NCBI RefSeq assembly: GCF_054482525.1
Contig: NZ_CM137006.1
Reading direction: 5' to 3' (one strand)
Length of the DNA: 64,000 nt
The notes beneath the pieces are model-generated. The model had not been told where the DNA came from, did no database searches, and worked only from the letters and a program-made list of their open reading frames with translations. This document shows positions 1 to 64,000 of the stretch, in pieces (the stretch's first letter is position 1; each line of letters begins with the position of its first letter). The translations under genes and the position numbers were made by a program.

Positions 1-45
1 ATATTCAAATGATTCGGTTTTCAGGAACATCGCTGACTCTCCGGA

Positions 46-786
46 TTAACTGGCGGTGACGGTGATTTCTGCAACCGCAGCAAACTCACCATTACCGGAT
101 ACAACCGGAATGTTGACCTTGCCTGCAGCAACGCCGTTCACGGTGATGGTCATACCACTGACCGACACGGTGGCTTTTGTTTTATCCGCTGACACCGCAC
201 GGAAGCTCTTGTCGGTTGCGCCTTCCGGCTGGAATGCCACGGTCAGCGTGGTGCTCTGCCCTTTCACTACGGAAGCACTGGCTGGCGTTACCGTCATGCC
301 GGTTGCCGCTGTTACCGTGCTGCGATCTTCTGCCATCGACGGACGTCCCACATTGGTGACTTTCACCGTACGGGTGATCACTTCCTTCGCCGTCACCGCC
401 TTACCGATACTGCTGACCCAGCCACGGAACACATCGACCGTGCCGTTCGGGAAGCGGATTTTATAGGCACGGGTATCACCTTCATTAAACCACGCCAGCA
501 GCGCCTGCTGCCCCTGCTCTCCGGGCATCCACGCCAGCGTGAAGCTGGTATCTCCGGCGGATTTCTGCCCCTGCCCGGTCGCGGTCCAGTCCGCATCTTC
601 ATCATCGAGATAACTGTCGTCATAGGACTCAGCGGTCAGTTCGCCGGGCGTCAGGTCTTTAACTTTTGCCAGACGCGACCAGTCAACGTCTGAAAGCGGG
701 TTCGCATAAGGGTCGCCGCTCCCGTTATAAACCCACAGGGTGGTCCCGGCACCTTTCACCGGCATTGTAGGATTTGGTACAGGCAT
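46..786 (-). CDS. V: Major tail protein V
   Basis: Translation from [20 protein letters not shown] reads as lambda gpV (246 aa); track ORF trimmed to residue 11. Confidence 0.9.
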
Positions 787-793
787 AGCGTCC

Positions 794-1189
794 TCACATT
801 TCATAGGTAATGACATAAGTCAGATCGGCTGAACTCCACAGGCCCGCATCATCGTCGCGCCGGTAGTCATAGCCACTGGCCACCATACTGGTGATCAAAT
901 CTGACAGTGCCGGGATATCGCTCATCACCGGATAAATCCGGGACTCCATCCACGAATCCAGCTCTGAATCCGGCACCTGAGCAGGCAGGAAAACTTCAAT
1001 ATGCAGCTCCGCCTGCCAGGTATCGTTGTCCAGCTCTTCGCCCGTGTATTCAGCGCCGGTGAGATAAACGGCAATTGCCGGAAAATCTTCCTCATCAAAA
1101 ACAGCGGGGCGACCATCAAAAAGCATCGCCCCGGTGTCATGCTTCTCCAGTGCATCCAGTACGGCTGCACGTAGTTCAGTATGTTTCAT
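794..1189 (-). CDS. U: Tail terminator protein U
   Basis: 131 aa, [21 protein letters not shown]..., reads as lambda gpU. Confidence 0.9.
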
Positions 1190-1761
1190 CGCTTTATCAC
1201 AATCCTCAGTTGTTGTTTCAGCGCATAGCCCAGTTCTTTTGGCAGACGTTCTCGCCGGATACGGTTAACGTTCTCATCAAAAGCCTGCTTCAGTGGGGCC
1301 GCCATCGGAATTTTCACCACCTGAATGGGAAGACGATTACGCTTTTTCCTTCCCTTATCGTCATTGCCCTTCGCATACCGGGCTTCTGGCAAACGTTGCA
1401 TAACATGCCAGCGCCCATTATTTAATCGCTGGATGAATGCCCGCTGATAACGATGCTGACCGGCTTTGAGTATGCTGTTCGGACGATGACCAAGCATCCT
1501 GATCCCCAGCTTAATAGCAGGGAGATCACCGCGGTTAACGATAATTTTTGCGTTCGGATTTCTTACCGTAGCCCGTTTCAGTCTGGATCGCTCTTTAACA
1601 AGTTTTCTCGGCACCCGGGTTTCACGGGCGACCTGAGACGAAGACTGATTAATCGCCGTTGTGGCCACGCGGTTAATGGCAATTGCTGACGCACCAGGCA
1701 CCGCCGTTTTGCTGATACGGCTGAGGTTTTCAACAGCCTGCTCAAGACCTTTTATGGCCAT
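1186..1761 (-). CDS. Z: Tail completion protein Z
   Basis: 191 aa, MAIKGLEQAVENLSRISKTAVPGA..., reads as lambda gpZ; overlaps U start. Confidence 0.88.
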   Translation of the reverse strand: MAIKGLEQAVENLSRISKTAVPGASAIAINRVATTAINQSSSQVARETRVPRKLVKERSRLKRATVRNPNAKIIVNRGDLPAIKLGIRMLGHRPNSILKAGQHRYQRAFIQRLNNGRWHVMQRLPEARYAKGNDDKGRKKRNRLPIQVVKIPMAAPLKQAFDENVNRIRRERLPKELGYALKQQLRIVIKR

Positions 1762-1772
1762 ACATCCCCCTT

Positions 1773-2126
1773 TCAGCGGCGACGATTAAGGACAGGCGGC
1801 ACGCCCCGTCCAAGCCAGAGATGACAGCTTCCGCCATCATCCGGCGTAACCCGATCTACCCAGAAGTTTTCCTCACCGATGGTCAGCGTATCTCCACGCC
1901 GCAGTTGCCGCACATCATCAGTCCGGACAAACAGGGACGGGCTGGAGCCTTCAACGCGCACGCCCTGTCCGGCATAGCTGATATGTTCAGGGTCATCAAA
2001 AACACCACGTATTACTGCGCCGGACTGCTCACCGGATGTCATGGTGGCTGACGTTCCCATGTACCCGCGTATCGTTTCATCGGCGCGGGCAATGGCAGCA
2101 TCGAACAGGTTATCGAAATCAACCAC
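1773..2126 (-). CDS. FII: Head-tail joining protein FII
   Basis: 117 aa, xDFDNLFDAAIARADETIRGYMGTSA..., reads as lambda gpFII. Confidence 0.9.
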   Translation of the reverse strand: MVDFDNLFDAAIARADETIRGYMGTSATMTSGEQSGAVIRGVFDDPEHISYAGQGVRVEGSSPSLFVRTDDVRQLRRGDTLTIGEENFWVDRVTPDDGGSCHLWLGRGVPPVLNRRR

Positions 2127-2137
2127 AGCGCCTCCCG

Positions 2138-2536
2138 TTATTGCATTCTGGCCAGGCCACGTTCTGTCATTTCGGCTGCCACACCGGCAGAGACACGGAA
2201 CGCCGTTCCCGGCAGCACAAATGCCACAGGTTCATCCCGCGTGGCGTGAAGTGCATCGGTATGCAGCGTCACCAGTGCCACGACCGTGACCAGTTCAGCC
2301 TTATCCTGAATCACGGTGTCCGGCTGCGCTGATACCACCTCATTTTCATGCCCGGTCAGCGCATTTTCCTGGCTGAGAGGGGTGTCCTGACCGGCAATGT
2401 CATCCGTGTCATCAAGCTCCTCTTCCAGCTCTGCCACACGGAGCGCCAGTTCTTCTTTCGTCCCCGTCAGGCTGACATCACGGTTCAGTTGTTCACCCAG
2501 CGAGCGGAGACGGGCAATCAGTTCATCTTTCGTCAT
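2138..2536 (-). CDS. FI: DNA packaging protein FI
   Basis: MTKDELIARLRSLGEQLNRDVSLTGTKEEL... reads as lambda gpFI; track ORF trimmed to Met14. Confidence 0.85.
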   Translation of the reverse strand: MTKDELIARLRSLGEQLNRDVSLTGTKEELALRVAELEEELDDTDDIAGQDTPLSQENALTGHENEVVSAQPDTVIQDKAELVTVVALVTLHTDALHATRDEPVAFVLPGTAFRVSAGVAAEMTERGLARMQ

Positions 2537-2577
2537 GGACTCCTCCACAGAGAGAAAATGGCCCCGAAGGGCCACGA

Positions 2578-3603
2578 TTACGCCAGTTGTACAGACACGA
2601 ATTCATCAGGGTCAGCCAGCAGCATCAGCGGTGCTGACTGAATCATGGTGAACTCACGCGCCGGATCGCCGGTGGTCACCCAGTTTTTCGGGTAACGGGC
2701 AGAGGCGTTAATGCCTTCGCGCTGTGCGTCCGCATCCTGAATGCAACCATAGGTGCGCAGACCGCGTGCCTGAGTGTTCCCCAGCACCATCGTGTTGTCC
2801 GGCAGGAAGTTCTTTTTGACGCCGTTTTCCACGTACTGTCCGGAATACACGACGATGGCCACATCGCCATACATTCCCTTATAAGACACCGCTTTGCCCA
2901 GGTCTTTTACCGCTGTCTCCAGTTCGGAATGAGAGCCGCGACGGGTATCCAGCGTCTCCCTGACGGCTTTGAAGGAACGGAACAGCGCCCAGCCTTTCGG
3001 ATCAAACACGATGATATTCACCACGCCGCTGGCGTTCAGCGCGTAGGCTTCGATATCGTCGGTCGGGTCATACGTGGACTTGTCACGCTTGCTCCACTCC
3101 GTACCACCGGACTGCGTGATGTTGTTGGCCGCACTGCGGCCCATATCCACCTCAACCGGATCGAAGGCTTCACCGGTCATGGTGTATTTGCCCTTAAGCA
3201 CGGCAGAAACGGCCTGCATCTCTTCGACCTGAGCAATGGCCAGCTCTTCGTCACGCATGTTCTGCATGATGATGCGACGGCGGCGGTAAGCCGGGTCCGC
3301 CAGATTCTGCGGATCTTCATCCGGCAGGCGACGCAGGGTCATCTGCGGATTCACCTCATGCTTGGGTTTGACATATCCCGGCGTAAATTCAGAGGTGGAT
3401 CCGCCACGGGAACGGATAACCTCACCGGAAACAATCGGCGAAACGTACAGCGCCATGTTTACCAGTCCCGGAATTTGTGAGAGATAGACTTTCTCCGTGG
3501 TGAAGGGATAGCTCTCACGGAAAAAGAGACGCAGAAACAGCGGATCAAACTTAAATTTCTGCTCATTTGCCGCCAGCAGCTGGGCGGTTGTGTACATCGA
3601 CAT
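2578..3603 (-). CDS. E: Major capsid protein E
   Basis: 341 aa, MSMYTTAQLLAANEQKFKFDPLFLRLFFRESYPF..., reads as lambda gpE. Confidence 0.93.
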   Translation of the reverse strand: MSMYTTAQLLAANEQKFKFDPLFLRLFFRESYPFTTEKVYLSQIPGLVNMALYVSPIVSGEVIRSRGGSTSEFTPGYVKPKHEVNPQMTLRRLPDEDPQNLADPAYRRRRIIMQNMRDEELAIAQVEEMQAVSAVLKGKYTMTGEAFDPVEVDMGRSAANNITQSGGTEWSKRDKSTYDPTDDIEAYALNASGVVNIIVFDPKGWALFRSFKAVRETLDTRRGSHSELETAVKDLGKAVSYKGMYGDVAIVVYSGQYVENGVKKNFLPDNTMVLGNTQARGLRTYGCIQDADAQREGINASARYPKNWVTTGDPAREFTMIQSAPLMLLADPDEFVSVQLA

Positions 3604-3659
3604 AAAAAAAATCCCGTAAAAAAAGCCGCACAGGCGGCCTTTAGTGATGAAGGGTAAAG

Positions 3660-3992
3660 TTAAACGATGCTGATTGCCGTTCCGGCAAACGCGGTCCGTT
3701 TTTTCGTCTCGTCGCTGGCAGCCTCCGGCCAGAGCACATCCTCATAACGGAACGTGCCGGACTTGTAGAACGTCAGCGTGGTGCTGGTCTGGTCAGCTGC
3801 AACAGCCAGAATGCCAACGGCAGCACCGTCGGTGGTGCCATCCCACGCAACCAGCTTACGGGTGGCGGTATCCGGCATCAGCGGAGTCATTGCAGGCGCT
3901 TTCGCACTCAATCCGCCGGGCGCGGTTGCGGTATGAGCCGGATCACTGTTGCCCAGCGGCTGGTAATGGGTAAAGGTTTCTTTGCTCGTCAT
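3660..3992 (-). CDS. D: Head decoration protein D
   Basis: [39 protein letters not shown]... reads as lambda gpD (110 aa). Confidence 0.9.
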
Positions 3993-4001
3993 AAACATCC
4001 C

Positions 4002-5301
4002 TTACACTGGTGTGTTCAGCAAATCGTTAACGGCATCAGATGCCGGGTTACCTGCAGCCAGTGGTGCCGGTGCACCCTGCATCAGACGATCCAGCGCAGT
4101 GTCACTGCGCGCCTGTGCACTCTGTGGTGCTGCGGCCAGAATGCGGCGGGCCGTTTCCACGGTCATTCCGGGGGTTTCTGCCAGAACGCGCGCCTGTTCT
4201 TCGCGTCCGTGAGCCTCCTCACAGTTGAGGATCCCCATAATGCGGCTGTTTTCTGCCGCAACCGCTGCGGTGATCTGCGCGTTCACGTCCGGCTGCGCCG
4301 CGCTGGCGTTTTCGCCCTCCGTCGCTTGCACCACGTCAGTAACGTCAGCCTGCGAAGCGGTGGCTGAAACAGTTGTTGATTGAGTCTCTTTGGTCATTCG
4401 CCCTCCTGAGAGACGGGATTTACGTGCATCCAGTGCATCACGCATGACGGTGATCGCATCGGTGCTGTTAACAAGTTCATCAGCCAGTCCGGCATCAATG
4501 GCCTCCTGACCGCTGTACACTGCAGCCTCGGTATCCAGCACAGCCTGCACGGACAGGCCGGTATATGCCGACACCTTCTGCGCAAACATCTGGCGGGTTG
4601 CATCCATCCGGGACTGCAGTGTCTCCCGGACGTCATCCGGAAGATGGCTGTAGGGGTTGCCATCCACCTTATGGCTGCCGCTGTAAATCAGCGTGATTTC
4701 CACGCCCTGTTTCTCCAGCGCAGCACCGTAATTACTGTGAGCCATCATGACGCCGATGGAGCCTGTCCGGGCGGTCTGCGTGACCAGACGCCGGGAGGCG
4801 GCGCTGGCAAGCAGCTGACCTGCACTGCAGTTCATGTCGTTGGCCAGCGCCCATACAGGTTTTATGTCACGCACACGGGCGATGATGTCAGCGCAGTCAA
4901 ATGCCCCTGCCACCATTCCACCGGGCGTGTCCATATCGAGCAGAATGCCGTCCACCATCGGGTCACTGGCAGCCTGTTGCAGACGGGCGATAATGCCGTT
5001 GTAACCGGTCATCCCCGAATAAGGCTGCAGCGCCCGCGTCCGGCTGACCAGCGTACCGGACACCGGCAGCACGGCGATGCCGTTCATGACCTGATAACTG
5101 CGGGCCTGTCGTGGTCCGTCACCATCACCGGCTAACGCCAGCGTCGCGGGTGCCTCCTGGGCAGTCAGGCTGTCGCCGGACACCGCATCCGTCAGGCGGC
5201 TGATCCCTAGCTGGCCTGCAAGCGCACAAAAGAAAACCCGCGCATAGGCGGGTTCAAGCATCAGCGGCTCATTAAAGGCCATGCTGGCAATATGCGGGAG
5301 A

Positions 5302-5321
<20 letters not shown>
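4002..5321 (-). CDS. C: Head maturation protease / scaffold C (Nu3 expected in-frame in its 3' third, about 4002-4607)
   Basis: 439-aa product from (V/M)TAELRNLPHIASMAFNEPLML... reads as lambda gpC; probable GTG start; overlaps portal gene 3' end as in lambda. Confidence 0.85.
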
Positions 5322-9002
<3,681 letters not shown>

Positions 9003-9028
<26 letters not shown>

Positions 9029-9548
9029 TCAGCAACCCCGGTATCAGTTCATCCAGCGCGGCTGCTTTGTTCATGGCTTTGATGATATCCCGTTTCAGGA
9101 AATCAACATGTCGGTTTTCCAGTTCCGGAAAACGCCGCTGCACCGACAGGGGGATCCCGTCGAGAATACTGGCAATTTCACCTGCGATCCGCGACAGCAC
9201 GAAAGTACAGAATGCAGTTTCCACCACTTCAGCGGAGTCTCTGGCATTTTTCAGCTCCTGTGCGTCGGCCTGCGCACGCGTAAGTCGATGGCGTTCGTAC
9301 TCAATAGTCCCTGGCTGGAGATCTGTCTCGCTGGCCTGCCGCAGTTCTTCAACTTCCCGGCGCAGCTTTTCGTTCTCAATTTCAGCATCCCTTTCGGCAT
9401 ACCATTTTATGGCGGCGGCAGAGTCATAAAGCACCTCATTACCCTTGCCACCACCCCGCAGAACGGGCATTCCCTGCTCCTGCCAGTTCTGAATGGTACG
9501 GATACTCGCGCCGAAAATGTCAGCCAGCTGCTTTTTGTTGACTTCCAT
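9003..9548 (-). CDS. Nu1: Terminase small subunit Nu1
   Basis: 181 aa, MEVNKKQLADIFGASIRTIQNWQEQGMPVLRGGGKGNEVLYD..., reads as lambda Nu1 with N-terminal winged HTH. Confidence 0.93.
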
Positions 9549-9559
9549 TGTTCATTCCA

Positions 9560-9740
9560 CGGACAAAAACAGAGAAAGGAAACGACAGAGGCCAAAAAGC
9601 CCGTTTTCAGCACCTGTCGTTTCCTTTCTTTTCAGGGGGTGTTTTAAATAAAAACATTAGGTTACGGCGAAGAAGAACGGAAACGCCTTAAACCGGAAAA
9701 TTTTCATAAATAGTGAAAAACCGCGAGGTCGCCGCCCCGT
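9560..9740 (-). other. cos: cos packaging site: cosN GGGCGGCGACCT (minus-strand reading of 9726-9737) plus cosB-like repeats upstream of Nu1
   Basis: Plus strand carries AGGTCGCCGCCC at 9726-9737; repeated AAAGGAAACGACAG / CTGTCGTTTCCTTTCT elements lie between it and the Nu1 start. Confidence 0.75.
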
Positions 9741-9936
9741 AACCTGTCGGATCGCCGGAAAGGACCCGCAAAATGATAATAATTATCATCTACATGTCAC
9801 AACGTGCATCTACGCCATCAAACCACGTCAAATAATCAATTATGACGCAGGTATCGTATTAATTGATCCGCATCAACTTAACGTAAAAACAACTTCAGAC
9901 AATACAAATCAGCGACACTGAATACGGGGCAACCTC

Positions 9937-10131
9937 ATGTCAACGAAGAACAGAACCCGCAGAACAACAACCCGCAACATCCGCTTTCCTAACCAAATGA
10001 TTGAACAAATTAACATCGCTCTTGATCAAAAAGGGTCCGGGAATTTCTCAGCCTGGGTCATTGAAGCCTGCCGTCGGAGGCTAACGTCAGAAAAGAGAGC
10101 ATATACATCAATTAAAAGTGATGAAGAATGA
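9937..10131 (+). CDS. Small phage protein of the lambda right-end / DLP12 ylcI type
   Basis: 64 aa, MSTKNRTRRTTTRNIRFPNQMIEQINIALDQKGSGNFSAWVIEACRRRL; recalled as the ORF just right of cos in lambda. Confidence 0.6.
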   Translation: MSTKNRTRRTTTRNIRFPNQMIEQINIALDQKGSGNFSAWVIEACRRRLTSEKRAYTSIKSDEE

Positions 10132-10295
10132 ACATCCCGCGTTCTTCCCTCCGAACAGGACGATATTGTAAATTCACTTAATTACGAGGGCATTGCAGTA
10201 ATTGAGTTGCAGTTTTACCACTTTCCTGACAGTGACAGACTGCGTGTTGGCTCTGTCACAGGTTAAGTAGTTTGAATGATTAGCAGTTATGGTGA

Positions 10296-10502
10296 TCAGT
10301 CAACCACCAGGGAATAATCCTTCATATTATTATCGTGCTTCACCAACGCTGCCTCAATTGCCCTGAATGCTTCCAGAGACACCTTATGTTCTATACATGC
10401 AATTACAACATCAGGGTAACTCATAGAAATGGTGCTATTAAGCATATTTTTTACACGAATCAGATCCACGGAAGGATCATCAGCAGATTGTTCTTTATTC
10501 AT
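10296..10502 (-). CDS. Small phage protein of the ybcW type, function unknown
   Basis: 68 aa ORF in the position of the lambda right-end ORF upstream of bor. Confidence 0.5.
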
Positions 10503-10787
10503 TTTGTCGCTCCATGCGCTTGCTCTTCATCTAGCGGTTAAAATATTACTTCAAATCTTTCTGTATGAAGATTTGAGCACGTTGGCCTTACATACATCTG
10601 TCGGTTGTATTTCCCTCCAGAATGCCAGCAGGACCGCACTTTGTTACGCAACCAATACTATTAATTGAAAATATTCCTAATATTTGACATAAATCATCAA
10701 CAAAACACAAAGAGGTCAGACCAGATTGAAACGATAAAAACGATAATGCAAACTACGCGCCCTCGTATCACATGGAAGGTTTTACCA

Positions 10788-11198
10788 ATGGCTCAGGTTG
10801 CCATTTTTAAAGAAATATTCGATCAAGTGCGAAAAGATTTAAACTGTGAATTGTTTTATTCTGAACTAAAACGTCACAATGTCTCACATTATATTTACTA
10901 TCTAGCCACAGATAATATTCACATTGTGTTAGAAAACGATAACACTGCGTTAATAAAAGGACTTAAAAAGGTTGTAAATGTTAAATTCTCAAGAAATACG
11001 CATCTTATAGAAACGTCCTATGATAGGTTGAAATCAAGAGAAATCACATTTCAGCAATACAGGGAAAATCTTGCTAAAGCAGGAGTTTTCCGATGGGTTA
11101 CAAATATCCACGAACATAAAAGATATTACTATGCCTTTGATAATTCATTACTATTTACTGAGAGCATTCAGAACACTACACAAATCTTTCCACGCTAA
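10788..11198 (+). CDS. DUF1398-family phage protein (ybcV-like)
   Basis: 136-aa product from [31 protein letters not shown]...; track ORF trimmed to Met42; alternative start Met28 possible. Confidence 0.6.
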
Positions 11199-11489
11199 AT
11201 CATAACGTCCGGTTTCTTCCGTGTCAGCACCGGGGCGTTGGCATAATGCAATACGTGTATGCGCTAAACCCTGTGTGCATCGTTATTAATTATTCCCGGA
11301 CACTCCCGCAGAGGAGTTTCCCTGTCAGGGCTGCGGACATAGTTAATCCGGGAATACAGTGATGATCCTTCGCATCTGACATACATTAATAAATATTAAC
11401 AATATGAGATTTCAACTCATTGTTTAGGGTTTGTTTAATTTTCTACACATACGATTCTGCGAACTTCAAAAAGCATCGGGAATAACACC

Positions 11490-11783
11490 ATGAAAAAAAT
11501 GCTACTCGCTACTGCGCTGGCCCTGCTTATTACAGGATGTGCCCAACAGACGTTTACTGTTCAAAACAAACCGGCAGCAGTAACACCAAAGGAAACCATC
11601 ACCCACCATTTCTTCGTCTCTGGAATTGGGCAGAAGAAAACTGTCGATGCAGCTAAAATTTGTGGCGGCGCAGAAAATGTTGTTAAAACAGAAACCCAGC
11701 AAACATTCGTAAATGGATTGCTCGGTTTTATTACTTTAGGCATTTATACTCCGCTGGAAGCGCGTGTGTATTGCTCACAATAA
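11490..11783 (+). CDS. bor: Bor outer-membrane lipoprotein (serum-resistance moron)
   Basis: 97 aa, MKKMLLATALALLITGCAQQTFTVQNKPAAV..., lipobox LITGC; reads as lambda Bor; opposite strand to lysis genes as in lambda. Confidence 0.92.
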   Translation: MKKMLLATALALLITGCAQQTFTVQNKPAAVTPKETITHHFFVSGIGQKKTVDAAKICGGAENVVKTETQQTFVNGLLGFITLGIYTPLEARVYCSQ

Positions 11784-11814
11784 TTGCATGAGTTGCCCAT
11801 CGATATGGGCAGCT

Positions 11815-12276
11815 CTATCTGCACTGCTCATTAATATACTTCTGGGTTCCTTCCAGTTGTTTTTGCATAGTGATCAGCCTCTCTCTGAGGGTGAAATAAT
11901 CCCGTTCAGCGGTGTCTGCCAGTCGGGGGGAGGCTGCATTATCCACGCCGGAGGCGGTGGTGGCTTCACGCACTGACTGACAGACTGCTTTGATGTGCAA
12001 CCGACGACGACCAGCGGCAACATCATCACGCAGAGCATCATTTTCAGCTTTCGCATCAGCTAACTCCTTCGTGTATTTTGCATCGAGCGCAGCAACATCA
12101 CGCTGACGCATCTGCATGTCAGTAATTGCCACGTTCGCCAGCTTCAGTTCTCTGGCATTTTTGTCGCGCTGGGCTTTGTAGGTAATGGCGTTATCACGGT
12201 AATGATTAACAGCCCATGACAGGCAGACGATGATGCAGATGAGCAGAGCGGAGATAATCGCGGTTAATCTGCTCAT
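11815..12276 (-). CDS. Rz: Spanin inner-membrane subunit Rz
   Basis: 153 aa, [40 protein letters not shown]..., reads as lambda Rz. Confidence 0.9.
11874..12056 (-). CDS. Rz1: Spanin outer-membrane lipoprotein Rz1 (embedded in Rz, +1 frame)
   Basis: 60 aa, [40 protein letters not shown]..., proline-rich lipoprotein wholly inside Rz. Confidence 0.85.
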
Positions 12277-12749
12277 ACCTCAATCTCTCTGACCGTTCCG
12301 CCTGCTTCTTTGAATTTTGCAATCAAACTGTCAACCTTATGCTCGAACTGACCATAACCAGCACCCGGCAGTGAAGCCCAGATATTGCTGCAACGGTCGA
12401 TTGCCTGACGAATATCACCGCGATCAATCATCGGTAAAGCGCCACGCTCTTTAATCTGCTGCAATGCCACTGCGTCCTGGCTATTGGGGGAAAAGTCTTT
12501 CAAACCAAGCTGTTTACAGTAAGCATCCCACCACCGGGAAAGAATCTGGTAGCGTCCAGCAGCCGTTGATTTAAGTTTTGGGTTTAGCGTGACAAGTTTG
12601 CGAGGATGATCGGAGTAATCAGTGAATAGCTCACCACCTACAATAACGTCGTAGCCGTGATTGCGGGTTGGCTGTCGCCCGTTATCCGTTCCTTCTGACC
12701 ACGCCAACATATCGAGGAAAGCTTTACGCTGAGGATTAAGATTTAGCAT
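12273..12749 (-). CDS. R: Endolysin R (lytic transglycosylase)
   Basis: 158 aa, ...[46 protein letters not shown]..., reads as lambda R. Confidence 0.92.
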
Positions 12750-13041
12750 TTTTCACCCCTGTCAGTCGTTCCCAGAAGTATGTCAGTGCAACCGAACCCA
12801 TCGCACCACTAATCCCCGCTGTCGCGAGAATCATGTAAATACTGAATCCACTTTCGATACTGATCAGGCCACCAATAACACCGGTGAATCCCGACACCAC
12901 TATCTGAGCCAAAGCATTTATCCAGCTCCACGTTGCTTTACTCTGCTTCACATCTATCAGGTAGCGGACCAGACCGCCCCAACCTGCGATGATCAGCAAA
13001 ACGAGCCAGAACGCTCCGGCAAGGCTCTCTTTTTCGTGCAT
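12736..13041 (-). CDS. Holin, class I-like with three predicted TM helices, not of lambda S type
   Basis: Position immediately upstream of and overlapping R; three hydrophobic segments plus charged C-terminus; first ATG is Met5 of the track ORF (track start is TTG). Confidence 0.6.
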   Translation of the reverse strand: MHEKESLAGAFWLVLLIIAGWGGLVRYLIDVKQSKATWSWINALAQIVVSGFTGVIGGLISIESGFSIYMILATAGISGAMGSVALTYFWERLTGVKNAKS

Positions 13042-13260
13042 ATGAATAGCCAATGTTTCGCCGCCGACAAAAGGCCGGGACGTTAAATGTCAGAAATCAG
13101 GCTCACGGGGTAATTTAACGACAAAGCACGGAGTTGATGCTCCCCGCAAGCCTGGAATAAAAAAGCCAGCATGTAGCTGGCAACAGAGGGTTAAGCAATA
13201 TCAACTCAACAGCTGAAGACACCCTGGCTGGGGTACGTTGGAAGGATACTCACCGCCCAG

Positions 13261-13296
13261 AAACAGAAAAGCCCAAGGCTTTAAACCTCGGGCTTG
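13261..13296 (-). terminator. Intrinsic terminator (tR'-like) of a short late leader transcript
   Basis: Minus-strand hairpin AGCCCGAGG-loop-CCTTGGGCT (9 bp with one G-U) followed by CTTTTCTGTTT. Confidence 0.45.
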
Positions 13297-13350
13297 AATT
13301 TGGATTACTGCCAGTGCGTACAACATTGGCAAAATATCAGATTTACATAA

Positions 13351-13379
13351 AATATATGATTTTTAATCCAGTTTTGCAA
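13351..13379 (-). promoter_or_regulatory. Candidate late promoter (pR'-like): -35 TTGCAA, 17-bp spacer, -10 TATATT
   Basis: Sigma70-like hexamers with 17-bp spacing at the 3' end of the Q-like gene, about 50 nt upstream of the hairpin terminator. Confidence 0.4.
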
Positions 13380-14052
13380 TATCTTGCTGTGAAAATGTGG
13401 TCTTTTGTTTTGAACGTGTTTTCGTTAAAAGCAATAAAGCTTGGCTATCAAGCTGTAGAAAAATGTGCTTCATTGCAACCCAGCGTTCAGTAAATGTCTC
13501 AGACCAGTTTTTTGATGTCACTCCCACCAGTGATGCCAACTCCTGGTATTCATAGGTCTTACGCCCTGCCAGCTCGTTCTTCACATCCTGTGCCGCCAGC
13601 CAGATCAACTTCTTCAAACGTTCCAGTGTCTTACCTGCAATTTTCCTGGTACCCAACAGAGTCTTAAACTCGCTCCATGCCCACTGCGTTATGGTGACCT
13701 GATGTTCCCAGCGAACACTTTCGCTGTAACTCCACAGCAACCACGCTTTCTGATGTTCTTCGAGAGACAGAACCGCGCGGCGCCATGATGATGTTGAGAA
13801 CTCGATCGGACTGACCAGGGCAATGGATGAGCCTTTCGCCCGTGACTGCTTACCGGGTATCGGCGGATTATCCAGCGTTATTAACCTGCCGGTCACTTCA
13901 TCCAGAATGCGCGGTTTCTTTCGTTTGTATGTACCGGTATCAAATTGCGCATGCTCCTGCCAGGCCACCAACTGCCCTTTCGTCGCACCACTCAGATCGG
14001 CGGTGGCCACCATGAGCTGCTCGCGAACAAACTGTAAATATTGGGTATTCAT
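13363..14052 (-). CDS. Putative late-gene antiterminator (Q-like), 229 aa
   Basis: Assigned by position between rusA/nin and the late promoter/lysis cassette; not similar to lambda Q; no family match recalled. Confidence 0.5.
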   Translation of the reverse strand: MNTQYLQFVREQLMVATADLSGATKGQLVAWQEHAQFDTGTYKRKKPRILDEVTGRLITLDNPPIPGKQSRAKGSSIALVSPIEFSTSSWRRAVLSLEEHQKAWLLWSYSESVRWEHQVTITQWAWSEFKTLLGTRKIAGKTLERLKKLIWLAAQDVKNELAGRKTYEYQELASLVGVTSKNWSETFTERWVAMKHIFLQLDSQALLLLTKTRSKQKTTFSQQDIAKLD

Positions 14053-14185
14053 GCGGCCGCTCCTTTCAGTGTTTTGGCGTAATTTTTCAGTATTCGGTAA
14101 TCAGTCACGACAGAACCGGAAAACCGGTACAACCGCAGGCGCATCCAGCGAAGGCGGAGGTGTTCTGTGATATAAGATTCAAACG

Positions 14186-14548
14186 TCATTCGCCCTCCAG
14201 TTCTGTAATGGTCAGCTCCAGCTTCCCGCCTTTAACGATCGGCATCTTCACAACGCGGTAATCAACAACCTGCGCATCATCCAGCCAGAAACCTGCTTTA
14301 GTAAGTGCGTCAAAAGCGGCTTTTTGCAGATTATCCAGGTCACGGCGACGGCGATCCGGCATGTGGCACTCAATGCGGATTTTCACTGGCATAGCCAGGC
14401 CGATATCCAGCATGGAGCCTTTGATGATTCGGGCGACGTTATCGCGGTATGCTTGCCCCTCTGCGCTGATGTGCGTGCGCCCGCGATTATGGCGGTAATA
14501 GCGATTATTGCTCGGAGGCCAGGGTAATGTGATGCTGTAGGTATTCAC
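14186..14548 (-). CDS. rusA: Holliday-junction resolvase RusA
   Basis: 120 aa, [43 protein letters not shown]..., reads as RusA. Confidence 0.92.
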
Positions 14549-14835
14549 GCCTTAATAACCCCCTCTTTCAGCCAGATAACCTGTGTTCTCGCCATACCTT
14601 CCAGCGCGCATTCTTTTGCATATCCAGCGTCAACAAAATGCGTGCGACGGTCGATCTCGTCGTGACAGGCAGAACATGCAATGGTGGCAATAAGGTCTGG
14701 CGGTTTAATACCGGTGCCGCACAATCCAGCCAGCCGGATATGTGCCAGTACAGACGTTTCAGAATTGCCATTACATACGCCAGGGATTCTTACCTGGCAT
14801 TCCCGACCACGCGCTGCTTTTCTCAAATCAGCCAT
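14545..14835 (-). CDS. DUF1364-family nin-region protein (ybcO-like)
   Basis: 96-aa product from [24 protein letters not shown]...; Cys/His-rich; ATG overlaps the ninE stop (ATGGCTGA). Confidence 0.75.
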
Positions 14836-14998
14836 GACTCCTCCTTGCTGCCAGTCGCAACCATTTTTTATCAACCAGGCTGGCGGTATATCCGAGCAGT
14901 GTTGGTATTTCGGATGGCTTCAGCTCAGGCTTACGCTTACGACGATTTGGTACTCTGTAGATGTGTCCGTTCATGACACGAATAAGCGGTGTAGCCAT
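14828..14998 (-). CDS. ninE: NinE-like protein (56 aa)
   Basis: Hand-translated [56 protein letters not shown]; basic and NinE-like; below the 60-aa track cutoff; start overlaps ybcN stop (TAATG). Confidence 0.65.
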   Translation of the reverse strand: MATPLIRVMNGHIYRVPNRRKRKPELKPSEIPTLLGYTASLVDKKWLRLAARRSHG

Positions 14999-15453
14999 TA
15001 CGCCTCCTGCTTGTCGCGCAGCAGCTGGAACTCGCAGCTCTGCGGAATAGTCAGGTTGCAGCCAATATTCATCGCCCAGGCTTCAACCTTACACAGGAAG
15101 ACATACATCTCTCCGGTATCAAGATCGGAGGTATGGCGTAACGACTGGATAGTAGTGATTTCGCCGGTTACGACATCAACCAGGTCCTTGGTTTCATAAC
15201 CGAGGTATGTGTGTTTGAGAGCATCTTTTACCCATGCTGCGGTAGCGAACGATTTCCCCCTGCTGATGAGGTATTCACTGATTTCGCTGTACCACATATG
15301 GCTGAGTGCATTCTGGGAAAGACTGCGTTTCTCTCGCCACGGTTTAAGCACCATGCGAAAGCATTTGCCTTCCTCCAGATAAGGCTGGATCTGCTGGCCG
15401 ATAGCGGTGAAGTTGCCGCGATGTAATTTGATGCCGTCTTGTGAGAGGTTCAC
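14998..15453 (-). CDS. Nin-region protein of the DLP12 YbcN type
   Basis: 151 aa, [45 protein letters not shown]..., recalled as YbcN-like. Confidence 0.8.
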
Positions 15454-15667
15454 GCTTCACCTCCGCAGAGCTCAAACGCTAGATGCAAAGAATTGCAGGT
15501 GCATTTCTGCATCTGTGAAGGGAGAAGAGAGTTTGGATTGTATGTGCGCATAAACGTCCCCGTTTAGCGCAGAAGTCACCGGAGTTGTTCAGGCTCCGGT
15601 GACATAATTATGCCGTGTTGATTTCCCAAAATCAAAATCGATAGAATTGCTCCTTCTTAAAACACTT

Positions 15668-16465
15668 TTACTCTCTGGAAGCTTTTCTTATCTCTCTTGG
15701 TGTTATATTAAAACGATTATGAAATCTTTCAGTAAAACGAGAAGGACACTTATAACCATTTTCTCTGGCAATCTCGCTTATAGGTTTTACCGTCGTTTGT
15801 ATAGCAGACAACGCATTATTTAACCTCACATCGTCCAGTATACTTTGGAAACTTACCCCCTCGCTTGCTAGACGGCGATGTAATGTAGAAACAGAAATGT
15901 AGAGATATCGTGCAACCTTGTTTGCTGTCCATTTTGTGCCGGGTTCGGATAGCAGCAGGCTATAACAACGACTTATCAATGATTGTTTACTATATGATAA
16001 AAGTAAATGATTAACATGATTCACTCCTAACGAAAGTAGAACGCCCATTGCTAAGTGTTCCTGAATTTTAGTTGAGAAGCCTCGGGAAACAGATGTTTTT
16101 AGTTGCTCCCAACAATATATTAACTCAGGATTCTGAGGTAAAAAGAAACTTGTTTTGTTACGTATTTGATCAGTTACCGTATAAAGTTTTTGGAAACTCT
16201 CAATTAAATCAATGGGTAAGTAAAGCATTTCTGCAAGATAAAGCCCTGCTTCAGGATAATTCTCAATATAAAATTCATAACCACAAGGAAATAATATTAT
16301 TTGATTATTATCAACAGTTAAAGTATGCGTCTCCCAATTGATAACTTTCTTTCCCTGACGGATACGACACAAAGCTGGCATAAGAGGCTTAACCCTATGA
16401 ATCTCATGATGTTTATGCATTCGTATTTCTTCGATCTTTAAGTTAGTCTTACCTCTTGCCAGCAT
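15668..16465 (-). CDS. AraC/XylS-family transcriptional regulator (ybcM-like), prophage cargo
   Basis: 265 aa with C-terminal AraC-type HTH (...[39 protein letters not shown]...); AT-rich gene. Confidence 0.85.
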
Positions 16466-16474
16466 ACTCTCACC

Positions 16475-17026
16475 CTACTTTATCTCATAAACTGGTGTTA
16501 TCTCAGCGGTTGCGATTTTATTAGCATTAAGCATATAACCAACTAACGCTCCGCTGGAGTTAGAATCTACAGGAATCTTTTCAGTTTTTAGAGCCCATAC
16601 TTTAAACTGGTAATGATGTGGTTTATCTCCTTTAGGAGGACATGCGCCACCAAACCCAGCATAGCCAAAATCATTTCGGCCTTGAACAGCACCAGTCGGC
16701 AGTTTTGTTCCATCACGTCTCCCTGCATCAACGGGCAAATATGTTACTGTTGCTGGAATATTAACAACAGTCCAATGCCACCAACCACTGCCTGTAGGTG
16801 CATCTGGATCATATACAGTTACGGCAAAGCTTTTGGTACCTTCAGGAACACCAGACCAGGTTAATGAGGGCGATGTATTACCACCTTCACACCCAAATCC
16901 AGAAAAGACATGAGACGTTGTAAGTTGCTCTCCTGTTTTTATTTCATTACTAGTGACCTGAAATGCTGCAGCCTGCGCAGAAAATGTTATGAATGCCAAT
17001 ACAGTTGAAACGATAAGTGTTTTCAT
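16475..17026 (-). CDS. Periplasmic PEBP/YbhB-family protein (ybcL-like) with signal peptide
   Basis: 183 aa, N-terminal signal peptide MKTLIVSTVLAFITFSAQAAAFQ; PEBP-like motifs (DPDAPTGSGWWHW, GYAGFGGACPPKGDKPHHYQF). Confidence 0.85.
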   Translation of the reverse strand: MKTLIVSTVLAFITFSAQAAAFQVTSNEIKTGEQLTTSHVFSGFGCEGGNTSPSLTWSGVPEGTKSFAVTVYDPDAPTGSGWWHWTVVNIPATVTYLPVDAGRRDGTKLPTGAVQGRNDFGYAGFGGACPPKGDKPHHYQFKVWALKTEKIPVDSNSSGALVGYMLNANKIATAEITPVYEIK

Positions 17027-17243
17027 AAAAACCTCTTTGTTATGACCTATCGTTATTTTATTTGATATTCCTTTATCTCATTATGCATAAAGGCGCAATG
17101 TTCATGCAAAAGCAATCACAATTGTACCCCCAACCCAATTATTTGCCACAATATACACAAAGCACATTGATACTATCTAAAAACTCTGCTTTATTATTAG
17201 TAATACCTACGAAAGTTGGTGTTATTTTTTAACCTACCATTCA

Positions 17244-17293
17244 AAATACGTGACATACACCATTTTGCTCATAATAATTTGTCACGTATTTTC
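17244..17293. repeat. Perfect 13-bp inverted repeat AAAATACGTGACA / TGTCACGTATTTT with 24-bp spacer
   Basis: Read directly from sequence in the AT-rich spacer between the recombinase 3' end and the PEBP gene start. Confidence 0.6.
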
Positions 17294-17490
17294 AGTATTT
17301 GAATCTGCGACCAAGAGTTCTCACCTAACAAATGATTAAGATTGTATAGCTCATTTACTACCCCAATACAGCCGTACAAAACTCGCTTGTGGGAGCAAAC
17401 AAAGTAATTACCCATTAAGTTTCGTTAAAGATAATTAATTCTGTCTTGCACTTTATCATCATAGCATAACTTAAAATCCGAGATCATTAT

Positions 17491-19017
17491 TTAGAAATAA
17501 ATCTCACCATCAACCATATATTTGAGAGCACTTATCGCCTGCTGGGCGGATATTACTTTCATTAAAGGATAGTGTTTAAAAACAATGCCATTCATAAAAT
17601 AGATATCACAGGTTTTATTATCCGTATTAATTATGATTTTTTCGAATGTTTTATAGGCAAGTGTACGGCATAACTCTCGTCCATTTTTACTGGTTAAGTC
17701 AATAGCATAAAAATCACTGAATGAATTTACACCTTTACTCTTCAAAGTTTTCAATGATACCGAAGCCCTTCGTAATTCCTTATCTAATAGTCTTATTTTC
17801 TCTGCTATAGCGGTAACTTCAGGCGCGACAGACAATGCAACGATTAAATTATTAATTTTCATCTGAAGCTCAATAATTTTTAACTCTAAAGTTTCATTAG
17901 CATCTTTCTTGTTTTCAACTGGTTGAATTTTGCTACAATTAAAAAGCAATTCATTAATGATATTATAATCAACCAAATCTCTTTTTATTGATGGCCTGTC
18001 ACATCGATGTAATCTTCTCATCGGACAAACATAATAGCCATGCAAACTTCCAGATACCGCATGAACAATCATGGTATTACCACAAGCCTCACACTTCATA
18101 ACTGTTCGAAGTAGATTTATTAGCATAGGATTCTTGCTACTATTGCTAATACCAAAAGGTGCCAACCGAATTTCCTGTACAGCGTAAAACAAATCATCTG
18201 ATATGACTCTGGGATAATAGCCAGCGATTTCACTTATCCCTTTCCCTCTTGCACGATATGAAGGTACGCATATACCTATCAGAGCTTTATTCGCTAATAA
18301 TTTTTCAATTACAGAAGGTCCCCATGCACTTTCTTTTCCTGAGAAATTCTTTACAGCATGATCATTTAAATACTTGGCTATTGCATTCAATGAGCGCCTT
18401 TCCATCCTGAGTTTAAAAATTAGCTCAATAGTTTTCACCCTGTCGGGGTCTGGAACAAAAGCCGTTCTTTTGTCATCTAAGGAGAGCCATCTCGGACAAG
18501 ACGCCGTCATAATCGTACCTGATTCCAGTGCATCCTGCCGTTTTTTCTTCCATGATAATTTAACCCGACTTGACTTTATCTCGCTTTCTTCATTTGCCCT
18601 TTGTGCTATAAGTATGGCTTTTATTAATGAATATGGCTCATTCAAAGAGTCAATATTATAGACTGTATTGTCGCAAAGAGTTATAACATCAATACCGTGA
18701 TTCAAAATCAATTTCAGACGTTCAATCGCTTCACCGACTTTTTCTCTTGAAAGTCTGTCCAGACTTTCAACTAACAATGTAGTTCCTGGCAATATATAAC
18801 CATGCTCTATAGCATCTAAAAATTCCGAAAAAGCTCCTGATTGTGCATGCTTTCCTTTGAATGCACTTAATCCTAAATCTTCATATGTTATGGTATCAAG
18901 ATAATAATCACTATTTACCTTTAACCATTCAGCAATAAGTCTTCTCTGTCGGTTTAATGAGTCGCCAGACATCTGACCTGGTGATGAAAATCGCATATAT
19001 GCTATGGCTTTTTTCAT
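17491..19017 (-). CDS. Large serine recombinase (ybcK-like), 508 aa
   Basis: N-terminal resolvase/invertase catalytic motif (AIAYMRFSSPGQ...SLNRQ), central recombinase domain, C-terminal Cys-rich zinc-ribbon (CEACGNTM...CPMRRLHRC). Confidence 0.85.
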   Translation of the reverse strand: MKKAIAYMRFSSPGQMSGDSLNRQRRLIAEWLKVNSDYYLDTITYEDLGLSAFKGKHAQSGAFSEFLDAIEHGYILPGTTLLVESLDRLSREKVGEAIERLKLILNHGIDVITLCDNTVYNIDSLNEPYSLIKAILIAQRANEESEIKSSRVKLSWKKKRQDALESGTIMTASCPRWLSLDDKRTAFVPDPDRVKTIELIFKLRMERRSLNAIAKYLNDHAVKNFSGKESAWGPSVIEKLLANKALIGICVPSYRARGKGISEIAGYYPRVISDDLFYAVQEIRLAPFGISNSSKNPMLINLLRTVMKCEACGNTMIVHAVSGSLHGYYVCPMRRLHRCDRPSIKRDLVDYNIINELLFNCSKIQPVENKKDANETLELKIIELQMKINNLIVALSVAPEVTAIAEKIRLLDKELRRASVSLKTLKSKGVNSFSDFYAIDLTSKNGRELCRTLAYKTFEKIIINTDNKTCDIYFMNGIVFKHYPLMKVISAQQAISALKYMVDGEIYF

Positions 19018-19271
19018 GGTGACACCTGCTAACGTATGCTTTTATAAACCTTAGTGGTGGGATATAATTTTTGTTTAATTTTTATTTAAAAAGACAATTA
19101 AGGTCACATTATCTTGAATATACAACAATAATCGTATTGCAATTTTCTTACGCCATAATCTTGAAGGCACAAAAGAATACATAAAAAATAAAGACATTAA
19201 CAAAAAGCATAAAACGAGGCTCATATAAATATAAGAGCCTCCATATTTTAGTCGTTTAGAAACAAATTATT

Positions 19272-19604
19272 TTAATGTGGTGTACTTCGTGACAATAAAT
19301 TAATAACCAACACACCGGCACAAATCAACATCATGCCTATAATGGCTGGCAGGTCCAGCCGTTGGCCGAAAAATCCCCATGACAGTAAGCTAATCAGGAC
19401 AATACCGACTCCTGACCAGATAGCATAAGCAATCCCTGTAGGAATATAAGCCAGCGTCTGAGCTAATAACCAGAATGATGCACAATAACAAATAATTGTA
19501 CCAACAGATGGCCATAACCGTGTAAAACCTTCTGAAAACTTCATTAAGGTTGTACCAATGACCTCTGCAAGTATTGCACCACCAAGATAAATATAAGGGT
19601 TCAT
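19272..19604 (-). CDS. emrE: Small multidrug-resistance efflux protein EmrE
   Basis: 110-aa product from MNPYIYLGGAILAEVIGTTLMKFSEGFTRLWPSVGTII..., reads as EmrE; track ORF trimmed to Met19. Confidence 0.88.
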   Translation of the reverse strand: MNPYIYLGGAILAEVIGTTLMKFSEGFTRLWPSVGTIICYCASFWLLAQTLAYIPTGIAYAIWSGVGIVLISLLSWGFFGQRLDLPAIIGMMLICAGVLVINLLSRSTPH

Positions 19605-19671
19605 AGCATATTCTTTCCTGTTCAAACTGGAGAGAATTGTACTACAGTTTGAACTCAACTCACCTGTTTCA

Positions 19672-19974
19672 TCATTGTGTACCCATTGATGTTCTTTTAT
19701 ATACCCTCAATACCCGTTTCATCGCGGCACTCTGGCGACACTCCTTAAAAATCAGATTCGTGCTCACCTTTCCTTCCCGTTCTTCTCTGGTAGCGAACCG
19801 GTAATACACCGTTCGCCAGACCTTACCATCAACGACCAGGATTCCTGCCCGCGCCATTTTAGCCGCAGCCTGATTTATGCTGGTTACGGTTGCGCCTGTT
19901 ACCGCGGCAACGTCCTGTGCACAGAAGCTCTTATGCGTCCCCAGGTAATGAATAATTGCCTCTTTGCCCGTCAT
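19672..19974 (-). CDS. ren: Ren (Rex-exclusion escape) protein
   Basis: MTGKEAIIHYLGTH.SFCA.DVAA.TGATVTSINQAAAKMARAG... reads as lambda Ren. Confidence 0.85.
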   Translation of the reverse strand: MTGKEAIIHYLGTHKSFCAQDVAAVTGATVTSINQAAAKMARAGILVVDGKVWRTVYYRFATREEREGKVSTNLIFKECRQSAAMKRVLRVYKRTSMGTQ

Positions 19975-20672
19975 ACGCTTGCTCCTTTCAGTCCGAACTT
20001 AGCTTTGATTTCTGCGATCTTCGCCAGAGCCTGTGCACGATTTAGAGGTCTACCGCCCATGACAGGAAGTTGTTTTACTGGTTCAGGGATCGCCTCACCA
20101 CGGTTAATTCTCGCAGTCATATGGACAAGCTCATCTGCGGCCTTACGGCGTAATTCCGCATCAGTAAGCGCATTGGCCCGCATGTTCTGATACAGGTTGG
20201 TAACCAGCCAGTAGTGCGCGTTTGATTTCCACGGATAAGACTCCGCATCCGGATACAGGCCTCGCTTCCGGCAATACTCGTAAACCATATCAACCAGCTC
20301 GCTGACGTTTGGCAGTCCGGCGATAACGGATGCTTCTTCCCGGCACCATGCAACAAACTGCCCGGGTGATGGCAGAAATGGTCGATTCTGCCGACGGGCT
20401 ACGCGCATTCCTGCGTTAACCTGTTCCATTGTGGTGATCCCGTTTTCCCGGAAAGCCAGAACCCACTGGCGGCGGATTTCGTTCAGTTCGTTCTGGTCAC
20501 GGTTAGCCAGACTCGCCGGGAAAGTTGCCAGTAACTGGCTGAACACACCGTTGATGATCTGCGCTACCTGCTGTACCTGCGGCTTTTCGTCGTACTGTTC
20601 CGGCATGTTGTTGGCGATCCGGCGCATCTGCTCACGGTCAAAGTTAACCATCTGTGCGGCGATGTTTTTCAT
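19971..20672 (-). CDS. P: Replication protein P (DnaB helicase loader)
   Basis: 233 aa, MKNIAAQMVNFDREQMRRIANNMPEQYDEKPQVQQVAQIINGV..., reads as lambda P. Confidence 0.93.
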   Translation of the reverse strand: MKNIAAQMVNFDREQMRRIANNMPEQYDEKPQVQQVAQIINGVFSQLLATFPASLANRDQNELNEIRRQWVLAFRENGITTMEQVNAGMRVARRQNRPFLPSPGQFVAWCREEASVIAGLPNVSELVDMVYEYCRKRGLYPDAESYPWKSNAHYWLVTNLYQNMRANALTDAELRRKAADELVHMTARINRGEAIPEPVKQLPVMGGRPLNRAQALAKIAEIKAKFGLKGASV

Positions 20673-21598
20673 AGCTCCACCCCGTAAATCCAGTCAGTGT
20701 TCGTCAGGTCGAATTTTGGTTTGCCGGCTGTCACGCCAGCCTGTTGCTTGTTACGGTTGATTTCGAGTTGGGTCCACTTGTCGCGGAGTTTGGCCGGACT
20801 TAGCACGTTACCGGACCAGAAGTTGTCCTGGCATGCCCAGCGGAACAGCACGCACATGTCGCGGTGGTTACGTCCGTCACGTTCACGCATCAGGCGGATA
20901 TCGTTAGCCCACCCTGCAAAATTCGGTTTTCTGGCTGATGGCGCGATGGTCTTCACCATGTCAAACATCCACTCTGCGGCGGTCAGGTCTTCTGCTGTCC
21001 CCCACTTTCTGCCGCTCTGAATTGCAGCATCTGGTTTCACCACAGGAAGATCCTTTTCTGGTTGGTCAGAGGATTCTCCAGAATTCTCGGACGAAAAAGG
21101 TTTTATATTGTCTTTTGTTAGTTTGTCTTTTGTGTTTACCTGATTCGGGTAAACGCCTTTACCTGATTTGGGTAAACTTTTCTTACCTGATTCAGGTAAA
21201 TTTACCTCTTTCAGGTAAACTTTATTTTTCTTACCTGATTCGGGTAATGTTGACCATTCACTGACCACATTATTAATACCGATATTCCGCCCGCTCTGAA
21301 TCAAAATCCCACGCTTTACCAGAACACTTTTTGCAGCAGAACACTTGTGCGGCAATATCCCGGTCAATTCGGACAGTTGCTCGTTGCTCACCCAATCCAG
21401 TTTTTTATTAAAGCCATATGTTTTGCGCATGACAGCCAGGAAGACCAGAAGCTGGTGCTGTGTTAATCCGGCCAGCATCACAGCTTCCAGCAACTCATTT
21501 GCAATGCGCGTATAACCATCATCGAGATCTGCCACGCGCGGCTCCTTTTGTGCCGCATCCGGCACAGGAAAATTGAATATCTCAGCAGTGTTTGCCAT
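20669..21598 (-). CDS. O: Replication initiator O (lambda O-like variant)
   Basis: N-terminal domain O-like (...VADLDDGY.R......LEA...); contains the iteron array; start trimmed to first ATG (Met31); the upstream TTG/GTG alternative is not excluded. Confidence 0.8.
   Translation of the reverse strand: MANTAEIFNFPVPDAAQKEPRVADLDDGYTRIANELLEAVMLAGLTQHQLLVFLAVMRKTYGFNKKLDWVSNEQLSELTGILPHKCSAAKSVLVKRGILIQSGRNIGINNVVSEWSTLPESGKKNKVYLKEVNLPESGKKSLPKSGKGVYPNQVNTKDKLTKDNIKPFSSENSGESSDQPEKDLPVVKPDAAIQSGRKWGTAEDLTAAEWMFDMVKTIAPSARKPNFAGWANDIRLMRERDGRNHRDMCVLFRWACQDNFWSGNVLSPAKLRDKWTQLEINRNKQQAGVTAGKPKFDLTNTDWIYGVEL
21136..21248. repeat. Origin of replication iterons: five copies of TTACCTGATTCGGGTAAA-like 18-mers inside the O gene, with adjacent AT-rich stretch
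   Basis: Copies at about 21136, 21159, 21183, 21202 and 21231, each an internal inverted repeat (TTACC...GGTAA); AT-rich run at 21090-21135. Confidence 0.75.
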
Positions 21599-21684
21599 AA
21601 TTCCTCCCGCAATGAGTGTGTTACGATTTGCACCTGAAAGTCGGTTCTGTTCCCGCAGACCGACTTTCGCCATTTTTGAACCTG

Positions 21685-22224
21685 TCATATTGCCCCCAGC
21701 ATGGTGGTTACCATCGCCATCAATGGACCAGCCAGATCCGGGTCCACTCGAAACATCGACACAATGCCTTCACTCATCTCCTTCAGTTTCTGGTGGCGTG
21801 GTGCGTTGAGAATGACCGCCTGCTTTGCCTCACAGAGTTCCTTTTCCATTTCAGCCAGCCGAGCCATGAAGCTATCCTGCTCAACCAGGTGGCCGCGATA
21901 TTCCAGCGGTAGTACCGCCAGAATTGCCGGGGTCAGTTCACGCACGTTATTTCGGTATTTTTCAGAATCGAATTTGTTATCGAGGAAGCGGAACAGCTTC
22001 TGGCGTGCACGGCTGACATCATCAGGGAAATCGATAGTGCCGCCGCCCTGCTCCCGATACTCATTCACAATGAGTGTGGCAACGACATCCTGATTATCTT
22101 CAGCCGACCAGGCGCGGACGGCATCACGGATTTTTTCGTGGCCTGGCACCTGTTTTGTTTGAGAACGATTTATCACCGCAGTCGGGCTAAATCCGCTAGT
22201 CTGTTGGTATGTAAGTGGTTGCAT
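21685..22224 (-). CDS. YdaT-family protein in the cII position
   Basis: 179 aa; segment ...EYREQGGG...TPAILAVLPLEYRGHL... resembles Rac YdaT; position immediately after the cro-like gene. Confidence 0.55.
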   Translation of the reverse strand: MQPLTYQQTSGFSPTAVINRSQTKQVPGHEKIRDAVRAWSAEDNQDVVATLIVNEYREQGGGTIDFPDDVSRARQKLFRFLDNKFDSEKYRNNVRELTPAILAVLPLEYRGHLVEQDSFMARLAEMEKELCEAKQAVILNAPRHQKLKEMSEGIVSMFRVDPDLAGPLMAMVTTMLGAI

Positions 22225-22293
22225 AATTGACTCCTTTAGTTTGAATTGACTGTTAAGTTGATTGCTTATTGTTAAAGAGCGTGAAATGGAAAT

Positions 22294-22524
22294 TTAAGCT
22301 GCGTTCTTTTCGGTGTGTGGAAACAACTTCGGAAGATCCGGGCGAATCTGGTATGCCTTCACTACTCCACCAGTAGCCGTAACAATGCTGCCGACATGTT
22401 CAGGGGATACCTTTGCTTTGTTGTGAAGCCACTTATAGACGGCCTGCTGTGAAACTTCGCAGGCAGCGCCCAGTTTCTTTTGTGAACCAACGATATTGAT
22501 CGCTGTTTTGATAGCTGGATTCAT
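22294..22524 (-). CDS. Cro-like HTH regulator (YdaS type)
   Basis: 76 aa, HTH ...KKLGAACEVSQQAVYKWLHNK...; divergent from the cI-like gene. Confidence 0.7.
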   Translation of the reverse strand: MNPAIKTAINIVGSQKKLGAACEVSQQAVYKWLHNKAKVSPEHVGSIVTATGGVVKAYQIRPDLPKLFPHTEKNAA

Positions 22525-22539
22525 AACAACCTCCGTGGT

Positions 22540-22620
22540 TAATTTGAATCAAGATTAAAACTATGGTTGTTTTTAGTCAACAACCATTTTCGTTTGATGG
22601 AATAAAACCTTGGTTGTACA
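22540..22620. promoter_or_regulatory. Right operator/promoter region (OR-like) between divergent cro-like and cI-like genes
   Basis: Palindrome ATGGTTGTT-N7-AACAACCAT at 22563-22587 and related AACTATGGTT / CCTTGGTTGT half-sites; the same motif family recurs at 24335-24390. Confidence 0.5.
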
Positions 22621-22628
22621 TTTGGACT

Positions 22629-23318
22629 ATGAAAACAACACTCTCAGAAAGACTTAAAGAAGCCAGATTAGCGCGAGGCCTTACACAAAAGGCGCTTGGG
22701 GATTTGGTCGGGGTTAGCCAAGCTGCTATTCAGAAAATCGAAACAGGGAAAGCTAACCAAACAACTAAAATCGTGGAGATCGCGAACGCTTTGGGTGTGC
22801 GCGCAGAATGGTTATCTTCTGGCGTTGGAAATATGTCAGACAGTACAGTGCAACCAATACAATCAACTGTCAGCCATTCCAAATACTTTAAGATTGACGT
22901 TCTTGATATAGAAGTGAGTGCCGGGCCGGGAGTCATCAACCGTGAATTTGTAGAAGTTCTACGCTCGGTTGAGTACTCGTTTGACGATGCTCGTCACATG
23001 TTCGATGGCAGGAAGGCGGAAAATATCCGCATCATTAACGTGCGTGGTGACAGCATGTCAGGAACGATCGAACCAGGTGATCTGCTGTTCGTTGATATCA
23101 CGGTTAAATCTTTCGACGGTGATGGTATCTATGCGTTTCTGTACGACGACACAGCCCATGTAAAGCGCCTGCAAATGATGAAAGATAAGCTACTGGTTAT
23201 CTCTGATAACAAGAGCTACTCACCGTGGGACCCGATCGAGAAAGACGAGATGAACCGGGTGTTCATTTTCGGGAAGGTTATTGGCAGTATGCCGCAGACG
23301 TATAGGAAACACGGATAA
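22629..23318 (+). CDS. Prophage repressor, LexA/S24 peptidase type with N-terminal HTH
   Basis: MKTTLSERLKEARLARGLTQKALGDLVGVSQAAIQKIETG... (HTH); C-terminal ...NVRGDSMSGTIEPGDLLFVD...HVKRL... (S24 Ser/Lys motifs); trimmed to first ATG. Confidence 0.8.
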   Translation: MKTTLSERLKEARLARGLTQKALGDLVGVSQAAIQKIETGKANQTTKIVEIANALGVRAEWLSSGVGNMSDSTVQPIQSTVSHSKYFKIDVLDIEVSAGPGVINREFVEVLRSVEYSFDDARHMFDGRKAENIRIINVRGDSMSGTIEPGDLLFVDITVKSFDGDGIYAFLYDDTAHVKRLQMMKDKLLVISDNKSYSPWDPIEKDEMNRVFIFGKVIGSMPQTYRKHG

Positions 23319-23397
23319 TCAGCTGCGTGCTGATGAGGCTTTTGGGTAATGCGCTGAAAGAATTCTTTATAAAAATAACATTACGGGAAAGGCAAAA

Positions 23398-23667
23398 ATG
23401 AGTGATAAAAAACTTATAAAAAAATCAAATAACTGTGTAGATGCATATGCTGATGCATTTGGATATTCATCTTTTGGGGAAGATGACGATCGCTTAGGCT
23501 CCATATCTTTCTTTCAGCATGTTACAGAATGGGGCGCTGATGGTAGTAATGACACTGAAAACGTAAAGTACAACATTGCAACAATTCGCATGACGGAAGA
23601 TTTAATGCTTAAACTCGCTGACTTTATTCGCGATCAGCATGATAGAGCTAAAACCAATAAGTCATAA
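23398..23667 (+). CDS. Hypothetical acidic protein (89 aa), first gene of the repressor-downstream moron
   Basis: ATG start with upstream AAAGG; no family recognised; C-terminal KYNIATIRMTEDLMLKLADFIR is reminiscent of a ribbon-helix-helix strand-helix. Confidence 0.5.
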   Translation: MSDKKLIKKSNNCVDAYADAFGYSSFGEDDDRLGSISFFQHVTEWGADGSNDTENVKYNIATIRMTEDLMLKLADFIRDQHDRAKTNKS

Positions 23668-23675
23668 TATTAACA

Positions 23676-24116
23676 ATGAAACACGGTTATTACGAAGCTC
23701 CAAACCTAACTGAAAAGCTTGAACAAGCGGCAAGATCATCATCTTTGCACACTGCAGCATTTTCTCAATCAGCTGGTATGTCTGGCGGTAATGTACCTAT
23801 GCTACAATCAAGTGGTAGCGGTGGCTCTGGGAGTAATAATGTGCTTGAATCGAAAGTTGCAAAGCTTGAGTCTGATGTGTCCTATATCCGACGTGACGTT
23901 GATGAGCTTAAGACAGATGTCAAATCTATCGACAGAAACATGATCGCTGTTCTGGAGCGACTCGATTCAATAAAAGATTCACTAGCCAAAAAACCCTCCA
24001 TCGATGCTGTCGATAGAAAGATTTCAGACGCAAAGCTTGCGGTATTGCTTGGTGTTCCAGCAATCATCGCTGCAGGAACAGGTCTTTATAAGCTATCAAT
24101 GTACTTTTTTCTTTAG
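23676..24116 (+). CDS. Hypothetical coiled-coil protein with C-terminal membrane anchor (146 aa)
   Basis: 8-bp gap after upstream gene; Gly/Ser-rich linker (SSGSGGSGSNN), charged heptad-like stretch, C-terminal hydrophobic helix LAVLLGVPAIIAAGTGLY; no family recognised. Confidence 0.5.
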   Translation: MKHGYYEAPNLTEKLEQAARSSSLHTAAFSQSAGMSGGNVPMLQSSGSGGSGSNNVLESKVAKLESDVSYIRRDVDELKTDVKSIDRNMIAVLERLDSIKDSLAKKPSIDAVDRKISDAKLAVLLGVPAIIAAGTGLYKLSMYFFL

Positions 24117-24191
24117 TGCTTAAGAAACTGCTCGCCACCTTGCATTACGCAAAGCGATTTTTCATTCCCTATTACCCTTTCTTATCCATAT

Positions 24192-24222
24192 AAACCCGGC
24201 CCCAGTGCCGGGTTTTCTTTTG
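24192..24222 (+). terminator. Intrinsic terminator closing the repressor-moron operon
   Basis: AACCCGGC-CCCAGT-GCCGGGTT followed by TTCTTTT. Confidence 0.65.
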
Positions 24223-24334
24223 CCTCCCCTCATCACACAAACCGTTCAAAAAACCACCACGACCTCGCTTCAGTTATCGCTATGCGATGCAAGTCACAAA
24301 ATAAATCCATCTTAAATACAACCAGTTATATCTA

Positions 24335-24390
24335 AAACAACCAATAAAACAACTTTTGTTGTTGACGATAAAACAACTATGGTTTTAAAT
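24335..24390. promoter_or_regulatory. Left operator/promoter region (OL/pL-like)
   Basis: AACAACCAAT, palindrome ACAACTTTTGTTGT and AACTATGGTT (same motif as the OR region); candidate -35 TTGACG, 17-bp spacer, -10 TTAAAT reading rightward. Confidence 0.45.
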
Positions 24391-24583
24391 GAATTCATCG
24401 CAACAACACAACGATACGGCAATCACCTGATTCACCGTTGCGATGACCGCTTAGATCCGCAGCTTGAATTTCAGCAGGCTCCGGGGAGTGCGAGGGGTGA
24501 AGCGGACGCGTGAACGTCGGTGTGACCAGCTGAAATCAACTCAACACTTCATACCTCAGTCGCTTCAACGAGGCGACTTAGTT

Positions 24584-24874
24584 ATGACAACCGGCGGCCA
24601 TCCACCGCCTGAATACGCGCAGAAGTCTCTATATGTTCAGCAGCCCAGCTTACGGGCAGGAGTTTTTATGGTTCATCAACATTACGGAACGCAGACCGTT
24701 AATCGAGGTGCGGTCATGCCAGGAATGCTGGTCAAACACAAAGATGGTACCTGGACTGCATCAGCTAATTTACGCGGACGGCTTTATCTGCATCGCGGCA
24801 TCGAGCGCACTTATACCCGTGACTTGCTCGTGGAAGTTTTTCTCGACGGGCGCGGCAACGGTCTGAATCACTAA
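24584..24874 (+). CDS. Hypothetical early-left protein (96 aa from first ATG)
   Basis: Only ORF between pL-like promoter and gam; track ORF starts at TTG 24464 with an Arg-rich stretch (GVKRTRERR) upstream of the first ATG; no similarity to lambda N, kil or cIII recognised. Confidence 0.35.
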   Translation: MTTGGHPPPEYAQKSLYVQQPSLRAGVFMVHQHYGTQTVNRGAVMPGMLVKHKDGTWTASANLRGRLYLHRGIERTYTRDLLVEVFLDGRGNGLNH

Positions 24875-24949
24875 TCCCCTTTCCTGTTTACCTAATCAGC
24901 CTGGCATTTCGCGGGCGATATTTTCACAGCCATTTTCAGGAGTTCAGCC

Positions 24950-25246
24950 ATGAACGCTTATTACATTCAGGATCGTCTTGAGGCTCAGAGCTGGGCGCGT
25001 CACTACCAGCAGATCGCCCATGAAGAGAAAGAGGCAGAACTGGCAGACGACATGGAAAAAGGCCTGCCCCAGCACCTGTTTGAATCGCTATGCATCGATC
25101 ATTTGCAACGCCACGGGGCCAGCAAAAAAGCCATTACCCGTGCGTTTGATGACGATGTTGAGTTTCAGGAGCGCATGGCAGAACACATCCGGTACATGGT
25201 TGAAACCATTGCTCACCACCAGGTTGATATTGATTCAGAGGTATAA
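24950..25246 (+). CDS. gam: Gam, RecBCD inhibitor (short form)
   Basis: 98 aa, [21 protein letters not shown]...; reads as lambda GamS; upstream in-frame stop prevents a long form. Confidence 0.9.
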
Positions 25247-25251
25247 AACGG

Positions 25252-26037
25252 ATGAGTACAGCACTCGCAACGCTGGCTGGGAAGCTGGCTGAACGTGTCG
25301 GCATGGATTCTATCGACCCACAGGAACTGATCACCACTCTTCGCCAGACAGCATTTAAAGGCGATGCCAGCGATGCGCAGTTCATCGCATTGCTGATCGT
25401 CGCCAACCAATACGGCCTTAATCCGTGGACGAAAGAAATTTACGCCTTCCCTGATAAGCAGAACGGCATCGTTCCGGTGGTGGGCGTTGATGGCTGGTCC
25501 CGCATCATCAATGAAAACCAGCAGTTTGATGGCATGGACTTTGAGCAGGACAATGAATCCTGTACATGCCGGATTTACCGCAAAGACCGTAATCATCCGA
25601 TCTGCGTTACCGAGTGGATGGATGAATGCCGCCGCGAACCATTCAAAACCCGCGAAGGCAGAGAAATCACCGGACCGTGGCAGTCGCATCCCAAACGGAT
25701 GTTACGGCATAAAGCCATGATTCAGTGTGCCCGTCTGGCCTTCGGATTTGCGGGTATCTATGACAAGGATGAAGCCGAGCGCATTGTCGAAAATACCGCA
25801 TACACTGCAGAACGTCAGCCGGAACGCGACATCACTCCGGTTAACGATGAAACCATGCAGGAGATTAACACTCTGCTGATCGCCCTGGATAAAACATGGG
25901 ATGACGACTTATTGCCGCTCTGTTCCCAGATATTTCGCCGCGACATTCGCGCATCGTCAGAACTGACACAGGCCGAAGCAGTGAAAGCTCTTGGATTCCT
26001 GAAACAGAAAGCCACTGAGCAGAAGGTGGCAGCATGA
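25252..26037 (+). CDS. bet: Bet (Red-beta single-strand annealing protein)
   Basis: 261 aa, [46 protein letters not shown]..., reads as lambda Bet. Confidence 0.94.
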
Positions 26038-26714
26038 CACCAGACATTATCCTGCAGCGTACCGGGATCGACGTGAGAGCTGTCGAGCAGGGGGATGATG
26101 CGTGGCACAAATTACGGCTCGGCGTCATCACAGCTTCAGAAGTTCACAACGTGATAGCAAAACCCCGCTCCGGAAAGAACTGGCCTGACATGAAAATGTC
26201 CTACTTCCACACCCTGCTTGCCGAGGTTTGCACCGGTGTGGCTCCGGAAGTTAATGCTAAGGCGCTGGCCTGGGGAAAACAGTACGAGAACGACGCCAGA
26301 ACCCTGTTTGAATTCACTTCCGGCGTGAATGTTACTGAATCCCCGATCATCTATCGCGACGAAAGTATGCGCACCGCCTGCTCTCCCGATGGTTTATGCA
26401 GTGACGGCAATGGCCTTGAGCTGAAATGCCCGTTTACCTCCCGGGATTTCATGAAGTTCCGGCTCGGTGGTTTCAAGGCCATAAAGTCGGCTTACATGGC
26501 CCAGGTGCAGTACAGCATGTGGGTGACACGAAAAGATGCCTGGTACTTTGCCAACTATGACCCGCGTATGAAGCGTGAAGGACTGCATTATGTCGTGGTT
26601 GAGCGGGATGAAAAGTACATGGCGAGTTTTGACGAGATGGTGCCGGAGTTCATCGAAAAAATGGACGAGGCACTGGCTGAAATTGGTTTTGTATTTGGGG
26701 AGCAATGGCGATGA
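26034..26714 (+). CDS. exo: Exo (Red-alpha 5'-3' exonuclease)
   Basis: 226 aa, [40 protein letters not shown]..., reads as lambda Exo. Confidence 0.94.
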
Positions 26715-26893
26715 CGCATCCTCACGATAATATCCGGGTAGGCGCGATCACTTTCGTCTACTCCATTACAAAGCGAGGCTGGGTATTTCCCGGCCTTTCT
26801 GTTATCAGAAATCCACTGAAAGCACAGCGGCTGGCTGAGAAGATAAATAATAAACGGGAGGCGGTATGCACAAAGCATCTCCTGTTGAGTTAA
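26711..26893 (+). CDS. Lambda orf60a-like protein
   Basis: [46 protein letters not shown]... recalled as lambda orf60a. Confidence 0.65.
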
Positions 26894-27057
26894 GAACGAG
26901 TATTGAGATGGCACATAGCCTTGCTCAAATTGGAGTCAGGTTTGTGCCAATACCAGTAGAAACAGACGAAGAATTTCATACGTTAGCCACATCCCTTTCA
27001 CAAAAGCTGGAAATGATGGTGGCGAAAGCAGAAGCAGATGAGAGAGACCAGGTATGA
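26866..27057 (+). CDS. Lambda orf63-like protein
   Basis: 63 aa ORF in the lambda exo-xis region; recalled as orf63. Confidence 0.6.
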   Translation: MHKASPVELRTSIEMAHSLAQIGVRFVPIPVETDEEFHTLATSLSQKLEMMVAKAEADERDQV

Positions 27058-27067
27058 CAACCACTGA

Positions 27068-27349
27068 ATGCATTTTTCTGGCAGCGGGCTTCATATTCTG
27101 TGTGCTTATGCTTGCCGGCATGGGGCTTGTTCAGTGACACCTCAGCAAGAAAACGCCCTTCGCAGCATTGCCCGTCAGGCTAATTCTGAAATCAAAAAAG
27201 CCAGACAGCAGTTTCCGGATAAAAACGTCGATGACATTTGCCGTAGCGTACTAAAGAAGCACCGCGAAACGGTAACGCTGATGGGATTCACACCGACTCA
27301 TTTAAGCCTGGCGATCGGCATGTTGAACGGCGTCTTTAAGGAACGATGA
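27068..27349 (+). CDS. Lambda orf61-like protein (start uncertain)
   Basis: C-terminal part (...SVTPQQENALRSIARQANSEIKKARQQ...) recalled as lambda exo-xis region orf61. Confidence 0.45.
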   Translation: MHFSGSGLHILCAYACRHGACSVTPQQENALRSIARQANSEIKKARQQFPDKNVDDICRSVLKKHRETVTLMGFTPTHLSLAIGMLNGVFKER

Positions 27350-27447
27350 ACATGAAAAGCAAAATCATCAGGGAGCTACAGGCTCCTTTTTTATTATTCG
27401 CATTTACCCTCAAGCGTATTAACCAACAATTCAGGGATTAATGAAAG

Positions 27448-27666
27448 ATGGCAGACATCATTGATTCAGCATCAGAAATCGAAGAATTACAGCGCAATAC
27501 AGCAATAAAAATGCGTCGTCTGAACTACCAGACTGTATCCGCAACTCATTGTTGTGAGTGTGGCGATCCGATAGATGAGCGAAGACGCCTGGCTGTTCAG
27601 GGTTGTCGGACTTGTGCAAGTTGCCAGGAGGAGATCGAACTTAAGAACAAACAATGGGGACTGTGA
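27448..27666 (+). CDS. TraR/DksA-family C4 zinc-finger protein
   Basis: 72 aa with CxxC-N17-CxxC (CCECGDPIDERRRLAVQGCRTCASCQ) and acidic N-terminal helix, typical of phage TraR-like RNA polymerase-binding proteins. Confidence 0.7.
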   Translation: MADIIDSASEIEELQRNTAIKMRRLNYQTVSATHCCECGDPIDERRRLAVQGCRTCASCQEEIELKNKQWGL

Positions 27667-27713
27667 TGGCCTCAAAGCAGCAAATTTCAACATCGTCCAA
27701 CTGAGGTGTAAAA

Positions 27714-27953
27714 ATGTTCAGAATCATTTTTCCTAACACCTGGTACGTCGACCATCACGGCACTCCCTGCAAAATCCTGCGTTCTACCCACAACAAAGTT
27801 CACTACATCCGAAAAGGCAGAACATGTATCGCCAGCATGTTCCGCTTTAATCATGACTTTGAACCTGTTAGTAAAGTGGAATCAGAGCGGATAGCCGAAG
27901 AGATCGATACAGCAGAACACATTAAGAAGTTACGCGCCATACGCAGGAAATAG
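27714..27953 (+). CDS. Hypothetical protein (79 aa)
   Basis: ORF with ATG start between the TraR-like gene and xis; no family recognised. Confidence 0.4.
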   Translation: MFRIIFPNTWYVDHHGTPCKILRSTHNKVHYIRKGRTCIASMFRFNHDFEPVSKVESERIAEEIDTAEHIKKLRAIRRK

Positions 27954-28092
27954 AAAAATTGATAAATTCAATACTGCATTTCTCAGCATTAAATTTATCT
28001 CTATGACCAGTCAAGAGATGTACCTGCCATGAGCTTAATATCATGTCAGATATATCGGTCACAAACTCCCTCAGCAGCTAAGAGGAGGACAA

Positions 28093-28329
28093 ATGTCTCG
28101 ACTAATCACTTTACAGGACTGGGCTAAAGAAGAATTTGGGGACTTAGCACCAAGTGAGCGAGTTCTGAAAAAATACGCGCAAGGGAAAATGATGGCCCCA
28201 CCCGCTATAAAAGTTGGTCGCTACTGGATGATTGACCGAAATTCCCGTTTTGTAGGAACGCTTGCAGAACCGCAACTCCCAATAAACGCAAACCCAAAAC
28301 TCCAACGGATAATCGCTGATGGCTGCTAG
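28093..28329 (+). CDS. xis: Excisionase (Xis-like)
   Basis: 78 aa; N-terminus MSRLITLQDW... parallels lambda Xis MYLTLQEW...; AGGAGG RBS; 3' end overlaps int start. Confidence 0.7.
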   Translation: MSRLITLQDWAKEEFGDLAPSERVLKKYAQGKMMAPPAIKVGRYWMIDRNSRFVGTLAEPQLPINANPKLQRIIADGC

Positions 28330-29461
28330 ACCCCGATCTCACAAAATCTCTATACCCAATTTATATTGCAAATTAGATAAGCGAACCGGAAAGGTATATT
28401 GGCAATACAAACATCCACTATCCGGTCGTTTTCATAGCTTAGGAACTGATGAGAATGAAGCAAAACAAGTTGCTACTGAAGCAAATACCATTATTGCTGA
28501 ACAACGTACCCGACAAATATTAAGCGTCAATGAGCGTCTAGAAAGAATGAAAGGCAGGCGCTCAGACATTACGGTGACAGAATGGCTTGATAAATATATT
28601 TCTATCCAGGAGGACAGGCTGCAACATAATGAACTAAAACCCAACTCCTATCGGCAAAAAGGTAAACCCATTCGTCTTTTCCGTGAGCATTGTGGAATGC
28701 AACACCTCAAGGATATTACCGCACTTGATATTGCCGAAATAATTGATGCTGTAAAGGCTGAAGGTCATAACAGGATGGCGCAAGTCGTGAGAATGGTGTT
28801 GATCGACGTCTTCAAAGAAGCACAACACGCAGGACATGTTCCGCCAGGATTTAACCCAGCGCAGGCAACAAAACAACCGCGAAATCGAGTAAACCGCCAA
28901 AGATTATCACTGCCCGAATGGCAGGCAATATTTGAAAGCATAAGCAGACGGCAGCCCTATTTAAAATGCGGCATGCTACTTGCTCTTGTTACTGGACAAC
29001 GTTTAGGCGATATCTGCAATTTGAAATTCTCTGATATATGGGACGACATGTTGCACATTACTCAGGAAAAAACCGGTTCAAAACTTGCTATTCCGCTTAG
29101 CCTGAAATGCGATGCTCTGAATATTACCCTTCGTGAAGTTATATCTCAGTGCAGGGATGCTGTTGTTAGTAAATATCTGGTCCATTACCGTCACACTACC
29201 TCTCAAGCAAACAGAGGAGACCAGGTTTCTGCAAATACTCTTACAACGGCTTTTAAAAAGGCCAGGGAAAAATGTGGCATAAAATGGGAGCCAGGAACTG
29301 CGCCCACATTTCATGAGCAGCGATCTCTGTCAGAACGGTTATATCGGGAACAGGGTCTGGATACGCAAAAGTTGTTAGGTCATAAATCCAGAAAAATGAC
29401 CGACCGATACAATGATGATCGTGGTAAAGACTGGATTATCGTAGATATCAAAACAGCATAG
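28319..29461 (+). CDS. int: Tyrosine integrase, lambda Int family
   Basis: 380 aa; motifs shared with lambda Int (RSHK near N-terminus, ...VTGQRLGDICNLKFSDI..., ...TFHEQRSLSERLY..., ...LLGHKS...RY.DDRG..W); adjacent to the attachment junction. Confidence 0.9.
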   Translation: MAARPRSHKISIPNLYCKLDKRTGKVYWQYKHPLSGRFHSLGTDENEAKQVATEANTIIAEQRTRQILSVNERLERMKGRRSDITVTEWLDKYISIQEDRLQHNELKPNSYRQKGKPIRLFREHCGMQHLKDITALDIAEIIDAVKAEGHNRMAQVVRMVLIDVFKEAQHAGHVPPGFNPAQATKQPRNRVNRQRLSLPEWQAIFESISRRQPYLKCGMLLALVTGQRLGDICNLKFSDIWDDMLHITQEKTGSKLAIPLSLKCDALNITLREVISQCRDAVVSKYLVHYRHTTSQANRGDQVSANTLTTAFKKAREKCGIKWEPGTAPTFHEQRSLSERLYREQGLDTQKLLGHKSRKMTDRYNDDRGKDWIIVDIKTA

Positions 29462-29471
29462 AAAATAGCCA

Positions 29472-29509
29472 GTTTTGGGGAAGGGTTTTGGGGAAAGTTT
29501 TGGGGAAGA
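29472..29509. repeat. Three tandem GTTTTGGGGAA(A/G) repeats, candidate arm-type Int binding sites of the att junction
   Basis: Direct repeats at 29472, 29485 and 29497 between the int stop and the icd terminator hairpin. Confidence 0.4.
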
Positions 29510-29528
29510 TTTTACATCATCATAAAAC

Positions 29529-29551
29529 AACGGGCGTGTTATACGCCCGTT
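29529..29551. terminator. Hairpin terminator shared by convergent int and icd
   Basis: ACGGGCG-TGTTATA-CGCCCGT with T-rich flank on the icd (minus) strand. Confidence 0.5.
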
Positions 29552-29574
29552 TCAATATTTAACACATGTAGTGA

Positions 29575-30825
29575 TTACATATTCTTGATGATCGCGTCAC
29601 CAAACTCTGAACATTTCAGCAGTTTAGCGCCTTCCATCAGACGTTCGAAGTCATAGGTTACAGTCTTGGCGTTGATCGCGCCTTCCATACCTTTAACAAT
29701 CAGGTCTGCGGCTTCAGTCCAGCCCATATGGCGCAGCATCATCTCAGCGGAGAGAATAATAGAGCCTGGGTTTACTTTGTCCTGACCGGCATATTTCGGC
29801 GCAGTACCGTGGGTGGCTTCAAACAGGGCGCATTCGTCACCGATGTTTGCGCCTGGGGCGATACCGATACCGCCGACCTGTGCAGCCAGAGCGTCAGAAA
29901 TGTAGTCACCGTTCAGGTTCATACAGGCGATAACATCATATTCAGCCGGACGCAGCAGAATCTGTTGCAGGAATGCATCAGCAATCACGTCTTTAATGAC
30001 GATCTCTTTGCCGGTATTCGGATTTTTAACTTTCAGCCACGGGCCGCCGTCGATCAGTTCACCGCCAAACTCTTCACGCGCCAGCTGGTAGCCCCAGTCT
30101 TTAAACGCGCCTTCGGTGAATTTCATGATGTTGCCTTTGTGAACCAGGGTCACAGAGTCACGATCGTTAGCAATTGCGTATTCGATCGCTGCACGAACCA
30201 GACGTTTGGTGCCTTCTTCAGAACACGGCTTAATACCGATGCCGCAATGTTCCGGGAAGCGAATTTTCTTCACACCCATCTCTTCACGCAGGAATTTAAT
30301 CACTTTCTCAGCGTCGGCAGAGTCTGCTTTCCATTCGATACCCGCATAAATGTCTTCCGAGTTTTCACGGAAGATAACCATATCGGTCAGTTCAGGGTGT
30401 TTAACCGGGCTTGGGGTGCCCTGGTAGTAACGTACCGGACGCAGGCAGATATAGAGATCCAGCTCCTGGCGCAGGGCAACGTTCAGAGAGCGAATACCGC
30501 CACCAACCGGAGTGGTCAGCGGGCCTTTGATGGCAACGCGATATTCACGAATCAGATCAAGGGTTTCAGCAGGTAGCCAGACATCCTGACCATAAACCTG
30601 TGTGGATTTTTCACCGGTGTAAATTTCCATCCAGGAGATTTTACGCTCGCCTTTATAGGCTTTCTCGACTGCAGCGTCGACCACTTTCAGCATGGCTGGG
30701 GTTACATCTACACCGATTCCATCACCTTCAATGTAAGGGATAATCGGATTTTCAGGAACGTTGAGTTTGCCGTTTTGCAGGGTGATCTTCTTGCCTTGTG
30801 CCGGAACAACTACTTTACTTTCCAT
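29575..30825 (-). CDS. icd: Isocitrate dehydrogenase (NADP), 3' end contributed by the prophage
   Basis: 416 aa, [38 protein letters not shown]..., ends ...FGDAIIKNM. Confidence 0.95.
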
Positions 30826-30996
30826 TCACCTCTCCTTCGAGCGCTACTGGTTTGCTCGTCTGCCACCACGTTGCATATGCGTTTGCGTCCTGCGATACGG
30901 ATGCTTTAGAGCAATTTTTTGTTAATGATTTGTAATTGGCTTGTCAATACTACCCTATTGTTTGCCGTCATGAAAGATGCGCGTTATTAGGCTATA

Positions 30997-31650
30997 ATGC
31001 GGCAATTCATAATCTCTGAAAATACCATGCAAAAAACTTCTTTTAGAAATCACCAGGTTAAGCGATTCAGCTCGCAACGTTCTACCAGGCGTAAACCTGA
31101 AAACCAGCCCACGCGTGTGATCCTGTTCAATAAACCCTACGATGTTCTTCCGCAGTTCACCGATGAAGCCGGACGCAAAACATTAAAAGAATTCATCCCG
31201 GTTCAGGGCGTTTATGCGGCAGGTCGTCTCGACCGCGATAGCGAAGGGTTGCTGGTGCTGACCAATAACGGCGCGTTGCAGGCGCGTTTAACCCAGCCGG
31301 GTAAACGCACCGGAAAAATCTATTATGTGCAGGTGGAAGGTATTCCCACACAAGACGCACTTGAAGCCTTGCGCAATGGCGTAACCTTAAATGATGGCCC
31401 TACCCTGCCCGCAGGCGTAGAGCTGGTTGACGAACCCGCGTGGTTATGGCCGCGGAATCCACCAATTCGTGAACGCAAAAGTATTCCCACCAGCTGGCTG
31501 AAGATCACCTTATATGAAGGACGTAATCGCCAGGTGCGCCGCATGACCGCCCATGTTGGTTTCCCCACGCTGCGACTGATTCGCTATGCGATGGGTGATT
31601 ACTCTTTGGATAATCTTGCCAACGGCGAATGGCGAGAAGCGACAGATTAA
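30997..31650 (+). CDS. rluE: 23S rRNA pseudouridine synthase RluE
   Basis: 217 aa; recognised as RluE (YmfC) by sequence and synteny next to icd. Confidence 0.9.
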
Positions 31651-31659
31651 GGACGCAAA

Positions 31660-33281
<1,622 letters not shown>

Positions 33282-33316
33282 TTATTATCTTTACTTAAAA
33301 CAAGGAAGCAGTGAAC

Positions 33317-33958
33317 GTGGCAAAGAATTACTATGACATCACCCTCGCCCTGGCCGGTATTTGTCAGTCGGCACGCCTGGTGCAACAACTCGCTCACCAG
33401 GGGCATTGTGATGCCGATGCGCTACACGTCTCACTCAACAGCATTATCGATATGAACCCCAGCTCGACGCTGGCGGTTTTTGGCGGTAGCGAAGCCAACC
33501 TGCGCGTCGGGCTGGAAACCTTGCTCGGCGTGCTCAATGCCAGCAGTCGCCAGGGCTTAAACGCTGAGTTAACCCGCTACACACTCAGCCTGATGGTGCT
33601 TGAGCGCAAACTCTCCTCAGCGAAAGGTGCGCTCGACACTCTGGGCAACCGGATCAACGGCCTGCAACGTCAGCTCGAACACTTCGATTTACAGTCCGAA
33701 ACGCTGATGAGCGCGATGGCTGCTATCTATGTTGATGTGATTAGCCCGCTTGGCCCACGCATTCAGGTCACCGGTTCCCCTGCTGTACTGCAAAGTCCAC
33801 AGGTACAGGCGAAAGTCCGCGCTACCCTGCTGGCAGGCATTCGCGCCGCCGTGCTCTGGCACCAGGTCGGCGGCGGACGTCTGCAACTGATGTTTTCTCG
33901 TAATCGCCTGACCACTCAGGCAAAACAAATTCTTGCTCATTTAACCCCGGAGTTGTGA
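33317..33958 (+). CDS. hflD: High-frequency lysogenization protein HflD
   Basis: 213-aa product (V/M)[23 protein letters not shown]...; probable GTG start. Confidence 0.85.
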
Positions 33959-35332
<1,374 letters not shown>

Positions 35333-35422
35333 GCCTCAAAACAGTGCCGGATGGCGATGCTGTCCGGCCTGCTTATTAAGATTATCCACTTTTTCTTTTT
35401 TCACTTTACCTCCCCTCCCCGC

Positions 35423-35439
35423 TGGTTTATTTAATGTTT
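35423..35439 (+). promoter_or_regulatory. PhoP box (GGTTTA-N5-TGTTTA) of the autoregulated phoPQ promoter
   Basis: GGTTTATTTAATGTTTA, a direct hexamer repeat with 5-bp spacer, about 65 bp upstream of the phoP start. Confidence 0.65.
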
Positions 35440-35501
35440 ACCCCCATAAACACATAATCGCGTTACACTATTTTAATAATTAAGACAGGGAGAAATAAAA
35501 A

Positions 35502-36173
35502 ATGCGCGTACTGGTTGTTGAAGACAATGCGTTGTTACGTCACCACCTTAAAGTTCAGATTCAGGATGCTGGTCATCAGGTCGATGACGCAGAAGATGCC
35601 AAAGAAGCCGATTATTATCTCAATGAACATTTACCGGATATTGCGATTGTCGATCTCGGTTTGCCTGACGAGGACGGTCTGTCACTGATTCGCCGCTGGC
35701 GTAGCAATGATGTTTCACTGCCGATTCTGGTATTAACCGCCCGTGAAAGCTGGCAGGACAAAGTCGAAGTATTAAGTGCCGGTGCTGATGATTACGTGAC
35801 TAAACCGTTTCATATTGAAGAGGTGATGGCGCGAATGCAGGCATTAATGCGGCGTAATAGCGGTCTGGCTTCACAGGTCATTTCGCTACCTCCGTTTCAG
35901 GTTGATCTCTCCCGCCGTGAATTATCTATTAATGACGAAGTGATCAAACTGACCGCGTTCGAATACACCATTATGGAAACGTTGATACGCAATAATGGCA
36001 AAGTGGTGAGCAAAGATTCGTTAATGCTCCAACTCTATCCGGATGCGGAGCTGCGGGAAAGCCATACCATTGATGTACTGATGGGACGTCTGCGCAAAAA
36101 AATACAGGCACAATATCCGCAAGAAGTGATTACCACCGTTCGCGGCCAGGGCTATCTGTTCGAATTGCGCTGA
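35502..36173 (+). CDS. phoP: Response regulator PhoP
   Basis: 223 aa, [40 protein letters not shown]..., OmpR-family. Confidence 0.95.
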
Positions 36174-37633
36174 TGAAAAAATTACTGCGTCTTTTTTTCC
36201 CGCTCTCGCTGCGGGTACGTTTTCTGTTAGCAACGGCAGCAGTAGTATTGGTGCTTTCGCTTGCCTACGGAATGGTTGCGCTGATCGGTTATAGCGTCAG
36301 TTTCGATAAAACCACGTTTCGGCTGTTACGTGGCGAGAGCAATCTGTTCTATACCCTTGCGAAGTGGGAAAACAATAAGTTGCATGTCGAGTTACCCGAA
36401 AATATCGACAAGCAAAGCCCCACTATGACGCTAATTTATGATGAGAACGGGCAGCTTTTATGGGCGCAACGTGACGTGCCCTGGCTGATGAAGATGATCC
36501 AGCCTGACTGGCTGAAATCGAATGGTTTTCATGAAATTGAAGCGGATGTTAACGATACCAGCCTATTGCTGAGTGGAGATCATTCGATACAGCAACAGTT
36601 GCAGGAAGTGCGGGAAGATGATGACGACGCAGAGATGACCCACTCGGTGGCGGTAAACGTCTATCCGGCAACATCGCGGATGCCAAAGTTAACCATTGTG
36701 GTGGTGGATACCATTCCGGTGGAGCTAAAAAGTTCCTATATGGTCTGGAGCTGGTTTATCTATGTGCTCTCAGCCAATCTGCTGTTAGTGATCCCGCTGC
36801 TGTGGGTCGCCGCCTGGTGGAGTTTACGCCCCATCGAAGCCCTGGCAAAAGAAGTCCGCGAACTGGAAGAACATAACCGCGAATTGCTCAATCCAGCCAC
36901 AACGCGAGAACTGACCAGTCTGGTACGAAACCTGAACCGACTGTTAAAAAGTGAACGCGAACGTTACGACAAATATCGTACGACGCTCACCGACCTGACC
37001 CATAGTCTGAAAACGCCACTGGCGGTGTTGCAAAGTACGCTGCGTTCTCTGCGTAGTGAGAAGATGAGCGTCAGTGATGCTGAGCCGGTAATGCTGGAGC
37101 AAATCAGCCGCATTTCACAGCAAATCGGCTACTACCTGCATCGTGCCAGTATGCGCGGCGGGACATTGCTTAGCCGCGAGCTGCATCCGGTCGCCCCACT
37201 GCTGGACAATCTCACCTCGGCGCTGAACAAAGTGTATCAACGCAAAGGGGTCAATATCTCTCTCGATATTTCGCCAGAGATCAGCTTTGTCGGTGAGCAG
37301 AACGATTTTGTCGAGGTGATGGGCAACGTGCTGGATAATGCCTGTAAATATTGCCTCGAGTTTGTCGAAATATCTGCAAGGCAAACCGACGAGCATCTCT
37401 ATATTGTGGTCGAGGATGATGGCCCCGGTATTCCATTAAGCAAGCGAGAGGTCATTTTCGACCGTGGTCAACGGGTTGATACTTTACGCCCTGGGCAAGG
37501 TGTAGGGCTGGCGGTAGCACGCGAAATCACCGAGCAGTATGAGGGTAAAATCGTCGCCGGAGAGAGCATGCTGGGCGGTGCGCGGATGGAGGTGATTTTT
37601 GGTCGCCAGCATTCTGCGCCGAAAGATGAATAA
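36173..37633 (+). CDS. phoQ: Sensor histidine kinase PhoQ
   Basis: 486 aa, [44 protein letters not shown]..., start overlaps phoP stop. Confidence 0.95.
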
Positions 37634-37708
37634 ATATGTCCATACTTCACGCATTACGTTAAGCATCCGTTATAATCGGTTGCAGATACCAGCCTGTGGA
37701 TGCTTAAC

Positions 37709-38830
37709 ATGGAATACCAACTCACTCTTAACTGGCCCGATTTTCTTGAACGTCACTGGCAGAAACGTCCGGTGGTGTTAAAACGTGGCTTTAATAATTT
37801 TATTGACCCGATCTCTCCAGACGAGTTGGCGGGTCTGGCGATGGAAAGCGAAGTCGACAGTCGACTGGTCAGTCATCAGGATGGCAAATGGCAGGTCAGC
37901 CACGGTCCATTCGAAAGCTACGATCATCTCGGTGAAACTAACTGGTCATTGTTAGTGCAAGCAGTGAACCACTGGCATGAGCCGACCGCCGCGCTGATGC
38001 GACCGTTCCGTGAACTACCGGACTGGCGTATTGATGATCTGATGATCTCTTTTTCCGTACCTGGCGGCGGCGTCGGCCCGCATCTCGATCAGTACGACGT
38101 GTTTATCATTCAGGGTACCGGACGTCGTCGCTGGCGAGTGGGTGAAAAGCTGCAAATGAAACAGCACTGCCCACATCCGGATCTGTTACAGGTCGATCCG
38201 TTCGAAGCCATCATCGATGAAGAGCTGGAGCCTGGTGATATTCTTTATATTCCGCCAGGATTCCCGCATGAAGGCTACGCGCTGGAAAATGCGATGAACT
38301 ATTCCGTGGGTTTTCGCGCGCCAAATACGCGGGAACTGATTAGCGGATTTGCCGATTATGTGCTGCAACGTGAACTGGGCGGCAACTACTACAGCGATCC
38401 TGATGTTCCACCTCGCGCTCATCCTGCGGATGTTCTGCCGCAAGAGATGGATAAACTGCGTGAGATGATGCTCGAATTGATCAACCAGCCGGAACACTTT
38501 AAGCAATGGTTTGGGGAGTTTATATCCCAGTCACGTCATGAACTGGATATCGCGCCGCCAGAGCCGCCTTATCAGCCGGATGAAATCTACGATGCGCTGA
38601 AACAAGGTGAAGTGCTGGTGCGTCTGGGTGGTCTGCGCGTATTGCGCATTGGCGACGACGTGTATGCCAATGGTGAGAAGATCGATTCCCCACACCGTCC
38701 GGCACTGGATGCGCTCGCCAGCAACATTGCGCTGACCGCGGAGAATTTTGGTGATGCGCTGGAAGATCCGTCATTTCTCGCGATGCTTGCGGCACTAGTC
38801 AATAGCGGGTATTGGTTCTTCGAAGGGTAA
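37709..38830 (+). CDS. roxA: Ribosomal protein uL16 arginine hydroxylase RoxA (YcfD), JmjC/cupin
   Basis: 373-aa product from MEYQLTLNWPDFLERHWQKRPVVLKRGF...; trimmed to Met4. Confidence 0.85.
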   Translation: MEYQLTLNWPDFLERHWQKRPVVLKRGFNNFIDPISPDELAGLAMESEVDSRLVSHQDGKWQVSHGPFESYDHLGETNWSLLVQAVNHWHEPTAALMRPFRELPDWRIDDLMISFSVPGGGVGPHLDQYDVFIIQGTGRRRWRVGEKLQMKQHCPHPDLLQVDPFEAIIDEELEPGDILYIPPGFPHEGYALENAMNYSVGFRAPNTRELISGFADYVLQRELGGNYYSDPDVPPRAHPADVLPQEMDKLREMMLELINQPEHFKQWFGEFISQSRHELDIAPPEPPYQPDEIYDALKQGEVLVRLGGLRVLRIGDDVYANGEKIDSPHRPALDALASNIALTAENFGDALEDPSFLAMLAALVNSGYWFFEG

Positions 38831-38845
38831 GTTTGAAGTTAAGCC

Positions 38846-38870
38846 GGATGCGGCATCACATGCCGCATCC
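38846..38870. terminator. Hairpin between convergent roxA and pepT
   Basis: GGATGCGGCA-TCACA-TGCCGCATCC followed by CTTTTCGCTT. Confidence 0.45.
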
Positions 38871-38878
38871 CTTTTCGC

Positions 38879-40105
38879 TTACTTCCGTTGCGCCGTTAAC
38901 TCGGCAATACGGACGATCACCTGCACCGCTTTTTCCATACCTTCCAGAGTCACAAACTCATGCTTACCATGATAGTTGTAACCGCCAGTGAACAGGTTCG
39001 GGCACGGTAATCCCATAAACGACAACTGCGCGCCGTCGGTACCGCCGCGGATCGGTTTCAGTTCCGGTTCAATATCGCAGTCACGCATCGCCTGCTGGGC
39101 GATATCGAGAATATGCGGATGCTCAACCACTTTCTCGCGCATATTGTAGTAACTGTCTTCAATCACCAATTCAATGTAGCAATCAGGATGTAACCCTTTG
39201 CCCACTTTTTTGGCGATCTCCATCATTTTACGTTTACGCGCTTCAAACTGTTTACGGTCGAAATCACGGATGATGTAGTGCATATCGGCCCGTTCAACGG
39301 TGCCTTTCATGCTCGCCAGGTGATAGAAACCTTCATAGCCTTCTGTCATTTCCGGGCTTTCATCCGCCGGAACTTCCGCATGAATACGTGCCGCCAGCGA
39401 CAGCGCATTTACCATCACTCCTTTCGCCGTGCCCGGGTGAACATTGTTACCGACAATTTTGATATTGACCGACGCGGCGTTGAAGTTTTCAAACTCCAGT
39501 TCGCCTACGCCACCACCATCAACGGTGTAAGCCCAGCTGGCATCGAAGGCGTCAACATCAAAATGTTTCGCCCCTTTGCCCACTTCTTCATCCGGGGTAA
39601 AGGCGACGCGAATATCACCATGCGGAATGTTTTTTTGTTGCAATACCGCCAGCGCGGTCATGATTTCTGCAATACCTGCTTTATCATCGGCACCTAACAA
39701 GGTTTTACCATCGGTGGTAATCAGCGTCTGACCCAGTAGCTGATGCAGCACCGGGAACATAACCGGTGATAAAACTTCATCGCCGATACCCAGCGCAATA
39801 TCGCCACCGCGATAGTTTTCAACAATTTGCGGATTCACATTTTTGCCGCTGCAATCCGGTGAGGTATCCACATGAGAAATAAAGCCAATCGCCGGGATAT
39901 CGCCAGGGACGTTAGCCGGTAACGTCGCCATCAAAGTGCCCTTCTCACTTAAGGTCACATTGATAAGCCCCATCTCTTCGAGCTGCTCTTTCAGCAGATG
40001 CAATAACTTCCATTGGCCTTCCGTGCTGGGAACCTGTCTCACCCCTGCTTTTGATTGGGTATCCAGAGACACGTAGTTCAAAAATCGCTCAAGTAGTTTA
40101 TCCAT
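38879..40105 (-). CDS. pepT: Peptidase T (tripeptide aminopeptidase)
   Basis: 408-aa product from [31 protein letters not shown]...; trimmed to Met15. Confidence 0.92.
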
Positions 40106-40354
40106 GTAGTCACCCTCACTTTTTGTGACAACATTATTAAGAAGCAAGAAAAGACAAATATTGCGTCAGGTCACTTTTACCCCTGCAAGCGGGAATATTT
40201 ATCAGCATTACCTTAATGAATATAAAGCTAAGCCAGTAATTCACAACAAAGATTGGCGATTCAAGCGGTTTGCCGTAGAATTACCGCCCTCATTAAGAGT
40301 CACCAAGGTGGTTAACCACAAACCCCGCATCGGTAAGCCATCCGTTGCGTTTAC

Positions 40355-41491
40355 ATGGGACAGAGTAAAAAATTGAATAAACAACCGAGTTCGCTTTCAC
40401 CGCTGGTGCAATTGGCGGGAATTCGCAAATGCTTTGATGGTAAAGAGGTCATTCCCCAGCTGGATCTGACTATCAACAATGGCGAGTTCCTCACGCTGCT
40501 TGGCCCTTCTGGCTGCGGTAAAACAACCGTTCTTCGCCTGATTGCAGGTCTGGAAACTGTTGATTCCGGACGCATCATGCTGGATAACGAGGACATCACC
40601 CACGTTCCGGCGGAAAACCGCTATGTGAACACTGTTTTCCAAAGCTACGCACTTTTCCCCCACATGACCGTATTCGAAAATGTGGCCTTTGGGTTGCGCA
40701 TGCAAAAAACCCCCGCTGCTGAAATTACGCCCCGCGTGATGGAAGCCCTGCGGATGGTGCAGCTGGAAACCTTCGCTCAACGTAAACCGCATCAGCTTTC
40801 TGGTGGTCAACAGCAACGCGTCGCCATTGCTCGCGCGGTGGTTAACAAGCCTCGTCTGTTGTTGCTGGATGAGTCGCTCTCAGCGCTGGATTACAAACTG
40901 CGTAAGCAAATGCAGAACGAGCTGAAAGCGTTACAGCGTAAGCTTGGCATTACATTCGTCTTCGTGACTCACGACCAGGAAGAAGCACTCACCATGTCAG
41001 ACAGGATTGTGGTGATGCGCGATGGTCGCATTGAGCAAGACGGCACGCCGCGTGAAATCTATGAAGAGCCGAAAAACCTGTTTGTTGCTGGGTTTATTGG
41101 CGAAATCAATATGTTTAACGCCACTGTCATCGAACGTCTCGACGAGCAGCGCGTACGCGCCAACGTTGAAGGCCGCGAATGTAATATCTACGTTAACTTC
41201 GCCGTTGAACCGGGGCAAAAACTGCATGTTCTGCTCCGCCCGGAAGACTTACGTGTTGAAGAGATTAACGACGACAACCACGCTGAAGGGCTGATTGGTT
41301 ACGTTCGCGAGCGTAACTACAAAGGCATGACGCTGGAGTCGGTTGTTGAACTGGAAAATGGCAAGATGGTGATGGTCAGCGAATTCTTCAATGAAGACGA
41401 CCCTGACTTTGACCACTCTCTCGACCAAAAAATGGCCATTAATTGGGTAGAAAGCTGGGAGGTCGTACTGGCTGATGAAGAACACAAGTAA
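40355..41491 (+). CDS. potA: Spermidine/putrescine ABC transporter ATPase PotA
   Basis: 378 aa with Walker [10 protein letters not shown] and signature [14 protein letters not shown]. Confidence 0.95.
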
Positions 41492-42332
41492 GTTCCAGAA
41501 TGTAGTGATTGTCACTATTGTCGGTTGGCTTGTGTTGTTTGTCTTTCTGCCCAACCTGATGATCATTGGCACCAGCTTTTTGACCCGCGACGACGCCAGT
41601 TTCGTCAAAATGGTCTTTACGCTGGATAACTACACGCGTCTGCTCGATCCGCTCTATTTTGAAGTGCTATTGCACTCGCTGAATATGGCGCTGATCGCCA
41701 CCTTCGCCTGCCTGGTGCTGGGCTATCCTTTTGCCTGGTTTCTGGCGAAGCTGCCACACAAGGTGCGTCCGCTGCTACTGTTTCTGCTGATTGTTCCGTT
41801 CTGGACCAACTCATTGATTCGTATCTACGGGCTGAAAATTTTCCTCAGCACCAAAGGCTATCTCAACGAGTTTTTGCTCTGGCTGGGCGTTATCGATACA
41901 CCAATTCGCATCATGTTCACACCCAGTGCGGTGATTATCGGTCTGGTTTACATTCTGCTGCCGTTTATGGTGATGCCGCTGTACTCCAGTATCGAAAAAC
42001 TGGATAAGCCGTTGCTGGAGGCGGCGCGCGATCTCGGTGCCAGCAAGTTACAGACTTTTATCCGCATCATTATTCCACTGACGATGCCAGGAATTATTGC
42101 CGGATGTCTGCTGGTGATGCTGCCAGCGATGGGCCTGTTCTATGTGTCCGACCTGATGGGCGGTGCGAAAAACCTGCTGATCGGTAACGTCATCAAAGTA
42201 CAGTTCCTCAATATTCGTGACTGGCCGTTTGGTGCAGCCACCAGCATTACGCTGACTATCGTAATGGGCCTGATGTTGCTGGTTTACTGGCGCGCTTCTC
42301 GTCTGCTGAACAAAAAGGTGGAACTCGAATGA
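41475..42332 (+). CDS. potB: Spermidine/putrescine ABC transporter permease PotB
   Basis: Polytopic permease overlapping the potA stop; annotated start may be slightly downstream. Confidence 0.9.
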
Positions 42333-43123
42333 TCGGTCGACTGCTTCGCGGCGGTTTTATGACCGCTATCTACGCGTACCTGTATATCCCAATCATTATT
42401 TTGATTGTGAACTCCTTTAACAGCTCGCGCTTTGGCATCAACTGGCAGGGTTTTACCACCAAATGGTATAGCCTGCTGATGAACAACGACAGCCTGTTAC
42501 AGGCAGCGCAGCATTCACTAACAATGGCGGTGTTTTCGGCGACGTTTGCTACGCTTATCGGTTCACTGACGGCAGTTGCGCTGTATCGTTATCGCTTTCG
42601 TGGTAAGCCGTTCGTTAGCGGAATGCTGTTTGTGGTGATGATGTCACCAGATATTGTGATGGCGATTTCTCTGCTGGTGCTGTTTATGCTGCTGGGTATT
42701 CAGCTTGGCTTCTGGTCGCTGCTGTTCTCGCATATCACCTTCTGCCTGCCGTTTGTGGTGGTGACGGTGTATTCGCGCCTGAAAGGTTTTGACGTGCGAA
42801 TGCTGGAAGCGGCGAAAGATCTCGGTGCCAGCGAATTTACCATTCTGCGAAAAATCATTCTGCCACTGGCAATGCCAGCGGTAGCGGCGGGCTGGGTGTT
42901 AAGCTTTACCCTGTCGATGGACGATGTAGTAGTTTCTTCGTTCGTCACCGGACCAAGCTATGAAATTCTGCCGTTAAAAATTTATTCGATGGTCAAAGTC
43001 GGCGTATCGCCGGAAGTTAACGCGCTGGCAACCATATTACTGGTGCTGTCGCTGGTGATGGTAATTGCCAGCCAGCTTATTGCTCGTGATAAAACGAAAG
43101 GTAACACAGGGGACGTTAAATGA
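42329..43123 (+). CDS. potC: Spermidine/putrescine ABC transporter permease PotC
   Basis: 264 aa permease, start overlaps potB stop. Confidence 0.92.
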   Translation: MIGRLLRGGFMTAIYAYLYIPIIILIVNSFNSSRFGINWQGFTTKWYSLLMNNDSLLQAAQHSLTMAVFSATFATLIGSLTAVALYRYRFRGKPFVSGMLFVVMMSPDIVMAISLLVLFMLLGIQLGFWSLLFSHITFCLPFVVVTVYSRLKGFDVRMLEAAKDLGASEFTILRKIILPLAMPAVAAGWVLSFTLSMDDVVVSSFVTGPSYEILPLKIYSMVKVGVSPEVNALATILLVLSLVMVIASQLIARDKTKGNTGDVK

Positions 43124-44166
43124 AAAAATGGTCACGCCACCTGCTCGCGGCGGGTGCTCTGGCACTGGGCATGAGCGCCGCTCACGCCGATGACAACAAC
43201 ACGCTGTATTTCTACAACTGGACCGAGTACGTGCCGCCAGGACTGCTTGAACAGTTCACCAAAGAAACCGGTATTAAGGTTATCTATTCGACTTACGAGT
43301 CGAACGAAACCATGTACGCGAAGCTGAAAACGTACAAAGACGGTGCCTATGACCTGGTGGTTCCTTCAACCTATTACGTCGATAAAATGCGTAAAGAAGG
43401 GATGATCCAGAAGATCGACAAGTCGAAGTTAAGCAATTTCAGCAACCTCGATCCAGACATGCTCAACAAGCCGTTTGACCCGAATAACGACTATTCCATT
43501 CCGTATATCTGGGGTGCAACGGCGATTGGCGTTAACGGTGATGCGGTGGATCCGAAATCTGTCACCAGCTGGGCCGATCTGTGGAAGCCTGAGTACAAAG
43601 GCAGCCTGCTGCTGACCGACGATGCCCGTGAAGTGTTCCAGATGGCGCTGCGTAAGCTGGGCTACTCCGGTAACACCACCGATCCGAAAGAGATTGAAGC
43701 TGCATACAACGAGCTGAAAAAACTGATGCCAAACGTGGCGGCGTTTAACTCCGATAACCCCGCTAACCCGTATATGGAAGGCGAAGTTAACCTCGGCATG
43801 ATCTGGAACGGTTCTGCTTTCGTTGCACGCCAGGCGGGTACGCCAATTGATGTGGTGTGGCCGAAAGAAGGCGGCATTTTCTGGATGGACAGCCTGGCGA
43901 TCCCGGCAAATGCCAAAAACAAAGAAGGCGCGCTGAAATTGATCAACTTCCTGCTGCGCCCGGATGTGGCAAAACAGGTTGCTGAAACTATCGGTTATCC
44001 AACGCCAAACCTTGCGGCGCGTAAGCTGTTAAGTCCGGAAGTGGCGAACGATAAAACGCTCTACCCGGATGCTGAAACCATTAAAAATGGTGAATGGCAG
44101 AATGACGTTGGCGCAGCCAGCAGCATTTATGAAGAGTATTATCAGAAGCTGAAAGCAGGACGTTAA
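43120..44166 (+). CDS. potD: Spermidine/putrescine periplasmic binding protein PotD
   Basis: 348 aa with signal peptide MKKWSRHLLAAGALALGMSAAHA. Confidence 0.95.
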   Translation: MKKWSRHLLAAGALALGMSAAHADDNNTLYFYNWTEYVPPGLLEQFTKETGIKVIYSTYESNETMYAKLKTYKDGAYDLVVPSTYYVDKMRKEGMIQKIDKSKLSNFSNLDPDMLNKPFDPNNDYSIPYIWGATAIGVNGDAVDPKSVTSWADLWKPEYKGSLLLTDDAREVFQMALRKLGYSGNTTDPKEIEAAYNELKKLMPNVAAFNSDNPANPYMEGEVNLGMIWNGSAFVARQAGTPIDVVWPKEGGIFWMDSLAIPANAKNKEGALKLINFLLRPDVAKQVAETIGYPTPNLAARKLLSPEVANDKTLYPDAETIKNGEWQNDVGAASSIYEEYYQKLKAGR

Positions 44167-44172
44167 TTCAGC

Positions 44173-44205
44173 AAGCGGGCGGTGGTATTACCGCCCGTTT
44201 TTTAT
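44173..44205 (+). terminator. Intrinsic terminator of the potABCD operon
   Basis: GCGGGCGG-TGGTATTA-CCGCCCG followed by TTTTTTATTT. Confidence 0.75.
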
Positions 44206-44223
44206 TTAGCAAGGATGTGGCTA

Positions 44224-44685
44224 ATGAGTCAGGACAGTAGAGTTTTCTTTCGTATATTCCTCGGTATCGGTCTGGTACTGATCCTCATTTCTGTTGTTGT
44301 CTTTTATAACCAGTTCACCTATAGCAAAGACGCGATTCATACTGAAGGCGTCATTGTTGATACCGTCTGGCACTCCAGTCATTCTCATCGCACGGGTAAA
44401 AATGGTTCGTGGTATCCCGTCGTTGCCTTTCGACCGACGCCTGATTACACGCTAATTTTCAATTCGAGTATCGGCAGCGATTTTTATGAAGACAGCGAAG
44501 GCGATAAAGTTAATGTTTATTATTCTCCAGGGCATCCTGAAAAGGCTGAGATAAATAACCCGTGGGTTAATTTTTTTAAATGGGGGTTTATCGGCATTAT
44601 GGGCGTTATTTTTATCGCCGTCGGTTTATTAATCAGTATGCCCTCCTCTAAAAAGTCACGCAGGAAACGGAAGTCCCGTCCATGA
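44224..44685 (+). CDS. ymfA: Inner-membrane protein YmfA
   Basis: 153-aa product from [28 protein letters not shown]...; trimmed to Met15. Confidence 0.8.
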
Positions 44686-45467
44686 AAAAAATCATAATAC
44701 TGCTCAGTTTACTGATACTGCTGCCTCTGACAGCAACCAGTAAGCCCTTAATCCCAATAATGAAGACACTTTTTACGGATGTTACAGGTACTGTACCGGA
44801 TGCTGAGGAGATTGCGCAGAAAGCGGAGCTTTTTCGTCAACAAACCGGGATTGCGCCGTTTATCGTGGTTGTACCTGGCGTTAATGAAGCAAGCTTCAGG
44901 CAAAATGGCAAAGCGATGCTGGCGCATGCGTCATCTTCATTGAGTGATGTAAAAGGCAGCGTCCTGTTACTTTTTACCACCCGCGAGCCACGGTTAATTA
45001 TGATAACCAACGGCCAGGTTGAAAGCGGTCTGGACGATAAACATCTCGGCCTTCTGGTAGAAAATCACACTCAGGCTTATTTACATGCGGACCTCTGGTA
45101 TCAGGGAATCAATAATGCATTGGCTGTTTTACAAGCACAGATATTAAAACAACCGACGCCGCCACTGACATATTATCCGCATCCCGGACAACAGCAGGAG
45201 AATGATCCTCCCGGCAGTACCACGATATTAGGTCTTTTTGCCTGGGCAGTTGCATTCATCGTCTTTACTGCATTTTTTTACTACACGACGCGCCTTAATT
45301 ATGCATTAAAGTTTGCAGTGGCGATGACTATTGCCAATATGGGTTATCAGGCTTTATGTTTGTACATCGATAATAGCTTTGCGATTACCAGAATATCGCC
45401 GCTCTGGGCAGGGCTGATTGGTGTCTGTACGTTTATTGCCGCGTTGTTATTGACGAGTAAACGGTAA
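44682..45467 (+). CDS. ycfZ: Inner-membrane protein YcfZ
   Basis: 261 aa, N-terminal signal/TM and C-terminal TM helices; synteny between ymfA and cobB. Confidence 0.8.
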
Positions 45468-45495
45468 AAGAGGCAGTAAAGTGTGCGTTTATTAT

Positions 45496-45592
45496 GCCGG
45501 ATGCGGCGCGAACGCCTTATCTGGCCCACAAAACCCGCAAATTCAATTAATTGCGTCCCCTTGTAGGCCTGATAAGCGTAGCGCATCAGGCA
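45496..45592. repeat. REP (repetitive extragenic palindrome) elements
   Basis: GCCGGATGCGGCGCGAACGCCTTATCTGGCC and GTAGGCCTGATAAGCGTAGCGCATCAGGCA in the ycfZ-cobB intergenic region. Confidence 0.7.
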
Positions 45593-45604
45593 ATGCTTCC
45601 TGCT

Positions 45605-46426
45605 TTATAAGCCCTTCAGCAACTTTTCAACAAACTCTGGCACCACCTGGCTTGCCGGGCCGTAATATTTCTCGGCAAATTCATTACCGACCTGGCTTGG
45701 TTCAAGATTCAGTTCCACGGTGTGTGCGCCATGCAGTTTCGCTTCGTGAACAAACCCAGCCGCCGGATAAACATGCCCTGATGTACCAATGGCAATGAAA
45801 ATATCGGCCATTGACAACGCCATATAAATTTCATCCATGCCGAGTGGCATTTCGCCAAACCAAACGACGTGCGGGCGCAAGGGTGCCGGGAACTGGCAAC
45901 AATGGCATTTATCTTCTGGCGTAACGTCTCCGGTCCAGTCGAGAACCTGACCACTTTGCGAACAGCGAACTTTCAGCAGTTCCCCATGCATATGAATGAC
46001 ATTGGTATTACCTGCGCGTTCATGCAGGTTGTCGATATTCTGCGTCACCAGCAAAAAGCGATCGCCGAGGGCGTCTTGCAGTTTAGCCAGCGCAAGATGC
46101 GCGGCGTTAGGCTGAATTTCTGGCTGCTGTAGCTGTCGACGACGGGCGTTATAAAACGCTTGCACCAGTTCAGGATCGCGATCGAAACCTTCCGGCGTTG
46201 CCACATCTTCAACCCGATGTTCTTCCCACAGGCCATCTGCGGCGCGAAAGGTACGAATACCTGATTCCGCAGAAATCCCTGCCCCTGTCAGTACGAGTAC
46301 TCTTGGTTTTTCCATTGCTTCCGGCACCACTTTATCTCTGAAAAAAATACGCTGACGCAAACGCTCGCGCAGACGGCGTTTATTTTTACGAAAACGACTT
46401 AACCGATGACCCCGACGCGACAGCAT
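45605..46426 (-). CDS. cobB: NAD-dependent protein deacylase CobB (sirtuin), long isoform
   Basis: 273 aa with [14 protein letters not shown] and zinc ribbon; basic N-terminal extension present. Confidence 0.9.
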
Positions 46427-46441
46427 AGCAACCTCTGTTGT

Positions 46442-47353
46442 TTAATCGGTTAGATGTAGGAAGGCCGCACCACGCATTCCTCCCGCATCACCGTGGCGCG
46501 CGCGTTCAATGCGCGGAACACGAGCTACAGGTAAGAGATGACGAGGCAGCCTGTCCGCCAGTTGCGTTGTGATTGCCGGGAAATTCGATAAGCCACCACC
46601 AATGACGACCAGGTCAGGGTCAACAATGGTCAGGATATTTCCCAGACAAACCGCTAATAAATCCAGATAACGCTCAACGTGCGCCCTTGCCTGCTCATCG
46701 CCTTGATCATAAAGCGCAATAATTTCGGGAGCCTGCAACGGTTGATGATAATAGTGTTGATACAGCCACGCAAAACCGCGACCAGACAGATAATTTTCAA
46801 TGCAGCCATGCTGACCACAGCCGCAGCGGCGTAACGGGAAATCCAGCCCCATCATGGTTAACGCATCAACCGGCAGACGCATATGGCCAAACTCGCCGGT
46901 AATATAGCTTTTACCGGTAATTGGTTTACCGTTGAAAATCAGCCCGCCGCCAACGCCGGTACCGAGAATCAACCCCATCACCAGTGGATATTGAGTAAAT
47001 TCATCATCCCAGGCTTCTGAAAGGGCAAAACAGTTGGCATCGTTATCAAGGCGTACATCGCGATCAAGACGTGCGCTCAGGTCGGCACGCAGCGGTTTAC
47101 CGCTGGCAGCGGGGACATTGGCGGCATACAGCGTACCATCTTCTGTTTCCGGCATTCCCGGAATACCGATGCCGACAGAGCCTTTACAGCCAAAACGTTG
47201 GTCAGCTTCAGCTACCAGCTCACACACTGCATCTAAAAATGCGTCATAGCTGTCACGCGGTGTCGGCACCCGCTTTTCCCACTGCAACTGCCGACCGCTA
47301 TCAAACACGCCAAGCGCAATTTTTGTTCCACCAATATCAAACCCGTAATACAT
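46442..47353 (-). CDS. nagK: N-acetyl-D-glucosamine kinase NagK (ROK family)
   Basis: 303-aa product from [18 protein letters not shown]...; trimmed to Met21. Confidence 0.9.
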
Positions 47354-47381
47354 TGCCGCTCCTTGTTTTAATGTACTGCCT

Positions 47382-50630
<3,249 letters not shown>

Positions 50631-50779
50631 TCAATCGACTAAAGGGCCTCATTTTCTCATTGGCCTTGTGGCCTGATCTTTATCTGAAAAATAACCAAAT
50701 ACAGACAGATACGCATTACACCACGCGACTGGCCCCTCAGGATCAACAGCATGTTAAATAAAAAGAGCGTGTTGTCCTG

Positions 50780-51853
50780 ATGAAACAAAAAGAGCTATGG
50801 ATTAACCAGATCAAAGGGTTATGTATTTGTCTGGTAGTGATTTATCACTCGGTGATTACCTTTTATCCGCATCTGAGCACTTTTCAGCATCCGTTATCGG
50901 AAGTCCTGAGCAAATGCTGGATCTATTTCAATCTTTACCTTTCACCCTTTCGTATGCCGGTTTTTTTCTTTATATCCGGCTATTTGATTCGCCGCTATAT
51001 CGACAGCGTACCGTGGGGAAATTGTCTCGATAAACGGATCTGGAACATCTTCTGGGTGCTGGCGCTTTGGGGCGTGGTGCAGTGGCTGGCGTTAAGTGCG
51101 CTGAACCAGTGGCTGGCACCTGAGCGCGATTTAAGCAATGCCTCCAATGCCGCGTATGCCGATTCCACCGGTGAGTTCCTGCACGGGATGATCACCGCCA
51201 GCACCAGTTTGTGGTATCTGTATGCGTTAATTGTTTATTTCGTGGTATGTAAAATTTTTAGCCGTCTGGCGCTGCCACTATTCGCCTTGTTTGTACTGAT
51301 GAGTGTGGCGGTTAATTTCGTTCCCACGCCGTGGTGGGGAATGAACAGTGTGATCCGCAATTTGCCTTATTACAGCCTTGGCGCATGGTTTGGCGCAACA
51401 TTAATGACCTACGTTAAAGAGGTGCCGTTGCGCCGCCATCTGCTGATGGCTTCTTTGCTGACCGTTCTGGCGGTCGGTGCCTGGTTGTTTACTATCTCGC
51501 TGCTGTTGTCGCTGGTATCGATTGTGGTGATCATGAAGCTGTTTTATCAATACGAGCAACGTTTCGGTATGCGCTCCACCAGCCTGCTGAATGTGATTGG
51601 CACCAACACCATTGCTATCTACACCACCCATCGCATTCTGGTAGAGATATTCAGCTTAACTCTGCTTGCGCCAATGAACGCGGCACGCTGGTCGCCGCAA
51701 GTCGAACTGACACTCCTGATGGTTTACCCCTTTGTCAGTTTGTTCATCTGTACTGTTGCGGGCTTGCTGGTAAGAAAACTTTCACAGCGCGCATTCAGCG
51801 ATCTGTTGTTCTCCCCGCCTTCACTGCCCGCTGCCGTCAGTTACTCCCGCTAA
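50780..51853 (+). CDS. ycfT: Inner-membrane acyltransferase-family protein YcfT
   Basis: 357 aa polytopic membrane protein; synteny between lolC and mfd. Confidence 0.8.
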   Translation: MKQKELWINQIKGLCICLVVIYHSVITFYPHLSTFQHPLSEVLSKCWIYFNLYLSPFRMPVFFFISGYLIRRYIDSVPWGNCLDKRIWNIFWVLALWGVVQWLALSALNQWLAPERDLSNASNAAYADSTGEFLHGMITASTSLWYLYALIVYFVVCKIFSRLALPLFALFVLMSVAVNFVPTPWWGMNSVIRNLPYYSLGAWFGATLMTYVKEVPLRRHLLMASLLTVLAVGAWLFTISLLLSLVSIVVIMKLFYQYEQRFGMRSTSLLNVIGTNTIAIYTTHRILVEIFSLTLLAPMNAARWSPQVELTLLMVYPFVSLFICTVAGLLVRKLSQRAFSDLLFSPPSLPAAVSYSR

Positions 51854-51980
51854 GCCATCGCCCCAGCCGGGGCGATTCAATTTGCTAAACCATGTCGATT
51901 ACGGATAATGAACAGCATTGCTTATCAGAGATATGCCCCCATATGTTGAGGCATATCCTAACGAGAATCTGACAACCGTT

Positions 51981-54900
51981 ATGCCTGAACAATATCGTTA
52001 TACGCTGCCCGTCAAAGCGGGTGAGCAGCGTCTGCTGGGCGAGTTAACCGGCGCTGCCTGCGCGACGCTGGTAGCGGAAATTGCCGAACGTCACGCCGGT
52101 CCGGTGGTACTCATTGCACCAGATATGCAAAATGCTCTGCGTTTGCATGATGAAATTAGCCAGTTCACCGATCAGATGGTGATGAATCTGGCGGACTGGG
52201 AAACCCTCCCTTACGACAGTTTTTCGCCTCATCAGGACATTATCTCCTCGCGCCTTTCCACCCTTTACCAGCTACCGACGATGCAGCGTGGCGTACTGAT
52301 TGTTCCGGTGAATACGCTTATGCAGCGCGTTTGCCCGCACAGTTTTCTCCACGGCCATGCGCTGGTGATGAAAAAAGGTCAGCGCCTGTCACGAGATGCA
52401 TTACGATCCCAACTGGACAGCGCAGGTTATCGCCATGTTGACCAGGTGATGGAGCACGGCGAATACGCCACGCGCGGCGCATTGCTGGATCTCTTCCCGA
52501 TGGGAAGTGAGCTGCCTTATCGTCTTGATTTCTTTGATGATGAAATCGACAGTCTGCGGGTGTTTGACGTCGACAGCCAGCGCACGCTGGAGGAAGTAGA
52601 AGCGATCAATCTGCTGTCCGCGCACGAATTTCCGACCGATAAAGCGGCAATTGAACTGTTCCGCAGCCAGTGGCGCGATACCTTCGAAGTGAAGCGCGAT
52701 CCGGAACATATTTACCAGCAAGTGAGTAAAGGCACATTACCTGCCGGGATCGAGTACTGGCAGCCATTGTTCTTCAGCGAACCACTGCCGCCGCTGTTCA
52801 GTTATTTCCCTGCCAATACCTTGCTGGTGAATACTGGCGATCTGGAAAACAGTGCCGAACGTTTCCAGGCTGACACGCTGGCGCGTTTTGAGAATCGCGG
52901 CGTCGATCCGATGCGCCCACTGTTGCCACCACAATCGCTCTGGCTGCGGGTGGACGAGCTCTTCTCAGAGCTGAAAAACTGGCCCCGAGTGCAGCTAAAA
53001 ACTGAACATTTACCGACAAAAGCCGCGAATGCCAATTTAGGTTTCCAGAAACTGCCAGACCTGGCCGTTCAGGCACAACAAAAAGCGCCGCTGGATGCGC
53101 TGCGTAAGTTCCTCGAGTCTTTCGACGGTCCGGTGGTGTTCTCGGTAGAAAGTGAAGGTCGCCGTGAAGCACTGGGTGAACTGCTCGCGCGAATTAAAAT
53201 TGCTCCTCAACGCATTATGCGTCTTGATGAAGCCAAAGACCGTGGGCGTTATCTGATGATTGGCGCTGCCGAACATGGTTTTGTCGATACGGTACGTAAT
53301 CTGGCGCTGATTTGCGAAAGCGATCTGCTCGGTGAACGCGTTGCCCGTCGTCGTCAGGATTCTCGCCGCGCCATCAACCCCGATACACTGATCCGTAACC
53401 TTGCGGAGCTGCATATTGGTCAGCCGGTGGTCCATCTGGAGCACGGCGTCGGTCGTTATGCCGGAATGACCACGCTGGAAGCGGGAGGCATTACTGGCGA
53501 GTATTTGATGCTCACCTATGCCAACGACGCCAAACTGTATGTTCCGGTGTCGTCACTGCATCTGATTAGCCGTTACGCGGGTGGCGCGGAAGAAAACGCC
53601 CCGCTGCATAAACTTGGCGGCGATGCGTGGTCACGCGCGCGGCAGAAAGCGGCGGAAAAAGTGCGTGATGTGGCGGCGGAATTGCTGGATATCTACGCGC
53701 AACGCGCCGCCAAAGAGGGCTTCGCGTTTAAACACGATCGTGAGCAGTATCAGTTGTTCTGCGACAGCTTCCCGTTTGAAACCACGCCGGATCAGGCGCA
53801 GGCCATTAATGCGGTGCTTAGCGACATGTGTCAGCCGCTGGCAATGGATCGTCTGGTGTGCGGCGATGTTGGCTTTGGTAAAACAGAAGTGGCAATGCGC
53901 GCCGCTTTCCTGGCTGTAGATAACCACAAGCAGGTGGCGGTGCTGGTGCCTACCACCCTTCTCGCGCAGCAGCATTACGACAACTTCCGCGACCGTTTCG
54001 CCAACTGGCCGGTACGCATCGAAATGATCTCCCGTTTCCGCAGCGCCAAAGAACAGACGCAAATCCTTGCGGAAGTAGCGGAAGGGAAAATCGATATTCT
54101 GATCGGTACGCACAAACTGCTGCAAAATGACGTCAAGTTTAAAGATTTAGGCCTGCTAATTGTCGATGAAGAACACCGCTTCGGGGTGCGTCATAAAGAG
54201 CGCATTAAAGCGATGCGCGCGAACGTGGATATTCTGACGCTTACTGCAACGCCGATCCCACGTACGCTGAATATGGCAATGAGCGGAATGCGTGACCTGT
54301 CGATTATCGCCACGCCGCCCGCCCGTCGTCTGGCGGTCAAAACGTTTGTCCGCGAGTATGACAGTCTGGTGGTCCGGGAGGCGATCCTGCGTGAAATTTT
54401 GCGCGGAGGACAGGTTTATTATCTCTACAATGATGTGGAAAACATTCAGAAAGCCGCCGAACGGCTGGCAGAACTGGTGCCAGAAGCGCGGATCGCCATC
54501 GGTCACGGGCAGATGCGCGAGCGCGAACTGGAGCGGGTGATGAATGATTTCCATCATCAACGTTTCAACGTGCTGGTTTGTACAACCATTATCGAAACCG
54601 GGATCGACATCCCGACAGCCAACACCATTATCATTGAACGCGCGGATCACTTCGGTCTGGCGCAGCTGCACCAGTTACGCGGTCGCGTCGGACGTTCGCA
54701 TCATCAGGCATATGCATGGTTGCTGACACCGCATCCAAAAGCGATGACTACCGATGCGCAAAAACGTCTTGAAGCGATTGCCTCGCTGGAAGATCTCGGG
54801 GCAGGTTTTGCGCTGGCAACGCACGATCTGGAGATTCGCGGCGCGGGTGAACTGCTTGGCGAAGAACAAAGCGGCTCAATGGAAACTATCGGTTTCTCGC

Positions 54901-55427
54901 TGTATATGGAGTTGCTGGAAAACGCCGTCGATGCGCTGAAAGCCGGACGCGAGCCGTCGCTGGAAGATCTCACCAGCCAGCAAACAGAAGTCGAGCTGCG
55001 GATGCCGTCGCTATTGCCAGATGATTTCATCCCTGACGTGAACACGCGTCTGTCGTTCTACAAACGTATTGCCAGCGCCAAAACGGAAAACGAACTGGAA
55101 GAGATCAAAGTCGAGCTTATCGATCGCTTCGGCCTGCTGCCGGATCCGGCGCGTACCCTGCTGGATATTGCCCGTCTGCGCCAGCAAGCGCAGAAACTGG
55201 GGATCAGGAAGCTGGAAGGTAATGAGAAAGGCGGGGTGATCGAATTTGCCGAGAAGAATCACGTTAATCCGGCCTGGTTGATTGGTTTGCTGCAAAAACA
55301 GCCGCAGCATTATCGCCTCGATGGCCCGACTCGCCTGAAGTTTATTCAGGATTTGAGCGAGCGAAAAACGCGTATCGAATGGGTACGCCAGTTTATGCGT
55401 GAACTGGAAGAGAACGCGATCGCTTAA
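51981..55427 (+). CDS. mfd: Transcription-repair coupling factor Mfd
   Basis: 1148-aa product from MPEQYRYTLPVKAGEQRLLGELTGAACATL...; helicase motifs (GDVGFGKTEVA, DEEHRFG); trimmed to Met22. Confidence 0.95.
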   Translation: MPEQYRYTLPVKAGEQRLLGELTGAACATLVAEIAERHAGPVVLIAPDMQNALRLHDEISQFTDQMVMNLADWETLPYDSFSPHQDIISSRLSTLYQLPTMQRGVLIVPVNTLMQRVCPHSFLHGHALVMKKGQRLSRDALRSQLDSAGYRHVDQVMEHGEYATRGALLDLFPMGSELPYRLDFFDDEIDSLRVFDVDSQRTLEEVEAINLLSAHEFPTDKAAIELFRSQWRDTFEVKRDPEHIYQQVSKGTLPAGIEYWQPLFFSEPLPPLFSYFPANTLLVNTGDLENSAERFQADTLARFENRGVDPMRPLLPPQSLWLRVDELFSELKNWPRVQLKTEHLPTKAANANLGFQKLPDLAVQAQQKAPLDALRKFLESFDGPVVFSVESEGRREALGELLARIKIAPQRIMRLDEAKDRGRYLMIGAAEHGFVDTVRNLALICESDLLGERVARRRQDSRRAINPDTLIRNLAELHIGQPVVHLEHGVGRYAGMTTLEAGGITGEYLMLTYANDAKLYVPVSSLHLISRYAGGAEENAPLHKLGGDAWSRARQKAAEKVRDVAAELLDIYAQRAAKEGFAFKHDREQYQLFCDSFPFETTPDQAQAINAVLSDMCQPLAMDRLVCGDVGFGKTEVAMRAAFLAVDNHKQVAVLVPTTLLAQQHYDNFRDRFANWPVRIEMISRFRSAKEQTQILAEVAEGKIDILIGTHKLLQNDVKFKDLGLLIVDEEHRFGVRHKERIKAMRANVDILTLTATPIPRTLNMAMSGMRDLSIIATPPARRLAVKTFVREYDSLVVREAILREILRGGQVYYLYNDVENIQKAAERLAELVPEARIAIGHGQMRERELERVMNDFHHQRFNVLVCTTIIETGIDIPTANTIIIERADHFGLAQLHQLRGRVGRSHHQAYAWLLTPHPKAMTTDAQKRLEAIASLEDLGAGFALATHDLEIRGAGELLGEEQSGSMETIGFSLYMELLENAVDALKAGREPSLEDLTSQQTEVELRMPSLLPDDFIPDVNTRLSFYKRIASAKTENELEEIKVELIDRFGLLPDPARTLLDIARLRQQAQKLGIRKLEGNEKGGVIEFAEKNHVNPAWLIGLLQKQPQHYRLDGPTRLKFIQDLSERKTRIEWVRQFMRELEENAIA

Positions 55428-55567
55428 TAGTAAATCGGGGGCGTTTCTGCGCCCCCATCTGCAACATTTACAAATTCTTTGCACTTCCCTGCACTATCCG
55501 ACACTGTCACCATCCATAATTCAGGCTTATCTGTTTATTACAATAACCTTATATATATTATGGATTT

Positions 55568-56533
55568 TTGGTGATGATCAAAACGCGTTTTTCTCGCTGG
55601 CTAACGTTTTTTACGTTCGCCGCTGCCGTGGTGCTGGCGCTGCCGGCAAAAGCCAACACCTGGCCGCTGCCGCCAGCGGGCAGTCGTCTGGTTGGTGAAA
55701 ACAAATTTCATGTTGTGGAAAATGACGGTGGTTCTCTGGAAGCCATTGCCAAAAAATATAACGTCGGCTTTCTCGCTCTGTTACAGGCTAACCCCGGCGT
55801 TGATCCTTACGTACCGCGCGCGGGTAGCGTGTTAACGATCCCGTTGCAAACCCTACTTCCAGACGCGCCGCGCGAAGGCATTGTGATCAACATTGCGGAG
55901 CTGCGTCTCTATTACTACCCGCCGGGTAAAAATTCGGTAACCGTGTATCCCATCGGCATTGGTCAGTTGGGTGGTGACACGCTGACACCGACAATGGTGA
56001 CCACCGTTTCAGACAAACGTGCAAACCCAACCTGGACGCCAACGGCAAACATCCGCGCCCGTTATAAAGCACAGGGAATTGAGTTGCCTGCGGTAGTTCC
56101 GGCTGGACCGGATAACCCAATGGGCCATCATGCGATTCGTCTGGCGGCCTATGGCGGTGTTTATTTGCTTCACGGTACGAACGCCGATTTCGGCATTGGC
56201 ATGCGGGTAAGTTCTGGCTGTATTCGTCTGCGTGATGACGATATCAAAACACTCTTTAGCCAGGTCACCCCTGGTACCAAAGTGAATATCATCAACACCC
56301 CGATTAAAGTCTCTGCCGAACCAAACGGTGCGCGTCTGGTTGAAGTACATCAACCGCTGTCAGAGAAGATTGATGACGATCCGCAACTGCTGCCAATTAC
56401 ACTGAATAGCGCAATGCAATCATTTAAAGATGCAGCACAAACTGACGCTGAAGTGATGCAACATGTGATGGATGTCCGTTCCGGGATGCCGGTGGATGTC
56501 CGCCGTCATCAAGTGAGCCCACAAACTCTGTAA
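55568..56533 (+). CDS. ldtC: L,D-transpeptidase LdtC (YcfS)
   Basis: About 320 aa with signal peptide, LysM-like segment and catalytic ...HGT...SSGCIRL... motif. Confidence 0.85.
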   Translation: MVMIKTRFSRWLTFFTFAAAVVLALPAKANTWPLPPAGSRLVGENKFHVVENDGGSLEAIAKKYNVGFLALLQANPGVDPYVPRAGSVLTIPLQTLLPDAPREGIVINIAELRLYYYPPGKNSVTVYPIGIGQLGGDTLTPTMVTTVSDKRANPTWTPTANIRARYKAQGIELPAVVPAGPDNPMGHHAIRLAAYGGVYLLHGTNADFGIGMRVSSGCIRLRDDDIKTLFSQVTPGTKVNIINTPIKVSAEPNGARLVEVHQPLSEKIDDDPQLLPITLNSAMQSFKDAAQTDAEVMQHVMDVRSGMPVDVRRHQVSPQTL

Positions 56534-56541
56534 ATCCTGGA

Positions 56542-56583
56542 TAAAAAAATCCCCGCGACACGGCATGTCGCGGGGAAAAAAAT
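56542..56583. terminator. Bidirectional intrinsic terminator between convergent ldtC and bhsA
   Basis: A-tract, CCCCGCGACA-CGGCA-TGTCGCGGGG, A-tract. Confidence 0.65.
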
Positions 56584-56615
56584 CAGCAGTAGCAGGCATT
56601 AATGAGGGTTAATGC

Positions 56616-56873
56616 TTATTTATAAATTACTGCTGTTCCATGGAGGGTATTCGGACCGGTTACAGAAGTAATACGGAAAGATTTTGCGCCCATCTCATCC
56701 GCTTTTTGCGCCAGCTGCTCTTCCAGCGATCCCAGATTTGTCCCCGCGTTAGCACTGATAGTACCGACTTTTTGTTGGCCTTCTGGCGTTGACTGAACTT
56801 CGACAGCCGCAAAGCTGGCAAATGACATTGAGCTTAAAATCGCCGCAGCGATGAGGGTTTTTACGTTTTTCAT
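56616..56873 (-). CDS. bhsA: Multiple stress resistance protein BhsA (YcfR)
   Basis: 85 aa with signal peptide MKNVKTLIAAAILSSMSFASFA. Confidence 0.85.
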   Translation of the reverse strand: MKNVKTLIAAAILSSMSFASFAAVEVQSTPEGQQKVGTISANAGTNLGSLEEQLAQKADEMGAKSFRITSVTGPNTLHGTAVIYK

Positions 56874-56941
56874 AATAGTGGCCTTATGCAGATGAATGAC
56901 GTCGCAAGCAATTACTTAACGATCGATAACTAAATGATAGA

Positions 56942-56957
56942 TGTGATCTGGATCACA
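56942..56957. promoter_or_regulatory. Palindromic TGTGA-N6-TCACA site (CRP-consensus-like or ComR operator) in the bhsA-comR divergent region
   Basis: TGTGATCTGGATCACA read directly, about 70 bp upstream of the bhsA start. Confidence 0.4.
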
Positions 56958-57113
56958 TACAAGATATTTTTTATAACAATCATTAATTAATTTAAAAATC
57001 TTTAAATTTCAGTTAAATAGAAAGCAATTATTTTTATGGTTTGTGGACTGGTGAACGGAGGTGATTATTTTTATAATAACCTTTCATTCACAGTCACCAG
57101 GTACAACGGCATC

Positions 57114-57746
57114 ATGGCAACTGACTCAACACAATGTGTAAAAAAAAGCCGTGGCCGCCCAAAAGTGTTCGACAGGGATGCCGCGCTTGATAAGGCCATG
57201 AAATTGTTCTGGCAGCACGGTTATGAAGCGACTTCTCTTGCGGACCTCGTCGAAGCGACCGGAGCCAAAGCGCCCACGCTATACGCGGAATTTACCAACA
57301 AAGAGGGGTTATTCCGCGCCGTACTCGACCGCTATATCGATCGTTTTGCCGCTAAGCATGAAGCACAGCTGTTTTGTGAAGAGAAAAGCGTGGAGTCTGC
57401 GCTGGCTGACTATTTTGCTGCCATCGCCAACTGCTTTACCAGCAAAGACACCCCGGCTGGCTGCTTTATGATCAACAACTGCACCACCCTCTCCCCGGAT
57501 TCCGGAGATATCGCCAATACGCTGAAATCACGCCATGCGATGCAAGAGCGCACTTTGCAGCAGTTTTTATGTCAACGACAAGCGCGCGGGGAAATCCCGA
57601 CCCACTGTGACGTGACGCATCTGGCAGAATTCCTTAATTGTATTATTCAGGGGATGTCGATCAGCGCACGCGAAGGTGCATCGCTGGAAAAACTGATGCA
57701 GATTGCCCGAACGACTTTGCGTTTATGGCCCGAACTGGTGAAATAA
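57114..57746 (+). CDS. comR: TetR-family repressor ComR (YcfQ)
   Basis: 210-aa product from MATDSTQCVKKSRGRPKVFDRDAALDKAMKLFWQHGYEATSLADL... (TetR HTH); trimmed to Met27. Confidence 0.82.
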   Translation: MATDSTQCVKKSRGRPKVFDRDAALDKAMKLFWQHGYEATSLADLVEATGAKAPTLYAEFTNKEGLFRAVLDRYIDRFAAKHEAQLFCEEKSVESALADYFAAIANCFTSKDTPAGCFMINNCTTLSPDSGDIANTLKSRHAMQERTLQQFLCQRQARGEIPTHCDVTHLAEFLNCIIQGMSISAREGASLEKLMQIARTTLRLWPELVK

Positions 57747-57807
57747 GGCGCAAAAAAAGCCCCTCAGCCTGAGCGAATGGGGGGCTAAATTGCAGAATAC
57801 AGCCTTG

Positions 57808-58347
57808 TTATACTTTGTTATTCAAAATCAGTTGCCCGTTGCCATCTAACGGGATCTGCGTGCCCGGATCGCGGTCCATGCGGATTTTGCCCTGCTGATC
57901 GCCAATCTTATAGGTCACATCATAACCGAGCATTTTTTCTGACTTGTCATACACCGTTTTACAACGCTGTTGCGTAGTCGTGTAAGTATCGCTTTCCTGG
58001 AGAGAGCCCTGGATCTGGTTACCGGCATAGCCACCTCCCAGCGCCCCCACAACAGTGGCGACATCTTTACCCCGACCACCGCCAAACTGATGCCCTATCA
58101 CGCCGCCAGCAACAGCGCCGAGCACCGACCCGGTAATGCGATTTTCATCCTGCACCGGTCGACGATGGGTCACTGTGACGTTGCGACACTCCTGACGCGG
58201 TGTTTTAACCGTTTCCTTGATTGGGGTTGCAGAAACAACCTGAGCGTATTGCGGGCCACGTTCAAACACGTTCAGACTGGCCACTGCCGCTACGCCCAAC
58301 GCAGCTGCGACACCAATCCCCATACCCGCCAACATTGATTTATTCAC
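57808..58347 (-). CDS. ycfJ: Glycine-zipper membrane protein YcfJ
   Basis: About 179 aa; N-terminal TM, Gly-rich ...GAVAGGVIGHQFGGGRGKDVATVVGALGGGYAG...; start approximate. Confidence 0.8.
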   Translation of the reverse strand: MNKSMLAGMGIGVAAALGVAAVASLNVFERGPQYAQVVSATPIKETVKTPRQECRNVTVTHRRPVQDENRITGSVLGAVAGGVIGHQFGGGRGKDVATVVGALGGGYAGNQIQGSLQESDTYTTTQQRCKTVYDKSEKMLGYDVTYKIGDQQGKIRMDRDPGTQIPLDGNGQLILNNKV

Positions 58348-58474
58348 GGGAACACCTCCTTCTTTGCTGTTATGCCAATCATGCAAGCGAAGGAGAAAAG
58401 CAGCTATCAGACAGAAGATGAAAAGCGCGGGAATGGCTGGAAATACTTAGGGATTCGGAGGAGTCTGAAGGAAT

Positions 58475-58563
<89 letters not shown>

Positions 58564-58573
58564 TACAAGCCGA

Positions 58574-59878
58574 TTAATGCAACTTCAAACGTGGACGGAT
58601 AACGCGGTTAATACTCCCCACCAGCATCATTAATCCGGTTTTAAAGTAACCATGCAGCGCAATCTGATGCATTCTGTATAGCGAGATGTATACAAAGCGC
58701 GCAATTCGTCCTTCAATCATCATTGAGCCGCGCGTCAGGTTACCCATCAGGCTACCGACGGTGGAGAAGTTCGACAGCGATACCAGCGAACCGTGATCTT
58801 TATACTGATAATTTTTCAGCGGCTTACCGTTCATCTGCGCCAGAATGTTGTTCATTGCGCAAGTTGCCATCTGGTGTGCAGCCTGAGCGCGCGGCGGAAC
58901 AAAGCCCCCTTCCGGACGCGGGCATGACGCGCAATCGCCAATAGCGTAAATGTCTGGATCGCGGGTGGTTTGCAGCGTCGGTTCCACCACCAGCTGGTTG
59001 ATACGGTTGGTTTCAAGACCACCAATATCTTTCAGGAAGTCTGGCGCTTTGATCCCGGCTGCCCACACCATCAGATCAGCCTCAATATATTCGCCATCTT
59101 TAGTGTGCAGGCCGCCTTCATCAGCACTGGTGACCATGGTTTGCGTCAGCACGCGAACGCCAAGTTTCGTTAGCTCGTTGTGGGCCGCAGCAGAGATACG
59201 TGGCGGTAATGCAGGCAAAATACGTTCGCCCGCTTCTACCAGCGTTACGTTCAGGGCTTCGTTGGTCAGACCTTTATAACCGTAGCTGTGCAGTTGCTTG
59301 ACCGCGTTGTGCAATTCAGCGGAGAGTTCTACACCCGTCGCGCCGCCGCCGACTATCGCAATGTTCACTTTGCCATTCGCGCCCAGGTTGGCGGAGTATT
59401 TCAGGAACAGATTCAGCATCTCCTGGTGGAAGCGACGCGCCTGGTGCGGGTTATCGAGGAAAATGCAGTTCTCTTTGACACCTGGCGTATTGAAATCGTT
59501 AGAGGTGCTACCCAGCGCCATTACCAGGGTGTCATAGGCGATTTTACGTTCCGGAACCAGCAATTCACCTTTTTCGTCGCGCAGTTCTGCAATAGTGATT
59601 GTTTTCGCTTCACGATCAATATCAATGACGGAACCCAGCTGGAACTGGAAACCATGATTACGCGCATGGGCCAGATAGCTCAACGCATCGACGCCTTCAT
59701 CAAGCGAGCCAGTCGCCACTTCGTGCAGCAGCGGTTTCCACAGGTGGCTGTGGTTACGATCGACCAGCGTGATTTTGGCTTTTTTCTTGCGTCCCAGCTT
59801 ATGCCCCAGCTGTGTTGCCATTTCCAGCCCACCAGCACCGCCGCCGACAATCACAATTTTTTTCAATGGCGTAGTCAA
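58574..59878 (-). CDS. ndh: NADH dehydrogenase II (Ndh)
   Basis: 434-aa product beginning (M)[28 protein letters not shown] (FAD-binding GxGxxG); start codon reads TTG here. Confidence 0.92.
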
Positions 59879-60208
59879 CGTGACCCCCTTAAATTTATTA
59901 ACCAATTGTTAATTAATGGTTATTAACATAGCTCTTAATTAACAACAGGTTACAGCAATGAAAATGTTCTTCGCTATTGAGAATAACATGAATGGTGCAT
60001 TGGTCATACCAAAATTGATGTTAATCAAGTTTTGTTGCTGAAAAGATAGGCGACTTTACCGGGCGAGATCAAAAAACAGAGTTTGTTGTTTATTATTTGA
60101 GCGAATTTATGAGAGTGGTATAGCGTGAGGGGTGTATAGAGGACGTTTGGTAGGCCTGATAAAATGCGCATCAGGTACCGGCAAGGTTACCTGATGCGAC
60201 GAGGGCAT

Positions 60209-60751
60209 TTACCCGAGGGTTTTGAACGCTTTAATGCGCTGTAAATGCGGGGAGATATTCTTGAATTTGTGCGTCTGCTCTTCGTCCCAGACAATCTCGT
60301 AATAATGATGCAGCTCTTCAGATGTCCGCTGGCTGTTAAGCGCTTCATCATTACGCGACAAAATCACCAAACAACGATCGCGATTCTTTTCGCGGAAGTT
60401 GGTCACACACTTAGTGGCAATATCGGCATACTCTTCCGGGCGATCAATCTTGCCTTCCATGTTCTCATAAGGGAACAAATTAGGGTTGAAGATCACCTGG
60501 CGGATGTCGCAAAGAAAACCAATCCGTTCCGCCCAGTATCCGCCCAAGCCAACGCCGCAAATTAGCGGACGCTCGTCAACGTTCAGTTGCAACATTTTGT
60601 CCACTTCTTTAAGCAGATGCTGCATATCATGTTTCGGATGCCGCGTACTGTAGCTTATCAAGCGTACATCCGGGTCAATAAACTGCAATTGTAAGACTTT
60701 CTCGTGGTTACCCGGACTGTTAGAGTCAAAACCGTGTAAATAGATAATCAT
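60209..60751 (-). CDS. ycfP: UPF0227 esterase-fold protein YcfP
   Basis: 180-aa product from [24 protein letters not shown]...; trimmed to Met20. Confidence 0.85.
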
Positions 60752-60773
60752 CGCTTCCTCACATAAGCCAGGG

Positions 60774-62614
<1,841 letters not shown>

Positions 62615-62634
<20 letters not shown>

Positions 62635-63256
62635 CTTTACCTGACCAGATAATTTCGCCCGTCTGCACCAGCATCAGCTGCATTTGTAGGGTCGGAGCGT
62701 TAACGTTGCCAGAGGCGCTGGAGTACAGCACGTAATGAGCGCCGACATTGCGGGCAATGCCTATGGCTTTACTACGGGTGCCTAAACTGTCCTGCGGCGA
62801 CAAACCTAACTGTTGCTTTGCCATCGACAGCTGCTGGGCGGAAACCAGGGTAAATTTACCGTTATTAGCCAGCGCATTTTGCAGCGTTTCGGTCGCTTCT
62901 GCGGCATTCAGCGAACCGTTAGTACGGTTGTTAACGCTATCAACCAGCAGGACGCTACCCGCAGTCACGCCGTCAGCCCCAAGCATCTTACTGACCATCG
63001 GCTGCATTGCGCCATTCCAGTCATAATGGCGAATATGCGGCGCAGGCGGTGCAGTTTGATCTTCGTGCTCAATTGGGCCTGGCTGCTGCGGGATTGTCGG
63101 CACCGATGGCACTGTGGGGACAGGCTGTTGCGGCTCGGCTGGTTGTTCCGGCGCTGGTTTCACTTCTTCTACCGGCGCAGGTTCACGTTGCCCCACACAC
63201 CCGGCGAGAAACATCGCCAGCGCGGTAATCAAGGCGTAGCGACTCATTTTTGTCAT
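62615..63256 (-). CDS. lpoB: Penicillin-binding protein activator lipoprotein LpoB
   Basis: 213 aa, lipobox LAGC, proline-rich linker; start overlaps thiK stop. Confidence 0.85.
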
Positions 63257-63269
63257 CAAGATTCACCCC

Positions 63270-63647
63270 TTACAAATATAGATAAAGTCTGACTTTGTGC
63301 GCCCCCAGAAAATTGGCGCTGCCGTACAGCGTTACCGCCGAATGTGCGGGAATGGTAACGCTGCGTGGCCTTTCCAGAGGATGCATCTCCAGCCCTCTGG
63401 CGTCATACCAGTAAAAACGATAATGAACGGTAACGGGTTCTTGCCTTTCGTTATAAAGCGTTGAGGATGCTGAAGGTTGAATATCAGACGTCGAAAGGAC
63501 GGGCTTTTCTGCACTGATGCCCGCAGCCAATAAAGATGACTCCATCACCAGCGACTGCTCATCATTCACCGGAATTTCCGGATGTGAACGACAGCCCACC
63601 AGCACTAACAACGCCAGAGACACCAGCCCAAAGCATCCTTTTCTCAT
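63270..63647 (-). CDS. ycfL: Lipoprotein YcfL
   Basis: 125 aa with lipobox LVGC. Confidence 0.8.
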   Translation of the reverse strand: MRKGCFGLVSLALLVLVGCRSHPEIPVNDEQSLVMESSLLAAGISAEKPVLSTSDIQPSASSTLYNERQEPVTVHYRFYWYDARGLEMHPLERPRSVTIPAHSAVTLYGSANFLGAHKVRLYLYL

Positions 63648-63649
63648 CG

Positions 63650-64000
63650 TTACAGACCTTTATGCGCCAGCATTGGTCCCAGCGGACGGCCACCCAACAA
63701 GTGCATATGGATGTGGTAAACCTCTTGTCCGCCGTGGCGGTTGGTGTTCATGATCAGACGATAGCCATCTTCGGCAATACCTTCTTGCTCAGCAATTTTT
63801 GCCGCTACGGTGATCATGCGTCCCAGCGCCTGCTCATGCTCAGCAGACACGTCGTTCACAGTTGGAATGAGGATATTTGGAATGATCAGAATATGCGTTG
63901 GCGCTTGCGGCGAAATATCGCGAAACGCCGTTACCAGATCATCCTGGTAGACGATATCGGAGGGGATCTCACGACGAATAATTTTGCTAAATATAGTTTC
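63650..64000 (-). CDS. hinT: Purine nucleoside phosphoramidase HinT (HIT family), 5' end truncated by window edge
   Basis: HIT motif HIHMHLLGG; reverse-strand reading at the window edge continues ...[14 protein letters not shown]..., so the start lies a few codons beyond 64000. Confidence 0.88.

Follow-up and report, generated by a model that had tools for sequence, protein, structure and literature searches.

Sequence comparison places a widespread gene-13-type holin with a degraded dual-start motif ahead of lambda-type lysis genes in Escherichia coli

The gene that fills the S position of a lambda-like lysis cassette in the stretch of DNA analysed here (64,000 nucleotides in full, referred to below as the window) is, as judged by sequence comparison, a known and widespread holin of the type represented by gene 13 of phages ST64T, PS3 and L. 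It precedes R, Rz, Rz1 and bor of the lambda type and carries at its 5' end the remnant of an ancestral dual-start motif. The functional product is probably the 101-aa protein that starts at the ATG at position 13041, encoded by an allele without a built-in antiholin, a reading to which we would assign a probability of about 0.75.

Organisation of the lysis cassette

The cassette is encoded on the minus strand and reads, in the 5' to 3' direction, Q, a non-coding stretch of 309 nt, the holin ORF, R and Rz, with Rz1 embedded in the latter (Table 1). A preliminary description of this DNA, made from the sequence letters without database searches, had read R, Rz, Rz1 and bor as lambda proteins, which their amino acid identities with the lambda proteins bear out, and had presented the holin as swapped while the remaining lysis genes stayed lambda-type. 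This latter claim stands in so far as a non-lambda holin is found before lambda-type R, Rz/Rz1 and bor; in comparison with lambda, however, Q and the late promoter/terminator region are also non-homologous, and blastn revealed no similarity between the lambda Q region and Q of the window.

Table 1. Features of the lysis cassette and of its leader in the window
Feature	Position	Strand	Basis or remark
Holin CDS from ATG, 101 aa	12736..13041 (ATG 13041, stop 12736)	-	PF16083 / PHROG 785
Endolysin R (transglycosylase), lambda-type	12273..12749	-	93.0% aa identity to lambda R
Rz (i-spanin)	11815..12276	-	98.0% aa identity to lambda Rz
Rz1 (o-spanin lipoprotein), inside Rz, +1 frame	11874..12056	-	98.3% aa identity to lambda Rz1
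bor (serum-resistance lipoprotein)	11490..11783	+	99.0% aa identity to lambda Bor
Late antiterminator Q, 229 aa, PF06323	13363..14052	-	not lambda Q
Remnant of upstream start, four in-frame codons TTG GCT ATT CAT	13042..13053	-	comparison with homologues
Predicted leader hairpin, 9 bp, one bulge, pairs GGCGG	13059..13082	-	per-sequence folds
Holin/R overlap, 14 nt (12736-12749), and mosaic junction	12732..12749	-	homology to lambda
Putative late-promoter region	13165..13379	-	promoter and two terminator-like hairpins; function predicted

A scan against NCBIfam gave no meaningful match for the holin, R, Rz, Rz1 or Q; CrcB came up for the holin below threshold (16.6 bits against a cut-off of 101) and was rejected. 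A separate antiholin gene was sought and none was found, the gap between Q and the holin containing only one 43-aa ORF with a TTG start, which overlaps the terminator-like hairpin at 13295-13269. The loci of sister alleles (L014 1046-1381, L017 2576-2971 and L019 799-1272) possess an additional ORF (111-157 aa) in the interval from Q to the holin; it has no Pfam match and is absent from the window. At some homologous loci tRNAs are present between Q and the holin, unlike in the window, in which a tRNA scan found none.

Family assignment and relatives of the holin

Profile searches, proposed in the preliminary description as a means of classifying the gene, assigned the holin to the LydA-type Pfam family PF16083 (Phage_holin_3_3; 77.6 bits, with the cut-off at 28.4; E=8.2e-22; match to positions 2-78 of the 78 in the profile) and to PHROG 785 'holin' (E=5.5e-40), and not to PF05106, the Pfam family of lambda S. 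PF16083 was likewise carried by 120 of the 120 holin homologues among the matches listed. The three transmembrane domains (TMDs) described earlier for the S-position protein were recovered by hydropathy analysis (Kyte-Doolittle) as hydrophobic segments at approximately residues 7-25, 41-61 and 66-90 of the 101 aa. The loop that follows TMD1 and the C-terminal tail are both basic (R, K, K in each), and this positive-inside distribution points to a class I topology, N-out and C-in. Compared with three other E. coli copies, the coding sequence has 0 nonsynonymous and 5-8 synonymous differences, which, along with the Pfam and PHROG scores, argues for a real gene and not a chance ORF. The pN/pS ratio is 0-0.04 among the E. 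coli alleles and 0.035 to the sister allele (see below), values that show, at the level of the coding sequence, purifying selection on the holin.

The nearest phage relatives outside E. coli, as found by tblastn, were the holins of Klebsiella prophages (84-86% identity), followed by gene 13 of the P22-like Salmonella phages (Lederbergvirus) ST64T, PS3 and L, with 72-73% amino acid identity over the full length (105/105; tblastn E=6e-44); further relatives were detected in Serratia phage Eta (64%) and Hafnia phage Meifeng (53%). The gene 13 products of ST64T, PS3 and L resemble the window holin in belonging to PF16083 and PHROG 785, in having three TMDs and in being encoded directly after the late promoter region, and those of ST64T and PS3 also share with it a 14-nt overlap with the start of the endolysin gene (gp19 in these phages, R in the window). 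They differ in possessing a dual start, M-A-K-R-M, behind GGAGG and in having as partner the M15-peptidase-type endolysin gp19, whereas the window has an upstream TTG, I-H in place of K-R, the Shine-Dalgarno (SD) sequence GGCGG and lambda R as partner. The classical lysis mutation of phage L, 13-am43, is an amber at codon 50 of gene 13 (PMC8022706). It proves genetically that the phage L gene has a role in lysis, bears indirectly on the window holin and is the best experimental anchor for the family.

LydA of phage P1, the type member of PF16083 and of the LydA family in TCDB, belongs by HMM to the same Pfam family as the window holin. It was, however, absent from the tblastn matches of the latter at E<=1e-5, and the relationship is therefore remote. 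In P1, the antiholin is encoded by a gene of its own, LydB, and the endolysin is of the SAR type (PMC9025707); in contrast, the window has no separate antiholin candidate and a soluble endolysin.

Comparison with lambda S

In the preliminary description the S-position protein had been called unrelated to lambda S, and a diverged holin of the S105 family had been named as the alternative. The latter was tested in three ways, all of which spoke against it. BLASTP of the window holin against lambda S gave E=8.6; in a reciprocal Pfam scan at E<=1, neither protein matched the model of the other; and hhalign, run with a 21-sequence alignment of the holin family against a 16-sequence alignment of lambda S, returned a probability of 2.4%, with an aligned stretch of 15 residues confined to the C-terminal tail. 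The term 'unrelated' is best understood as applying to detectable sequence similarity only, because Pfam naming puts PF16083 and PF05106 in a nominal 'holin superfamily III'. The C-terminal segment aligned by hhalign reads ...TG-V/M-K-N-A-N-Q in the holin family and ...AG-V-D/E-D-A-N-Q-Q in the lambda S family, and corresponds to the part encoded by the holin/endolysin overlap (window 12736-12770, minus strand); the match could stem from a junction sequence common to both families that serves in the exchange of modules, and not from protein homology.

In common with the window holin, lambda S (S105 holin and S107 antiholin) has the same position in the cassette, a similar size, three TMDs, an overlap with the start of R, an acidic N-terminus and the class I N-out/C-in topology that is predicted for the window holin, and both have R, Rz and Rz1 as partners. 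The predicted leader hairpin at the SD of the window recalls the sdi structure of lambda. Unlike lambda S, the window holin has neither a second ATG nor a Lys between the candidate starts, and for this reason no S107-like antiholin is expected.

The upstream TTG codon and the dual-start motif

The 5' end of the holin gene reads TTG GCT ATT CAT ATG CAC GAA AAA, i.e. (M/L)-A-I-H-M-H-E-K, on the minus strand, with the TTG (13053-13051) in frame and four codons upstream of the only N-terminal ATG, as had been read previously; in the sister allele, GCG is found at that site. We surveyed the N-termini of 120 listed database cluster representatives, in 84 of which the called N-terminus reached the motif region. 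Two Met residues with at least one Lys/Arg between them, M-x(1-3)-M (for example MAKRM, MKRM or MKM), were found in 82 of these 84 representatives with a readable N-terminus, and the two exceptions were E. coli 'A-I-H' alleles. The N-termini of phage homologues are MAKRM (ST64T, PS3, Klebsiella), MAKHM, MKRM (Eta, the holin record of which is annotated 'possible dual start motif'), MTRM and MRM (Meifeng), and GGAGG precedes the first ATG by 5-7 nt. Since the motif is present in all readable representatives except the E. coli A-I-H alleles, the dual start is ancestral in the holin family and degraded in the E. coli clade. In the window allele, ATG has been replaced by TTG, K and R by I and H, and GGAGG by GGCGG. 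The caution of the preliminary description, that a lambda-like dual start cannot be concluded, was right, and the allele is a degraded copy of an ancestral dual start.

Three alleles were distinguished in E. coli, and their frequencies are estimates from leader-type BLAST classes, the codons having been read in a handful of loci: the window-type allele, with upstream TTG and SD GGCGG, was seen in phage PhiR47_2 and four sampled genomes and accounts by leader type for ~800 genomes; the sister allele WP_000544527.1, with one residue different, an upstream GCG and an intact GGAGG, was seen in two sampled genomes and accounts for ~130; and a rare allele, with upstream ATG, A-I-H and SD GGCGG, was read or annotated in two loci and accounts for 3. 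The sister allele thus has no in-frame upstream start. None of the three alleles retains the basic residues. Only the rare one still has the upstream ATG, which each of the two common alleles has lost in its own way. Upstream codons 2-4 are identical across the three, although a stretch of 9 nt is not statistically informative.

In lambda, the S107 antiholin differs from S105 only by an extra N-terminal positive charge, which blocks the insertion of TMD1 into the membrane, and an S105-only phage lyses 5-10 min earlier (PMC6116005). In the window allele, Lys/Arg are absent from the extension between the starts (A-I-H), and the long form adds no positive charge, its N-terminus having a net charge of -1 as in the short form, whereas in homologues the charge is -1 in the short and +1 in the long form. 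The TTG-initiated form, if made at all, should act as a holin and not as an inhibitor; still less conventionally, an uncharged TTG-initiated isoform could be made and have some other role.

As for the annotation of the start, PGAP uses the ATG in every E. coli genome sampled, whereas the depositors of PhiR47_2 annotated the TTG start, under the name 'holin/antiholin component S'. A literature search by the RefSeq accession, the PhiR47_2 accession and the phage name found no study of the window allele, the one match concerning a sibling phage only. RefSeq/PGAP often starts holins of the family at the second Met (99-101 aa) despite an upstream ATG with GGAGG (loci L002, L003 and L019), while other pipelines call the first Met (103-105 aa); with the start called at the second Met, the dual-start motif becomes invisible in many RefSeq protein records.

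Leader and late-promoter region

The GGCGG element (13065-13061) is situated 7 nt from the TTG and 19 nt upstream of ATG 13041, and is paired in the predicted leader hairpin. The energy of its duplex with the anti-SD was calculated as -5.0 kcal/mol, compared with -9.5 to -12.2 kcal/mol in the homologues. When folded sequence by sequence, every homologue leader forms an equivalent hairpin, in which a pyrimidine run is paired with the SD (GGAGG). A covariation test with nine homologous leaders gave a weak consensus of 6 pairs and -1.74 kcal/mol, with a poorly aligned 5' arm, and the leader hairpin, predicted from per-sequence folds, is suggestive. ATG 13041 has no SD at a workable distance, GGCGG being the only purine-rich element; the spacing of this element fits the TTG better than the ATG. 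Both points speak against initiation at the ATG.

Further upstream, a sigma-70-like promoter, TTGCAA-17-TATATT (13379-13351, minus strand), is followed by hairpins resembling intrinsic terminators at 13295-13269 and 13181-13165. The gap between Q and the holin has, in this respect, the layout expected of a Q-antiterminated pR'/tR' unit, and would presumably function as such. A search of positions 11000-14500 against Rfam found nothing above the gathering score. Below the threshold, isrJ, an Hfq-binding sRNA of Salmonella, matched positions 13268-13347 on the minus strand (30.4 bits, gathering score 37, E=0.007), a stretch that coincides exactly with the first terminator hairpin and the start predicted for the late transcript. 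This raises the possibility that sRNAs like isrJ are short leader transcripts (pR'-tR') made by lambdoid prophages, in the manner of the 6S RNA of lambda.

Mosaic junctions, partner endolysins and alternative cassettes

Identity to lambda at the DNA level is 95% over the part of the window that extends from about 12732-12744 to position 11400 or beyond. The homology begins at the holin stop codon, at around codons 5-7 of R. The N-terminus of R is MLNLNP in the window versus MVEINN in lambda, and the start codon and first codons of R travel with the holin module. At the opposite end, similarity between the window and further E. coli prophages, which differ from it in their upstream genes, starts at ~13072-13086, 20-30 nt before the TTG. 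The junctions at this point and at the holin stop delimit an exchangeable unit of ~350 bp, comprising the leader hairpin, the holin and the endolysin start. Independent shuffling of holins and endolysins is textbook lambdoid mosaicism, and the holin has probably been joined to the lambda-type R-Rz/Rz1-bor by modular recombination at the overlap of the holin stop and the R start.

The endolysins that accompany the holin family across its relatives are of at least five types, namely lambda R (window), M15-type peptidase (ST64T), GH24 lysozymes (RAH1 and Eta), GH108 with a PG-binding domain (KPP5665-2) and GH19 (Meifeng). An N-terminal hydrophobic (SAR or signal) segment was found neither in R of the window, in which the maximal 17-residue hydropathy was 0.03 (segments starting within the first 45 residues), nor in any of the five partner endolysin types, which points to a canonical large-hole holin.

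In the closest relatives over 25 kb, the slot is filled by a cassette of the DLP12 or phage 21 type (essD pinholin, rrrD SAR endolysin, rzpD and borD). These relatives share with the window the flanks with Rz, bor, ybcV and ybcW on one side and ylcG, rusA, ybcO, ninE and ybcN on the other; between them, the DLP12-type slot contains quuD, a porin gene as an insertion, a pinholin with two TMDs and a SAR endolysin, whereas the window has the 229-aa Q, a three-TMD holin and lambda R. The different block between shared flanks indicates that Q, holin and endolysin swap together as alternative cassettes. The alternative blocks compared were positions 12273-14052 of the window and 12274-15229 of relative L018.

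Distribution and prophage setting

From the ATG onwards, the holin is 100% identical to RefSeq WP_000544528.1, 'phage holin family protein', which occurs in O157:H7 SS17, an ST131 strain and others. Among 5,426 complete E. coli genomes, 803 contain the leader, holin and R start with a coverage of >=80%. The block Q-holin-R-Rz-bor is 94% identical to that of Escherichia phage PhiR47_2, the record of which names E. coli C as host and which has the same holin allele. The prophages with WP_000544528.1 and PhiR47_2 have the same leader and the same TTG as the window, with lambda-type R/Rz/bor downstream; nothing material is different between the WP_000544528.1 loci and the window, and the surrounding DNA is 96-98% identical. 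In PhiR47_2 (PV340567.1, L001 3305-3780), R is annotated as two CDS, with a 1-nt deletion in a C run relative to R of the window; either the homopolymer was misread in sequencing or the endolysin gene is truly frameshifted.

A full lambda-like set of head and tail genes is located upstream of the cassette, as judged from homology to an annotated relative. As in DLP12, moron-like cargo separates the replication region from the nin region, at window positions 15668-17026 (minus strand): ybcM encodes a 265-aa regulator of the AraC type, and ybcL a 183-aa periplasmic protein resembling Raf kinase inhibitors. Chromosomal DNA (phoQ, purB, icd, lolE and pepT) takes up positions 25001-50000, with ~98.5% identity to the best complete E. 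coli genomes. Given these genes in the chromosomal half of the window, the prophage, DLP12-like in its genes, appears to be integrated near icd and not at the DLP12 site of K-12.

Discussion

Based on the above comparisons, we propose that Q-antiterminated late transcripts would start from the promoter at ~13351-13379 and pass the two terminators into holin-R-Rz/Rz1. The 101-aa protein, started at ATG 13041, would span the inner membrane by its three TMDs in an N-out, C-in orientation, build up and then trigger with the formation of large holes; through these the R transglycosylase, which is soluble and has no signal sequence, would escape, and the outer membrane would be disrupted by the Rz/Rz1 spanin. 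A functional dual-start antiholin would not be produced, the ATG having changed to TTG and the basic residues to Ile and His, and the upstream SD being weakened and, by prediction, buried in the hairpin. The start usage, topology, hole size and timing of the holin in this scheme are what we infer.

It is conceivable, although in our estimation rather improbable, that TTG 13053 is used beside the ATG and that two products form a holin/antiholin pair like S107/S105 of lambda. TTG is a legitimate bacterial start codon, it is placed 7 nt from the SD-like GGCGG, it is the start in the annotation of PhiR47_2, and the holin family ancestrally starts first at exactly that position. However, M-A-I-H has no Lys/Arg and so lacks the charge that makes S107 inhibitory, the SD is weaker than in homologues (-5.0 vs -9.5 to -12.2 kcal/mol) and held in a 9-bp hairpin, and the GCG sister allele, with no upstream start and a near-identical protein, persists in ~130 genomes, which shows that the upstream start is dispensable in the E. 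coli clade. The several changes gathered in the start region might alternatively be read as pseudogenisation, the holin then being a decaying, non-functional remnant of a cryptic prophage, and many genes are indeed common with the defective DLP12 (ybcL, ybcM, ybcN, ninE, ybcO, rusA, ylcG, ybcV and ybcW). We regard such decay as very improbable because the intact ORF is under constraint (0 nonsynonymous vs 5-8 synonymous differences; pN/pS <= 0.04 to the sister allele), the identical allele is present in phage PhiR47_2, and the window has the full lambda-like head and tail gene set upstream.

Two further explanations concern the kind of holin, and both strike us as scarcely credible. If it were a pinholin, it would only depolarise the membrane and form no large holes; nothing specific favours this, apart from the essD/rrrD pinholin/SAR-endolysin pair at the equivalent position of DLP12-type relatives. 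Pinholins work with SAR endolysins, and those of the S21 type typically have two TMDs, whereas R and the five partner endolysin types are devoid of an N-terminal hydrophobic segment and the window holin has three TMDs. If it belonged to the lambda S (S105) family, as a member that had diverged strongly and had one conventional start, the same gene position, the length of 101 aa vs 105 aa, the three TMDs, the similar acidic N-termini (MHEKES vs MPEKHD) and the common Pfam name would find an explanation; against this kinship speak the BLASTP value, the lack of any cross-match between the Pfam models, the hhalign probability with its 15 C-terminal residues, and the close full-length relatives of the holin in a separate, well-populated family. 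We therefore retain the reading of a canonical, gene-13-type holin translated from ATG 13041.

The holin is already catalogued and the cassette is an ordinary lambdoid mosaic. About one complete E. coli genome in six has the gene, and its family became known with the work on PS3, ST64T and L; what is mildly new is confined to the decay of the dual-start motif in this one clade. Public start annotations are in conflict, with TTG in PhiR47_2 vs ATG in RefSeq, and the comparative data favour ATG; in dual-start relatives, RefSeq often trims the true first Met.

Concerning the origin of the allele, we consider the chances roughly even that the E. coli A-I-H clade represents a natural 'S105-only' experiment, in which the built-in antiholin was lost stepwise after linkage to the lambda-type R. 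The basic residues would have been lost first, and then the upstream ATG in two ways (TTG in ~800 and GCG in ~130 genomes), leaving the ATG in ~3 genomes. If this is true, a large share of the lambdoid prophages of E. coli, including some in O157:H7 and ST131, would time lysis without an antiholin, perhaps through a strengthened leader hairpin that sequesters the SD. A widespread natural allele without the dual-start motif offers a ready test of the share that the antiholin has in lysis timing and fitness outside lambda.

Follow-up and report, generated by a model that had tools for sequence, protein, structure and literature searches.

Introduction

The Q protein of phage 82 and its late promoter pR', the model system of the Roberts and Hochschild laboratories, have served for decades as a standard in the study of sigma70-dependent pausing and antitermination.

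[quoted passage not shown] Transcription from wild-type 82 pR' starts with AAA. The pause element is a -10-like sequence of the extended -10 type, closer to consensus than that of lambda; sigma engages at an RNA length of 21, the discriminator GCC is found at +15 to +17, and pausing occurs at +25/+26, where the native sequence has U at +25 preceded by G at +24, and where the 3' end is not followed by a G (Bird et al. 2016, PMC5001585). Three families of Q proteins are listed in the literature, of which the Q82 family corresponds to PF06323 and the lambda Q family to PF03589 (Yin et al. 2022, PMC9388147). An AlphaFold comparison predicted a common fold for 82Q, lambda Q and AlpA (Wen et al. 2022, PMC9371919). 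Phages 21, phi80, 82 and P22 form short RNAs at their late promoters under the control of antitermination, and references to the one of phage 82 go back to 1980 (Sy et al. 2020, PMC7547250).

Here we describe a locus of this kind in a 64,000-nucleotide stretch of contig NZ_CM137006.1 (assembly GCF_054482525.1), to which we refer as the window. A previous reading of the same DNA, made from the sequence only, had noted a Q-like protein with a late promoter and a terminated leader. Very likely, the locus is a phage 82-type late-gene switch that belongs to a lambdoid prophage of E. coli. As such it is an already known object, i.e. one of the three classical Q systems.

The antiterminator gene and its surroundings

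To judge from sequence comparison, the 229-aa protein encoded by the ORF that starts with ATG at 14052 and ends with a stop codon at 13365-13363 (minus strand; Table 1) is a Q antiterminator of the phage 82 type. Against Pfam, it matched PF06323 (Phage_antiter_Q) with 323.4 bits at a cutoff of 25, and residues 4-220 aligned to positions 1-217 of the 220-position profile, as befits a full-length family member. The best PHROG was 304, 'anti-termination protein Q-like' (E 6e-108). The Q protein of phage 82 (CAA63332, record X92588) has the same length and is identical at 216 of the 229 positions (94%, gap-free, E 1e-163), with 4 of the 13 substitutions among the last 30 residues, whereas identity drops to 86% with the 'Q82-like' Q of phage 434 and to 70% with AntQ of Gifsy-1, in the latter case over residues 1-216. 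PF06323 was the sole Pfam match at E <= 0.1, the lambda-Q (PF03589) and 21-Q (PF06530) families giving none; the family comprises 177 clusters at 50% identity (E <= 1e-3). The sequence-only reading had held that the protein is not lambda Q, and had suggested a comparison with the Q families of lambda, 21 and 82. This view was correct: the protein belongs to the 82 family, in which it is nearly the archetype, and not to a family of proteins other than antiterminators.

The relationship to lambda Q is restricted to structure. When the PF06323-family profile was compared to lambda Q with hhalign, a probability of 0.6% was obtained, i.e. no detectable sequence similarity, so that remote sequence homology was rejected and fold-level similarity alone is left. 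Searches of PDB chains gave no match at E <= 1 with the protein as the query, and none at E <= 10 with a 59-sequence family profile. An AF2 model of the 229-aa protein, based on the 59-sequence family alignment, had a mean pLDDT of 88.8, and with this model AlpA and lambda Q were the top two Foldseek matches, neither of them with an E-value that is significant by itself. The modelled resemblance of the Q82-type protein to lambda Q, at the fold level only, agrees with the published prediction and adds nothing beyond that AlphaFold comparison (PMC9371919).

The Q gene closes the nin region, and the late promoter and the lysis genes follow immediately downstream. It is the last member of a minus-strand run of ybcN, ninE, ybcO, rusA, ylcG and Q, which is followed by the promoter, the terminators, and the genes for holin, endolysin and Rz. 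The same order is found in the phage 82 record X92588 (orf151, ninE, orf96, rus, orf45), where orf45 has the position of ylcG. The TGA stop codon of ylcG overlaps the start codon of Q (ATGA). The Q gene had been described as lying between rusA and the lysis cassette, which is right as to its position, but ylcG intervenes between rusA and Q. What distinguishes the window from phage 82 is that the module is part of a prophage adjoining icd and is followed by a LydA-type holin gene.

About 310 nt without a credible gene separate the Q ORF from the holin gene. With its TTG start and its extension across the terminator, a 43-aa ORF inside the leader (13201-13332) was taken to be spurious. In phage PhiR47_2 the equivalent lysis genes bear the annotations lysozyme R and Rz, and in K-12 rrrD and rzpD. 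The 158-aa ORF in the endolysin position (12273-12749, minus strand) had no Pfam match at E <= 0.1. Presumably it resembles the lambda R transglycosylase.

Table 1 Positions of features in and around the late-control region of the window
Feature	Position	Strand	Basis or remark
emrE, SMR efflux pump	19272-19658	-	
508-aa recombinase-type ORF (ybcK in K-12)	17491-19017	-	
ybcL	16475-17026	-	
ybcM, AraC-type	15668-16465	-	
rusA	14186-14548	-	
ylcG (orf45 of phage 82), 46 aa	14049-14189	-	NCBIfam NF033498 YlcG, E 3e-20; PHROG 2705
Q antiterminator gene, phage 82 type, 229 aa	13363-14052	-	PF06323, PHROG 304, alignment with Q82
pR' -35 hexamer TTGCAA	13374-13379	-	scan; inside last Q codons ATT GCA AAA (I-A-K)
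17-bp promoter spacer AACTGGATTAAAAATCA	13357-13373	-	contains Q stop codon
pR' -10 hexamer TATATT	13351-13356	-	scan
Predicted transcription start, +1 = A at 13344, initial AAA	13342-13344	-	placed 7 nt after -10
sigma70-dependent pause element: TG (+6,+7), TATTTT (+9 to +14), GCC (+15 to +17)	13328-13339	-	sequence match to published positions
Predicted pause positions +25 (U) and +26 (A), putative Q loading site	13319-13320	-	
Predicted short leader RNA, about 81-84 nt	13262-13344	-	fold z = -4.5; sub-threshold match to Rfam isrJ
Leader hairpin 1 (+13 to +37)	13308-13332	-	RNAfold MFE and centroid; like first stem-loop of Rfam isrJ consensus
tR'-type intrinsic terminator, 12-pair stem-loop (+50 to +76), then UUUUCUGUUUCU	13259-13295	-	scan, RNAfold
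Second intrinsic terminator GCCAGC-TACAT-GCTGGC, then TTTTTTATTC	13155-13181	-	scan; stem and T6 at 13181-13165
First late gene, LydA-type holin	12736-13053	-	PF16083, E 8e-22; PHROG 785 holin
Remainder of lysis cassette	11815-12749	-	ORFs: endolysin position 12273-12749, Rz 11815-12276, embedded Rz1 11874-12056

Late promoter and pause element

The sigma70 promoter TTGCAA-17-TATATT that had been reported at 13351-13379 on the minus strand, overlapping the last codons of Q, is present as described. We placed the start site at 13344 because this is 7 nt past the -10 hexamer, and the AAA start and the remaining published positions then fit. From this +1, the sequence reads AAATCTGATATTTTGCCAATGTTGTA, in which the extended -10-like element is TGaTATTTT at +6 to +14, and the minus-strand G at 13321, T at 13320 and A at 13319 become +24, +25 and +26. 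All published descriptors of 82 pR' thus agree with the predicted start: the initial AAA, the extended -10-like element reaching to +14, GCC at +15 to +17, G at +24, U at +25, and a base other than G at +26. The likeness of promoter and leader to those of phage 82 is one of published positional descriptors (PMC5001585) and not of direct alignment, since the phage 82 record X92588 ends at the Q stop codon. The pause element, which lies in the first 25 transcribed bases and did not figure in the sequence-only reading, is the core of a Q-utilisation site, and by analogy with the phage 82 system the promoter spacer is the position where the QBE would be expected.

The number of promoter consensus matches is by itself not informative: three sites were found in 1.6 kb, as compared to 1.8 +/- 1.5 expected from shuffled sequences, which is within chance. 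What raises this promoter above chance is its fixed register in related phages together with its fit to the published 82 pR'. The register was established with 13 sequences, i.e. the window and 12 further records of phages or prophages of the Q82 family, including 434, PhiR47_2, Gifsy-1 and phages of Salmonella, Klebsiella, Enterobacter, Cronobacter and E. coli. The Q proteins of this set are 50-95% identical to that of the window, and the DNA compared was the 3' end of Q with the downstream region, anchored on the -35 hexamer. All 13 sequences have, free of gaps, a -35 hexamer, a 17-bp spacer, a -10 hexamer, 11 nt, the motif TGnTATnnT and a GC-rich triplet. The -35 hexamer is TTGCAA in 12 of them and TTGAAA in the remaining one, with the same register throughout. 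More variation is seen in the -10 hexamer (TATATT in 8/13, otherwise CATATT, TATACT or CAGAAT), which is always 17 bp from the -35 hexamer. The motif TGnTATnnT is present in every sequence, at an equal distance from the -35 hexamer.

These data also bear on the reading that promoter and hairpin are chance consensus matches in AT-rich intergenic DNA and that the late genes are driven from elsewhere. The unexceptional count of promoter-like sites is what such a reading would predict. It would, however, leave unexplained why the register of the elements does not change among 13 phages, even where protein identity falls to 50%, why they fit the published positions of 82 pR' exactly, why a scan of the 1.6 kb found 7 terminator-like sites where 1.1 +/- 1.0 were expected, and why the leader folds with z = -4.5. 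We regard its probability as negligible. The promoter and the hairpin are best understood as parts of a phage 82-type switch, and no sequence evidence against such a switch was found.

The plus strand of the same region carries the best promoter-like match, TTGGCA-16-TAAAAT at 13326-13353 (10/12), which is antisense, overlaps the pR' start and the pause element, and is directed into the 3' end of Q. Its -10 part is absent from most relatives, which have TTTCATG in place of TTTTATG. The AT-richness and partial symmetry of the promoter DNA probably account for this site, although in principle it could yield a paQ-like antisense RNA.

Leader RNA and terminators

Beyond about +17 the 13 sequences diverge, and in 12 of them an intrinsic terminator follows at +46 to +92, which implies leaders of 53-99 nt. 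In the window, the stem of the first terminator extends from 13295 to 13269 and is followed by TTCTGTTTCT; RNAfold gives 12 pairs, including one G-U pair. The 83-nt leader as a whole has a predicted folding energy of -27.6 kcal/mol (z = -4.5 as compared to shuffled sequences; RNAfold) and consists of two hairpins, with an A/U-rich linker ahead of the terminator. A second terminator, which the sequence-only reading had not mentioned, is found at 13181-13165, some 90 nt past the first and ahead of the holin gene. It has a 6-bp GC-rich stem and is identical in phage PhiR47_2.

The hairpin with U-tract upstream of the holin gene had been recognized before, with a stem of 9 bp; the stem has 10-12 pairs. 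The leader length of roughly 80 nt given at that time was also borne out, but the suggestion that this is unusually short was not: since the leaders of the relatives are 53-99 nt, the leader of the window (81-84 nt) is typical of the Q82 family and not an anomaly, and a length of 74 nt was determined for IsrJ, the homologue in Salmonella (Padalon-Brauch et al. 2008, PMC2330248). It is lambda that is the outlier in comparison with Q82-family leaders, with a leader that terminates at +193 (PMC4914094) instead of at about +81 as in the window. Lambda further differs by its pause at +16/17, as compared to +25/26 for 82 (PMC5001585). Apart from this, the logic of the two systems is the same, as is their position in the genome: the late promoter is active constitutively, the polymerase pauses close to it in a sigma70-dependent manner and is joined there by a Q protein bound to DNA, and in lysogens a short terminated leader is formed. 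The proposed architecture, in which a pR'-like promoter and a tR'-type terminator serve a Q-type protein, is supported by the identity with Q82 and the register of the elements.

To the observed protein identity, sequence elements in register, terminator structures and gene order, the phage 82 model would add pausing, Q loading, NusA dependence and read-through, which we infer by analogy to take place at this locus as well. In a lysogen, sigma70 RNA polymerase would start constitutively at pR' and pause around +25, because sigma region 2 re-binds the -10-like TGaTATTTT. As long as Q is absent, transcription would end at the +50 to +76 hairpin or else at the second terminator, which lies some 90 nt beyond it and would serve as a back-up, and an RNA of about 80 nt would be the sole product. 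After induction, expression of the early rightward operon, with the nin genes, rusA, ylcG and Q, would supply the Q82-type protein. This protein would bind its DNA site in the promoter and join the paused polymerase, with help of NusA and with contact to the beta-flap tip. Travelling along with the polymerase, Q would cause both terminators to be ignored, and the read-through would allow transcription of the genes for holin, endolysin, Rz/Rz1, and head and tail proteins, all of which are on the minus strand.

Relation to IsrJ and a possible regulatory RNA

The leader matched the Rfam model of isrJ (RF01393) over its full length (model positions 1-75, window positions 13347-13268) with 30.4 bits and E 8e-4 in a 401-nt search. 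The gathering score of this family is 37, which means that the leader is related but falls outside the curated boundary. At the gathering threshold, Rfam gave no match in the whole window, and a search for tRNA genes found none. The leader region gave further weak Rfam matches, among them VqmR, rseX and MicC (E 0.2-10), which we attribute to chance.

Inspection of the Gifsy-1 record (NC_010392, 33406-35026, minus strand) revealed that isrJ (Rfam, 100 bits) directly follows TTGCAAAACTGGATTAAAACGGCTATATTTTATGTAAATCTGATAT, which comprises the remnant last codons (I-A-K-L-D-stop) of a Q82-type gene and then a promoter, start and pause element of the pR'82 type. IsrJ starts from the same TTGCAA-17-TATATT promoter and with the same 5' end TGTAAATCTGATAT as the leader of the window, and has an equivalent terminator, whereas the interior is different. 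Unlike the window, Gifsy-1 has a P1-like c4/antirepressor module (isrK-orf45-anrP) between antQ and the IsrJ promoter. AntQ (STM2617) is encoded some 830 bp upstream of this promoter, and its similarity to the window protein is lost after residue 216; in between are c4-a1b1/isrK, C4 antisense RNA elements and the antirepressor-like STM2616/AnrP. The simplest reading of these sequences is that the end of a Q82-type gene received a c4/ant module of the immunity type, by which Q would have been split from pR'. AnrP was first suspected to be the Q82 homologue because the order 'orf45-AUGA-anrP-isrJ' resembles ylcG-Q-leader, but the Gifsy-1 record rejects this: the homologue is AntQ/STM2617, and AnrP/STM2616 is antirepressor-like. 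Since the same promoter and pause motif stand at its start in Gifsy-1, IsrJ appears to be the terminated late leader RNA of a Q82-type promoter, an interpretation that is not stated in PMC2330248, Hershko-Shalev et al. 2016 (PMC4825925) or PMC7547250.

This raises the possibility that the leader of the window, in addition to its part in antitermination and not as an alternative to it, acts in trans on host targets in lysogens as an Hfq-associated sRNA, a role that has been described for StxS and claimed for IsrJ of Salmonella. The match along the whole isrJ model and the Rfam placement of Gifsy-1 IsrJ directly after the same -35/-10/AAA/TGATAT motif are in line with such a role, as is the stable two-hairpin fold with its A/U-rich linker before the terminator. 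Moreover, IsrJ was detected as a 74-nt RNA, the deletion of which lowered invasion and effector translocation (PMC2330248), and in StxS a pR'-tR' leader is known to serve as a regulatory sRNA (PMC7547250). Like the leader considered here, StxS of Stx phages is a short RNA that arises in lysogens by early termination of the late transcript (PMC7547250). Stx phages have, however, a different Q and a different promoter, and StxS is processed from a longer leader; its Hfq binding and targets have been shown, whereas the window leader is known from sequence. Against a trans-acting role it can be held that the Rfam score is below the gathering score, and that what the leader has in common with IsrJ, namely the 5' 14 nt and the flank of the terminator, is needed for pausing and termination, while the middle part differs. 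The leader interior is not conserved across the 13 relatives, so there is no family-wide seed, and for this E. coli RNA there is no known target or Hfq binding. A second function as an sRNA therefore seems to us rather unlikely. The same doubt applies to the broader proposal that the leader of about 80 nt is the E. coli counterpart of IsrJ, acting in trans on host mRNAs in lysogens, and that IsrJ is itself a 6S-like leader of the Q82 type that was cut off from antQ by a c4/antirepressor insertion; we put it forward tentatively.

State and distribution of the prophage

The prophage adjoins icd and looks complete. An integrase gene (28319-29461) and a gene for an S24-peptidase repressor (22563-23318) are located within 19971-29461; the prophage also has YqaJ/RecT recombination genes, a gene for a YdaT-domain protein, and full-length O and P. 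Terminase, portal, protease and capsid genes are found downstream of pR' on the same strand. Since the prophage has this complete appearance, the late-switch module is, as far as sequence can tell, probably functional.

The module could instead be an intact-looking relic in a prophage that is defective or never induced, like DLP12, in which case Q would never act and the terminated leader alone would be made. The nin region and the lysis flanks are indeed 98% identical to those of the cryptic DLP12 of K-12, and the genes emrE, ybcL, ybcM and bor, which benefit the host, are embedded in the prophage. In the slot between ylcG and the lysis genes, DLP12 has QuuD-nmpC-essD, i.e. a 127-aa QuuD antiterminator, the IS5-disrupted porin gene nmpC and the different holin essD instead of the Q82 module, which is a classic mosaic replacement. 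Full-length O and P, a cleavable repressor of the S24 type and an integrase, unlike in DLP12, argue against a relic, as do the presence of terminase, portal, protease and capsid genes, the full-length Q that aligns with Q82 free of gaps, and the occurrence of a 95% identical module in the deposited genome of phage PhiR47_2, with E. coli C as the listed host. We consider a relic improbable, and a working phage 82-type switch remains the preferred explanation.

The early right operon contains host-type cargo genes (15668-19658, minus strand) that separate P/ren from the nin genes, an arrangement that is also found in DLP12.

The module matched 1418 of 5426 complete E. coli genomes, and in 790 of these the match covered at least 80% of the query; among the matches listed, the module gene was annotated as antitermination protein Q. 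Hundreds of E. coli genomes carry this allele under the annotation 'bacteriophage antitermination protein Q'. When the whole window was compared with complete E. coli RefSeq genomes, the best matches were about 98-99% identical and not near-identical, for the prophage and the flanking icd, purB and phoQ regions alike.

Implications

As the locus represents a textbook phage late-gene switch, its value as a discovery is small. It does allow the late operon of this prophage to be annotated precisely, with a start site, a pause site, two terminators and a leader RNA, and the comparison of 13 phages yields a clean footprint of promoter and pause element of the Q82 type. If IsrJ is indeed the terminated late leader of such a promoter, as it appears to be, a published virulence-associated sRNA would be re-framed as a by-product of phage late control.

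Follow-up and report, generated by a model that had tools for sequence, protein, structure and literature searches.

A probable composite moron cluster with an orphan accessory serine recombinase in the early operon of a lambdoid Escherichia coli prophage

The window analysed here (contig NZ_CM137006.1 of assembly GCF_054482525.1, 64,000 nucleotides) contains a lambdoid prophage that retains cI, cro, O, P and Red genes. Its tyrosine integrase shares 98% identity with the one annotated in the O157:H7 PA20 prophage at icd. Between ren and ninB/ybcN lie four genes, emrE, ybcK, ybcL and ybcM, all on the minus strand (Table 1). Profile matches confirm the identities given in an initial annotation (emrE, a large serine recombinase (LSR), a PEBP protein and an AraC regulator), and composition and flanking genes bear out the AT-rich, foreign character and the ren/nin placement that it described: 15638–19660 has the lowest GC of all 4-kb windows in the 64 kb, 3.2 SD below the mean (0.362, versus 0.50 for the whole window and 0.51 for each flank). 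The extent first drawn, 15454–19660, holds from 15638 onwards, and 15454–15637 (GC 0.47) is conserved lambdoid nin-leader DNA. The promoter-distal flank, ninB/ybcN, lies outside the island. As expected of accessory-slot cargo, the genes deviate in composition and have a conserved phage gene on each side, and relatives fill the slot variably. The island is the known emrE–ybcK–ybcL–ybcM accessory cluster of DLP12-type lambda-like E. coli prophages, in agreement with the initial annotation; the K-12 DLP12 block has the same genes, order and strand, is likewise flanked by a ren remnant and ybcN, and MG1655 is 99.6% identical over 17182–19300. DLP12 survives as a truncated remnant at argU, whereas the prophage described here is at icd and has a different tyrosine integrase.

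Table 1. Features of the island, its flanks and the prophage integrase (positions in the window)
Feature	Position	Strand	Evidence or remark
ninB/ybcN, first conserved nin gene	14998–15453	-	PHROG 72 NinB/Orf, 1.6e-51; NCBIfam PRK09741, 276 bits
Conserved lambdoid nin leader, 184 bp	15454–15637	-	Upstream edge 15637/15638 is the true island boundary
Hairpin in nin leader, 10-bp stem	15575–15603
-10 (CATAAT) of nin-leader promoter	15607–15612
Palindrome TTGATT-N6-AATCAA in nin leader	15618–15635		Outer hexamer is the -35
ybcM, AraC-family regulator, 265 aa	15668–16465	-	AraC-type C-terminal HTH
ybcL, periplasmic PEBP/RKIP-like, 183 aa	16475–17026	-	NCBIfam NF007330 YbcL equivalog, 400 bits (cut-off 277)
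ybcLM upstream region	17027–17181	-	Also present in ybcK-less copy beside fliE
Segment of 2083 bp (ybcK 3′ flank, ybcK, ylcJ leader, emrE terminator)	17182–19264	-	About 4 nt instead in fliE remnant
Palindromic element, 50 bp, 24-nt spacer	17243–17292	.	13-nt perfect arms, 17243–55 and 17280–92
ybcK 3′ UTR block, about 70 nt	17421–17490	-	Weakly alignable with ybcK 3′ UTR in other-cargo phages
ybcK, LSR, 508 aa	17491–19017	-	Pfam domains (see text)
ybcK leader	19018–19271	-
ylcJ, small ORF in ybcK leader	19075–19224
Two 19-nt direct repeats in ybcK leader	19107–25 and 19154–72
emrE intrinsic terminator hairpin, then T-run	19216–19241
emrE, SMR efflux pump, 110 aa from ATG	19272–19604	-	NCBIfam EmrE, 240.6 bits (cut-off 226)
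ren–emrE spacer	19605–19671	-	13-nt imperfect palindrome at 19620–19654
ren, promoter-proximal flank	19672–19974	-	PHROG 142 Ren-like, 6e-42
Tyrosine integrase of prophage, 380 aa	28319–29461	+	Adjoins icd (29575–30825)

In phage and viral records emrE invariably adjoins ybcK. The N-terminus of YbcL, MKTLIVSTVLAFITFSAQA, reads as a putative signal peptide, and YbcM scores below the cut-offs of all named AraC regulators with which it was compared. ChIP-exo shows that YbcM binds upstream of ybcLM, and deletion of ybcM gives an H2O2-sensitivity phenotype (PMC8464067).

YbcK combines a catalytic domain, a recombinase domain and a zinc ribbon with a coiled-coil insert (Pfam Resolvase 4–161, Recombinase 191–284 and Zn_ribbon_recom 302–357). 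Its profile matches the C-terminal domain of A118 integrase (4kis, 2.9e-15; aligned to A118 residues 37–318, including the coiled coil). A phmmer search against the PDB gave no match, and no characterised LSR is more than distantly similar in sequence (XisF model, 47 bits; cut-off 375). Across 18 sequences with identities as low as 28%, catalytic residues R9, S11, D87, R88 and R91 and zinc-ribbon residues C309, C312, C331 and C339 do not vary; a missing active-site serine, named beforehand as the mark of a dead enzyme, was thus not found. Judged by its sequence, YbcK is a complete LSR with a conserved active site and does not look dead. It shares domain order, the catalytic Ser/Arg set, the zinc ribbon and the coiled-coil region with the A118/LI, phiC31, Bxb1 and TP901-1 integrases but, unlike them, lies away from the prophage–host junction, in a phage that integrates by a tyrosine integrase. 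That integrase, at icd, supports the earlier view of YbcK as a second, independent site-specific recombinase without an assigned substrate. We found no substrate assigned to YbcK of E. coli K-12, and no att-like dyad pair or partner site that could serve as its cognate attP/attB; the gene is internal to the prophage.

Such a gene could be a captured integrase without remaining function that hitch-hikes with emrE. It has no known substrate, Rho silences it in K-12 (PMC4150792), and its deletion from the fliE-adjacent remnant of 48% of genomes (see below) came without obvious cost. Against this, 84 of 85 ybcK alleles are intact, the median pN/pS of about 0.08 over 933 allele pairs indicates purifying selection, the catalytic and zinc residues do not vary, and the gene is kept in plaque-forming phages. 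We consider a decaying relic unlikely.

The inverted repeat cited in the initial annotation, between ybcK and ybcL, is real and is bordered by an A-run and, on the opposite side, a T-run; it folds at -18.9 kcal/mol (z = -3.1). Its perfect arms and its 50-bp length, which is that of an LSR att site, could suggest an invertase substrate, with YbcK acting here, or on a different inverted pair, and thereby switching ybcLM or some other gene. However, the spacer has a single orientation in 27/27 loci, the central 24 nt are without the dyad symmetry seen in known att sites, no other cargo type and no other ybcK context contains the element, the fliE-adjacent copy keeps the ybcLM upstream region without it, and no inversions are seen between genomes. 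A switch of this kind is extremely improbable, and the earlier proposal that YbcK acts on a nearby site finds no support: no partner sites were found, nor any third copy of the arm in the window. We favour a terminator-like RNA hairpin between ybcK and ybcLM, or alternatively a protein-binding palindrome, over a recombination site as the reading of this element. The Pin/Gin/Cin tail-fibre invertases are, like YbcK, serine recombinases carried as extras by lambdoid prophages (PhiR34_1 and PhiR68_2 each combine ybcK with a Pin-type gene), but they are proteins of ~190 aa encoded beside an invertible segment, whereas YbcK is integrase-type, 508 aa long, and has no invertible segment nearby.

Other non-coding elements surround the gene. 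The ybcK 3′ UTR block is roughly two-thirds identical, by eye, between phages, its homology ending in ...TATCTTKAACGAA, and has no inverted partner in the window. In K-12 the untranslated leader of ybcK holds a Rho-dependent terminator (PMC4150792). The palindrome of the ren–emrE spacer folds no better than shuffles (z = -0.8), and promoter-like matches in the island are not commoner than in shuffles.

Comparison with relatives defines the edges of the island. The ninB-side edge (15637/15638) is common to HK639, IdasGreatGrand and PhiR30_1, which have unrelated cargo and no ybcK; homology with all three stops at one nucleotide, 15636/15637, just upstream of the -35 of the nin-leader promoter annotated in phage 82 (record X92588, which also marks a ‘possible regulator-binding site’). 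The nin leader, for which a fold of -23.5 kcal/mol was computed, also holds orf33/ylcH. On the other side, homology with ybcK-less PhiR30_1 resumes at 19708, within the 3′-terminal part of ren. Neither direct nor inverted repeats were found to flank the island, and no att-like dyads were found at its ends. These edges are ordinary lambdoid module-exchange points. Together with the lack of recombinase-type rearrangements described below, this is the outcome that the initial annotation had named as refuting a cassette mobilised by YbcK; that reading is not supported, and YbcK is not needed to explain the island. The morons of HK639, PhiR30_1 and IdasGreatGrand occupy the same ren–ninB slot, share its ninB-side junction at the nin-leader promoter, and resemble the island in foreign composition, possession of a putative terminator of their own and dispensability for phage growth. 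Their cargo is different, one example being a DNA polymerase III theta homologue and another an acyltransferase together with a lipoprotein, and they carry no recombinase.

Genome comparisons likewise give no sign of mobilisation. Collinearity over 17182–19300 (emrE–ylcJ–ybcK) extends to 1399 of the 1426 ybcK-positive complete E. coli genomes; among the non-collinear ones inspected, two have IS1 in or beside ybcK and one has IS1 at a deletion edge. No prophage is permuted at ybcK in any of the 1426, no inverted segments separate the window from three full prophage-derived genomes, and recombinase-type rearrangements or alternative orientations are absent from the 1426 genomes, 80 viral contigs and four whole phage/prophage sequences, although such assemblies record fixed states only and would not reveal YbcK-dependent circles or inversions that are rare or transient. 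In Tn4451/TnpX, Tn5397/TndX and SCCmec/Ccr, too, an LSR neighbours a gene for efflux or resistance within foreign, AT-rich DNA. Tn4451, Tn5397 and SCCmec have terminal sites, excision polymorphism and a recombinase at the element end, in all of which the island differs. A recombinase-mobilised island or transposon of the Tn4451 or SCC type is not supported, with no terminal repeats and no empty or circular-junction arrangement among the 80 viral loci and 1426 genomes.

A ybcK-less emrE–ybcL–ybcM trio lies beside fliE in 2610 of 5426 complete E. coli genomes (48%). Its ends (15451 and 19681) are those of the phage island, and window positions 15451–17181 align with positions 5997–7727 of the fliE-adjacent copy L001 at 89.6%. 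Clean absence of 17182–19264 from this copy, together with an LSR beside resistance-type cargo in foreign AT-rich DNA, could mean that YbcK inserted the 2083-bp segment, or even the whole island, as a nested integrative element able to excise again. Yet the fliE junction looks like an old illegitimate deletion, because it has about four extra nucleotides and the lineage is 10% diverged; moreover, ybcK is internal rather than terminal, the island ends are the generic junctions, common to ybcK-less phages and free of repeats or att-like dyads, described above, and no genome or viral contig has an empty site or permuted arrangement. We judge a nested element very unlikely.

All 80 IMG/VR loci have the order P–ren–emrE–ylcJ–ybcK–cargo–leader–ninB, with at least nine cargo sets directly 3′ of a constant emrE–ylcJ–ybcK; among the alternatives are an alpha/beta hydrolase, an HNH-like protein and a BstA abortive-infection protein of full length (3.8e-121). 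Across three separate clades, inter-locus homology stops almost exactly at the ends of the recombinase ORF (-68 to 0, -34 to 0 and 0 to +29). Such breaks are typical of mosaic junctions, but site-specific events at the ends of the gene could give the same pattern. Integron-like capture, in which YbcK would insert or exchange cargo just after its own stop codon and so create the variable region, would account for this variety, and for the change of flanks at the stop codon in two other clades. But cargo diverges at six distances after the ybcK stop (0, 66, ~75, ~280, ~420 and 486 nt), nested like successive indels, one junction being a deletion with a 5-nt overlap; the far ends of the cargo have no repeated site or shared motif and form a general lambdoid junction that is also used without ybcK, and the conserved ybcK 3′ block is unpartnered. 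Capture by YbcK is accordingly quite improbable.

The region is, in our assessment, probably a composite moron cluster in an accessory slot of the early rightward operon, reaching from ren to the nin promoter/leader. The comparisons suggest that ordinary lambdoid mosaicism assembled the island and reshuffles it, through homologous exchange within conserved P/ren DNA at one end and within the 184-bp nin leader and ninB at the other, and through illegitimate deletions and insertions inside; YbcK would have no visible part in building it. In this cluster emrE would end at its own intrinsic terminator and ybcLM would be autoregulated by YbcM, as ChIP-exo indicates (PMC8464067). We read emrE and ybcLM as lysogen-expressed, host-beneficial cargo, which is consistent with about half of complete E. 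coli genomes keeping the trio beside fliE with ybcK deleted. The fliE-adjacent trio itself suggests a domesticated prophage remnant, the cargo being what the host retains.

The recombinase gene is oriented as O, P and Q. Gene order and published K-12 terminator data place ybcK behind both the emrE terminator and the Rho-dependent leader terminator. On this basis the gene probably stays silent in the lysogen, and its product is probably made only when infection or induction yields N-antiterminated early transcripts. A passive-moron model leaves an intact YbcK, with pN/pS near 0.08, unexplained. We tentatively propose that YbcK performs conservative recombination on a site pair neither in nor beside the island, in an attP × attB-like reaction suggested by its integrase-type domain architecture, the sole basis for that part of the proposal.

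Relatives of YbcK fill accessory slots of other phages. A tyrosine integrase stands alongside a YbcK-type gene in Perceval, the PhiR phages, the window prophage and prophages of Pantoea and Atlantibacter; among phages with YbcK relatives an integrase was observed in three, each of the tyrosine type. It is possible, if some way short of probable, that YbcK-type proteins are a distinct clade of accessory LSRs under strong purifying selection, probably with lytic or early-only expression and a target outside their own locus. Members would be single-gene modules in cargo slots of Enterobacterales temperate phages that already own a tyrosine integrase, in the nin region or just after a tail-fibre assembly gene, and would also occur in conjugative or mobilisable plasmid-like DNA; candidate reactions would include secondary-site integration, multimer resolution and rearrangement of host or competitor DNA.

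Rediscovery of the island, by our reading a known composite moron cluster with an orphan accessory recombinase, matters little, because it is textbook K-12 DNA. Three points are worth keeping: the edges of the island are ordinary lambdoid exchange points; the recombinase-less trio stands beside fliE in about half of the complete E. coli genomes that we examined; and YbcK, for which we found no assigned substrate, is nevertheless conserved and intact, and plaque-forming phages carry it. Its target, if found, would give LSRs a new role in phages and possibly provide a new tool enzyme.

The window carries a minus-strand lambdoid prophage with the gene order cI, cro, cII, O, P, ren, emrE, ylcJ, ybcK, spacer, ybcL, ybcM, leader, ninB/ybcN, ninE, ybcO, rusA, Q (see table). 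Family searches confirm every gene identity assigned to the AT-rich island in the initial annotation: emrE, a large serine recombinase (LSR; YbcK), the PEBP-family ybcL and the AraC-family ybcM. GC content across 15638-19660 is 0.362, compared with 0.51 on either side, and is the minimum of all 4-kb windows in the 64 kb. The initial annotation equated this gene set with that of K-12 prophage DLP12, and MG1655 is indeed 99.6% identical over 17182-19300, making the island the DLP12 gene block within a more complete phage. YbcK is, as proposed, a second site-specific recombinase, the prophage also having a tyrosine integrase next to icd (98% identity with its counterpart in the icd-located prophage of O157:H7 PA20). 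Further AT-rich accessory genes lie elsewhere in this prophage, at 10665-11783 and 23398-24116.

Features of the prophage and its cargo island (window coordinates)
Feature	Position	Strand	Remark
ybcV-like ORF	10665-11198		DUF1398 gene annotated at same position in related strain
bor	11490-11783
ninB/ybcN	14998-15453	minus
nin leader	15454-15637		184 bp, conserved, between ybcM and ninB/ybcN
ybcM	15668-16465	minus
ybcL	16475-17026	minus
ybcK-ybcL spacer			464 bp
ybcK	17491-19017	minus
ylcJ	19075-19224	minus	small ORF
emrE	19272-19604	minus
ren	19672-19974	minus
cI	22563-23318	plus
two ORFs of unknown kind	within 23398-24116		directly after cI
tyrosine integrase	28319-29461		380 aa, adjoins icd

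The extent first given to the island (15454-19660) holds for 15638-19660 as cargo; the remainder, 15454-15637, is conserved phage leader DNA. The exact ninB-side edge lies at 15636/15637, where homology ends to three ybcK-less lambdoid phages with very different cargo (HK639, IdasGreatGrand and PhiR30_1). This position is the outer edge of a palindrome, TTGATT-N6-AATCAA; the phage 82 record labels the proximal hexamer of this palindrome as the -35 element of a promoter directed towards orf33 and ninB, and the hairpin that follows as a possible regulator-binding site. Phage 82 homology extends further, into the 3'-terminal part of ybcM. At the opposite edge, PhiR30_1 homology returns within the final codons of ren. 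Because these edges are common to phages without ybcK, both are general module junctions of a ren-nin accessory slot.

The contents of this slot vary behind ybcK. All 80 IMG/VR contigs sampled (ybcK at 96-100% identity) share the order P-ren-emrE-ylcJ-ybcK-[cargo]-leader-ninB, with at least nine cargo types among them, including ybcL-ybcM, an alpha/beta hydrolase on the opposite strand, a full-length BstA abortive-infection protein (PADLOC, 3.8e-121), a 260-aa HNH-like protein, several small proteins of unknown kind, and a 319-bp remnant as in O157:H7. Most non-ybcL types have a 105-109-aa ORF resembling the Ant C terminus right behind ybcK. The types diverge 66, ~280, ~420 and 486 nt past the ybcK stop codon, one junction being a deletion with a 5-nt overlap; the window type leaves the others at the stop codon itself, followed by ~70 nt of weak similarity. 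These junctions are nested indels and exchanges, not one crossover site. The presence of BstA makes the slot also a defence-gene hotspot; PADLOC has no match for YbcK, YbcL or YbcM. Examples of the BstA variant and other slot variants are L078 8524-10098 (IMG/VR) and L003 4197-5126.

Among 5,426 complete E. coli genomes, 1,426 carry ybcK and 670 the full four-gene block, and 2,610 have an emrE-ybcL-ybcM trio without ybcK adjoining fliE (for example, L001 6214-8073 in E. coli 1002W03). The fliE copy is ~90% identical to the phage copy, with ~4 nt in place of window 17182-19264. Its ends are those of the phage island (window 15451 and 19681) and an integrase gene occupies the same spot in other strains, so we interpret the fliE copy as what is left of a trimmed prophage, one that looks to have been domesticated. 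In many strains an IS200/IS605 tnpA lies on one side of the trio. Among sequenced phages, emrE is always accompanied by ybcK; 12 lambdoid phage records hold both, among them host-propagated isolates, for example PhiR34_1, Perceval, 4A7 and 1W.

We searched for sites on which YbcK could act. Around the island and around the 2083-bp ybcK segment, the only direct or inverted repeats are short chance-level pairs, and the pair 17272-86/19288-302 (12/15) matches no indel edge. An att-like site rebuilt from the fliE copy lacks dyad symmetry and has ~4 extra nt at the joint; the conserved block past the ybcK stop codon (17421-17490), considered as a half-site, has no inverted partner. The 50-bp palindrome at 17243-17292, earlier put forward as a candidate site, can be set aside: spacer orientation is identical in 27/27 loci, no further copy was found, and it is absent from other ybcK contexts. 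Its inner 24 nt have no dyad symmetry. As RNA the palindrome folds into a hairpin (-18.9 kcal/mol, z = -3.1) flanked by an A-run and a T-run, a prediction resembling a two-way terminator. Rfam gave no match. Comparing the window to three whole prophage-derived genomes brings out no shared inverted segments, and 1,399 of the 1,426 ybcK-positive genomes are collinear over 17182-19300; among the non-collinear rows inspected, two have IS1 in or beside ybcK and one has IS1 at the deletion edge. The suggestion of a recombinase-mobilised cassette thus meets generic module-junction edges, an absence of bracketing repeats, nested cargo junctions and near-uniform collinearity; mobilisation by YbcK is without support and, for the most part, contradicted by these comparative data.

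The recombinase itself is not degenerate. YbcK has a complete LSR architecture, and among relatives down to 28% identity no substitution occurs at R9, S11, D87, R88, R91 or any of the four zinc cysteines, which disposes of the concern that the active-site serine might be missing. Its family profile aligns to the A118 integrase C-terminal domain structure, coiled coil included; phmmer of YbcK against the PDB gave no match. Intact alleles number 84/85, and median pN/pS is 0.08 (933 allele pairs, limited to those with at least 20 differences); selection clearly maintains the gene.

Relatives at 40-61% identity occupy three kinds of location: prophage ends after a tail-fibre assembly gene (Yersinia, Atlantibacter, Erwinia, Ewingella), the nin region of lambdoid prophages (Pantoea and one further enterobacterial group), and plasmid-like DNA beside a PilV-like gene or IncFII repA. 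Those at prophage ends might be read as phage integrases; a 30-kb walk in Atlantibacter instead finds a tyrosine Int and Xis-like gene at the opposite end (att repeats of this prophage were sought and could not be defined). Each phage whose integrase part of the genome was seen has a tyrosine integrase (the Pantoea and Atlantibacter prophages, Perceval, three PhiR phages and the window). PhiR34_1 (L182 42972-43562) and PhiR68_2 (L183 44078-44668) have three recombinases each: YbcK, a tyrosine integrase and, next to the tail-fibre genes, a small invertase of the Pin type.

Between clade members in differing contexts, homology covers only the ORF and 34-68 nt upstream, and stops no more than 29 nt from the stop codon. 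Gene-boundary mosaicism produces such restricted homology; the YbcK-family gene may also be a self-contained mobile module. Three clades of the ORF-sized module show no terminal inverted repeats, and a 16-nt inverted pair bracketing a homologue occurs in one Citrobacter contig only. Citrobacter koseri contig L013 (9700-11640) has ~15 tandem CTTGTTT copies ending ~190 nt upstream of the homologue, a 16-nt inverted repeat around it (9805-9820/11623-11638, 14/16 match) and an adjoining PilV/shufflon-like gene. In lambdoid contig L016 the 5' portion of a DUF1367 gene is present twice, as a 181-nt direct repeat (86%; 9671-9851/12651-12831) enclosing an LSR-KGG-DinI segment; as a target-restoring att arrangement this was rejected, since sister loci L101-L103 lack the upstream copy and the repeat looks like a recombination scar. 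In Yersinia enterocolitica (L005 ~11700-11770), a 3' fragment resembling tRNA-Leu(UAA), identified by eye, lies ~170 nt past the homologue, in the interval that separates the end of a lambdoid prophage from a P2-like prophage. No complete tRNA is detected there by ARAGORN, and the fragment is probably an att remnant.

A GC-rich hairpin and T-run follow emrE, a Rho-dependent terminator is reported in the K-12 ybcK leader (PMC4150792), and ybcK shares the orientation of O, P and Q; from these features we infer that ybcK should be silent in the lysogen and would be read by N-modified polymerase upon infection or induction. The ylcJ start codon falls within the emrE terminator hairpin. Across the alleles compared (L026, L047, L061, L068), the O157-type lacks 10 nt, with loss of the terminator T-run and a changed small ORF, so ylcJ is poorly conserved. 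YbcM binds the region upstream of ybcLM, and cells deleted for it survive H2O2 less well (PMC8464067). Over-expression of ybcK raises sabinene tolerance (PMC7181518), which says nothing about the substrate of YbcK; our literature search found no paper that assigns one.

What was found is an already known accessory gene cluster, correctly re-identified. YbcK is genuine and conserved, a second site-specific recombinase of the prophage, and the modest interest of the finding rests on the question of its substrate.

Follow-up and report, generated by a model that had tools for sequence, protein, structure and literature searches.

Results

Organization of the locus

The window, that is, the whole stretch of 64,000 nucleotides analysed here, carries a lambdoid prophage gene set (Q, endolysin, spanin, terminase, Bet/Exo, and integrase), the integrase gene of which adjoins the host gene icd, with purB next in line. 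Beyond purB, the sizes of the open reading frames fit other host genes expected there. The gene for the replication initiator O was found together with that for the helicase loader P, which lies directly downstream and encodes a product identical to lambda P at 231 of 233 residues (99%), matched to the lambda-type C-terminal domain of O. A cII-like and a cro-like gene are located upstream of O, and a divergent S24-type repressor lies beyond the cro-like gene. The coordinates of all features are listed in Table 1.

The O reading frame starts at an ATG that is preceded by GGAGG and aligns with residue M1 of lambda O, to which the protein is 66% identical overall. An in-frame ATG further upstream, at 21688, would give a product of 339 aa, and this longer form is annotated in some records, including that of Lambda_4C10. 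In RefSeq, the gene is labelled only as "replication protein," and no origin feature is given.

The presumed pR/operator region contains a palindrome, ATGGTTGTT-N7-AACAACCAT, at 22563-22587. If the region does act as pR, as we infer, transcription would run through the origin described below. A scan of 20.6-23.4 kb for consensus promoters and terminators gave results no better than those obtained with shuffled sequences, and pR was not picked out by it. Scanning the entire window for Rfam families and tRNAs returned no matches, so there was no match to an oop-like family either.

Table 1. Coordinates of the features at the O-P locus (positions in the window)
Feature	Position	Strand	Remarks
P gene (DnaB helicase loader)	19971-20672	-	PF06992, 5.4e-62; overlaps the O stop codon
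O gene (replication initiator), 309 aa	20669-21598	-	PF04492, TIGR01610; ATG at 21598
28-bp stretch GTCCGAGAATTCTGGAGAATCCTCTGAC	21065-21092	-	Homologous to the lambda GTCAGAG...CTCTGAC inverted repeat
AT-rich region, presumed DNA-unwinding element	21093-21135	-	O-sense ACACAAAAGACAAACTAACAAAAGACAATATAAAACCTTTTTC
Iteron 5	21136-21152	-	O-sense TTACCCGAATCAGGTAA; frame 2, VYPNQVN; adjoins the AT-rich box
Iteron 4	21159-21175	-	TTACCCAAATCAGGTAA; frame 0, LPKSGK
Iteron 3	21183-21199	-	TTACCTGAATCAGGTAA; best dyad, 16/17 positions; frame 0, LPESGK
Iteron 2	21202-21218	-	TTACCTGAAAGAGGTAA; frame 2, VYLKEVN
Iteron 1	21231-21247	-	O-sense TTACCCGAATCAGGTAA; promoter-proximal "extra" copy; frame 0, LPESGK
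O N-terminal origin-binding domain, aa 1-116	21251-21598	-	Specificity determinant
cII-like YdaT	21685-22224	-	Upstream of O
cro-like YdaS	22294-22524	-	Upstream of O
Presumed pR/operator region	22525-22600	-	Assigned from sequence only; upstream of the cro-like/cII-like/O/P operon

Five dyad-symmetric repeats and an AT-rich stretch within O

The sequence-only reading had proposed five dyad-symmetric copies of an element of about 18 bp, spaced 20 to 28 bp apart inside the O coding sequence and adjoining an AT-rich stretch. Five copies of 17 to 19 bp were indeed found, spanning 21136-21247 and having the O-sense consensus TTACCYGAATCAGGTAA, and 12 to 16 of the 17 positions of each copy are self-complementary. 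Read on the plus strand, two copies are TTACCTGATTCGGGTAA, and the other three are variants of it with 1, 1, and 3 mismatches. Once the flanking T and A are counted, most copies form a 19-bp dyad, TTTACC...GGTAAA. Start-to-start distances are 23, 24, 19, and 29 bp in plus-strand order (29/19/24/23 in the direction of O); the proposed spacing was close, each end of its range being off by 1 bp (19 to 29 as measured).

When the 64 kb were searched with up to 3 mismatches allowed, only these five sites were recovered, against 0.14 expected from 100 shuffles, and none of the shuffles (0/100) matched the observed count. The strict pattern TTACC-N7-GGTAA likewise had no occurrence in the 64-kb window beyond the five iterons. 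We took as an origin-type array at least three dyad-symmetric direct repeats of about 18 to 19 bp immediately 3' of the O N-terminal domain, and such an array was found here, starting at codon 118 of O, directly 3' of the domain-coding segment.

An AT-rich stretch of about 40 bp (43 to 46 bp, 21090/21093-21135) directly follows the last iteron on its 3' side in the O direction, which bears out the proposed adjacency. The GC content at 21080-21139 is 25-30%. The 46-mer starting at 21093 is the least stable one across the O and P coding region, that is, a local stability minimum, and on a window-wide ranking it falls only in the least stable 3% of 46-mers. A 15-bp direct repeat, CAAAAGACAA-N5, lies inside the region. 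In the O direction, the last iteron adjoins ACACAAAAGACAAACTAACAAAAGACAATATAAAACC, and GTCCGAGAATTCTGGAGAATCCTCTGAC comes next; the block around the latter, to the right of the AT-rich region, is identical to lambda at 51 of 60 positions. The 28-bp palindrome of the lambda ori is presumably located at the position matching GTCCGAGAATTCTGGAGAATCCTCTGAC.

Iterons 2 to 5 correspond to the four iterons of lambda, since both their spacing and the sequences that follow them match. Iteron 1 is a 10-codon insertion in the alignment with lambda O and is missing from relatives that carry four iterons. At 29 bp from iteron 2, it is out of helical phase with the others, which are 19 to 24 bp apart. The fifth copy, iteron 1, is a promoter-proximal addition to a lambda-like core of four. 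Being out of phase, and weaker in some relatives, it may not contribute on equal terms with the others. The A-rich centre of iteron 2 is kept at the same position in relatives.

Domains of the O protein

The iteron-bearing gene encodes a phage O N-terminal (origin-binding) domain, as judged from matches to Pfam PF04492 (Phage_rep_O; E=1.4e-34, aa 21-115) and to TIGR01610 (phage_O_Nterm; 84.3 bits versus a cut-off of 45.5), so the repeats do lie within O coding sequence. This domain, which ends in ...VSEWS (aa 116), shares 48.7% identity with that of lambda, 66% with that of P22 gp18, and 84.5% with that of Klebsiella phage GZ7, whereas the C-terminal domain is 94.4% identical to the one of lambda O. 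With identity to the lambda domain as low as this, the N-terminal domain would constitute a different specificity module.

In the AlphaFold model, the N-terminal domain is composed of three successive helices and a beta-hairpin (pLDDT 72-88); aa 121-198, for which the iterons and the AT-rich region code, are predicted to be disordered (pLDDT 32-43), and a helical C-terminal domain lies beyond. Because the disordered segment sits between the two domains, the DNA signals would be housed in a tolerant linker. A Foldseek comparison of the N-terminal model with the PDB gave weak matches (E of 0.04 or above), mostly to winged-helix proteins of the CRP/FNR, MarR, and IclR types, which are compatible with the proposed binding by O and not diagnostic of it. 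A sequence search of the PDB found no solved structure of any O relative.

Linkage of the iterons to the O N-terminal domain in relatives

A motif scan of viral contigs yielded 80 loci, 71 with clustered matches and 9 with a single isolated one. The latter have no O gene nearby and were discarded as chance matches. Two of the clustered loci (L020 and L021) start just before their arrays and were left out of the upstream count; in every one of the clustered loci with upstream DNA present (69/69), an O N-terminal homologue (70-100% identity) is located immediately upstream. Exactly five iterons at 29/19/24/23, with an offset of 17 nt from the start of the last one to the AT-rich box, occur at 55 loci. 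Seven loci carry four iterons at 19/24/23 bp, equivalent to the lambda-like core, and a few carry three. Across the 71 related loci, iteron 5 begins at a constant distance of 17 nt from the ACACAAAAGA box that follows it.

This linkage is independent of the C-terminal domain, the helicase-loader type, and the immunity genes. Since the same array is present in Klebsiella phages whose O has an unrelated C-terminal domain, the N-terminal domain and the iterons appear to travel together as a specificity module. At one locus (L049), the AT-rich box is interrupted by an insertion element, which we take to be IS1-like. An apparent sixth iteron, TTACCCAAATCGGGCGA, found 56 bp upstream in six relatives, falls inside the N-terminal coding segment and was set aside as a probable chance near-match.

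Repeats of other O-family genes

A panel of eleven other O-family genes was inspected, and all 11 have dyad repeats of their own at the same position. Lambda has four copies of ATCCCTCAAAACGAGGGA, 933W has six copies of the same repeat, and P22 has four copies of TTACC-N5/6-GGTAA. The repeat is TTAGC...GCTAA in SEN34, TTAGCCAAAACAGCTAA in mEp213 and phiES15, TGTCACCAAAACGGTGACA in mEp043, TTCCCGAAAACGGGAA in mEp237, ATCCCCGAAAACGGGGAT in Gifsy-1, and TGTCTCCAAGTTAGAGACA in Pocitis76. The arrays are mostly followed directly by a box of the ACACAAAAGA type; the version in mEp237 is divergent, and the Gifsy-1 extract ends inside the array. The AT-rich region of the window is homologous to that of lambda, and its first 10-12 bp, ACACAAAAGA(CA), are common across the iteron types in the panel. 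When compared with lambda O in blocks of 60 nt, the DNA is about 40-70% identical through the last iteron and 85-98% identical from the AT-rich box onward. These data point to a mosaic joint at the conserved ACACAAAAGACA box.

Distribution of the probable ori

The 181-bp ori (21080-21260) matches the one of the deposited phage Lambda_4C10 at every position (100% identity). Fifteen phage records contain an O gene with 97-99% identity, and E. coli C or K-12 is given as the host in several of them. On account of these matches, the origin would be expected to support lytic growth. Among 5426 complete E. coli genomes, 2411 (ca. 44%) contain a 176-bp ori segment at a coverage of at least 80%, and in 1703 of these its identity is at least 99%.

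Alternative readings of the repeats

Since the region is coding and three of the copies encode LP(E/K)SGK, the repeats could be read as a merely repetitive peptide in O, an LPESGK-like linker, with no cis-acting role for the DNA. The possibility of mere coding repeats, raised along with the sequence-only reading, is rejected by what was found. The remaining two of the five copies are translated in another frame and give VYLKEVN and VYPNQVN, the dyad that each copy carries in its DNA is meaningless for a protein, and the segment that the copies encode is disordered in the predicted structure. Other O-family genes, moreover, have unrelated iteron sequences at the same position of the gene. Selection at the DNA level was also evident in a comparison with the window of unique sequences of the same geometry among the viral-contig loci: in relatives whose N-terminal coding DNA diverges by 21-24%, the iterons diverge by 5-9%, versus 22-52% for the in-frame spacers and about 28-39% for the AT-rich region. 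The use of two frames, together with iterons far less divergent than the spacers and the N-terminal coding segment, argues that the repeats are a DNA-level feature constrained as DNA. The peptide explanation, to which we give hardly any weight, is as good as refuted already by the reading frames and the conservation of the copies.

If the repeats are DNA sites, they could still serve something other than initiation. Many dimeric regulators typically bind dyad-symmetric 17-mers, so the copies might be operators for another DNA-binding protein, a regulator of the prophage or the host, that happen to lie in O. Against such a coincidence, which we consider extremely improbable, an O N-terminal domain of this type directly precedes the array in all 69 loci that could be examined upstream, and the strict-pattern search found no iteron copy in any promoter region of the 64-kb window. 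Somewhat less remote, and still improbable in our view, is that the sites bind O mainly for control or exclusion (titration, handcuffing, or superinfection inhibition), or that the origin belongs to a cryptic prophage and never fires. Phages of the rep-lambda type are inhibited when lambda iterons and oop are supplied together on a plasmid (PMC3349717). Of the complete E. coli genomes, 44% have the module, many of these probably with defective prophages, and the AT-rich box is interrupted in relative L049. However, O and P are intact in the window, a deposited phage has an identical ori, and the full lambdoid gene set (Q, lysis, terminase, Bet/Exo, and int) surrounds it. The iterons also keep a fixed 17-nt offset to a conserved AT-rich box, which unwinding needs and titration does not.

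Discussion

Taken together, the above-described results make it very likely that the element is a lambdoid prophage replication origin, built like ori-lambda and placed inside the initiator gene O. Apart from the facts cited at the end of this paragraph, what is said here of the lambda mechanism is general knowledge. By analogy with lambda, we infer that O binding, unwinding, and origin firing would take place at this site. Dimers of the winged-helix N-terminal domain of O would bind each dyad-symmetric iteron, and the bound O would assemble into an O-some, by which the DNA is bent and wrapped. On negatively supercoiled DNA, the O-some would then destabilise the adjacent AT-rich box, aided by transcription from pR through the site, and the lambda-type C-terminal domain of O would recruit P-DnaB, from which host chaperones would subsequently release the helicase. 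The facts on lambda behind this scheme are taken from published work (PMC7466680, PMC3349717).

From its sequence, the element appears to be the classical lambdoid ori in a further one of its specificity alleles, a very common one with an extra iteron. Its discovery value is little, since the architecture is that of a textbook lambdoid origin. Papers of 1979-81 on phages 82, 21, and phi80 are said to describe just such variation in their origins. The very same ori may be present in phage 82 or phage 21; given the lambda-like O C-terminal domain and P of the element described here, phage 82 would be a plausible classical carrier of the allele. A sensitive DNA search of a phage collection listed no record of phage 82 or 21 among its matches at high identity to the N-terminal and ori segment. 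Literature searches gave nothing relevant on ori82, ori21, and ori-phi80 and found no description of replication of Lambda_4C10, Bievrevirus, or PhiR30_1, and the exact strings of the four iteron variants were absent from a full-text search.

A bolder reading, which we regard as possible but rather doubtful, is that the TTACCYGAATCAGGTAA module represents an experimentally uncharacterised O/ori type, more widespread in E. coli than any other, in which the fifth iteron is a regulatory add-on and not redundant. The out-of-phase fifth iteron could be such an add-on because variants with three, four, and five iterons have one and the same type of N-terminal domain. If this were true, it would, like the additional iterons of Stx phages, tune O-some assembly or the dependence on host factors. 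The natural series of three, four, and five iterons of a single specificity offers a ready system for studying extra iterons. The strict linkage between N-terminal type and iterons, with the joint at the ACACAAAAGACA box, is a clean case of modular exchange in lambdoid phages, and the linkage could be used for typing the replication specificity of prophages.

Comparison with known origins

One of the closest known counterparts is ori-lambda (NC_001416, 39034-39160), whose four annotated iterons lie at the same position inside gene O. The lambdoid arrangement put forward in the sequence-only reading holds in that the array here, like the annotated iterons of lambda, is situated between the N-terminal domain and a lambda-homologous AT-rich box. 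Iteron spacing is 20/24/23 in lambda versus 19/24/23 for iterons 2 to 5 here. After its iterons, lambda continues with ACACAAAAGACACTATTACAAAAGAAAAAAG... and then GTCAGAGAATTCTGGCGAATCCTCTGAC; its AT-rich box is homologous to the one here (ACACAAAAGACA...ACAAAAGA...), and so is the GTC(A/C)GAG...CTCTGAC stretch. As had also been proposed, the iterons themselves are different in sequence and number: the consensus is ATCCCTCAAAACGAGGGA, in four copies, in lambda and TTACCYGAATCAGGTAA, in five, here. The variant N-terminal domain expected from this difference was found as well, given 48.7% identity to lambda in that domain versus 94% in the C-terminal domain and 99% in P. Iteron and N-terminal domain thus place the element outside the lambda/434/Stx specificity group. 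By analogy, the origin would work like ori-lambda while standing outside its specificity group.

Stx phages 933W and P27 carry six lambda-type iterons, the extra ones being likewise promoter-proximal to a four-iteron core. These phages have lambda-type iterons and a lambda-like O N-terminal domain, whereas the specificity here is another one, and the single added iteron lies at 29 bp, compared with about 20 bp in the Stx phages. Their two extra promoter-proximal iterons are weakly bound, yet they are required for efficient replication (PMC7466680). It is plausible that they provide the best model for iteron 1, which, by the same analogy, is probably an auxiliary site of lower occupancy.

The P22 ori (rep_origin, NC_002371, 32840-32984) lies inside gene 18, at the same position within an O-family gene, and consists of four repeats with TTACC/GGTAA half-sites as here, followed by ACACAAAAGACAATA. 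Of the classical phages in the matches listed, P22 is the one whose N-terminal domain (gp18, 66%) comes closest. The P22 half-sites are, however, 5-6 bp apart versus 7 bp here, and the C-terminal domain of gp18 pairs with the DnaB-type helicase gp12, whereas the partner here is P. The 7-nt spacer, the 66% N-terminal identity, and the P partner place the element outside the P22 gene-18 specificity group as well. Judged by sequence, its iteron and N-terminal type is nevertheless the closest to P22's in the panel.

Origins of the Klebsiella phage GZ7 type, also found in ST11-VIM1phi8.2 and RCIP0034, have the same iteron consensus in five copies at 29/19/24/23 and the same +17 offset. The N-terminal domain of their O is 84.5% identical to the one here, but it is combined with an unrelated C-terminal domain and a DnaC-type loader. 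Iteron 1 is degenerate in GZ7 (TTACCCGTAAAAGGTAC).

Plasmid iteron origins, such as those of pSC101, R6K, and F, combine a winged-helix initiator with arrayed direct repeats that border an AT-rich unwinding element. They follow the same logic as the origin described here, a likeness drawn from general knowledge and not from sequence homology. In contrast to plasmid iterons, which are intergenic, the iterons here lie within the coding sequence of the initiator itself.

Iteron number and domain exchange among relatives

Six viral-contig loci from the iteron-motif scan (L014, L072, L030, L059, L081, and L082) are natural variants that carry three or four iterons of the window's type, not more, with a lambda-like spacing (19/24/23). 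The N-terminal domains of their O initiators are 70 to 80% identical to that of the window and are joined to other C-terminal domains. A weak sixth iteron-like match, TTACCCAAATCGGGCGA, was detected 56 bp upstream of iteron 1, within the coding region of the N-terminal domain, in one sub-lineage (L038, L043, L044, L068, L069, and L074); it probably reflects chance, even though it recurs in six loci.

In the O gene of Escherichia phage D2 (OM475427.1), the N-terminal segment matches that of the window over the first 246 nt only (98.4%), and the match resumes in the C-terminal half; this pattern suggests a recombination joint within the N-terminal domain itself. In one relative, L049 (IMGVR_UViG_2939121850_000004), the AT-rich region of the origin is broken after ACACAAAAGACAAACTAACAA, just past the start of the box, and the interrupting sequence, which begins with GGTAATGCTGCCAACTTACTGATTTAGTGTATGATGGTG, resembles an IS1 end. 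The C-terminal half of O is missing from this locus.

The immunity-proximal region and the start of O

A YdaS-family protein takes the place of cro, and a YdaT-family protein that of cII (see the table). Both families are named "toxins" in Pfam; the PHROGs label for the YdaT family is CII-like activator. The stop codon of the YdaT-like gene overlaps, in ATGA at 21685-21688, an upstream ATG that is in frame with O, so a 339-aa isoform of O is possible, and O is annotated in this form in the deposited phage Lambda_4C10. The palindrome in the interval that separates the repressor-like gene from the divergent cro-like gene, flagged solely as terminator-like in the promoter/terminator scan, is probably an operator overlapping pR/pRM.

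Other features of the window
Feature	Coordinates	Strand	Remark
Serine-recombinase-like gene	17491-19017	-	508 aa; nin region, just downstream of ren
Small multidrug efflux gene, emrE-like	within ORF 19272-19658	-	nin region, just downstream of ren
YdaT-family protein (cII position)	21685-22524, with YdaS		179 aa
YdaS-family protein (cro position)	21685-22524, with YdaT		76 aa
Palindrome	22563-22587		ATGGTTGTT-N7-AACAACCAT; perfect 9-bp arms
Tyrosine-integrase-like gene	28319-29461	+	adjoins host icd
Host icd	29575-30825	-	neighbor of integrase-like gene
Host purB	33962-35332		beyond icd; identity confirmed

Integration site and nin region

The integrase-like gene adjoins icd, followed by purB and by ORFs whose sizes are compatible with rluE, nudJ, mnmA, hflD, and phoPQ. 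This places the prophage at icd, an integration site shared with e14 and phage 21. The other end of the prophage lies beyond the limits of the window. The gene order downstream of ren is the same in Lambda_4C10, where ren is followed by "Small efflux pump EmrE" and a 508-aa gene annotated as hypothetical, and also in the DLP12 prophage of K-12.

Follow-up and report, generated by a model that had tools for sequence, protein, structure and literature searches.

The cII gene of phage phi80 was reportedly defined genetically by Ogawa et al. in 1988. [quoted passage not shown] YdaT of CP-933P binds TTGATT-N6-AATCAA (the YdaT box) and activates PRE933P (PMC8630535, PMC9986795), and in Rac a box at the start of ydaT raises the activity of a reverse promoter within ydaS as much as 29-fold (PracR4; PMC11879457). 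Tetramers were shown for both YdaT proteins (PMC9986795, PMC11879457), and the structure of the CP-933P protein, 8bt1, was described as a "CII functional analog". Thus, box binding, tetramerisation, and reverse-promoter activation have all been demonstrated by others on homologues (PMC8630535, PMC9986795, PMC11879457).

In the window, that is, the whole stretch of 64,000 nucleotides analysed here, open reading frames and Pfam assignments gave the gene order cI <-> cro-cII-O-P-ren. The repressor, the two genes of interest, and the operator region are located as follows.

22629 to 23318, plus strand: cI-type repressor (HTH_3 and Peptidase_S24), divergent from cro; assigned by Pfam and by an annotated 690-nt CDS in a relative.
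22525 to 22628, no strand assigned: putative cI-cro intergenic operator/promoter region with inverted and direct repeats, its function proposed by analogy to oR.
22294 to 22524, minus strand: cro-like gene (YdaS family, 76 aa), the first gene of the rightward early operon; PF15943, phrog_35, and likeness to HK639 Cro.
21685 to 22224, minus strand: cII-like gene (YdaT family, phi80 type, 179 aa); PF06254, phrog_163, likeness to phi80 cII, and an AF2 model.

The 179-aa gene is the second one in the operon divergent from the prophage repressor and lies between the cro-like gene and the replication genes, an order also found in phi80, HK225, HK639, mEp237, 4C10, and PhiR47_2. Both ORFs of the pair are intact and have good ribosome-binding sites, which is AAGGAG, 7 nt upstream, for the 179-aa gene. 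The pair very probably encodes the Cro-like and CII-like lysis/lysogeny regulators of a lambda-like prophage, of the phi80-type kind. The repressor ORF spans 22563–23318, but its likely start is 22629, where the annotation of a 99.9% identical prophage in strain TD225-C4 puts it; read from 22563, the gene would overlap the operators. The 104-bp cI-cro intergenic region contains GGTTGT/ACAACC dyads, for example, ATGGTTGTT-N7-AACAACCAT at 22563–22587, and a pR-like sequence (TTGACT-17-TAATCT) on the minus strand. By analogy to oR, this region would comprise the operators shared by the Cro-like protein and cI.

The 76-aa protein proved to be a small single-domain HTH protein of the YdaS family, matching the Pfam family YdaS_toxin (PF15943) with E=4.1e-17 and 62.2 bits (cut-off 30). 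Its match to P22_Cro was below the cut-off (22.8 vs. 30.2 bits), and the Pfam scan gave no match to lambda Cro. It also matched phrog_35 (1.5e-27), HK639 Cro is 62% identical to it, and the closest solved structure is the prophage Cro 3bd1 (E=7e-4), with another Cro, 5w8y, also near.

The 179-aa protein matched YdaT_toxin (PF06254) along residues 67–154 with E=2.6e-29 and 101.9 bits (cut-off 21), which was the sole match in the Pfam scan, so that the protein does not belong to the lambda CII family (Phage_CII). The match to PHROG 163, "CII-like transcriptional activator", covered residues 17–179 (E=1.5e-66). Among the phage proteins, it is 65.6% identical to the phi80 cII product (annotated in JX871397 and X13065), 66% to mEp237 CII, and 52% to the cII products of HK225 and HK639. 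The AF2 model (pLDDT 83.1) contains helices at residues 29–43, 45–58, 70–82, 88–104, and 119–138 onward, and a further long helix at 143–159, that is, the YdaT-type fold, an all-alpha POU-like HTH followed by a long C-terminal helix. Foldseek comparison of this model with the PDB found significant similarity only to 8bt1 and 3c4r (probability 1.00, TM 0.66–0.68), the next match having E=0.3. R79 in ARQKLFRFLD aligns with QKIFRWLD of 8bt1 and 3c4r, and the recognition-helix motif QK(L/I)FR(F/W)LD is conserved in the alignment of 31 family members, where F78 and R79 each reach at least 90%. The arginine equivalent to R79 is needed for binding in both studied homologues (R60 in CP-933P, R57 in Rac; PMC9986795, PMC11879457). 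As judged by sequence, the YdaS/YdaT family matches of both genes are far beyond chance, and the 179-aa protein appears as a functional analogue of lambda CII with no homology detectable at this level. These results bear out the earlier note on this DNA, which had seen a YdaS-like HTH gene instead of lambda Cro divergent from the repressor and a YdaT-like segment in the next product; its remark that Rac YdaT is toxic when over-expressed also agrees with published work (PMC5700377, PMC11879457).

Downstream of the pair, the following features were found.

21573 to 21679, plus strand: candidate oop/M3-like antisense RNA gene in the cII-O spacer, with promoter TTGAAT-17-CATAAT (promoter scan), a hairpin at 21636–21668, and then a T-run.
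20669 to 21598, minus strand: replication initiator O (Pfam Phage_rep_O), probable start M31 (ATG at 21598, RBS GGGAGG).
19971 to 20672, minus strand: replication protein P (Pfam Phage_lambda_P, 5.4e-62).

The fold of the RNA has a z-score of −3.3, and its region aligns with the annotated M3 RNA of phi80 and the M3-like RNA of HK639, the changes in the stem being compensatory. The Rfam scan of 19000–25000 gave only chance matches below threshold, and this RNA is in no curated family. The PHROG matches to O start at residue 31, and ori iterons are located within O at approximately 21133–21250. Since P is 99.1% and O is 66.7% identical to the lambda proteins, the description of an otherwise lambda-like replication region with a YdaT-like gene in the cII slot, also made in the earlier note, holds true, the position of the gene being in agreement with it as well. 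The same note had called this combination unusual, which proved to be wrong: the cro-cII-O-P-ren module occurs in 2223 of the 5426 complete E. coli genomes (~40%) and, with 97–98.5% DNA identity, in the temperate, plaque-forming phage isolates PhiR47_2, PhiR5_1, and IdasGreatGrand, while phi80 carries a pair of the same kind. The pair is therefore real but ordinary. The same cII accompanied by a different cro is present in phages 4A7 and Lambda_4C10, and in all five of these phages the genes are annotated as Cro/cII.

Taken together, it is highly likely that the two genes, carried by a lambdoid prophage that is integrated at icd, are functional equivalents of Cro and CII and make up a decision module of the phi80 type. 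The analysis established family membership and fold, the genetic position and prevalence of the genes, and the conservation of the DNA dyads; the mechanism can be proposed as follows. The 76-aa YdaS-family protein would be a Cro-like repressor, which is made first from pR and contends with the cI repressor (S24 type) for the dyad operators of the 104-bp intergenic region. The 179-aa protein would be a CII of the phi80 type and belong to the long forms of the YdaT family, with a five-helix POU-like HTH (approximately residues 29–104) and then long helices, which form a four-helix-bundle tetramer in the solved homologues; thus, a tetrameric HTH regulator is expected. By homology, it may bind TTGAT(T/A)-N6-(A/T)ATCAA dyads (TTGAT-N8-ATCAA), and from a site in its own 5′ coding region, it would switch on a leftward (here plus-strand) establishment promoter reading antisense through cro into cI, by which lysogeny would be favoured after infection. 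CII would be limited by the oop/M3-like antisense RNA of the cII-O spacer and possibly also by proteolysis via its conserved hydrophobic C-terminal tail. For this allele, we infer by analogy the box binding, the tetramerisation, and the reverse-promoter activation, as well as the place of the promoter and the mode of CII turnover.

The search for candidate YdaT boxes around the two genes yielded two dyads.

22160 to 22177, no strand assigned: candidate CII (YdaT) operator inside cII codons 17–22, minus strand GTGATAAATCGTTCTCAA, the conserved +48 dyad.
22535 to 22552, no strand assigned: weak YdaT-box-like dyad between the pR −10 box and the cro RBS, minus strand TTGATTCAAATTAACCAC, with 2 core mismatches.

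In 242 related loci, which were gathered with narrow alignment and single-protein queries, perfect-core boxes were counted in silico, and 205 were found where ~3.5 were expected (~60x enrichment). All perfect boxes fell into three places, namely the cro start of one immunity type, cII codons 17–22, and the promoter upstream of ninB. The experimentally defined YdaT box thus marks three conserved positions in hundreds of related phages. The dyad at +48 of cII was present at 148 of the 154 unique cro-cII junctions, in three CII subfamilies, and it is perfect in the ENT1 type. Codon 22 of cII is CAA in 163 of the 169 unique genes, compared with 23% CAA at other Gln codons; this bias indicates selection at the DNA level. 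The dyad at 22535–22552 is not significant alone. In the second immunity type, a comparable region holds a perfect box, which overlaps the ATG of cro, and the racR-ydaS intergenic region protected by YdaT in Rac is also of this kind (PMC11879457). The direct repeat AATTGACT, found twice (22225 and 22244), and a TTGATT half-site at 22258–22275 (3 mismatches) were also considered, but both were rejected as conserved operators because they are not shared by the second immunity type, whose cII is the same.

The third place contains the strongest box of the window.

15575 to 15635, minus strand: nin-leader element, consisting of box, promoter, and hairpin, upstream of the ylcH-like orf33 (15551–15450) and ninB.

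The perfect YdaT box TTGATTTTGGGAAATCAA at 15635–15618, the only exact match to TTGATT-N6-AATCAA in the 64 kb (0 expected), lies over the −35 box and the spacer of a sigma-70-like promoter. It is followed by the −10 box CATAAT at 15612–15607 and the hairpin GTCACCGGAG-CCTGAACAA-CTCCGGTGAC at 15603–15575. In phi80, HK225, HK639, CobraSix, KO-TP1, 4C10, and phage 82, the half-sites, the −10 box, and the loop do not vary, in contrast to the spacer and the stems. A box with at most one core mismatch and then a −10 box was found in 125 of the 164 related loci having at least 8.5 kb downstream of cII, and we infer that the element is linked to CII. Lambda, used as the negative control, lacks a YdaT box throughout its genome and carries a terminator at the position of this promoter. 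Enterobacter phage ENT1, which has the leader and gave no tblastn match to cII, was discarded as a control, as it encodes a diverged long-form CII. Neither can the hairpin be regarded as a nut (boxB) site, because the annotated phi80 nutL core CACGTAAACGTG is unrelated to the CCTGAACAA loop. The Rfam scan of 15300–15800 gave only sub-threshold chance matches, the hairpins belong to no curated family, and no description of this element was found in the searchable literature.

One of the YdaT-box positions is thus an uncharacterised promoter with a structured leader ahead of the nin/Q region, which is also present in DLP12 of E. coli K-12. We tentatively propose, at somewhat below even probability, that phi80-type CII controls, beyond the establishment promoter, a small conserved regulon via YdaT boxes, including the promoter upstream of ylcH-ninB...rusA-Q. 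There, a perfect TTGAT(T/A)-N6-(A/T)ATCAA dyad spans −35 to −18, and the structured leader has two hairpins. If true, this would be a direct link from CII to the late genes, a role played in lambda by the paQ antisense RNA. DLP12 contains an identical element and no cII, so Rac YdaT could act on it in trans, from which cross-talk between the two prophages would follow.

The names "Bacterial toxin YdaS/YdaT" in Pfam and "toxin YdaT domain-containing protein", the RefSeq label of the 179-aa homologue, along with the inhibition of growth upon over-expression of Rac YdaS or YdaT (PMC5700373, PMC5700377, PMC11879457), would suit a type II toxin–antitoxin module with one protein as poison and the other as neutraliser. 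This is very improbable, since the idea was born of a prediction program and direct tests gave it no support (Jobling, PMC5917428; Jurenas, PMC8630535), YdaT of CP-933P had no toxic effect (PMC8630535), and lambda CII is also toxic when over-produced, yet it is no toxin (PMC5917428). Both proteins are HTH DNA-binding regulators, and their genes occupy exactly the cro and cII slots of viable phages; context and literature thus largely refute this explanation. It is scarcely conceivable that the pair is an inert leftover of a cryptic prophage in decay, without current function. Many E. coli copies do lie in prophages with pseudogenes, such as bet and a methyltransferase in TD225-C4, and DLP12 of K-12 keeps part of the same region without cII. 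However, besides the intact ORFs with their good ribosome-binding sites, the pair shares 97–99% identity with genes from phages that were obtained as plaques on E. coli C and K-12, and in the prophage of the window, int, xis, red, O, P, Q, and the lysis and head genes are all intact.

The 179-aa protein might also serve mainly to repress or block the lytic operon (at the pR/cro leader and at the nin-leader promoter, which precedes Q) or to act on genes of the host. The strongest box of the window covers −35 to −18 of the nin-leader promoter, a typical position for a repressor, the start of the pR transcript and the cro RBS are covered by a second, weak site, and in Rac, YdaT protects the promoter region of ydaS and also binds upstream of the host gene rcsA (PMC11879457). 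We consider such a main function unlikely: the +48 site is kept in every subfamily, the homologous Rac and CP-933P sites activate transcription of the repressor (PMC8630535, PMC11879457), and the phi80 homologue bears the name cII. Moreover, repression is compatible with the proposed role as CII rather than exclusive of it, lambda CII having several targets, too. Some observations count against this CII-type role, namely the ~26–27% identity to the two biochemically studied YdaT proteins, the 2 core mismatches in both the +48 dyad of the window and the dyad at 22535–22552, the difference in cro-cII intergenic sequence between two immunity types using the same cII, and the result of a simple sigma-70 consensus scan of 21500–23500, which detected no plus-strand establishment promoter and, within 22180–22530, no plus-strand promoter.

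The main value of assigning the pair to the Cro/CII type is the correction of annotation, as the "toxin YdaT/YdaS" labels in Pfam and RefSeq are misleading: the pair is a standard Cro/CII-type decision module of a very common, phi80-type family of E. coli temperate phages. The nin-leader box could allow a non-lambda CII to tie late-gene expression to the decision for lysogeny and, likewise, the regulator of one cryptic prophage to reach into another.

Among the known systems, phi80 (gene 30/cII/M3 RNA; JX871397, X13065) resembles the locus in the length class of CII (179 aa here, 180 aa in phi80), the N-terminal extension MxxLxYQ and the C-terminal tail PLM(A/T)MVT(T/S)MLG, the order cI <-> cro-cII-(oop-like RNA)-O-like-P-like, the +48 dyad, and the conserved nin-leader box, −10 box, and hairpin. 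In contrast, the Cro of the window is only marginally similar to gp30 and is nearer to HK639 Cro (62%), replication relies on genes 15/14 in phi80 and on the lambda O/P type here, and phi80 has the TTGATA/TATCAA variant of the box. CP-933P YdaT (8bt1; PMC9986795, PMC8630535) shares the Pfam family, the fold (TM 0.66–0.68), the recognition-helix Arg, and the slot after a YdaS-like gene, and the prophage of the window contains one exact match to its operator consensus TTGATT-N6-AATCAA. However, it is a short form (~27% identity, 141 aa) with neither the N-terminal extension of 28 aa nor the C-terminal tail, and its strong box is placed at the ydaS end and not inside ydaT. CP-933P is also defective, with the repressor PaaR2 linked to a toxin–antitoxin pair.

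RacR/YdaS/YdaT of the Rac prophage of E. coli K-12 (close homologue in the PDB, 3c4r; PMC11879457) are similar in the divergent repressor followed by a YdaS-YdaT operon. They would also be similar in the YdaT box at the ydaT coding start, which activates the reverse promoter for the repressor in Rac, and in the toxicity of over-produced YdaT. They differ in the short form of YdaT (~26% identity), in RacR, which is not an S24 repressor, and in the place of the box, which is over the start codon in Rac and in codons 17–22 here; Rac also lacks a described nin-leader element. Finally, lambda has the same positions and presumably the same logic, i.e., Cro versus CI at shared operators and CII acting on repressor establishment, a CII site that lies within the coding part of cII, and a small antisense RNA encoded between cII and O. 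Nevertheless, its Cro and CII have no sequence or family relationship to the pair in the window, and lambda CII, an asymmetric tetramer, recognises direct TTGC-N6-TTGC repeats, while the YdaT tetramer has 222 symmetry and sits on an inverted repeat (PMC9986795).

The earlier note had placed a YdaS-like helix-turn-helix gene divergent from the repressor and, next to it, a 179-aa gene with a YdaT-like segment at the cII position of a lambda-like replication region. This observation was confirmed in full, since both ORFs found in 21685–22524 (minus strand) matched the corresponding Pfam and PHROG families, the repressor gene is divergent, and O and P are the neighbours. The features and candidate sites are as follows, the YdaT box being the inverted repeat TTGATT-N6-AATCAA.

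22629–23318, divergent from the pair: most likely extent of the repressor gene (HTH and Peptidase_S24)
22535–22552: box-like site with 2 mismatches, between the pR −10 and the cro ribosome-binding site
22294–22524, minus strand: 76-aa ORF, Pfam YdaS_toxin PF15943 (E=4.1e-17, 62.2 bits, cut-off 30)
22160–22177: candidate +48 operator GTGATAAATCGTTCTCAA, window copy with 2 core mismatches
21685–22224, minus strand: 179-aa ORF, Pfam YdaT_toxin PF06254 (E=2.6e-29, 101.9 bits, cut-off 21)
21573–21679, plus strand: conserved oop/M3-like small antisense RNA gene in the cII–O spacer
15575–15635, minus strand: nin-leader element, consisting of a perfect YdaT box TTGATTTTGGGAAATCAA, a promoter and a hairpin

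The 76-aa ORF remained below threshold for P22_Cro in the Pfam scan; it also matched PHROG 35 (“transcriptional repressor”), its product is 62% identical to HK639 Cro, and the closest solved structures are prophage Cro proteins. The 179-aa ORF, preceded by AAGGAG, matched PHROG 163 (“CII-like transcriptional activator”, E=1.5e-66). The 104-bp spacer between the repressor gene and cro contains GGTTGT/ACAACC dyads and a pR-like promoter. Downstream of the pair lie O (Phage_rep_O) and P (Phage_lambda_P), 66.7% and 99.1% identical to those of lambda, and then ren, emrE and the nin genes as far as Q; the element that contains them is a lambdoid prophage adjoining icd. Two ORFs of 89 and 146 aa lie directly after the repressor gene (23398–24116, plus strand) in the position of lambda rexAB, a slot filled by GevT/GevA in PhiR47_2. 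Neither gave a Pfam family over threshold, and the 146-aa ORF showed only a weak coiled-coil-type match and, at its C-terminus, a hydrophobic segment; the two could encode exclusion functions expressed from the prophage.

Casjens recognised YdaS and YdaT as Cro and cII homologues in 2003, as noted by Jobling, who added that a toxic effect of over-expression is not enough to class them as toxins (PMC5917428). In CP-933P, both YdaS and the repressor PaaR2 bind intergenic operators, and toxicity of YdaT was not detected (Jurenas et al., PMC8630535). The solved YdaT structure consists of a POU-like HTH and a four-helix-bundle tetramer, and its operator was mapped to TTGATT-N6-AATCAA (Prolic-Kalinsek et al., PMC9986795). 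Rac YdaT targets ATGATT-N6-AATCAA overlapping the ydaT start codon, from where it activates a reverse promoter in ydaS about 190 bp away up to 29-fold; its further targets are the racR–ydaS intergenic region and the host gene rcsA, and it also recognises the box of CP-933P, although the two proteins are only 30% identical (Wons et al., PMC11879457). In view of this published work, the module in 21685–22524 is of an already known kind and among its commonest alleles.

While the domains and their slot stood as described, the combination is not the unusual one that the earlier note had taken it for; its interpretation is thus partly supported. A 1-kb query (21600–22600) matched 2223 of 5426 complete E. 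coli genomes, nearly all at ≥95% identity and 1506 of them across at least 80% of its length. In tblastn searches of phage records, cII-annotated genes in 16 records (15 distinct phages, including PhiR47_2, PhiR5_1, IdasGreatGrand, 4A7, Lambda_4C10, D2, 1W, 3W and Perceval) were 95.5–99.4% identical to the 179-aa protein, followed by mEp237 CII (66%), the phi80 gene annotated as cII (JX871397; “cII gene” in the early-region record X13065; 65.6% over the full length) and HK225 and HK639 cII (52%). PhiR47_2 (host listed as E. coli C) shares the whole cI-cro-cII-O-P-ren-emrE layout (98.5% identity across the searched kilobase), whereas phages of the 4C10 type have the same cII-O-P with another cro/cI. 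The family of the 179-aa protein has only Enterobacterales-type sources and occupies little sequence space, with 111 clusters at 50% identity.

Against solved YdaT structures, phmmer matches of the 179-aa protein were weak (8bt1, E=1e-3; 3c4r, E=2e-3), spanning the HTH domain and keeping the recognition helix QK(I/L)FR(W/F)LD. An AlphaFold2 model built from a 31-sequence family alignment (mean pLDDT 83) has disordered residues 1–24, a compact helical domain at 29–104 and then long C-terminal helices. Confident Foldseek matches in the PDB were limited to 8bt1 (“YdaT transcription regulator (CII functional analog)”) and 3c4r (probability 1.00, TM 0.66–0.68), all others having E≥0.3. Relative to the short YdaT of Rac and CP-933P, this phi80-type long form has about 28 extra N-terminal residues and an extra conserved hydrophobic C-terminal tail, PLMAMVTTMLGAI (residues 162–179), which, speculatively, might act as a degradation signal in the manner of the lambda CII C-terminal tail. 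Codons 17–22 of the N-terminal extension (residues 1–28, predicted to be disordered) are the site of a conserved DNA dyad.

The oop/M3-like RNA gene has the promoter TTGAAT-17-CATAAT (21573–21601) and a terminator hairpin (21636–21668, z=−3.3) followed by a T-run ending some 6 nt short of the cII stop codon, and the annotated phi80 M3 RNA and HK639 M3-like RNA align with it. Its presence in the spacer would place the start of O at M31 (21598) rather than at that of the longer ORF overlapping cII. The 339-aa O ORF (20669–21688, minus strand), the length given in public records, is probably 30 codons too long: PHROG and Pfam matches begin at residue 31, and the ATG at 21598 follows a GGGAGG ribosome-binding site and is overlapped by the oop-like promoter's −10. 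Inside O, at about 21133–21250, there are iterons of the ori type (TACCTGATTCGGGTAAAC-like).

Judging from position and homology, the Cro-like YdaS would oppose the S24 repressor at common operators, and the CII-like YdaT, probably a tetramer, would bind YdaT-box dyads and turn on leftward (plus-strand) repressor transcription. A simple sigma-70 scan of 21500–23500 did not locate the establishment promoter. Candidate operators were sought in 242 loci, 3.67 Mb in all, that surround long-form cII genes from the window, phi80 and ENT1 subfamilies. Perfect-core boxes (TTGATn-N6-nATCAA) numbered 205 versus about 3.5 expected, and all except one lay at three positions: +48 of cII, the pR/cro start and the nin leader. 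The dyad at +48 from the cII ATG was present with ≤2 core mismatches in 148 of 154 unique junctions and is perfect in the ENT1 type, while the peptide over it varies by subfamily (VINRSQ, MINRAQ, LISIYQ). Of 169 unique genes, 163 use CAA as codon 22 (as do 18 of 19 representatives below 90% nucleotide identity), whereas 77% of the other Gln codons of the same genes are CAG; this bias argues for selection on the DNA of the +48 site besides the peptide. A perfect box spans the cro ATG in one immunity type. The +48 site is placed in a similar way to the Rac box, which lies at the start of ydaT, and to lambda's CII site within cII.

The nin-leader element, together with a possible YdaT-box regulon, is the single item that may merit follow-up. 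The exact box occurs once in the 64-kb window (15618–15635; 0 expected), between the DLP12-like moron block (ren-emrE-ylcJ-ybcK-ybcL-ybcM) and the ylcH-like orf33, then ninB. On the minus strand (rightward) it forms the −35 (TTGATT) and spacer of a promoter with the −10 CATAAT at 17 bp and a hairpin directly after; in the phage 82 record (X92588) the putative −35/−10 are already annotated and the hairpin is labelled “possible regulator-binding site”. An alignment of eight phage leaders (window, phage 82, 4C10, HK639, KO-TP1, CobraSix, HK225 and phi80) showed no variation in the half-sites TTGAT and ATCAA, the −10 or the hairpin loop; the 6-bp box spacer is free, inner positions alternate (T..A, A..T, T..T), stem changes are compensated, and no homology extends distally beyond the box. 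Of the 164 loci having ≥8.5 kb downstream of cII, 125 contain a box (≤1 core mismatch) and, after it, a −10. The first hairpin carries the 9-nt loop (C/T)(C/T)TGAACA(A/C), also given as CCTGAACA(A/C), in 57 of 58 distinct leaders, on many different stems that vary with compensation (47 distinct stem/loop combinations); one related locus has the hairpin in three tandem copies. The structured leader (15450–15603, minus strand) continues with a second hairpin (conserved GGGGAC loop; stems TAAAC/GTTTA or ATTTAA/TTAAAT), a conserved CACAGATGCAGAAATGCACCTGC and the 33-codon ylcH-like ORF. It matches no Rfam family; identity with the phi80 nut site was considered and rejected.

Every complete phage genome whose leader homology extends to the box encodes a YdaT-family CII, a co-occurrence confounded by physical linkage of the modules and relatedness of the loci. 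From this and from motif identity with the experimentally defined box we infer that CII may bind the nin-leader box. The geometry suggests repression of the promoter by occlusion, activation being the other direction. The only paper using “YdaT-box” in the literature searched (PMC11879457) does not mention the element. Such a box is absent from the whole lambda genome, and the ren–ninB spacer of lambda contains a terminator instead of this promoter. In E. coli K-12, DLP12 (L259, 8285–8350) carries, flanked by ybcM and ylcH, an element identical in box, promoter and hairpin, and it has no cII of its own; hence, Rac YdaT might act on the DLP12 element in trans. The gene order ren-emrE-ylcJ-ybcK-ybcL-ybcM-ylcH-ybcN (15454–19974, minus strand), in which ybcK encodes a 508-aa serine recombinase, is the same as in cryptic DLP12. 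Since this block lies here between P and ninB within an apparently complete prophage, its shared order suggests an origin of DLP12 in this type of phage.

Follow-up and report, generated by a model that had tools for sequence, protein, structure and literature searches.

The region between cro and kil of this E. coli prophage is very probably the immunity (immC) region of a lambdoid phage, built on the plan of lambda, and the repressor sites found on both sides of its repressor operon most likely consist, to judge from their sequence, of a 14-bp dyad of the form ACAAC-N4-GTT(G/T)T. The architecture is classic, and being that of the textbook it teaches nothing new about how a prophage switch works; the operator specificity is new and very common. 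The analysis thus yields a probable operator code (ACAAC-N4-GTTKT) and a promoter layout for an immunity type without a characterised representative, a code that helps to predict homoimmune prophages and phages and that could be put to use in designing inducible or orthogonal switches.

Layout of the immunity region

In the 64-kb stretch of DNA analysed here (the window), the order of elements is cro on the minus strand, OR, cI, two cargo genes, a terminator, OL with PL, and kil-gam-bet-exo on the plus strand, with a YdaT-family protein (Pfam) at the cII position. At its centre stands a divergent pair typical of lambdoid immC regions, a cI gene with HTH and S24 autopeptidase domains and a cro gene, arranged around a short control region. 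The original prediction had described the two as divergent cro-like and cI-like genes, a description borne out by the ORF list and by Pfam (YdaS/P22_Cro for cro, HTH_3 and Peptidase_S24 for cI), and every sequence string that it quoted lies where it was said to lie. The features are as follows, with promoters read by hand and operators given as candidate sites.

22294-22524, minus strand: cro-like gene, 76 aa, YdaS/P22_Cro-type HTH (ORF list; Pfam YdaS_toxin, E = 4e-17; phrog_35)
22552-22580, minus strand: predicted PR, TTGACT (22580-22575), 17-nt spacer, TAATCT (22557-22552)
22557-22570, minus strand: OR1, ACAACCATAGTTTT, exact pattern match inside the PR spacer, abutting the -10 box
22580-22593, plus strand: OR2, ACAACCATTTTCGT, weaker dyad
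22594-22622, plus strand: predicted PRM, TTGATG, 17-nt spacer, TACATT
22604-22617, minus strand: OR3, ACAACCAAGGTTTT, exact pattern match inside the PRM spacer
22629-23318, plus strand: cI repressor, 229 aa, Pfam HTH_3 and Peptidase_S24
23398-23667, plus strand: cargo gene 1, 89 aa, acidic
23676-24116, plus strand: cargo gene 2, 146 aa, phrog_3556
24192-24225, plus strand: intrinsic terminator of the cI-cargo unit, analogue of t-imm (terminator scan)
24318-24331, plus strand: doubtful third OL site, ACAACCAGTTATAT, conserved in its left half alone
24349-24362, plus strand: OL2, ACAACTTTTGTTGT, perfect dyad matching exactly on both strands, touching the PL -35 box
24362-24390, plus strand: predicted PL, TTGACG (24362-24367), 17-nt spacer, TTAAAT (24385-24390)
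24373-24386, plus strand: OL1, ACAACTATGGTTTT, exact pattern match in the PL spacer, overlapping the -10 box by 2 nt
24397-24874, plus strand: predicted PL transcript, a 190-nt leader followed by kil
24584-24874, plus strand: kil (phrog_294 Kil)

The cI protein combines a 434-like HTH domain, with recognition helix QAAIQK, and an S24 autopeptidase domain in whose translated sequence Ala-Gly, GDSM and KR motifs can be recognised, placing the autopeptidase residues at Ala98-Gly99, Ser142 and Lys179. A longer cI ORF of 251 aa, from 22563, would begin within OR1, and the start annotation is corrected here. The recognition helix of Cro (VSQQAVYKW) resembles that of cI (VSQAAIQKI).

Several dyad copies occur in OR and again at a distant OL beside an early promoter, as befits an immC region. 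Exact matches to the refined pattern ACAACNNNNGTTKT number four in the 64 kb, where 0.29 would be expected, and each of them lies in OR or OL; the count is post hoc inasmuch as the pattern was derived from those same sites. The k-mer and BLAST comparisons are not post hoc in this sense. The 93-bp OL segment has 23 seven-mers and 13 eight-mers in common with the 104-bp OR segment, as compared with maxima of 9 and 6 among some 3,150 other segments of the window and of 8 and 5 among 256 GC-matched segments, and a BLAST search of the whole window returns OL as the best non-self match of OR and vice versa (45 nt, 78% identity, E = 0.001). These outlier tests confirm that one motif family flanks the repressor-cargo operon on both sides and that the resemblance of OR and OL is real and beyond chance; motif clusters are absent from the rest of the window, and AACTATGGTT occurs in it only twice, at 22559 and 24375. 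Between OR1 and OR3 lies a weaker fifth copy, OR2, in which one half-site reads ACGAA and which has the fifth-best PWM score in the window, being itself among the sites on which the PWM was trained.

The placement of these sites relative to the predicted promoters is regular. The centres of OR1, OR2 and OR3 are spaced 23 and 24 bp apart, those of OL1 and OL2 24 bp, with OL about 1.8 kb from OR, and PR and PL display the same layout of promoter and operator. OR2 abuts the -35 box of PR on one side and that of PRM on the other, and its centre falls at -42.5 from the predicted PRM start (that of OR3 at -18.5); by analogy with lambda OR2, it is probably the activating site for PRM. Transcription would start near 22545 for PR, about 21 nt before the cro ATG, and near 24397 for PL. 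Only 6 nt separate the PRM -10 box from the cI ATG, a spacing kept in the Klebsiella phage described below, and the cI mRNA would therefore be leaderless or nearly so. A consensus promoter scan flagged none of the three, whose -10 boxes match only 3-4 of 6 positions (3 for PR, which accounts for its absence from the scan); PRM matches 8 of 12 consensus positions overall. The assignments are instead predicted from positional conservation in relatives: a promoter-like pair is also present at the PR position in heteroimmune and Klebsiella loci, the heteroimmune phage L004 carries TTGATA-N17-TATTAT in the same register as PL relative to the conserved leader, and the leader itself is 94-99% identical in homo- and heteroimmune relatives from the predicted transcription start onward.

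Other candidate sites were discarded. The putative third OL site at 24318 falls outside the PWM top 30, and its left half (ACAACCA) is kept in the Klebsiella phage while its right half is not; neither the PWM scan nor that comparison yields a convincing third OL site. A site at 24337, another at 22526-22539 over the cro ribosome-binding site, and a comparable one in the heteroimmune type are either not above background or not conserved. Within the 190-nt PL leader there is no N-like gene, and neither an N gene nor a nut-like element was found after PL in the ORF list and Rfam. Over 21500-25500, Rfam (E up to 1) returned one chance miRNA match and no nut, put or other known RNA, and BLAST of the leader against the rest of the window and HK022 22000-30000, a sparsely annotated interval in which the presence of putL is unconfirmed, gave no match.

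The repressor operon and its cargo

Both cargo genes follow cI on its own strand and precede the operon terminator, with no other terminator between them and the repressor stop. Their transcription with the repressor from the maintenance promoter, as originally predicted, is well supported, if indirectly, since they share its strand, no terminator precedes 24192, the terminator belongs to the phage backbone, and homology to other copies of the cargo starts close to the first gene. No terminator-like site is found between the cI stop and cargo gene 1, and the only strong candidate before OL is that at 24192, a stem CCCGGC...GCCGGG followed by TTTTCTTTT between the end of cargo gene 2 (24116) and the OL cluster. 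The claim that the operon terminates before the second motif cluster thus stands, with the hairpin at 24192-24215 and the T-run after it. This terminator is kept in every relative irrespective of cargo, which marks it as a backbone element, and what lies between the fixed cI stop and the fixed terminator varies or is absent: the homoimmune phages carry genes annotated as GevT/GevA, HipA/HipD, a lipoprotein or rexAB, or nothing at all. Mosaicism is known to concentrate in the slot downstream of the repressor (PMC8585504, citing Degnan 2007), and the same paper states the parallel with the lambda cargo slot.

P22-like prophages of Salmonella and Leclercia have the same cargo pair immediately after mnt, with gene 16 on its other side. 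Homology to the P22-like copy sets in some 30 nt ahead of the ATG of cargo gene 1, and in three of these prophages the ORF of that gene overlaps the stop codon of mnt. P22 itself carries sieA in this position.

It is somewhat unlikely, in our view, that the cargo is instead an autonomous moron with a promoter of its own and is not, or not only, read from PRM. Lambda rexB has its own promoter (P-LIT), which would offer a parallel, and the cargo is AT-rich (36-45% GC, versus about 50% in the flanks), is preceded by a 79-nt AT-rich gap containing TATAAA, and has the single promoter-like scan match of the region (23639-23668) just upstream of its second gene. Against this, the point at which P22-like homology begins leaves space for a ribosome-binding site only, in three P22-like prophages the first ORF overlaps the end of mnt, the terminator is not the cargo's own, and promoter-like scan matches are fewer than chance would provide (1 versus 5.1 expected).

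Cargo gene 1 belongs to a narrow enterobacterial family and encodes a small acidic beta3-alpha protein; cargo gene 2 encodes a coiled coil with a C-terminal hydrophobic helix and has 108 homologue clusters, a few of them named hemolysin XhlA. Pfam, PADLOC and NCBIfam assign no function to either, and neither is related in sequence to RexA/B, BstA or any PADLOC model. In Citrobacter-type prophages, homologues of cargo gene 2 follow three different cI types, and the partner genes there are unrelated to cargo gene 1. Having settled behind two unrelated repressors, cI and Mnt, the pair is a reasonable candidate for a new exclusion function. More speculatively, it might be a promoter-less portable lysogeny module that can sit behind any maintenance repressor, conceivably an undescribed superinfection-exclusion or abortive-infection system in which the product of cargo gene 2 may be an XhlA-like, tail-anchored coiled-coil membrane protein. 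Separately, the operator set would give the recognition code used by a prophage immunity type that ranks among the most frequent in E. coli.

Operator specificity and the unit of binding

Comparison with related phages indicates that operator specificity tracks the recognition helix, as expected of an immC region. The heteroimmune phages PhiR30_1 and Perceval have the C-terminal domain of cI in common with this prophage, as well as the terminator, the PL leader and the block that precedes OL. Their recognition helices, however, are VAQPTIWRL in cI and VAQPTVWRW in Cro, versus VSQAAIQKI and VSQQAVYKW here, and their OR and OL both carry a motif of the type CAATA-N8-TATTG that has not one 8-mer in common with the type described here. 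In each of four immunity types, the segment that most resembles OR is found immediately before the PL leader begins. Among the loci fetched, all ten with the present helix have the same four sites and none of the eleven lacking it has any; because the homoimmune loci are near-identical, the ten do not agree independently, and independent support comes mainly from the heteroimmune swaps and from one Klebsiella phage.

That phage, ST101-KPC2phi6.1 (L022), carries rexAB in the cargo slot and has a cI whose N-terminal domain is only 61% identical to that of this prophage but whose recognition helix is the same. At the half-sites it keeps 50 of 50 bases, compared with 118 of 168 (70%) elsewhere in the intergenic sequence (Fisher p = 5e-7). 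OR2 and OL1 are identical in the two phages, the half-sites of OR1 are identical with a different central 4 nt, and those of OR3 and OL2 (there ACAACTATTGTTGT) are conserved. In homoimmune E. coli phages OL1 reads ACAACTATAGTTTT, a change likewise confined to the central 4 nt. The proposal of an OR...OL cassette of non-lambda specificity is thereby upheld, its motif clusters overlapping the hand-read promoters, covarying with the helices of cI and Cro, and being selectively conserved.

The same data bear on the size of the binding unit. The original prediction had singled out a 25-bp palindrome at 22563-22587, ATGGTTGTT-N7-AACAACCAT, and it is very unlikely that this palindrome, or direct repeats of TAAAACAAC, rather than the 14-bp dyads, is what the repressor recognises. 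The palindrome does exist, as a perfect 9-nt inverted repeat (arms 22563-22571 and 22579-22587, 7 nt apart), and OL has a similar GTTGTT-N8-AACAAC and three copies of TAAAACAAC in direct order. Yet the spacer, which contains the -35 box, is 7 nt at OR and 8 nt at OL; rather than a single operator, the palindrome represents the halves of OR1 and OR2 that face each other across the -35 box of PR. OL2 forms a perfect 14-bp dyad by itself, OR3, likewise a 14-bp dyad, has no partner for any 25-bp unit, and the third copy of TAAAACAAC (24333) is not conserved in the Klebsiella phage, which conserves precisely the 5+5 outer bases of each 14-mer and lets the N4 centres vary. The closest relative of solved structure, the 434 repressor, also uses 14-bp dyads. 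It is more improbable still that OR and OL are not repressor sites and resemble each other only through common promoter elements and AT-rich composition: both are indeed AT-rich (25-33% GC) and their best alignment covers the -35 boxes and spacers of PR and PL, but GC-matched controls have at most 8 seven-mers in common, compared with 23 here; OR3 has the motif although its promoter is another one, read from the opposite strand; the recognition helices of cI and Cro and the motifs change in concert while promoter positions stay fixed; and half-site conservation extends past the promoter hexamers.

With the 14-bp dyad as the probable unit, a switch of the following kind can be envisaged. Both cI and Cro, whose helices are near-identical, would bind the dyads. 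In the lysogen, cI at OR1 and OR2 would shut PR (cro, the cII-like gene, O and P) and cI at OL1 and OL2 would shut PL (kil, gam, bet and exo), possibly with cooperative binding and, if it occurs, looping between OR and OL. From OR2, cI would probably also activate PRM, whose leaderless message would continue across both cargo genes, taken to lack promoters of their own, as far as the terminator, and at high cI concentrations OR3 would limit PRM. Upon SOS induction, cleavage of cI through its LexA-type self-cleaving domain would release PR and PL, and Cro would then take up the same sites.

This immunity type is widespread. OR with the cI N-terminal region is present in 1,520 of 5,426 complete E. 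coli genomes (28%) and the OL module in 1,509, figures that are counts only and do not pair OR with OL genome by genome, and the type is found in six recently isolated phages. A full-text literature search for six operator strings returned no relevant paper, and the literature on GevT/GevA and on the PhiR phages contains no description of this immunity region.

Comparison with phage 434 and lambda

Phage 434 provides the nearest known repressor, the 434 repressor (1per/2or1) being the best PDB match of the cI N-terminal domain (residues 5-68, E = 5e-10). The annotated 434 operators are 14-bp dyads in which 5-nt arms flank a variable centre of 4 nt, as predicted here; in both systems the outer bases start A-x-A-A, cI and Cro share a recognition helix, and the glutamine equivalent to 434 Gln28 is kept (a literature search for the 434 contact residues gave nothing usable). 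Assignment to the 434 immunity type was nevertheless rejected. The helix here is QAAIQK and not QQSIEQ, and the half-sites are A(A/C)AAC; the 434 consensus ACAA-N6-TTGT fits one of five sites here, OL2, versus five of six annotated 434 sites. In the 434 record OR1 lies downstream of the PR -10 box, whereas the operators here are placed relative to the predicted promoters as in lambda. Since helix, half-sites and operator placement all differ, this system is a relative of 434 and not a member of its immunity type. It contributes to a natural comparison set of repressors related to that of 434 in which the recognition helix is altered and the half-sites have changed alongside.

The immunity region of lambda reads cro - OR1-3 - cI - rexA - rexB - t-imm - OL1-3/PL. 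It differs from the present one in its 17-bp operators, as opposed to 14-bp dyads, and in its three OL sites, of which only two have clear counterparts here; this prophage has a YdaS/P22-Cro-like Cro, a YdaT-family protein at the cII position and no N gene, and its cargo is unrelated to RexA/RexB. Gene order and strands are nonetheless the same. Both regions have three operators between divergent PR and PRM, here as predicted sites and promoters, with centres about 23-24 bp apart, one of them in the PR spacer and one abutting both -35 boxes at about -42 of PRM, and both have a cI with an S24 autopeptidase domain and, here probably, a leaderless cI message from PRM. Both, finally, hold cargo between cI and a terminator just before OL/PL, and the position of the cargo directly downstream of a maintenance repressor, on its strand and ahead of the terminator, is that of rexAB in lambda, bstA in BTP1 and the sieA slot in P22.

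Layout of the immunity region and its repeated motif

The window carries an E. coli lambdoid prophage, and the segment 22200-24600 is 99.9% identical to several complete E. coli chromosomes. From the gene assignments of both strands it follows that the window's plus strand corresponds to the leftward direction of lambda, and the order cro, OR (operator region between the divergent cro and cI), cI, cargo, terminator, OL/PL (operator region at promoter PL) and early left genes is the same as in lambda.

Genes and terminator of the immunity region, with basis of assignment
20669-21688, minus strand, replication gene O (gene assignment)
21685-22224, minus strand, YdaT-family protein in the cII position (ORF, domain)
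22294-22524, minus strand, YdaS/P22-Cro-like cro (ORF, domain)
22629-23318, plus strand, cI repressor, HTH_3 and Peptidase_S24 (ORF, domain)
23398-23667, plus strand, cargo gene 1, function unassigned (ORF)
23676-24116, plus strand, cargo gene 2, function unassigned (ORF)
24192-24215, plus strand, strong intrinsic terminator (terminator scan)
24584-24874, plus strand, kil (phage family)
after kil, plus strand, gam, bet and exo (gene assignment)

Many records annotate cI as a 251-residue protein starting at ATG 22563, inside OR1 and the PR spacer. This form is probably a mis-annotation; the 229-residue start at 22629 agrees with the 434 alignment, the cI starts of heteroimmune relatives and the predicted PRM.

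Every string quoted in the original prediction is present where it was placed, and the motifs reduce to one 14-bp dyad, ACAAC-N4-GTT(G/T)T, with centre-to-centre spacings of 23 and 24 bp in OR and 24 bp in OL.

Putative operators
22557-22570, OR1, exact copy of the dyad
22580-22593, OR2, ACAACCATTTTCGT, weaker copy between OR1 and OR3
22604-22617, OR3, exact copy
24349-24362, OL2, exact copy and perfect palindrome
24373-24386, OL1, exact copy

The sharing of this motif by OR and OL is not due to chance, as a k-mer test, BLAST and a count of the refined pattern all indicate. Among some 3,150 window segments, OL is a clear outlier in k-mers common with the cro-cI intergenic region (23 shared 7-mers; no other segment exceeds 9, and no GC-matched one exceeds 8), OR and OL are mutual best non-self BLAST matches within the 64 kb (45 nt, 78% identity, E = 0.001), and the exact dyad, a pattern derived from these same sites, occurs at four sites in 64 kb against 0.29 expected. 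Since the refined pattern is found nowhere outside OR and OL, a similar motif density throughout the prophage can be dismissed. The 25-bp palindrome at 22563-22587 named in the original prediction is formed by the inner halves of OR1 and OR2, which face each other across the PR -35 box. A further operator-like sequence with one mismatch (ACAACCTCCGTGGT, 22526-22539), 31 bp away from the centre of OR1, spans the start codon and ribosome-binding site of cro; its PWM score equals background, and the overlap with the ribosome-binding site confounds its conservation. The heteroimmune type has a motif-like sequence at the matching position.

Operator type and repressor specificity among relatives

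The cI N-terminal domain is common to six isolated phages (PhiR26_1, PhiR34_1, PhiR47_2, PhiR5_1, Turner and IdasGreatGrand), and in the fetched loci these, together with four E. coli contigs bearing a 75%-identical cargo variant, contain the window's four exact sites and no further ones; exact sites are absent from all 11 loci with other repressors. PhiR30_1 and Perceval have in common with the window the C-terminal domain of cI, the terminator, the PL leader and the 85-nt block that precedes OL; what sets them apart is an OL module of ~95 bp, OR, and the N-terminal portions of both cI and Cro. In these phages the recognition helix of cI reads VAQPTIWRL and that of Cro VAQPTVWRW, where the window has VSQAAIQKI and VSQQAVYKW, respectively; a CAATA-N8-TATTG-type motif is common to their OR and OL, and no 8-mer is common to the two types. 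Across loci of four immunity types, the most OR-like segment in the k-mer test lies each time just upstream of the PL leader start.

The most informative comparison is Klebsiella phage ST101-KPC2phi6.1, which has a different backbone and rexA/rexB in the cargo slot. The N-terminal domain of its cI is only 61% identical to the window's, but the recognition helices of both cI and Cro match exactly; the five operators keep 50 of their 50 half-site bases, compared with 118 of 168 for the rest of the intergenic sequence (p = 5e-7), and the central four operator bases vary. Such a pattern should be expected of a dyad operator whose outer bases make the protein contacts. With motif exclusivity, helix-linked swaps and this half-site conservation combined, the dyads very probably serve cI and Cro as operators in an OR/OL immunity region, and the proposal of an OR...OL cassette of non-lambda specificity is supported.

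Other operator families are recognisable in heteroimmune relatives: 18-bp CAATA-N8-TATTG in PhiR30_1, Perceval and locus L014, a GAACT...GTTC type in L011, and a AAAGTAAAG...TTTAC type in L012 and L013, whose repressor lacks the S24 domain. The segments concerned in heteroimmune phage L004 are 1450-1560 and 3850-3960. Heteroimmune E. coli relatives also retain the 85-nt block between terminator and OL (24216-24300), within which ATCGCTATGCGAT forms a short palindrome (24277-24289); in the Klebsiella phage an ORF on the minus strand takes the place of this block.

Promoters, cargo genes and the PL leader

Three putative promoters, read by hand, fit around the dyads, and relatives with other immunity types retain their positions. 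Owing to weak -10 boxes, all three went undetected in a consensus scan.

Predicted promoters
PR, minus strand, TTGACT-N17-TAATCT, spacer filled by OR1, -35 touched by OR2
PRM, TTGATG-N17-TACATT, spacer holding OR3, -35 abutted by OR2 (centred at -42.5)
PL, TTGACG-N17-TTAAAT, spacer holding OL1, -35 touched by OL2

Only 6 nt separate the PRM -10 box from the cI ATG, so a leaderless cI message is predicted, as in lambda.

From the cI stop to the backbone terminator, homoimmune phages carry genes annotated GevT/GevA, HipA/HipD, lipoprotein or rexAB, or nothing, and the slot corresponds to a known hotspot of mosaicism, lying between cI and the PL region, that houses rexAB and bstA (PMC8585504). 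About 170 complete E. coli genomes carry the window's cargo. Searches of Pfam, PADLOC and NCBIfam gave no match for either gene. Gene 1 falls in a narrow enterobacterial family and its AF2 model gives weak fold matches only, and the gene 2 product combines a coiled coil with a C-terminal hydrophobic helix, a few homologues being named XhlA. The pair directly follows the Mnt repressor, between mnt and gene 16 of the immI region, in Salmonella and Leclercia prophages of P22 type, at the position of sieA in P22, and the first cargo ORF overlaps the mnt stop codon. E. coli and Salmonella cargo homology starts only ~30 nt before the ATG, and a Serratia prophage has gene 1 with a different second gene; the loci concerned in these prophages are L009 2251-3223, L021 3762-4689 and L019 3748-4297.

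A gene 2 homologue also stands behind three different cI types in Citrobacter-type prophages, and the scan found no terminator before 24192; taken with the copies behind mnt, these support a promoter-less module that would be read from the repressor's promoter. Transcription of the cargo with the repressor, from PRM as originally predicted, is rather likely, and an AT-rich gap and one promoter-like match leave room for internal promoters. The match (23639-23668, ATGATA-N18-CATAAT), the region's sole sigma-70-like hit, lies at the 3' end of gene 1 just upstream of gene 2; it may resemble the internal rexB promoter of lambda, or may equally be due to chance.

The PL leader (24397-24583, ~190 nt) precedes kil and contains no N-like gene. 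Its conservation reaches 94-99% among homo- and heteroimmune relatives, with homology beginning exactly at the predicted transcription start, and blocks persist even in distant Citrobacter-type prophages. A hairpin (CATCGCAAC...GTTGCGATG, 24396-24444) opens it, and its RNA fold z-score is -2.6; it has no Rfam match and no BLAST similarity in one HK022 stretch of unconfirmed putL content. The leader may act as an attenuator or antitermination RNA.

Prevalence and relation to phage 434

Of 5,426 complete E. coli genomes, 1,520 carry OR with the cI N-terminal region (22525-22760) and 1,509 the OL module (24296-24395), with two plasmid copies of each; as counts, these agree with tight linkage. The immunity type is very common in genomes, yet the phage collection holds only six isolated phages, all recent, and no classical phage with this repressor domain. 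A full-text literature search found no paper printing the operator strings; the kind of system is textbook and its operator specificity appears undescribed.

The closest solved structure to the cI N-terminal domain is the 434 repressor (E = 5e-10). All six annotated 434 operators are 14-bp dyads, and five of them fit ACAA-N6-TTGT; the window's half-site is A(A/C)AAC, and OL2 alone fits the 434 consensus. The recognition helix reads QAAIQK against QQSIEQ in 434. Among Gln28, Gln29 and Gln33, operator-contact residues of 434, the first has its equivalent retained, as is operator A at position 1, the second is replaced by Ala, with operator position 2 degenerate, and the third by Lys; we infer that these substitutions are linked to the changed specificity. 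The original observation is confirmed and its interpretation supported with refinements. Judged by sequence, the repressor would be a relative of 434 whose specificity differs, placed among promoters arranged as in lambda.
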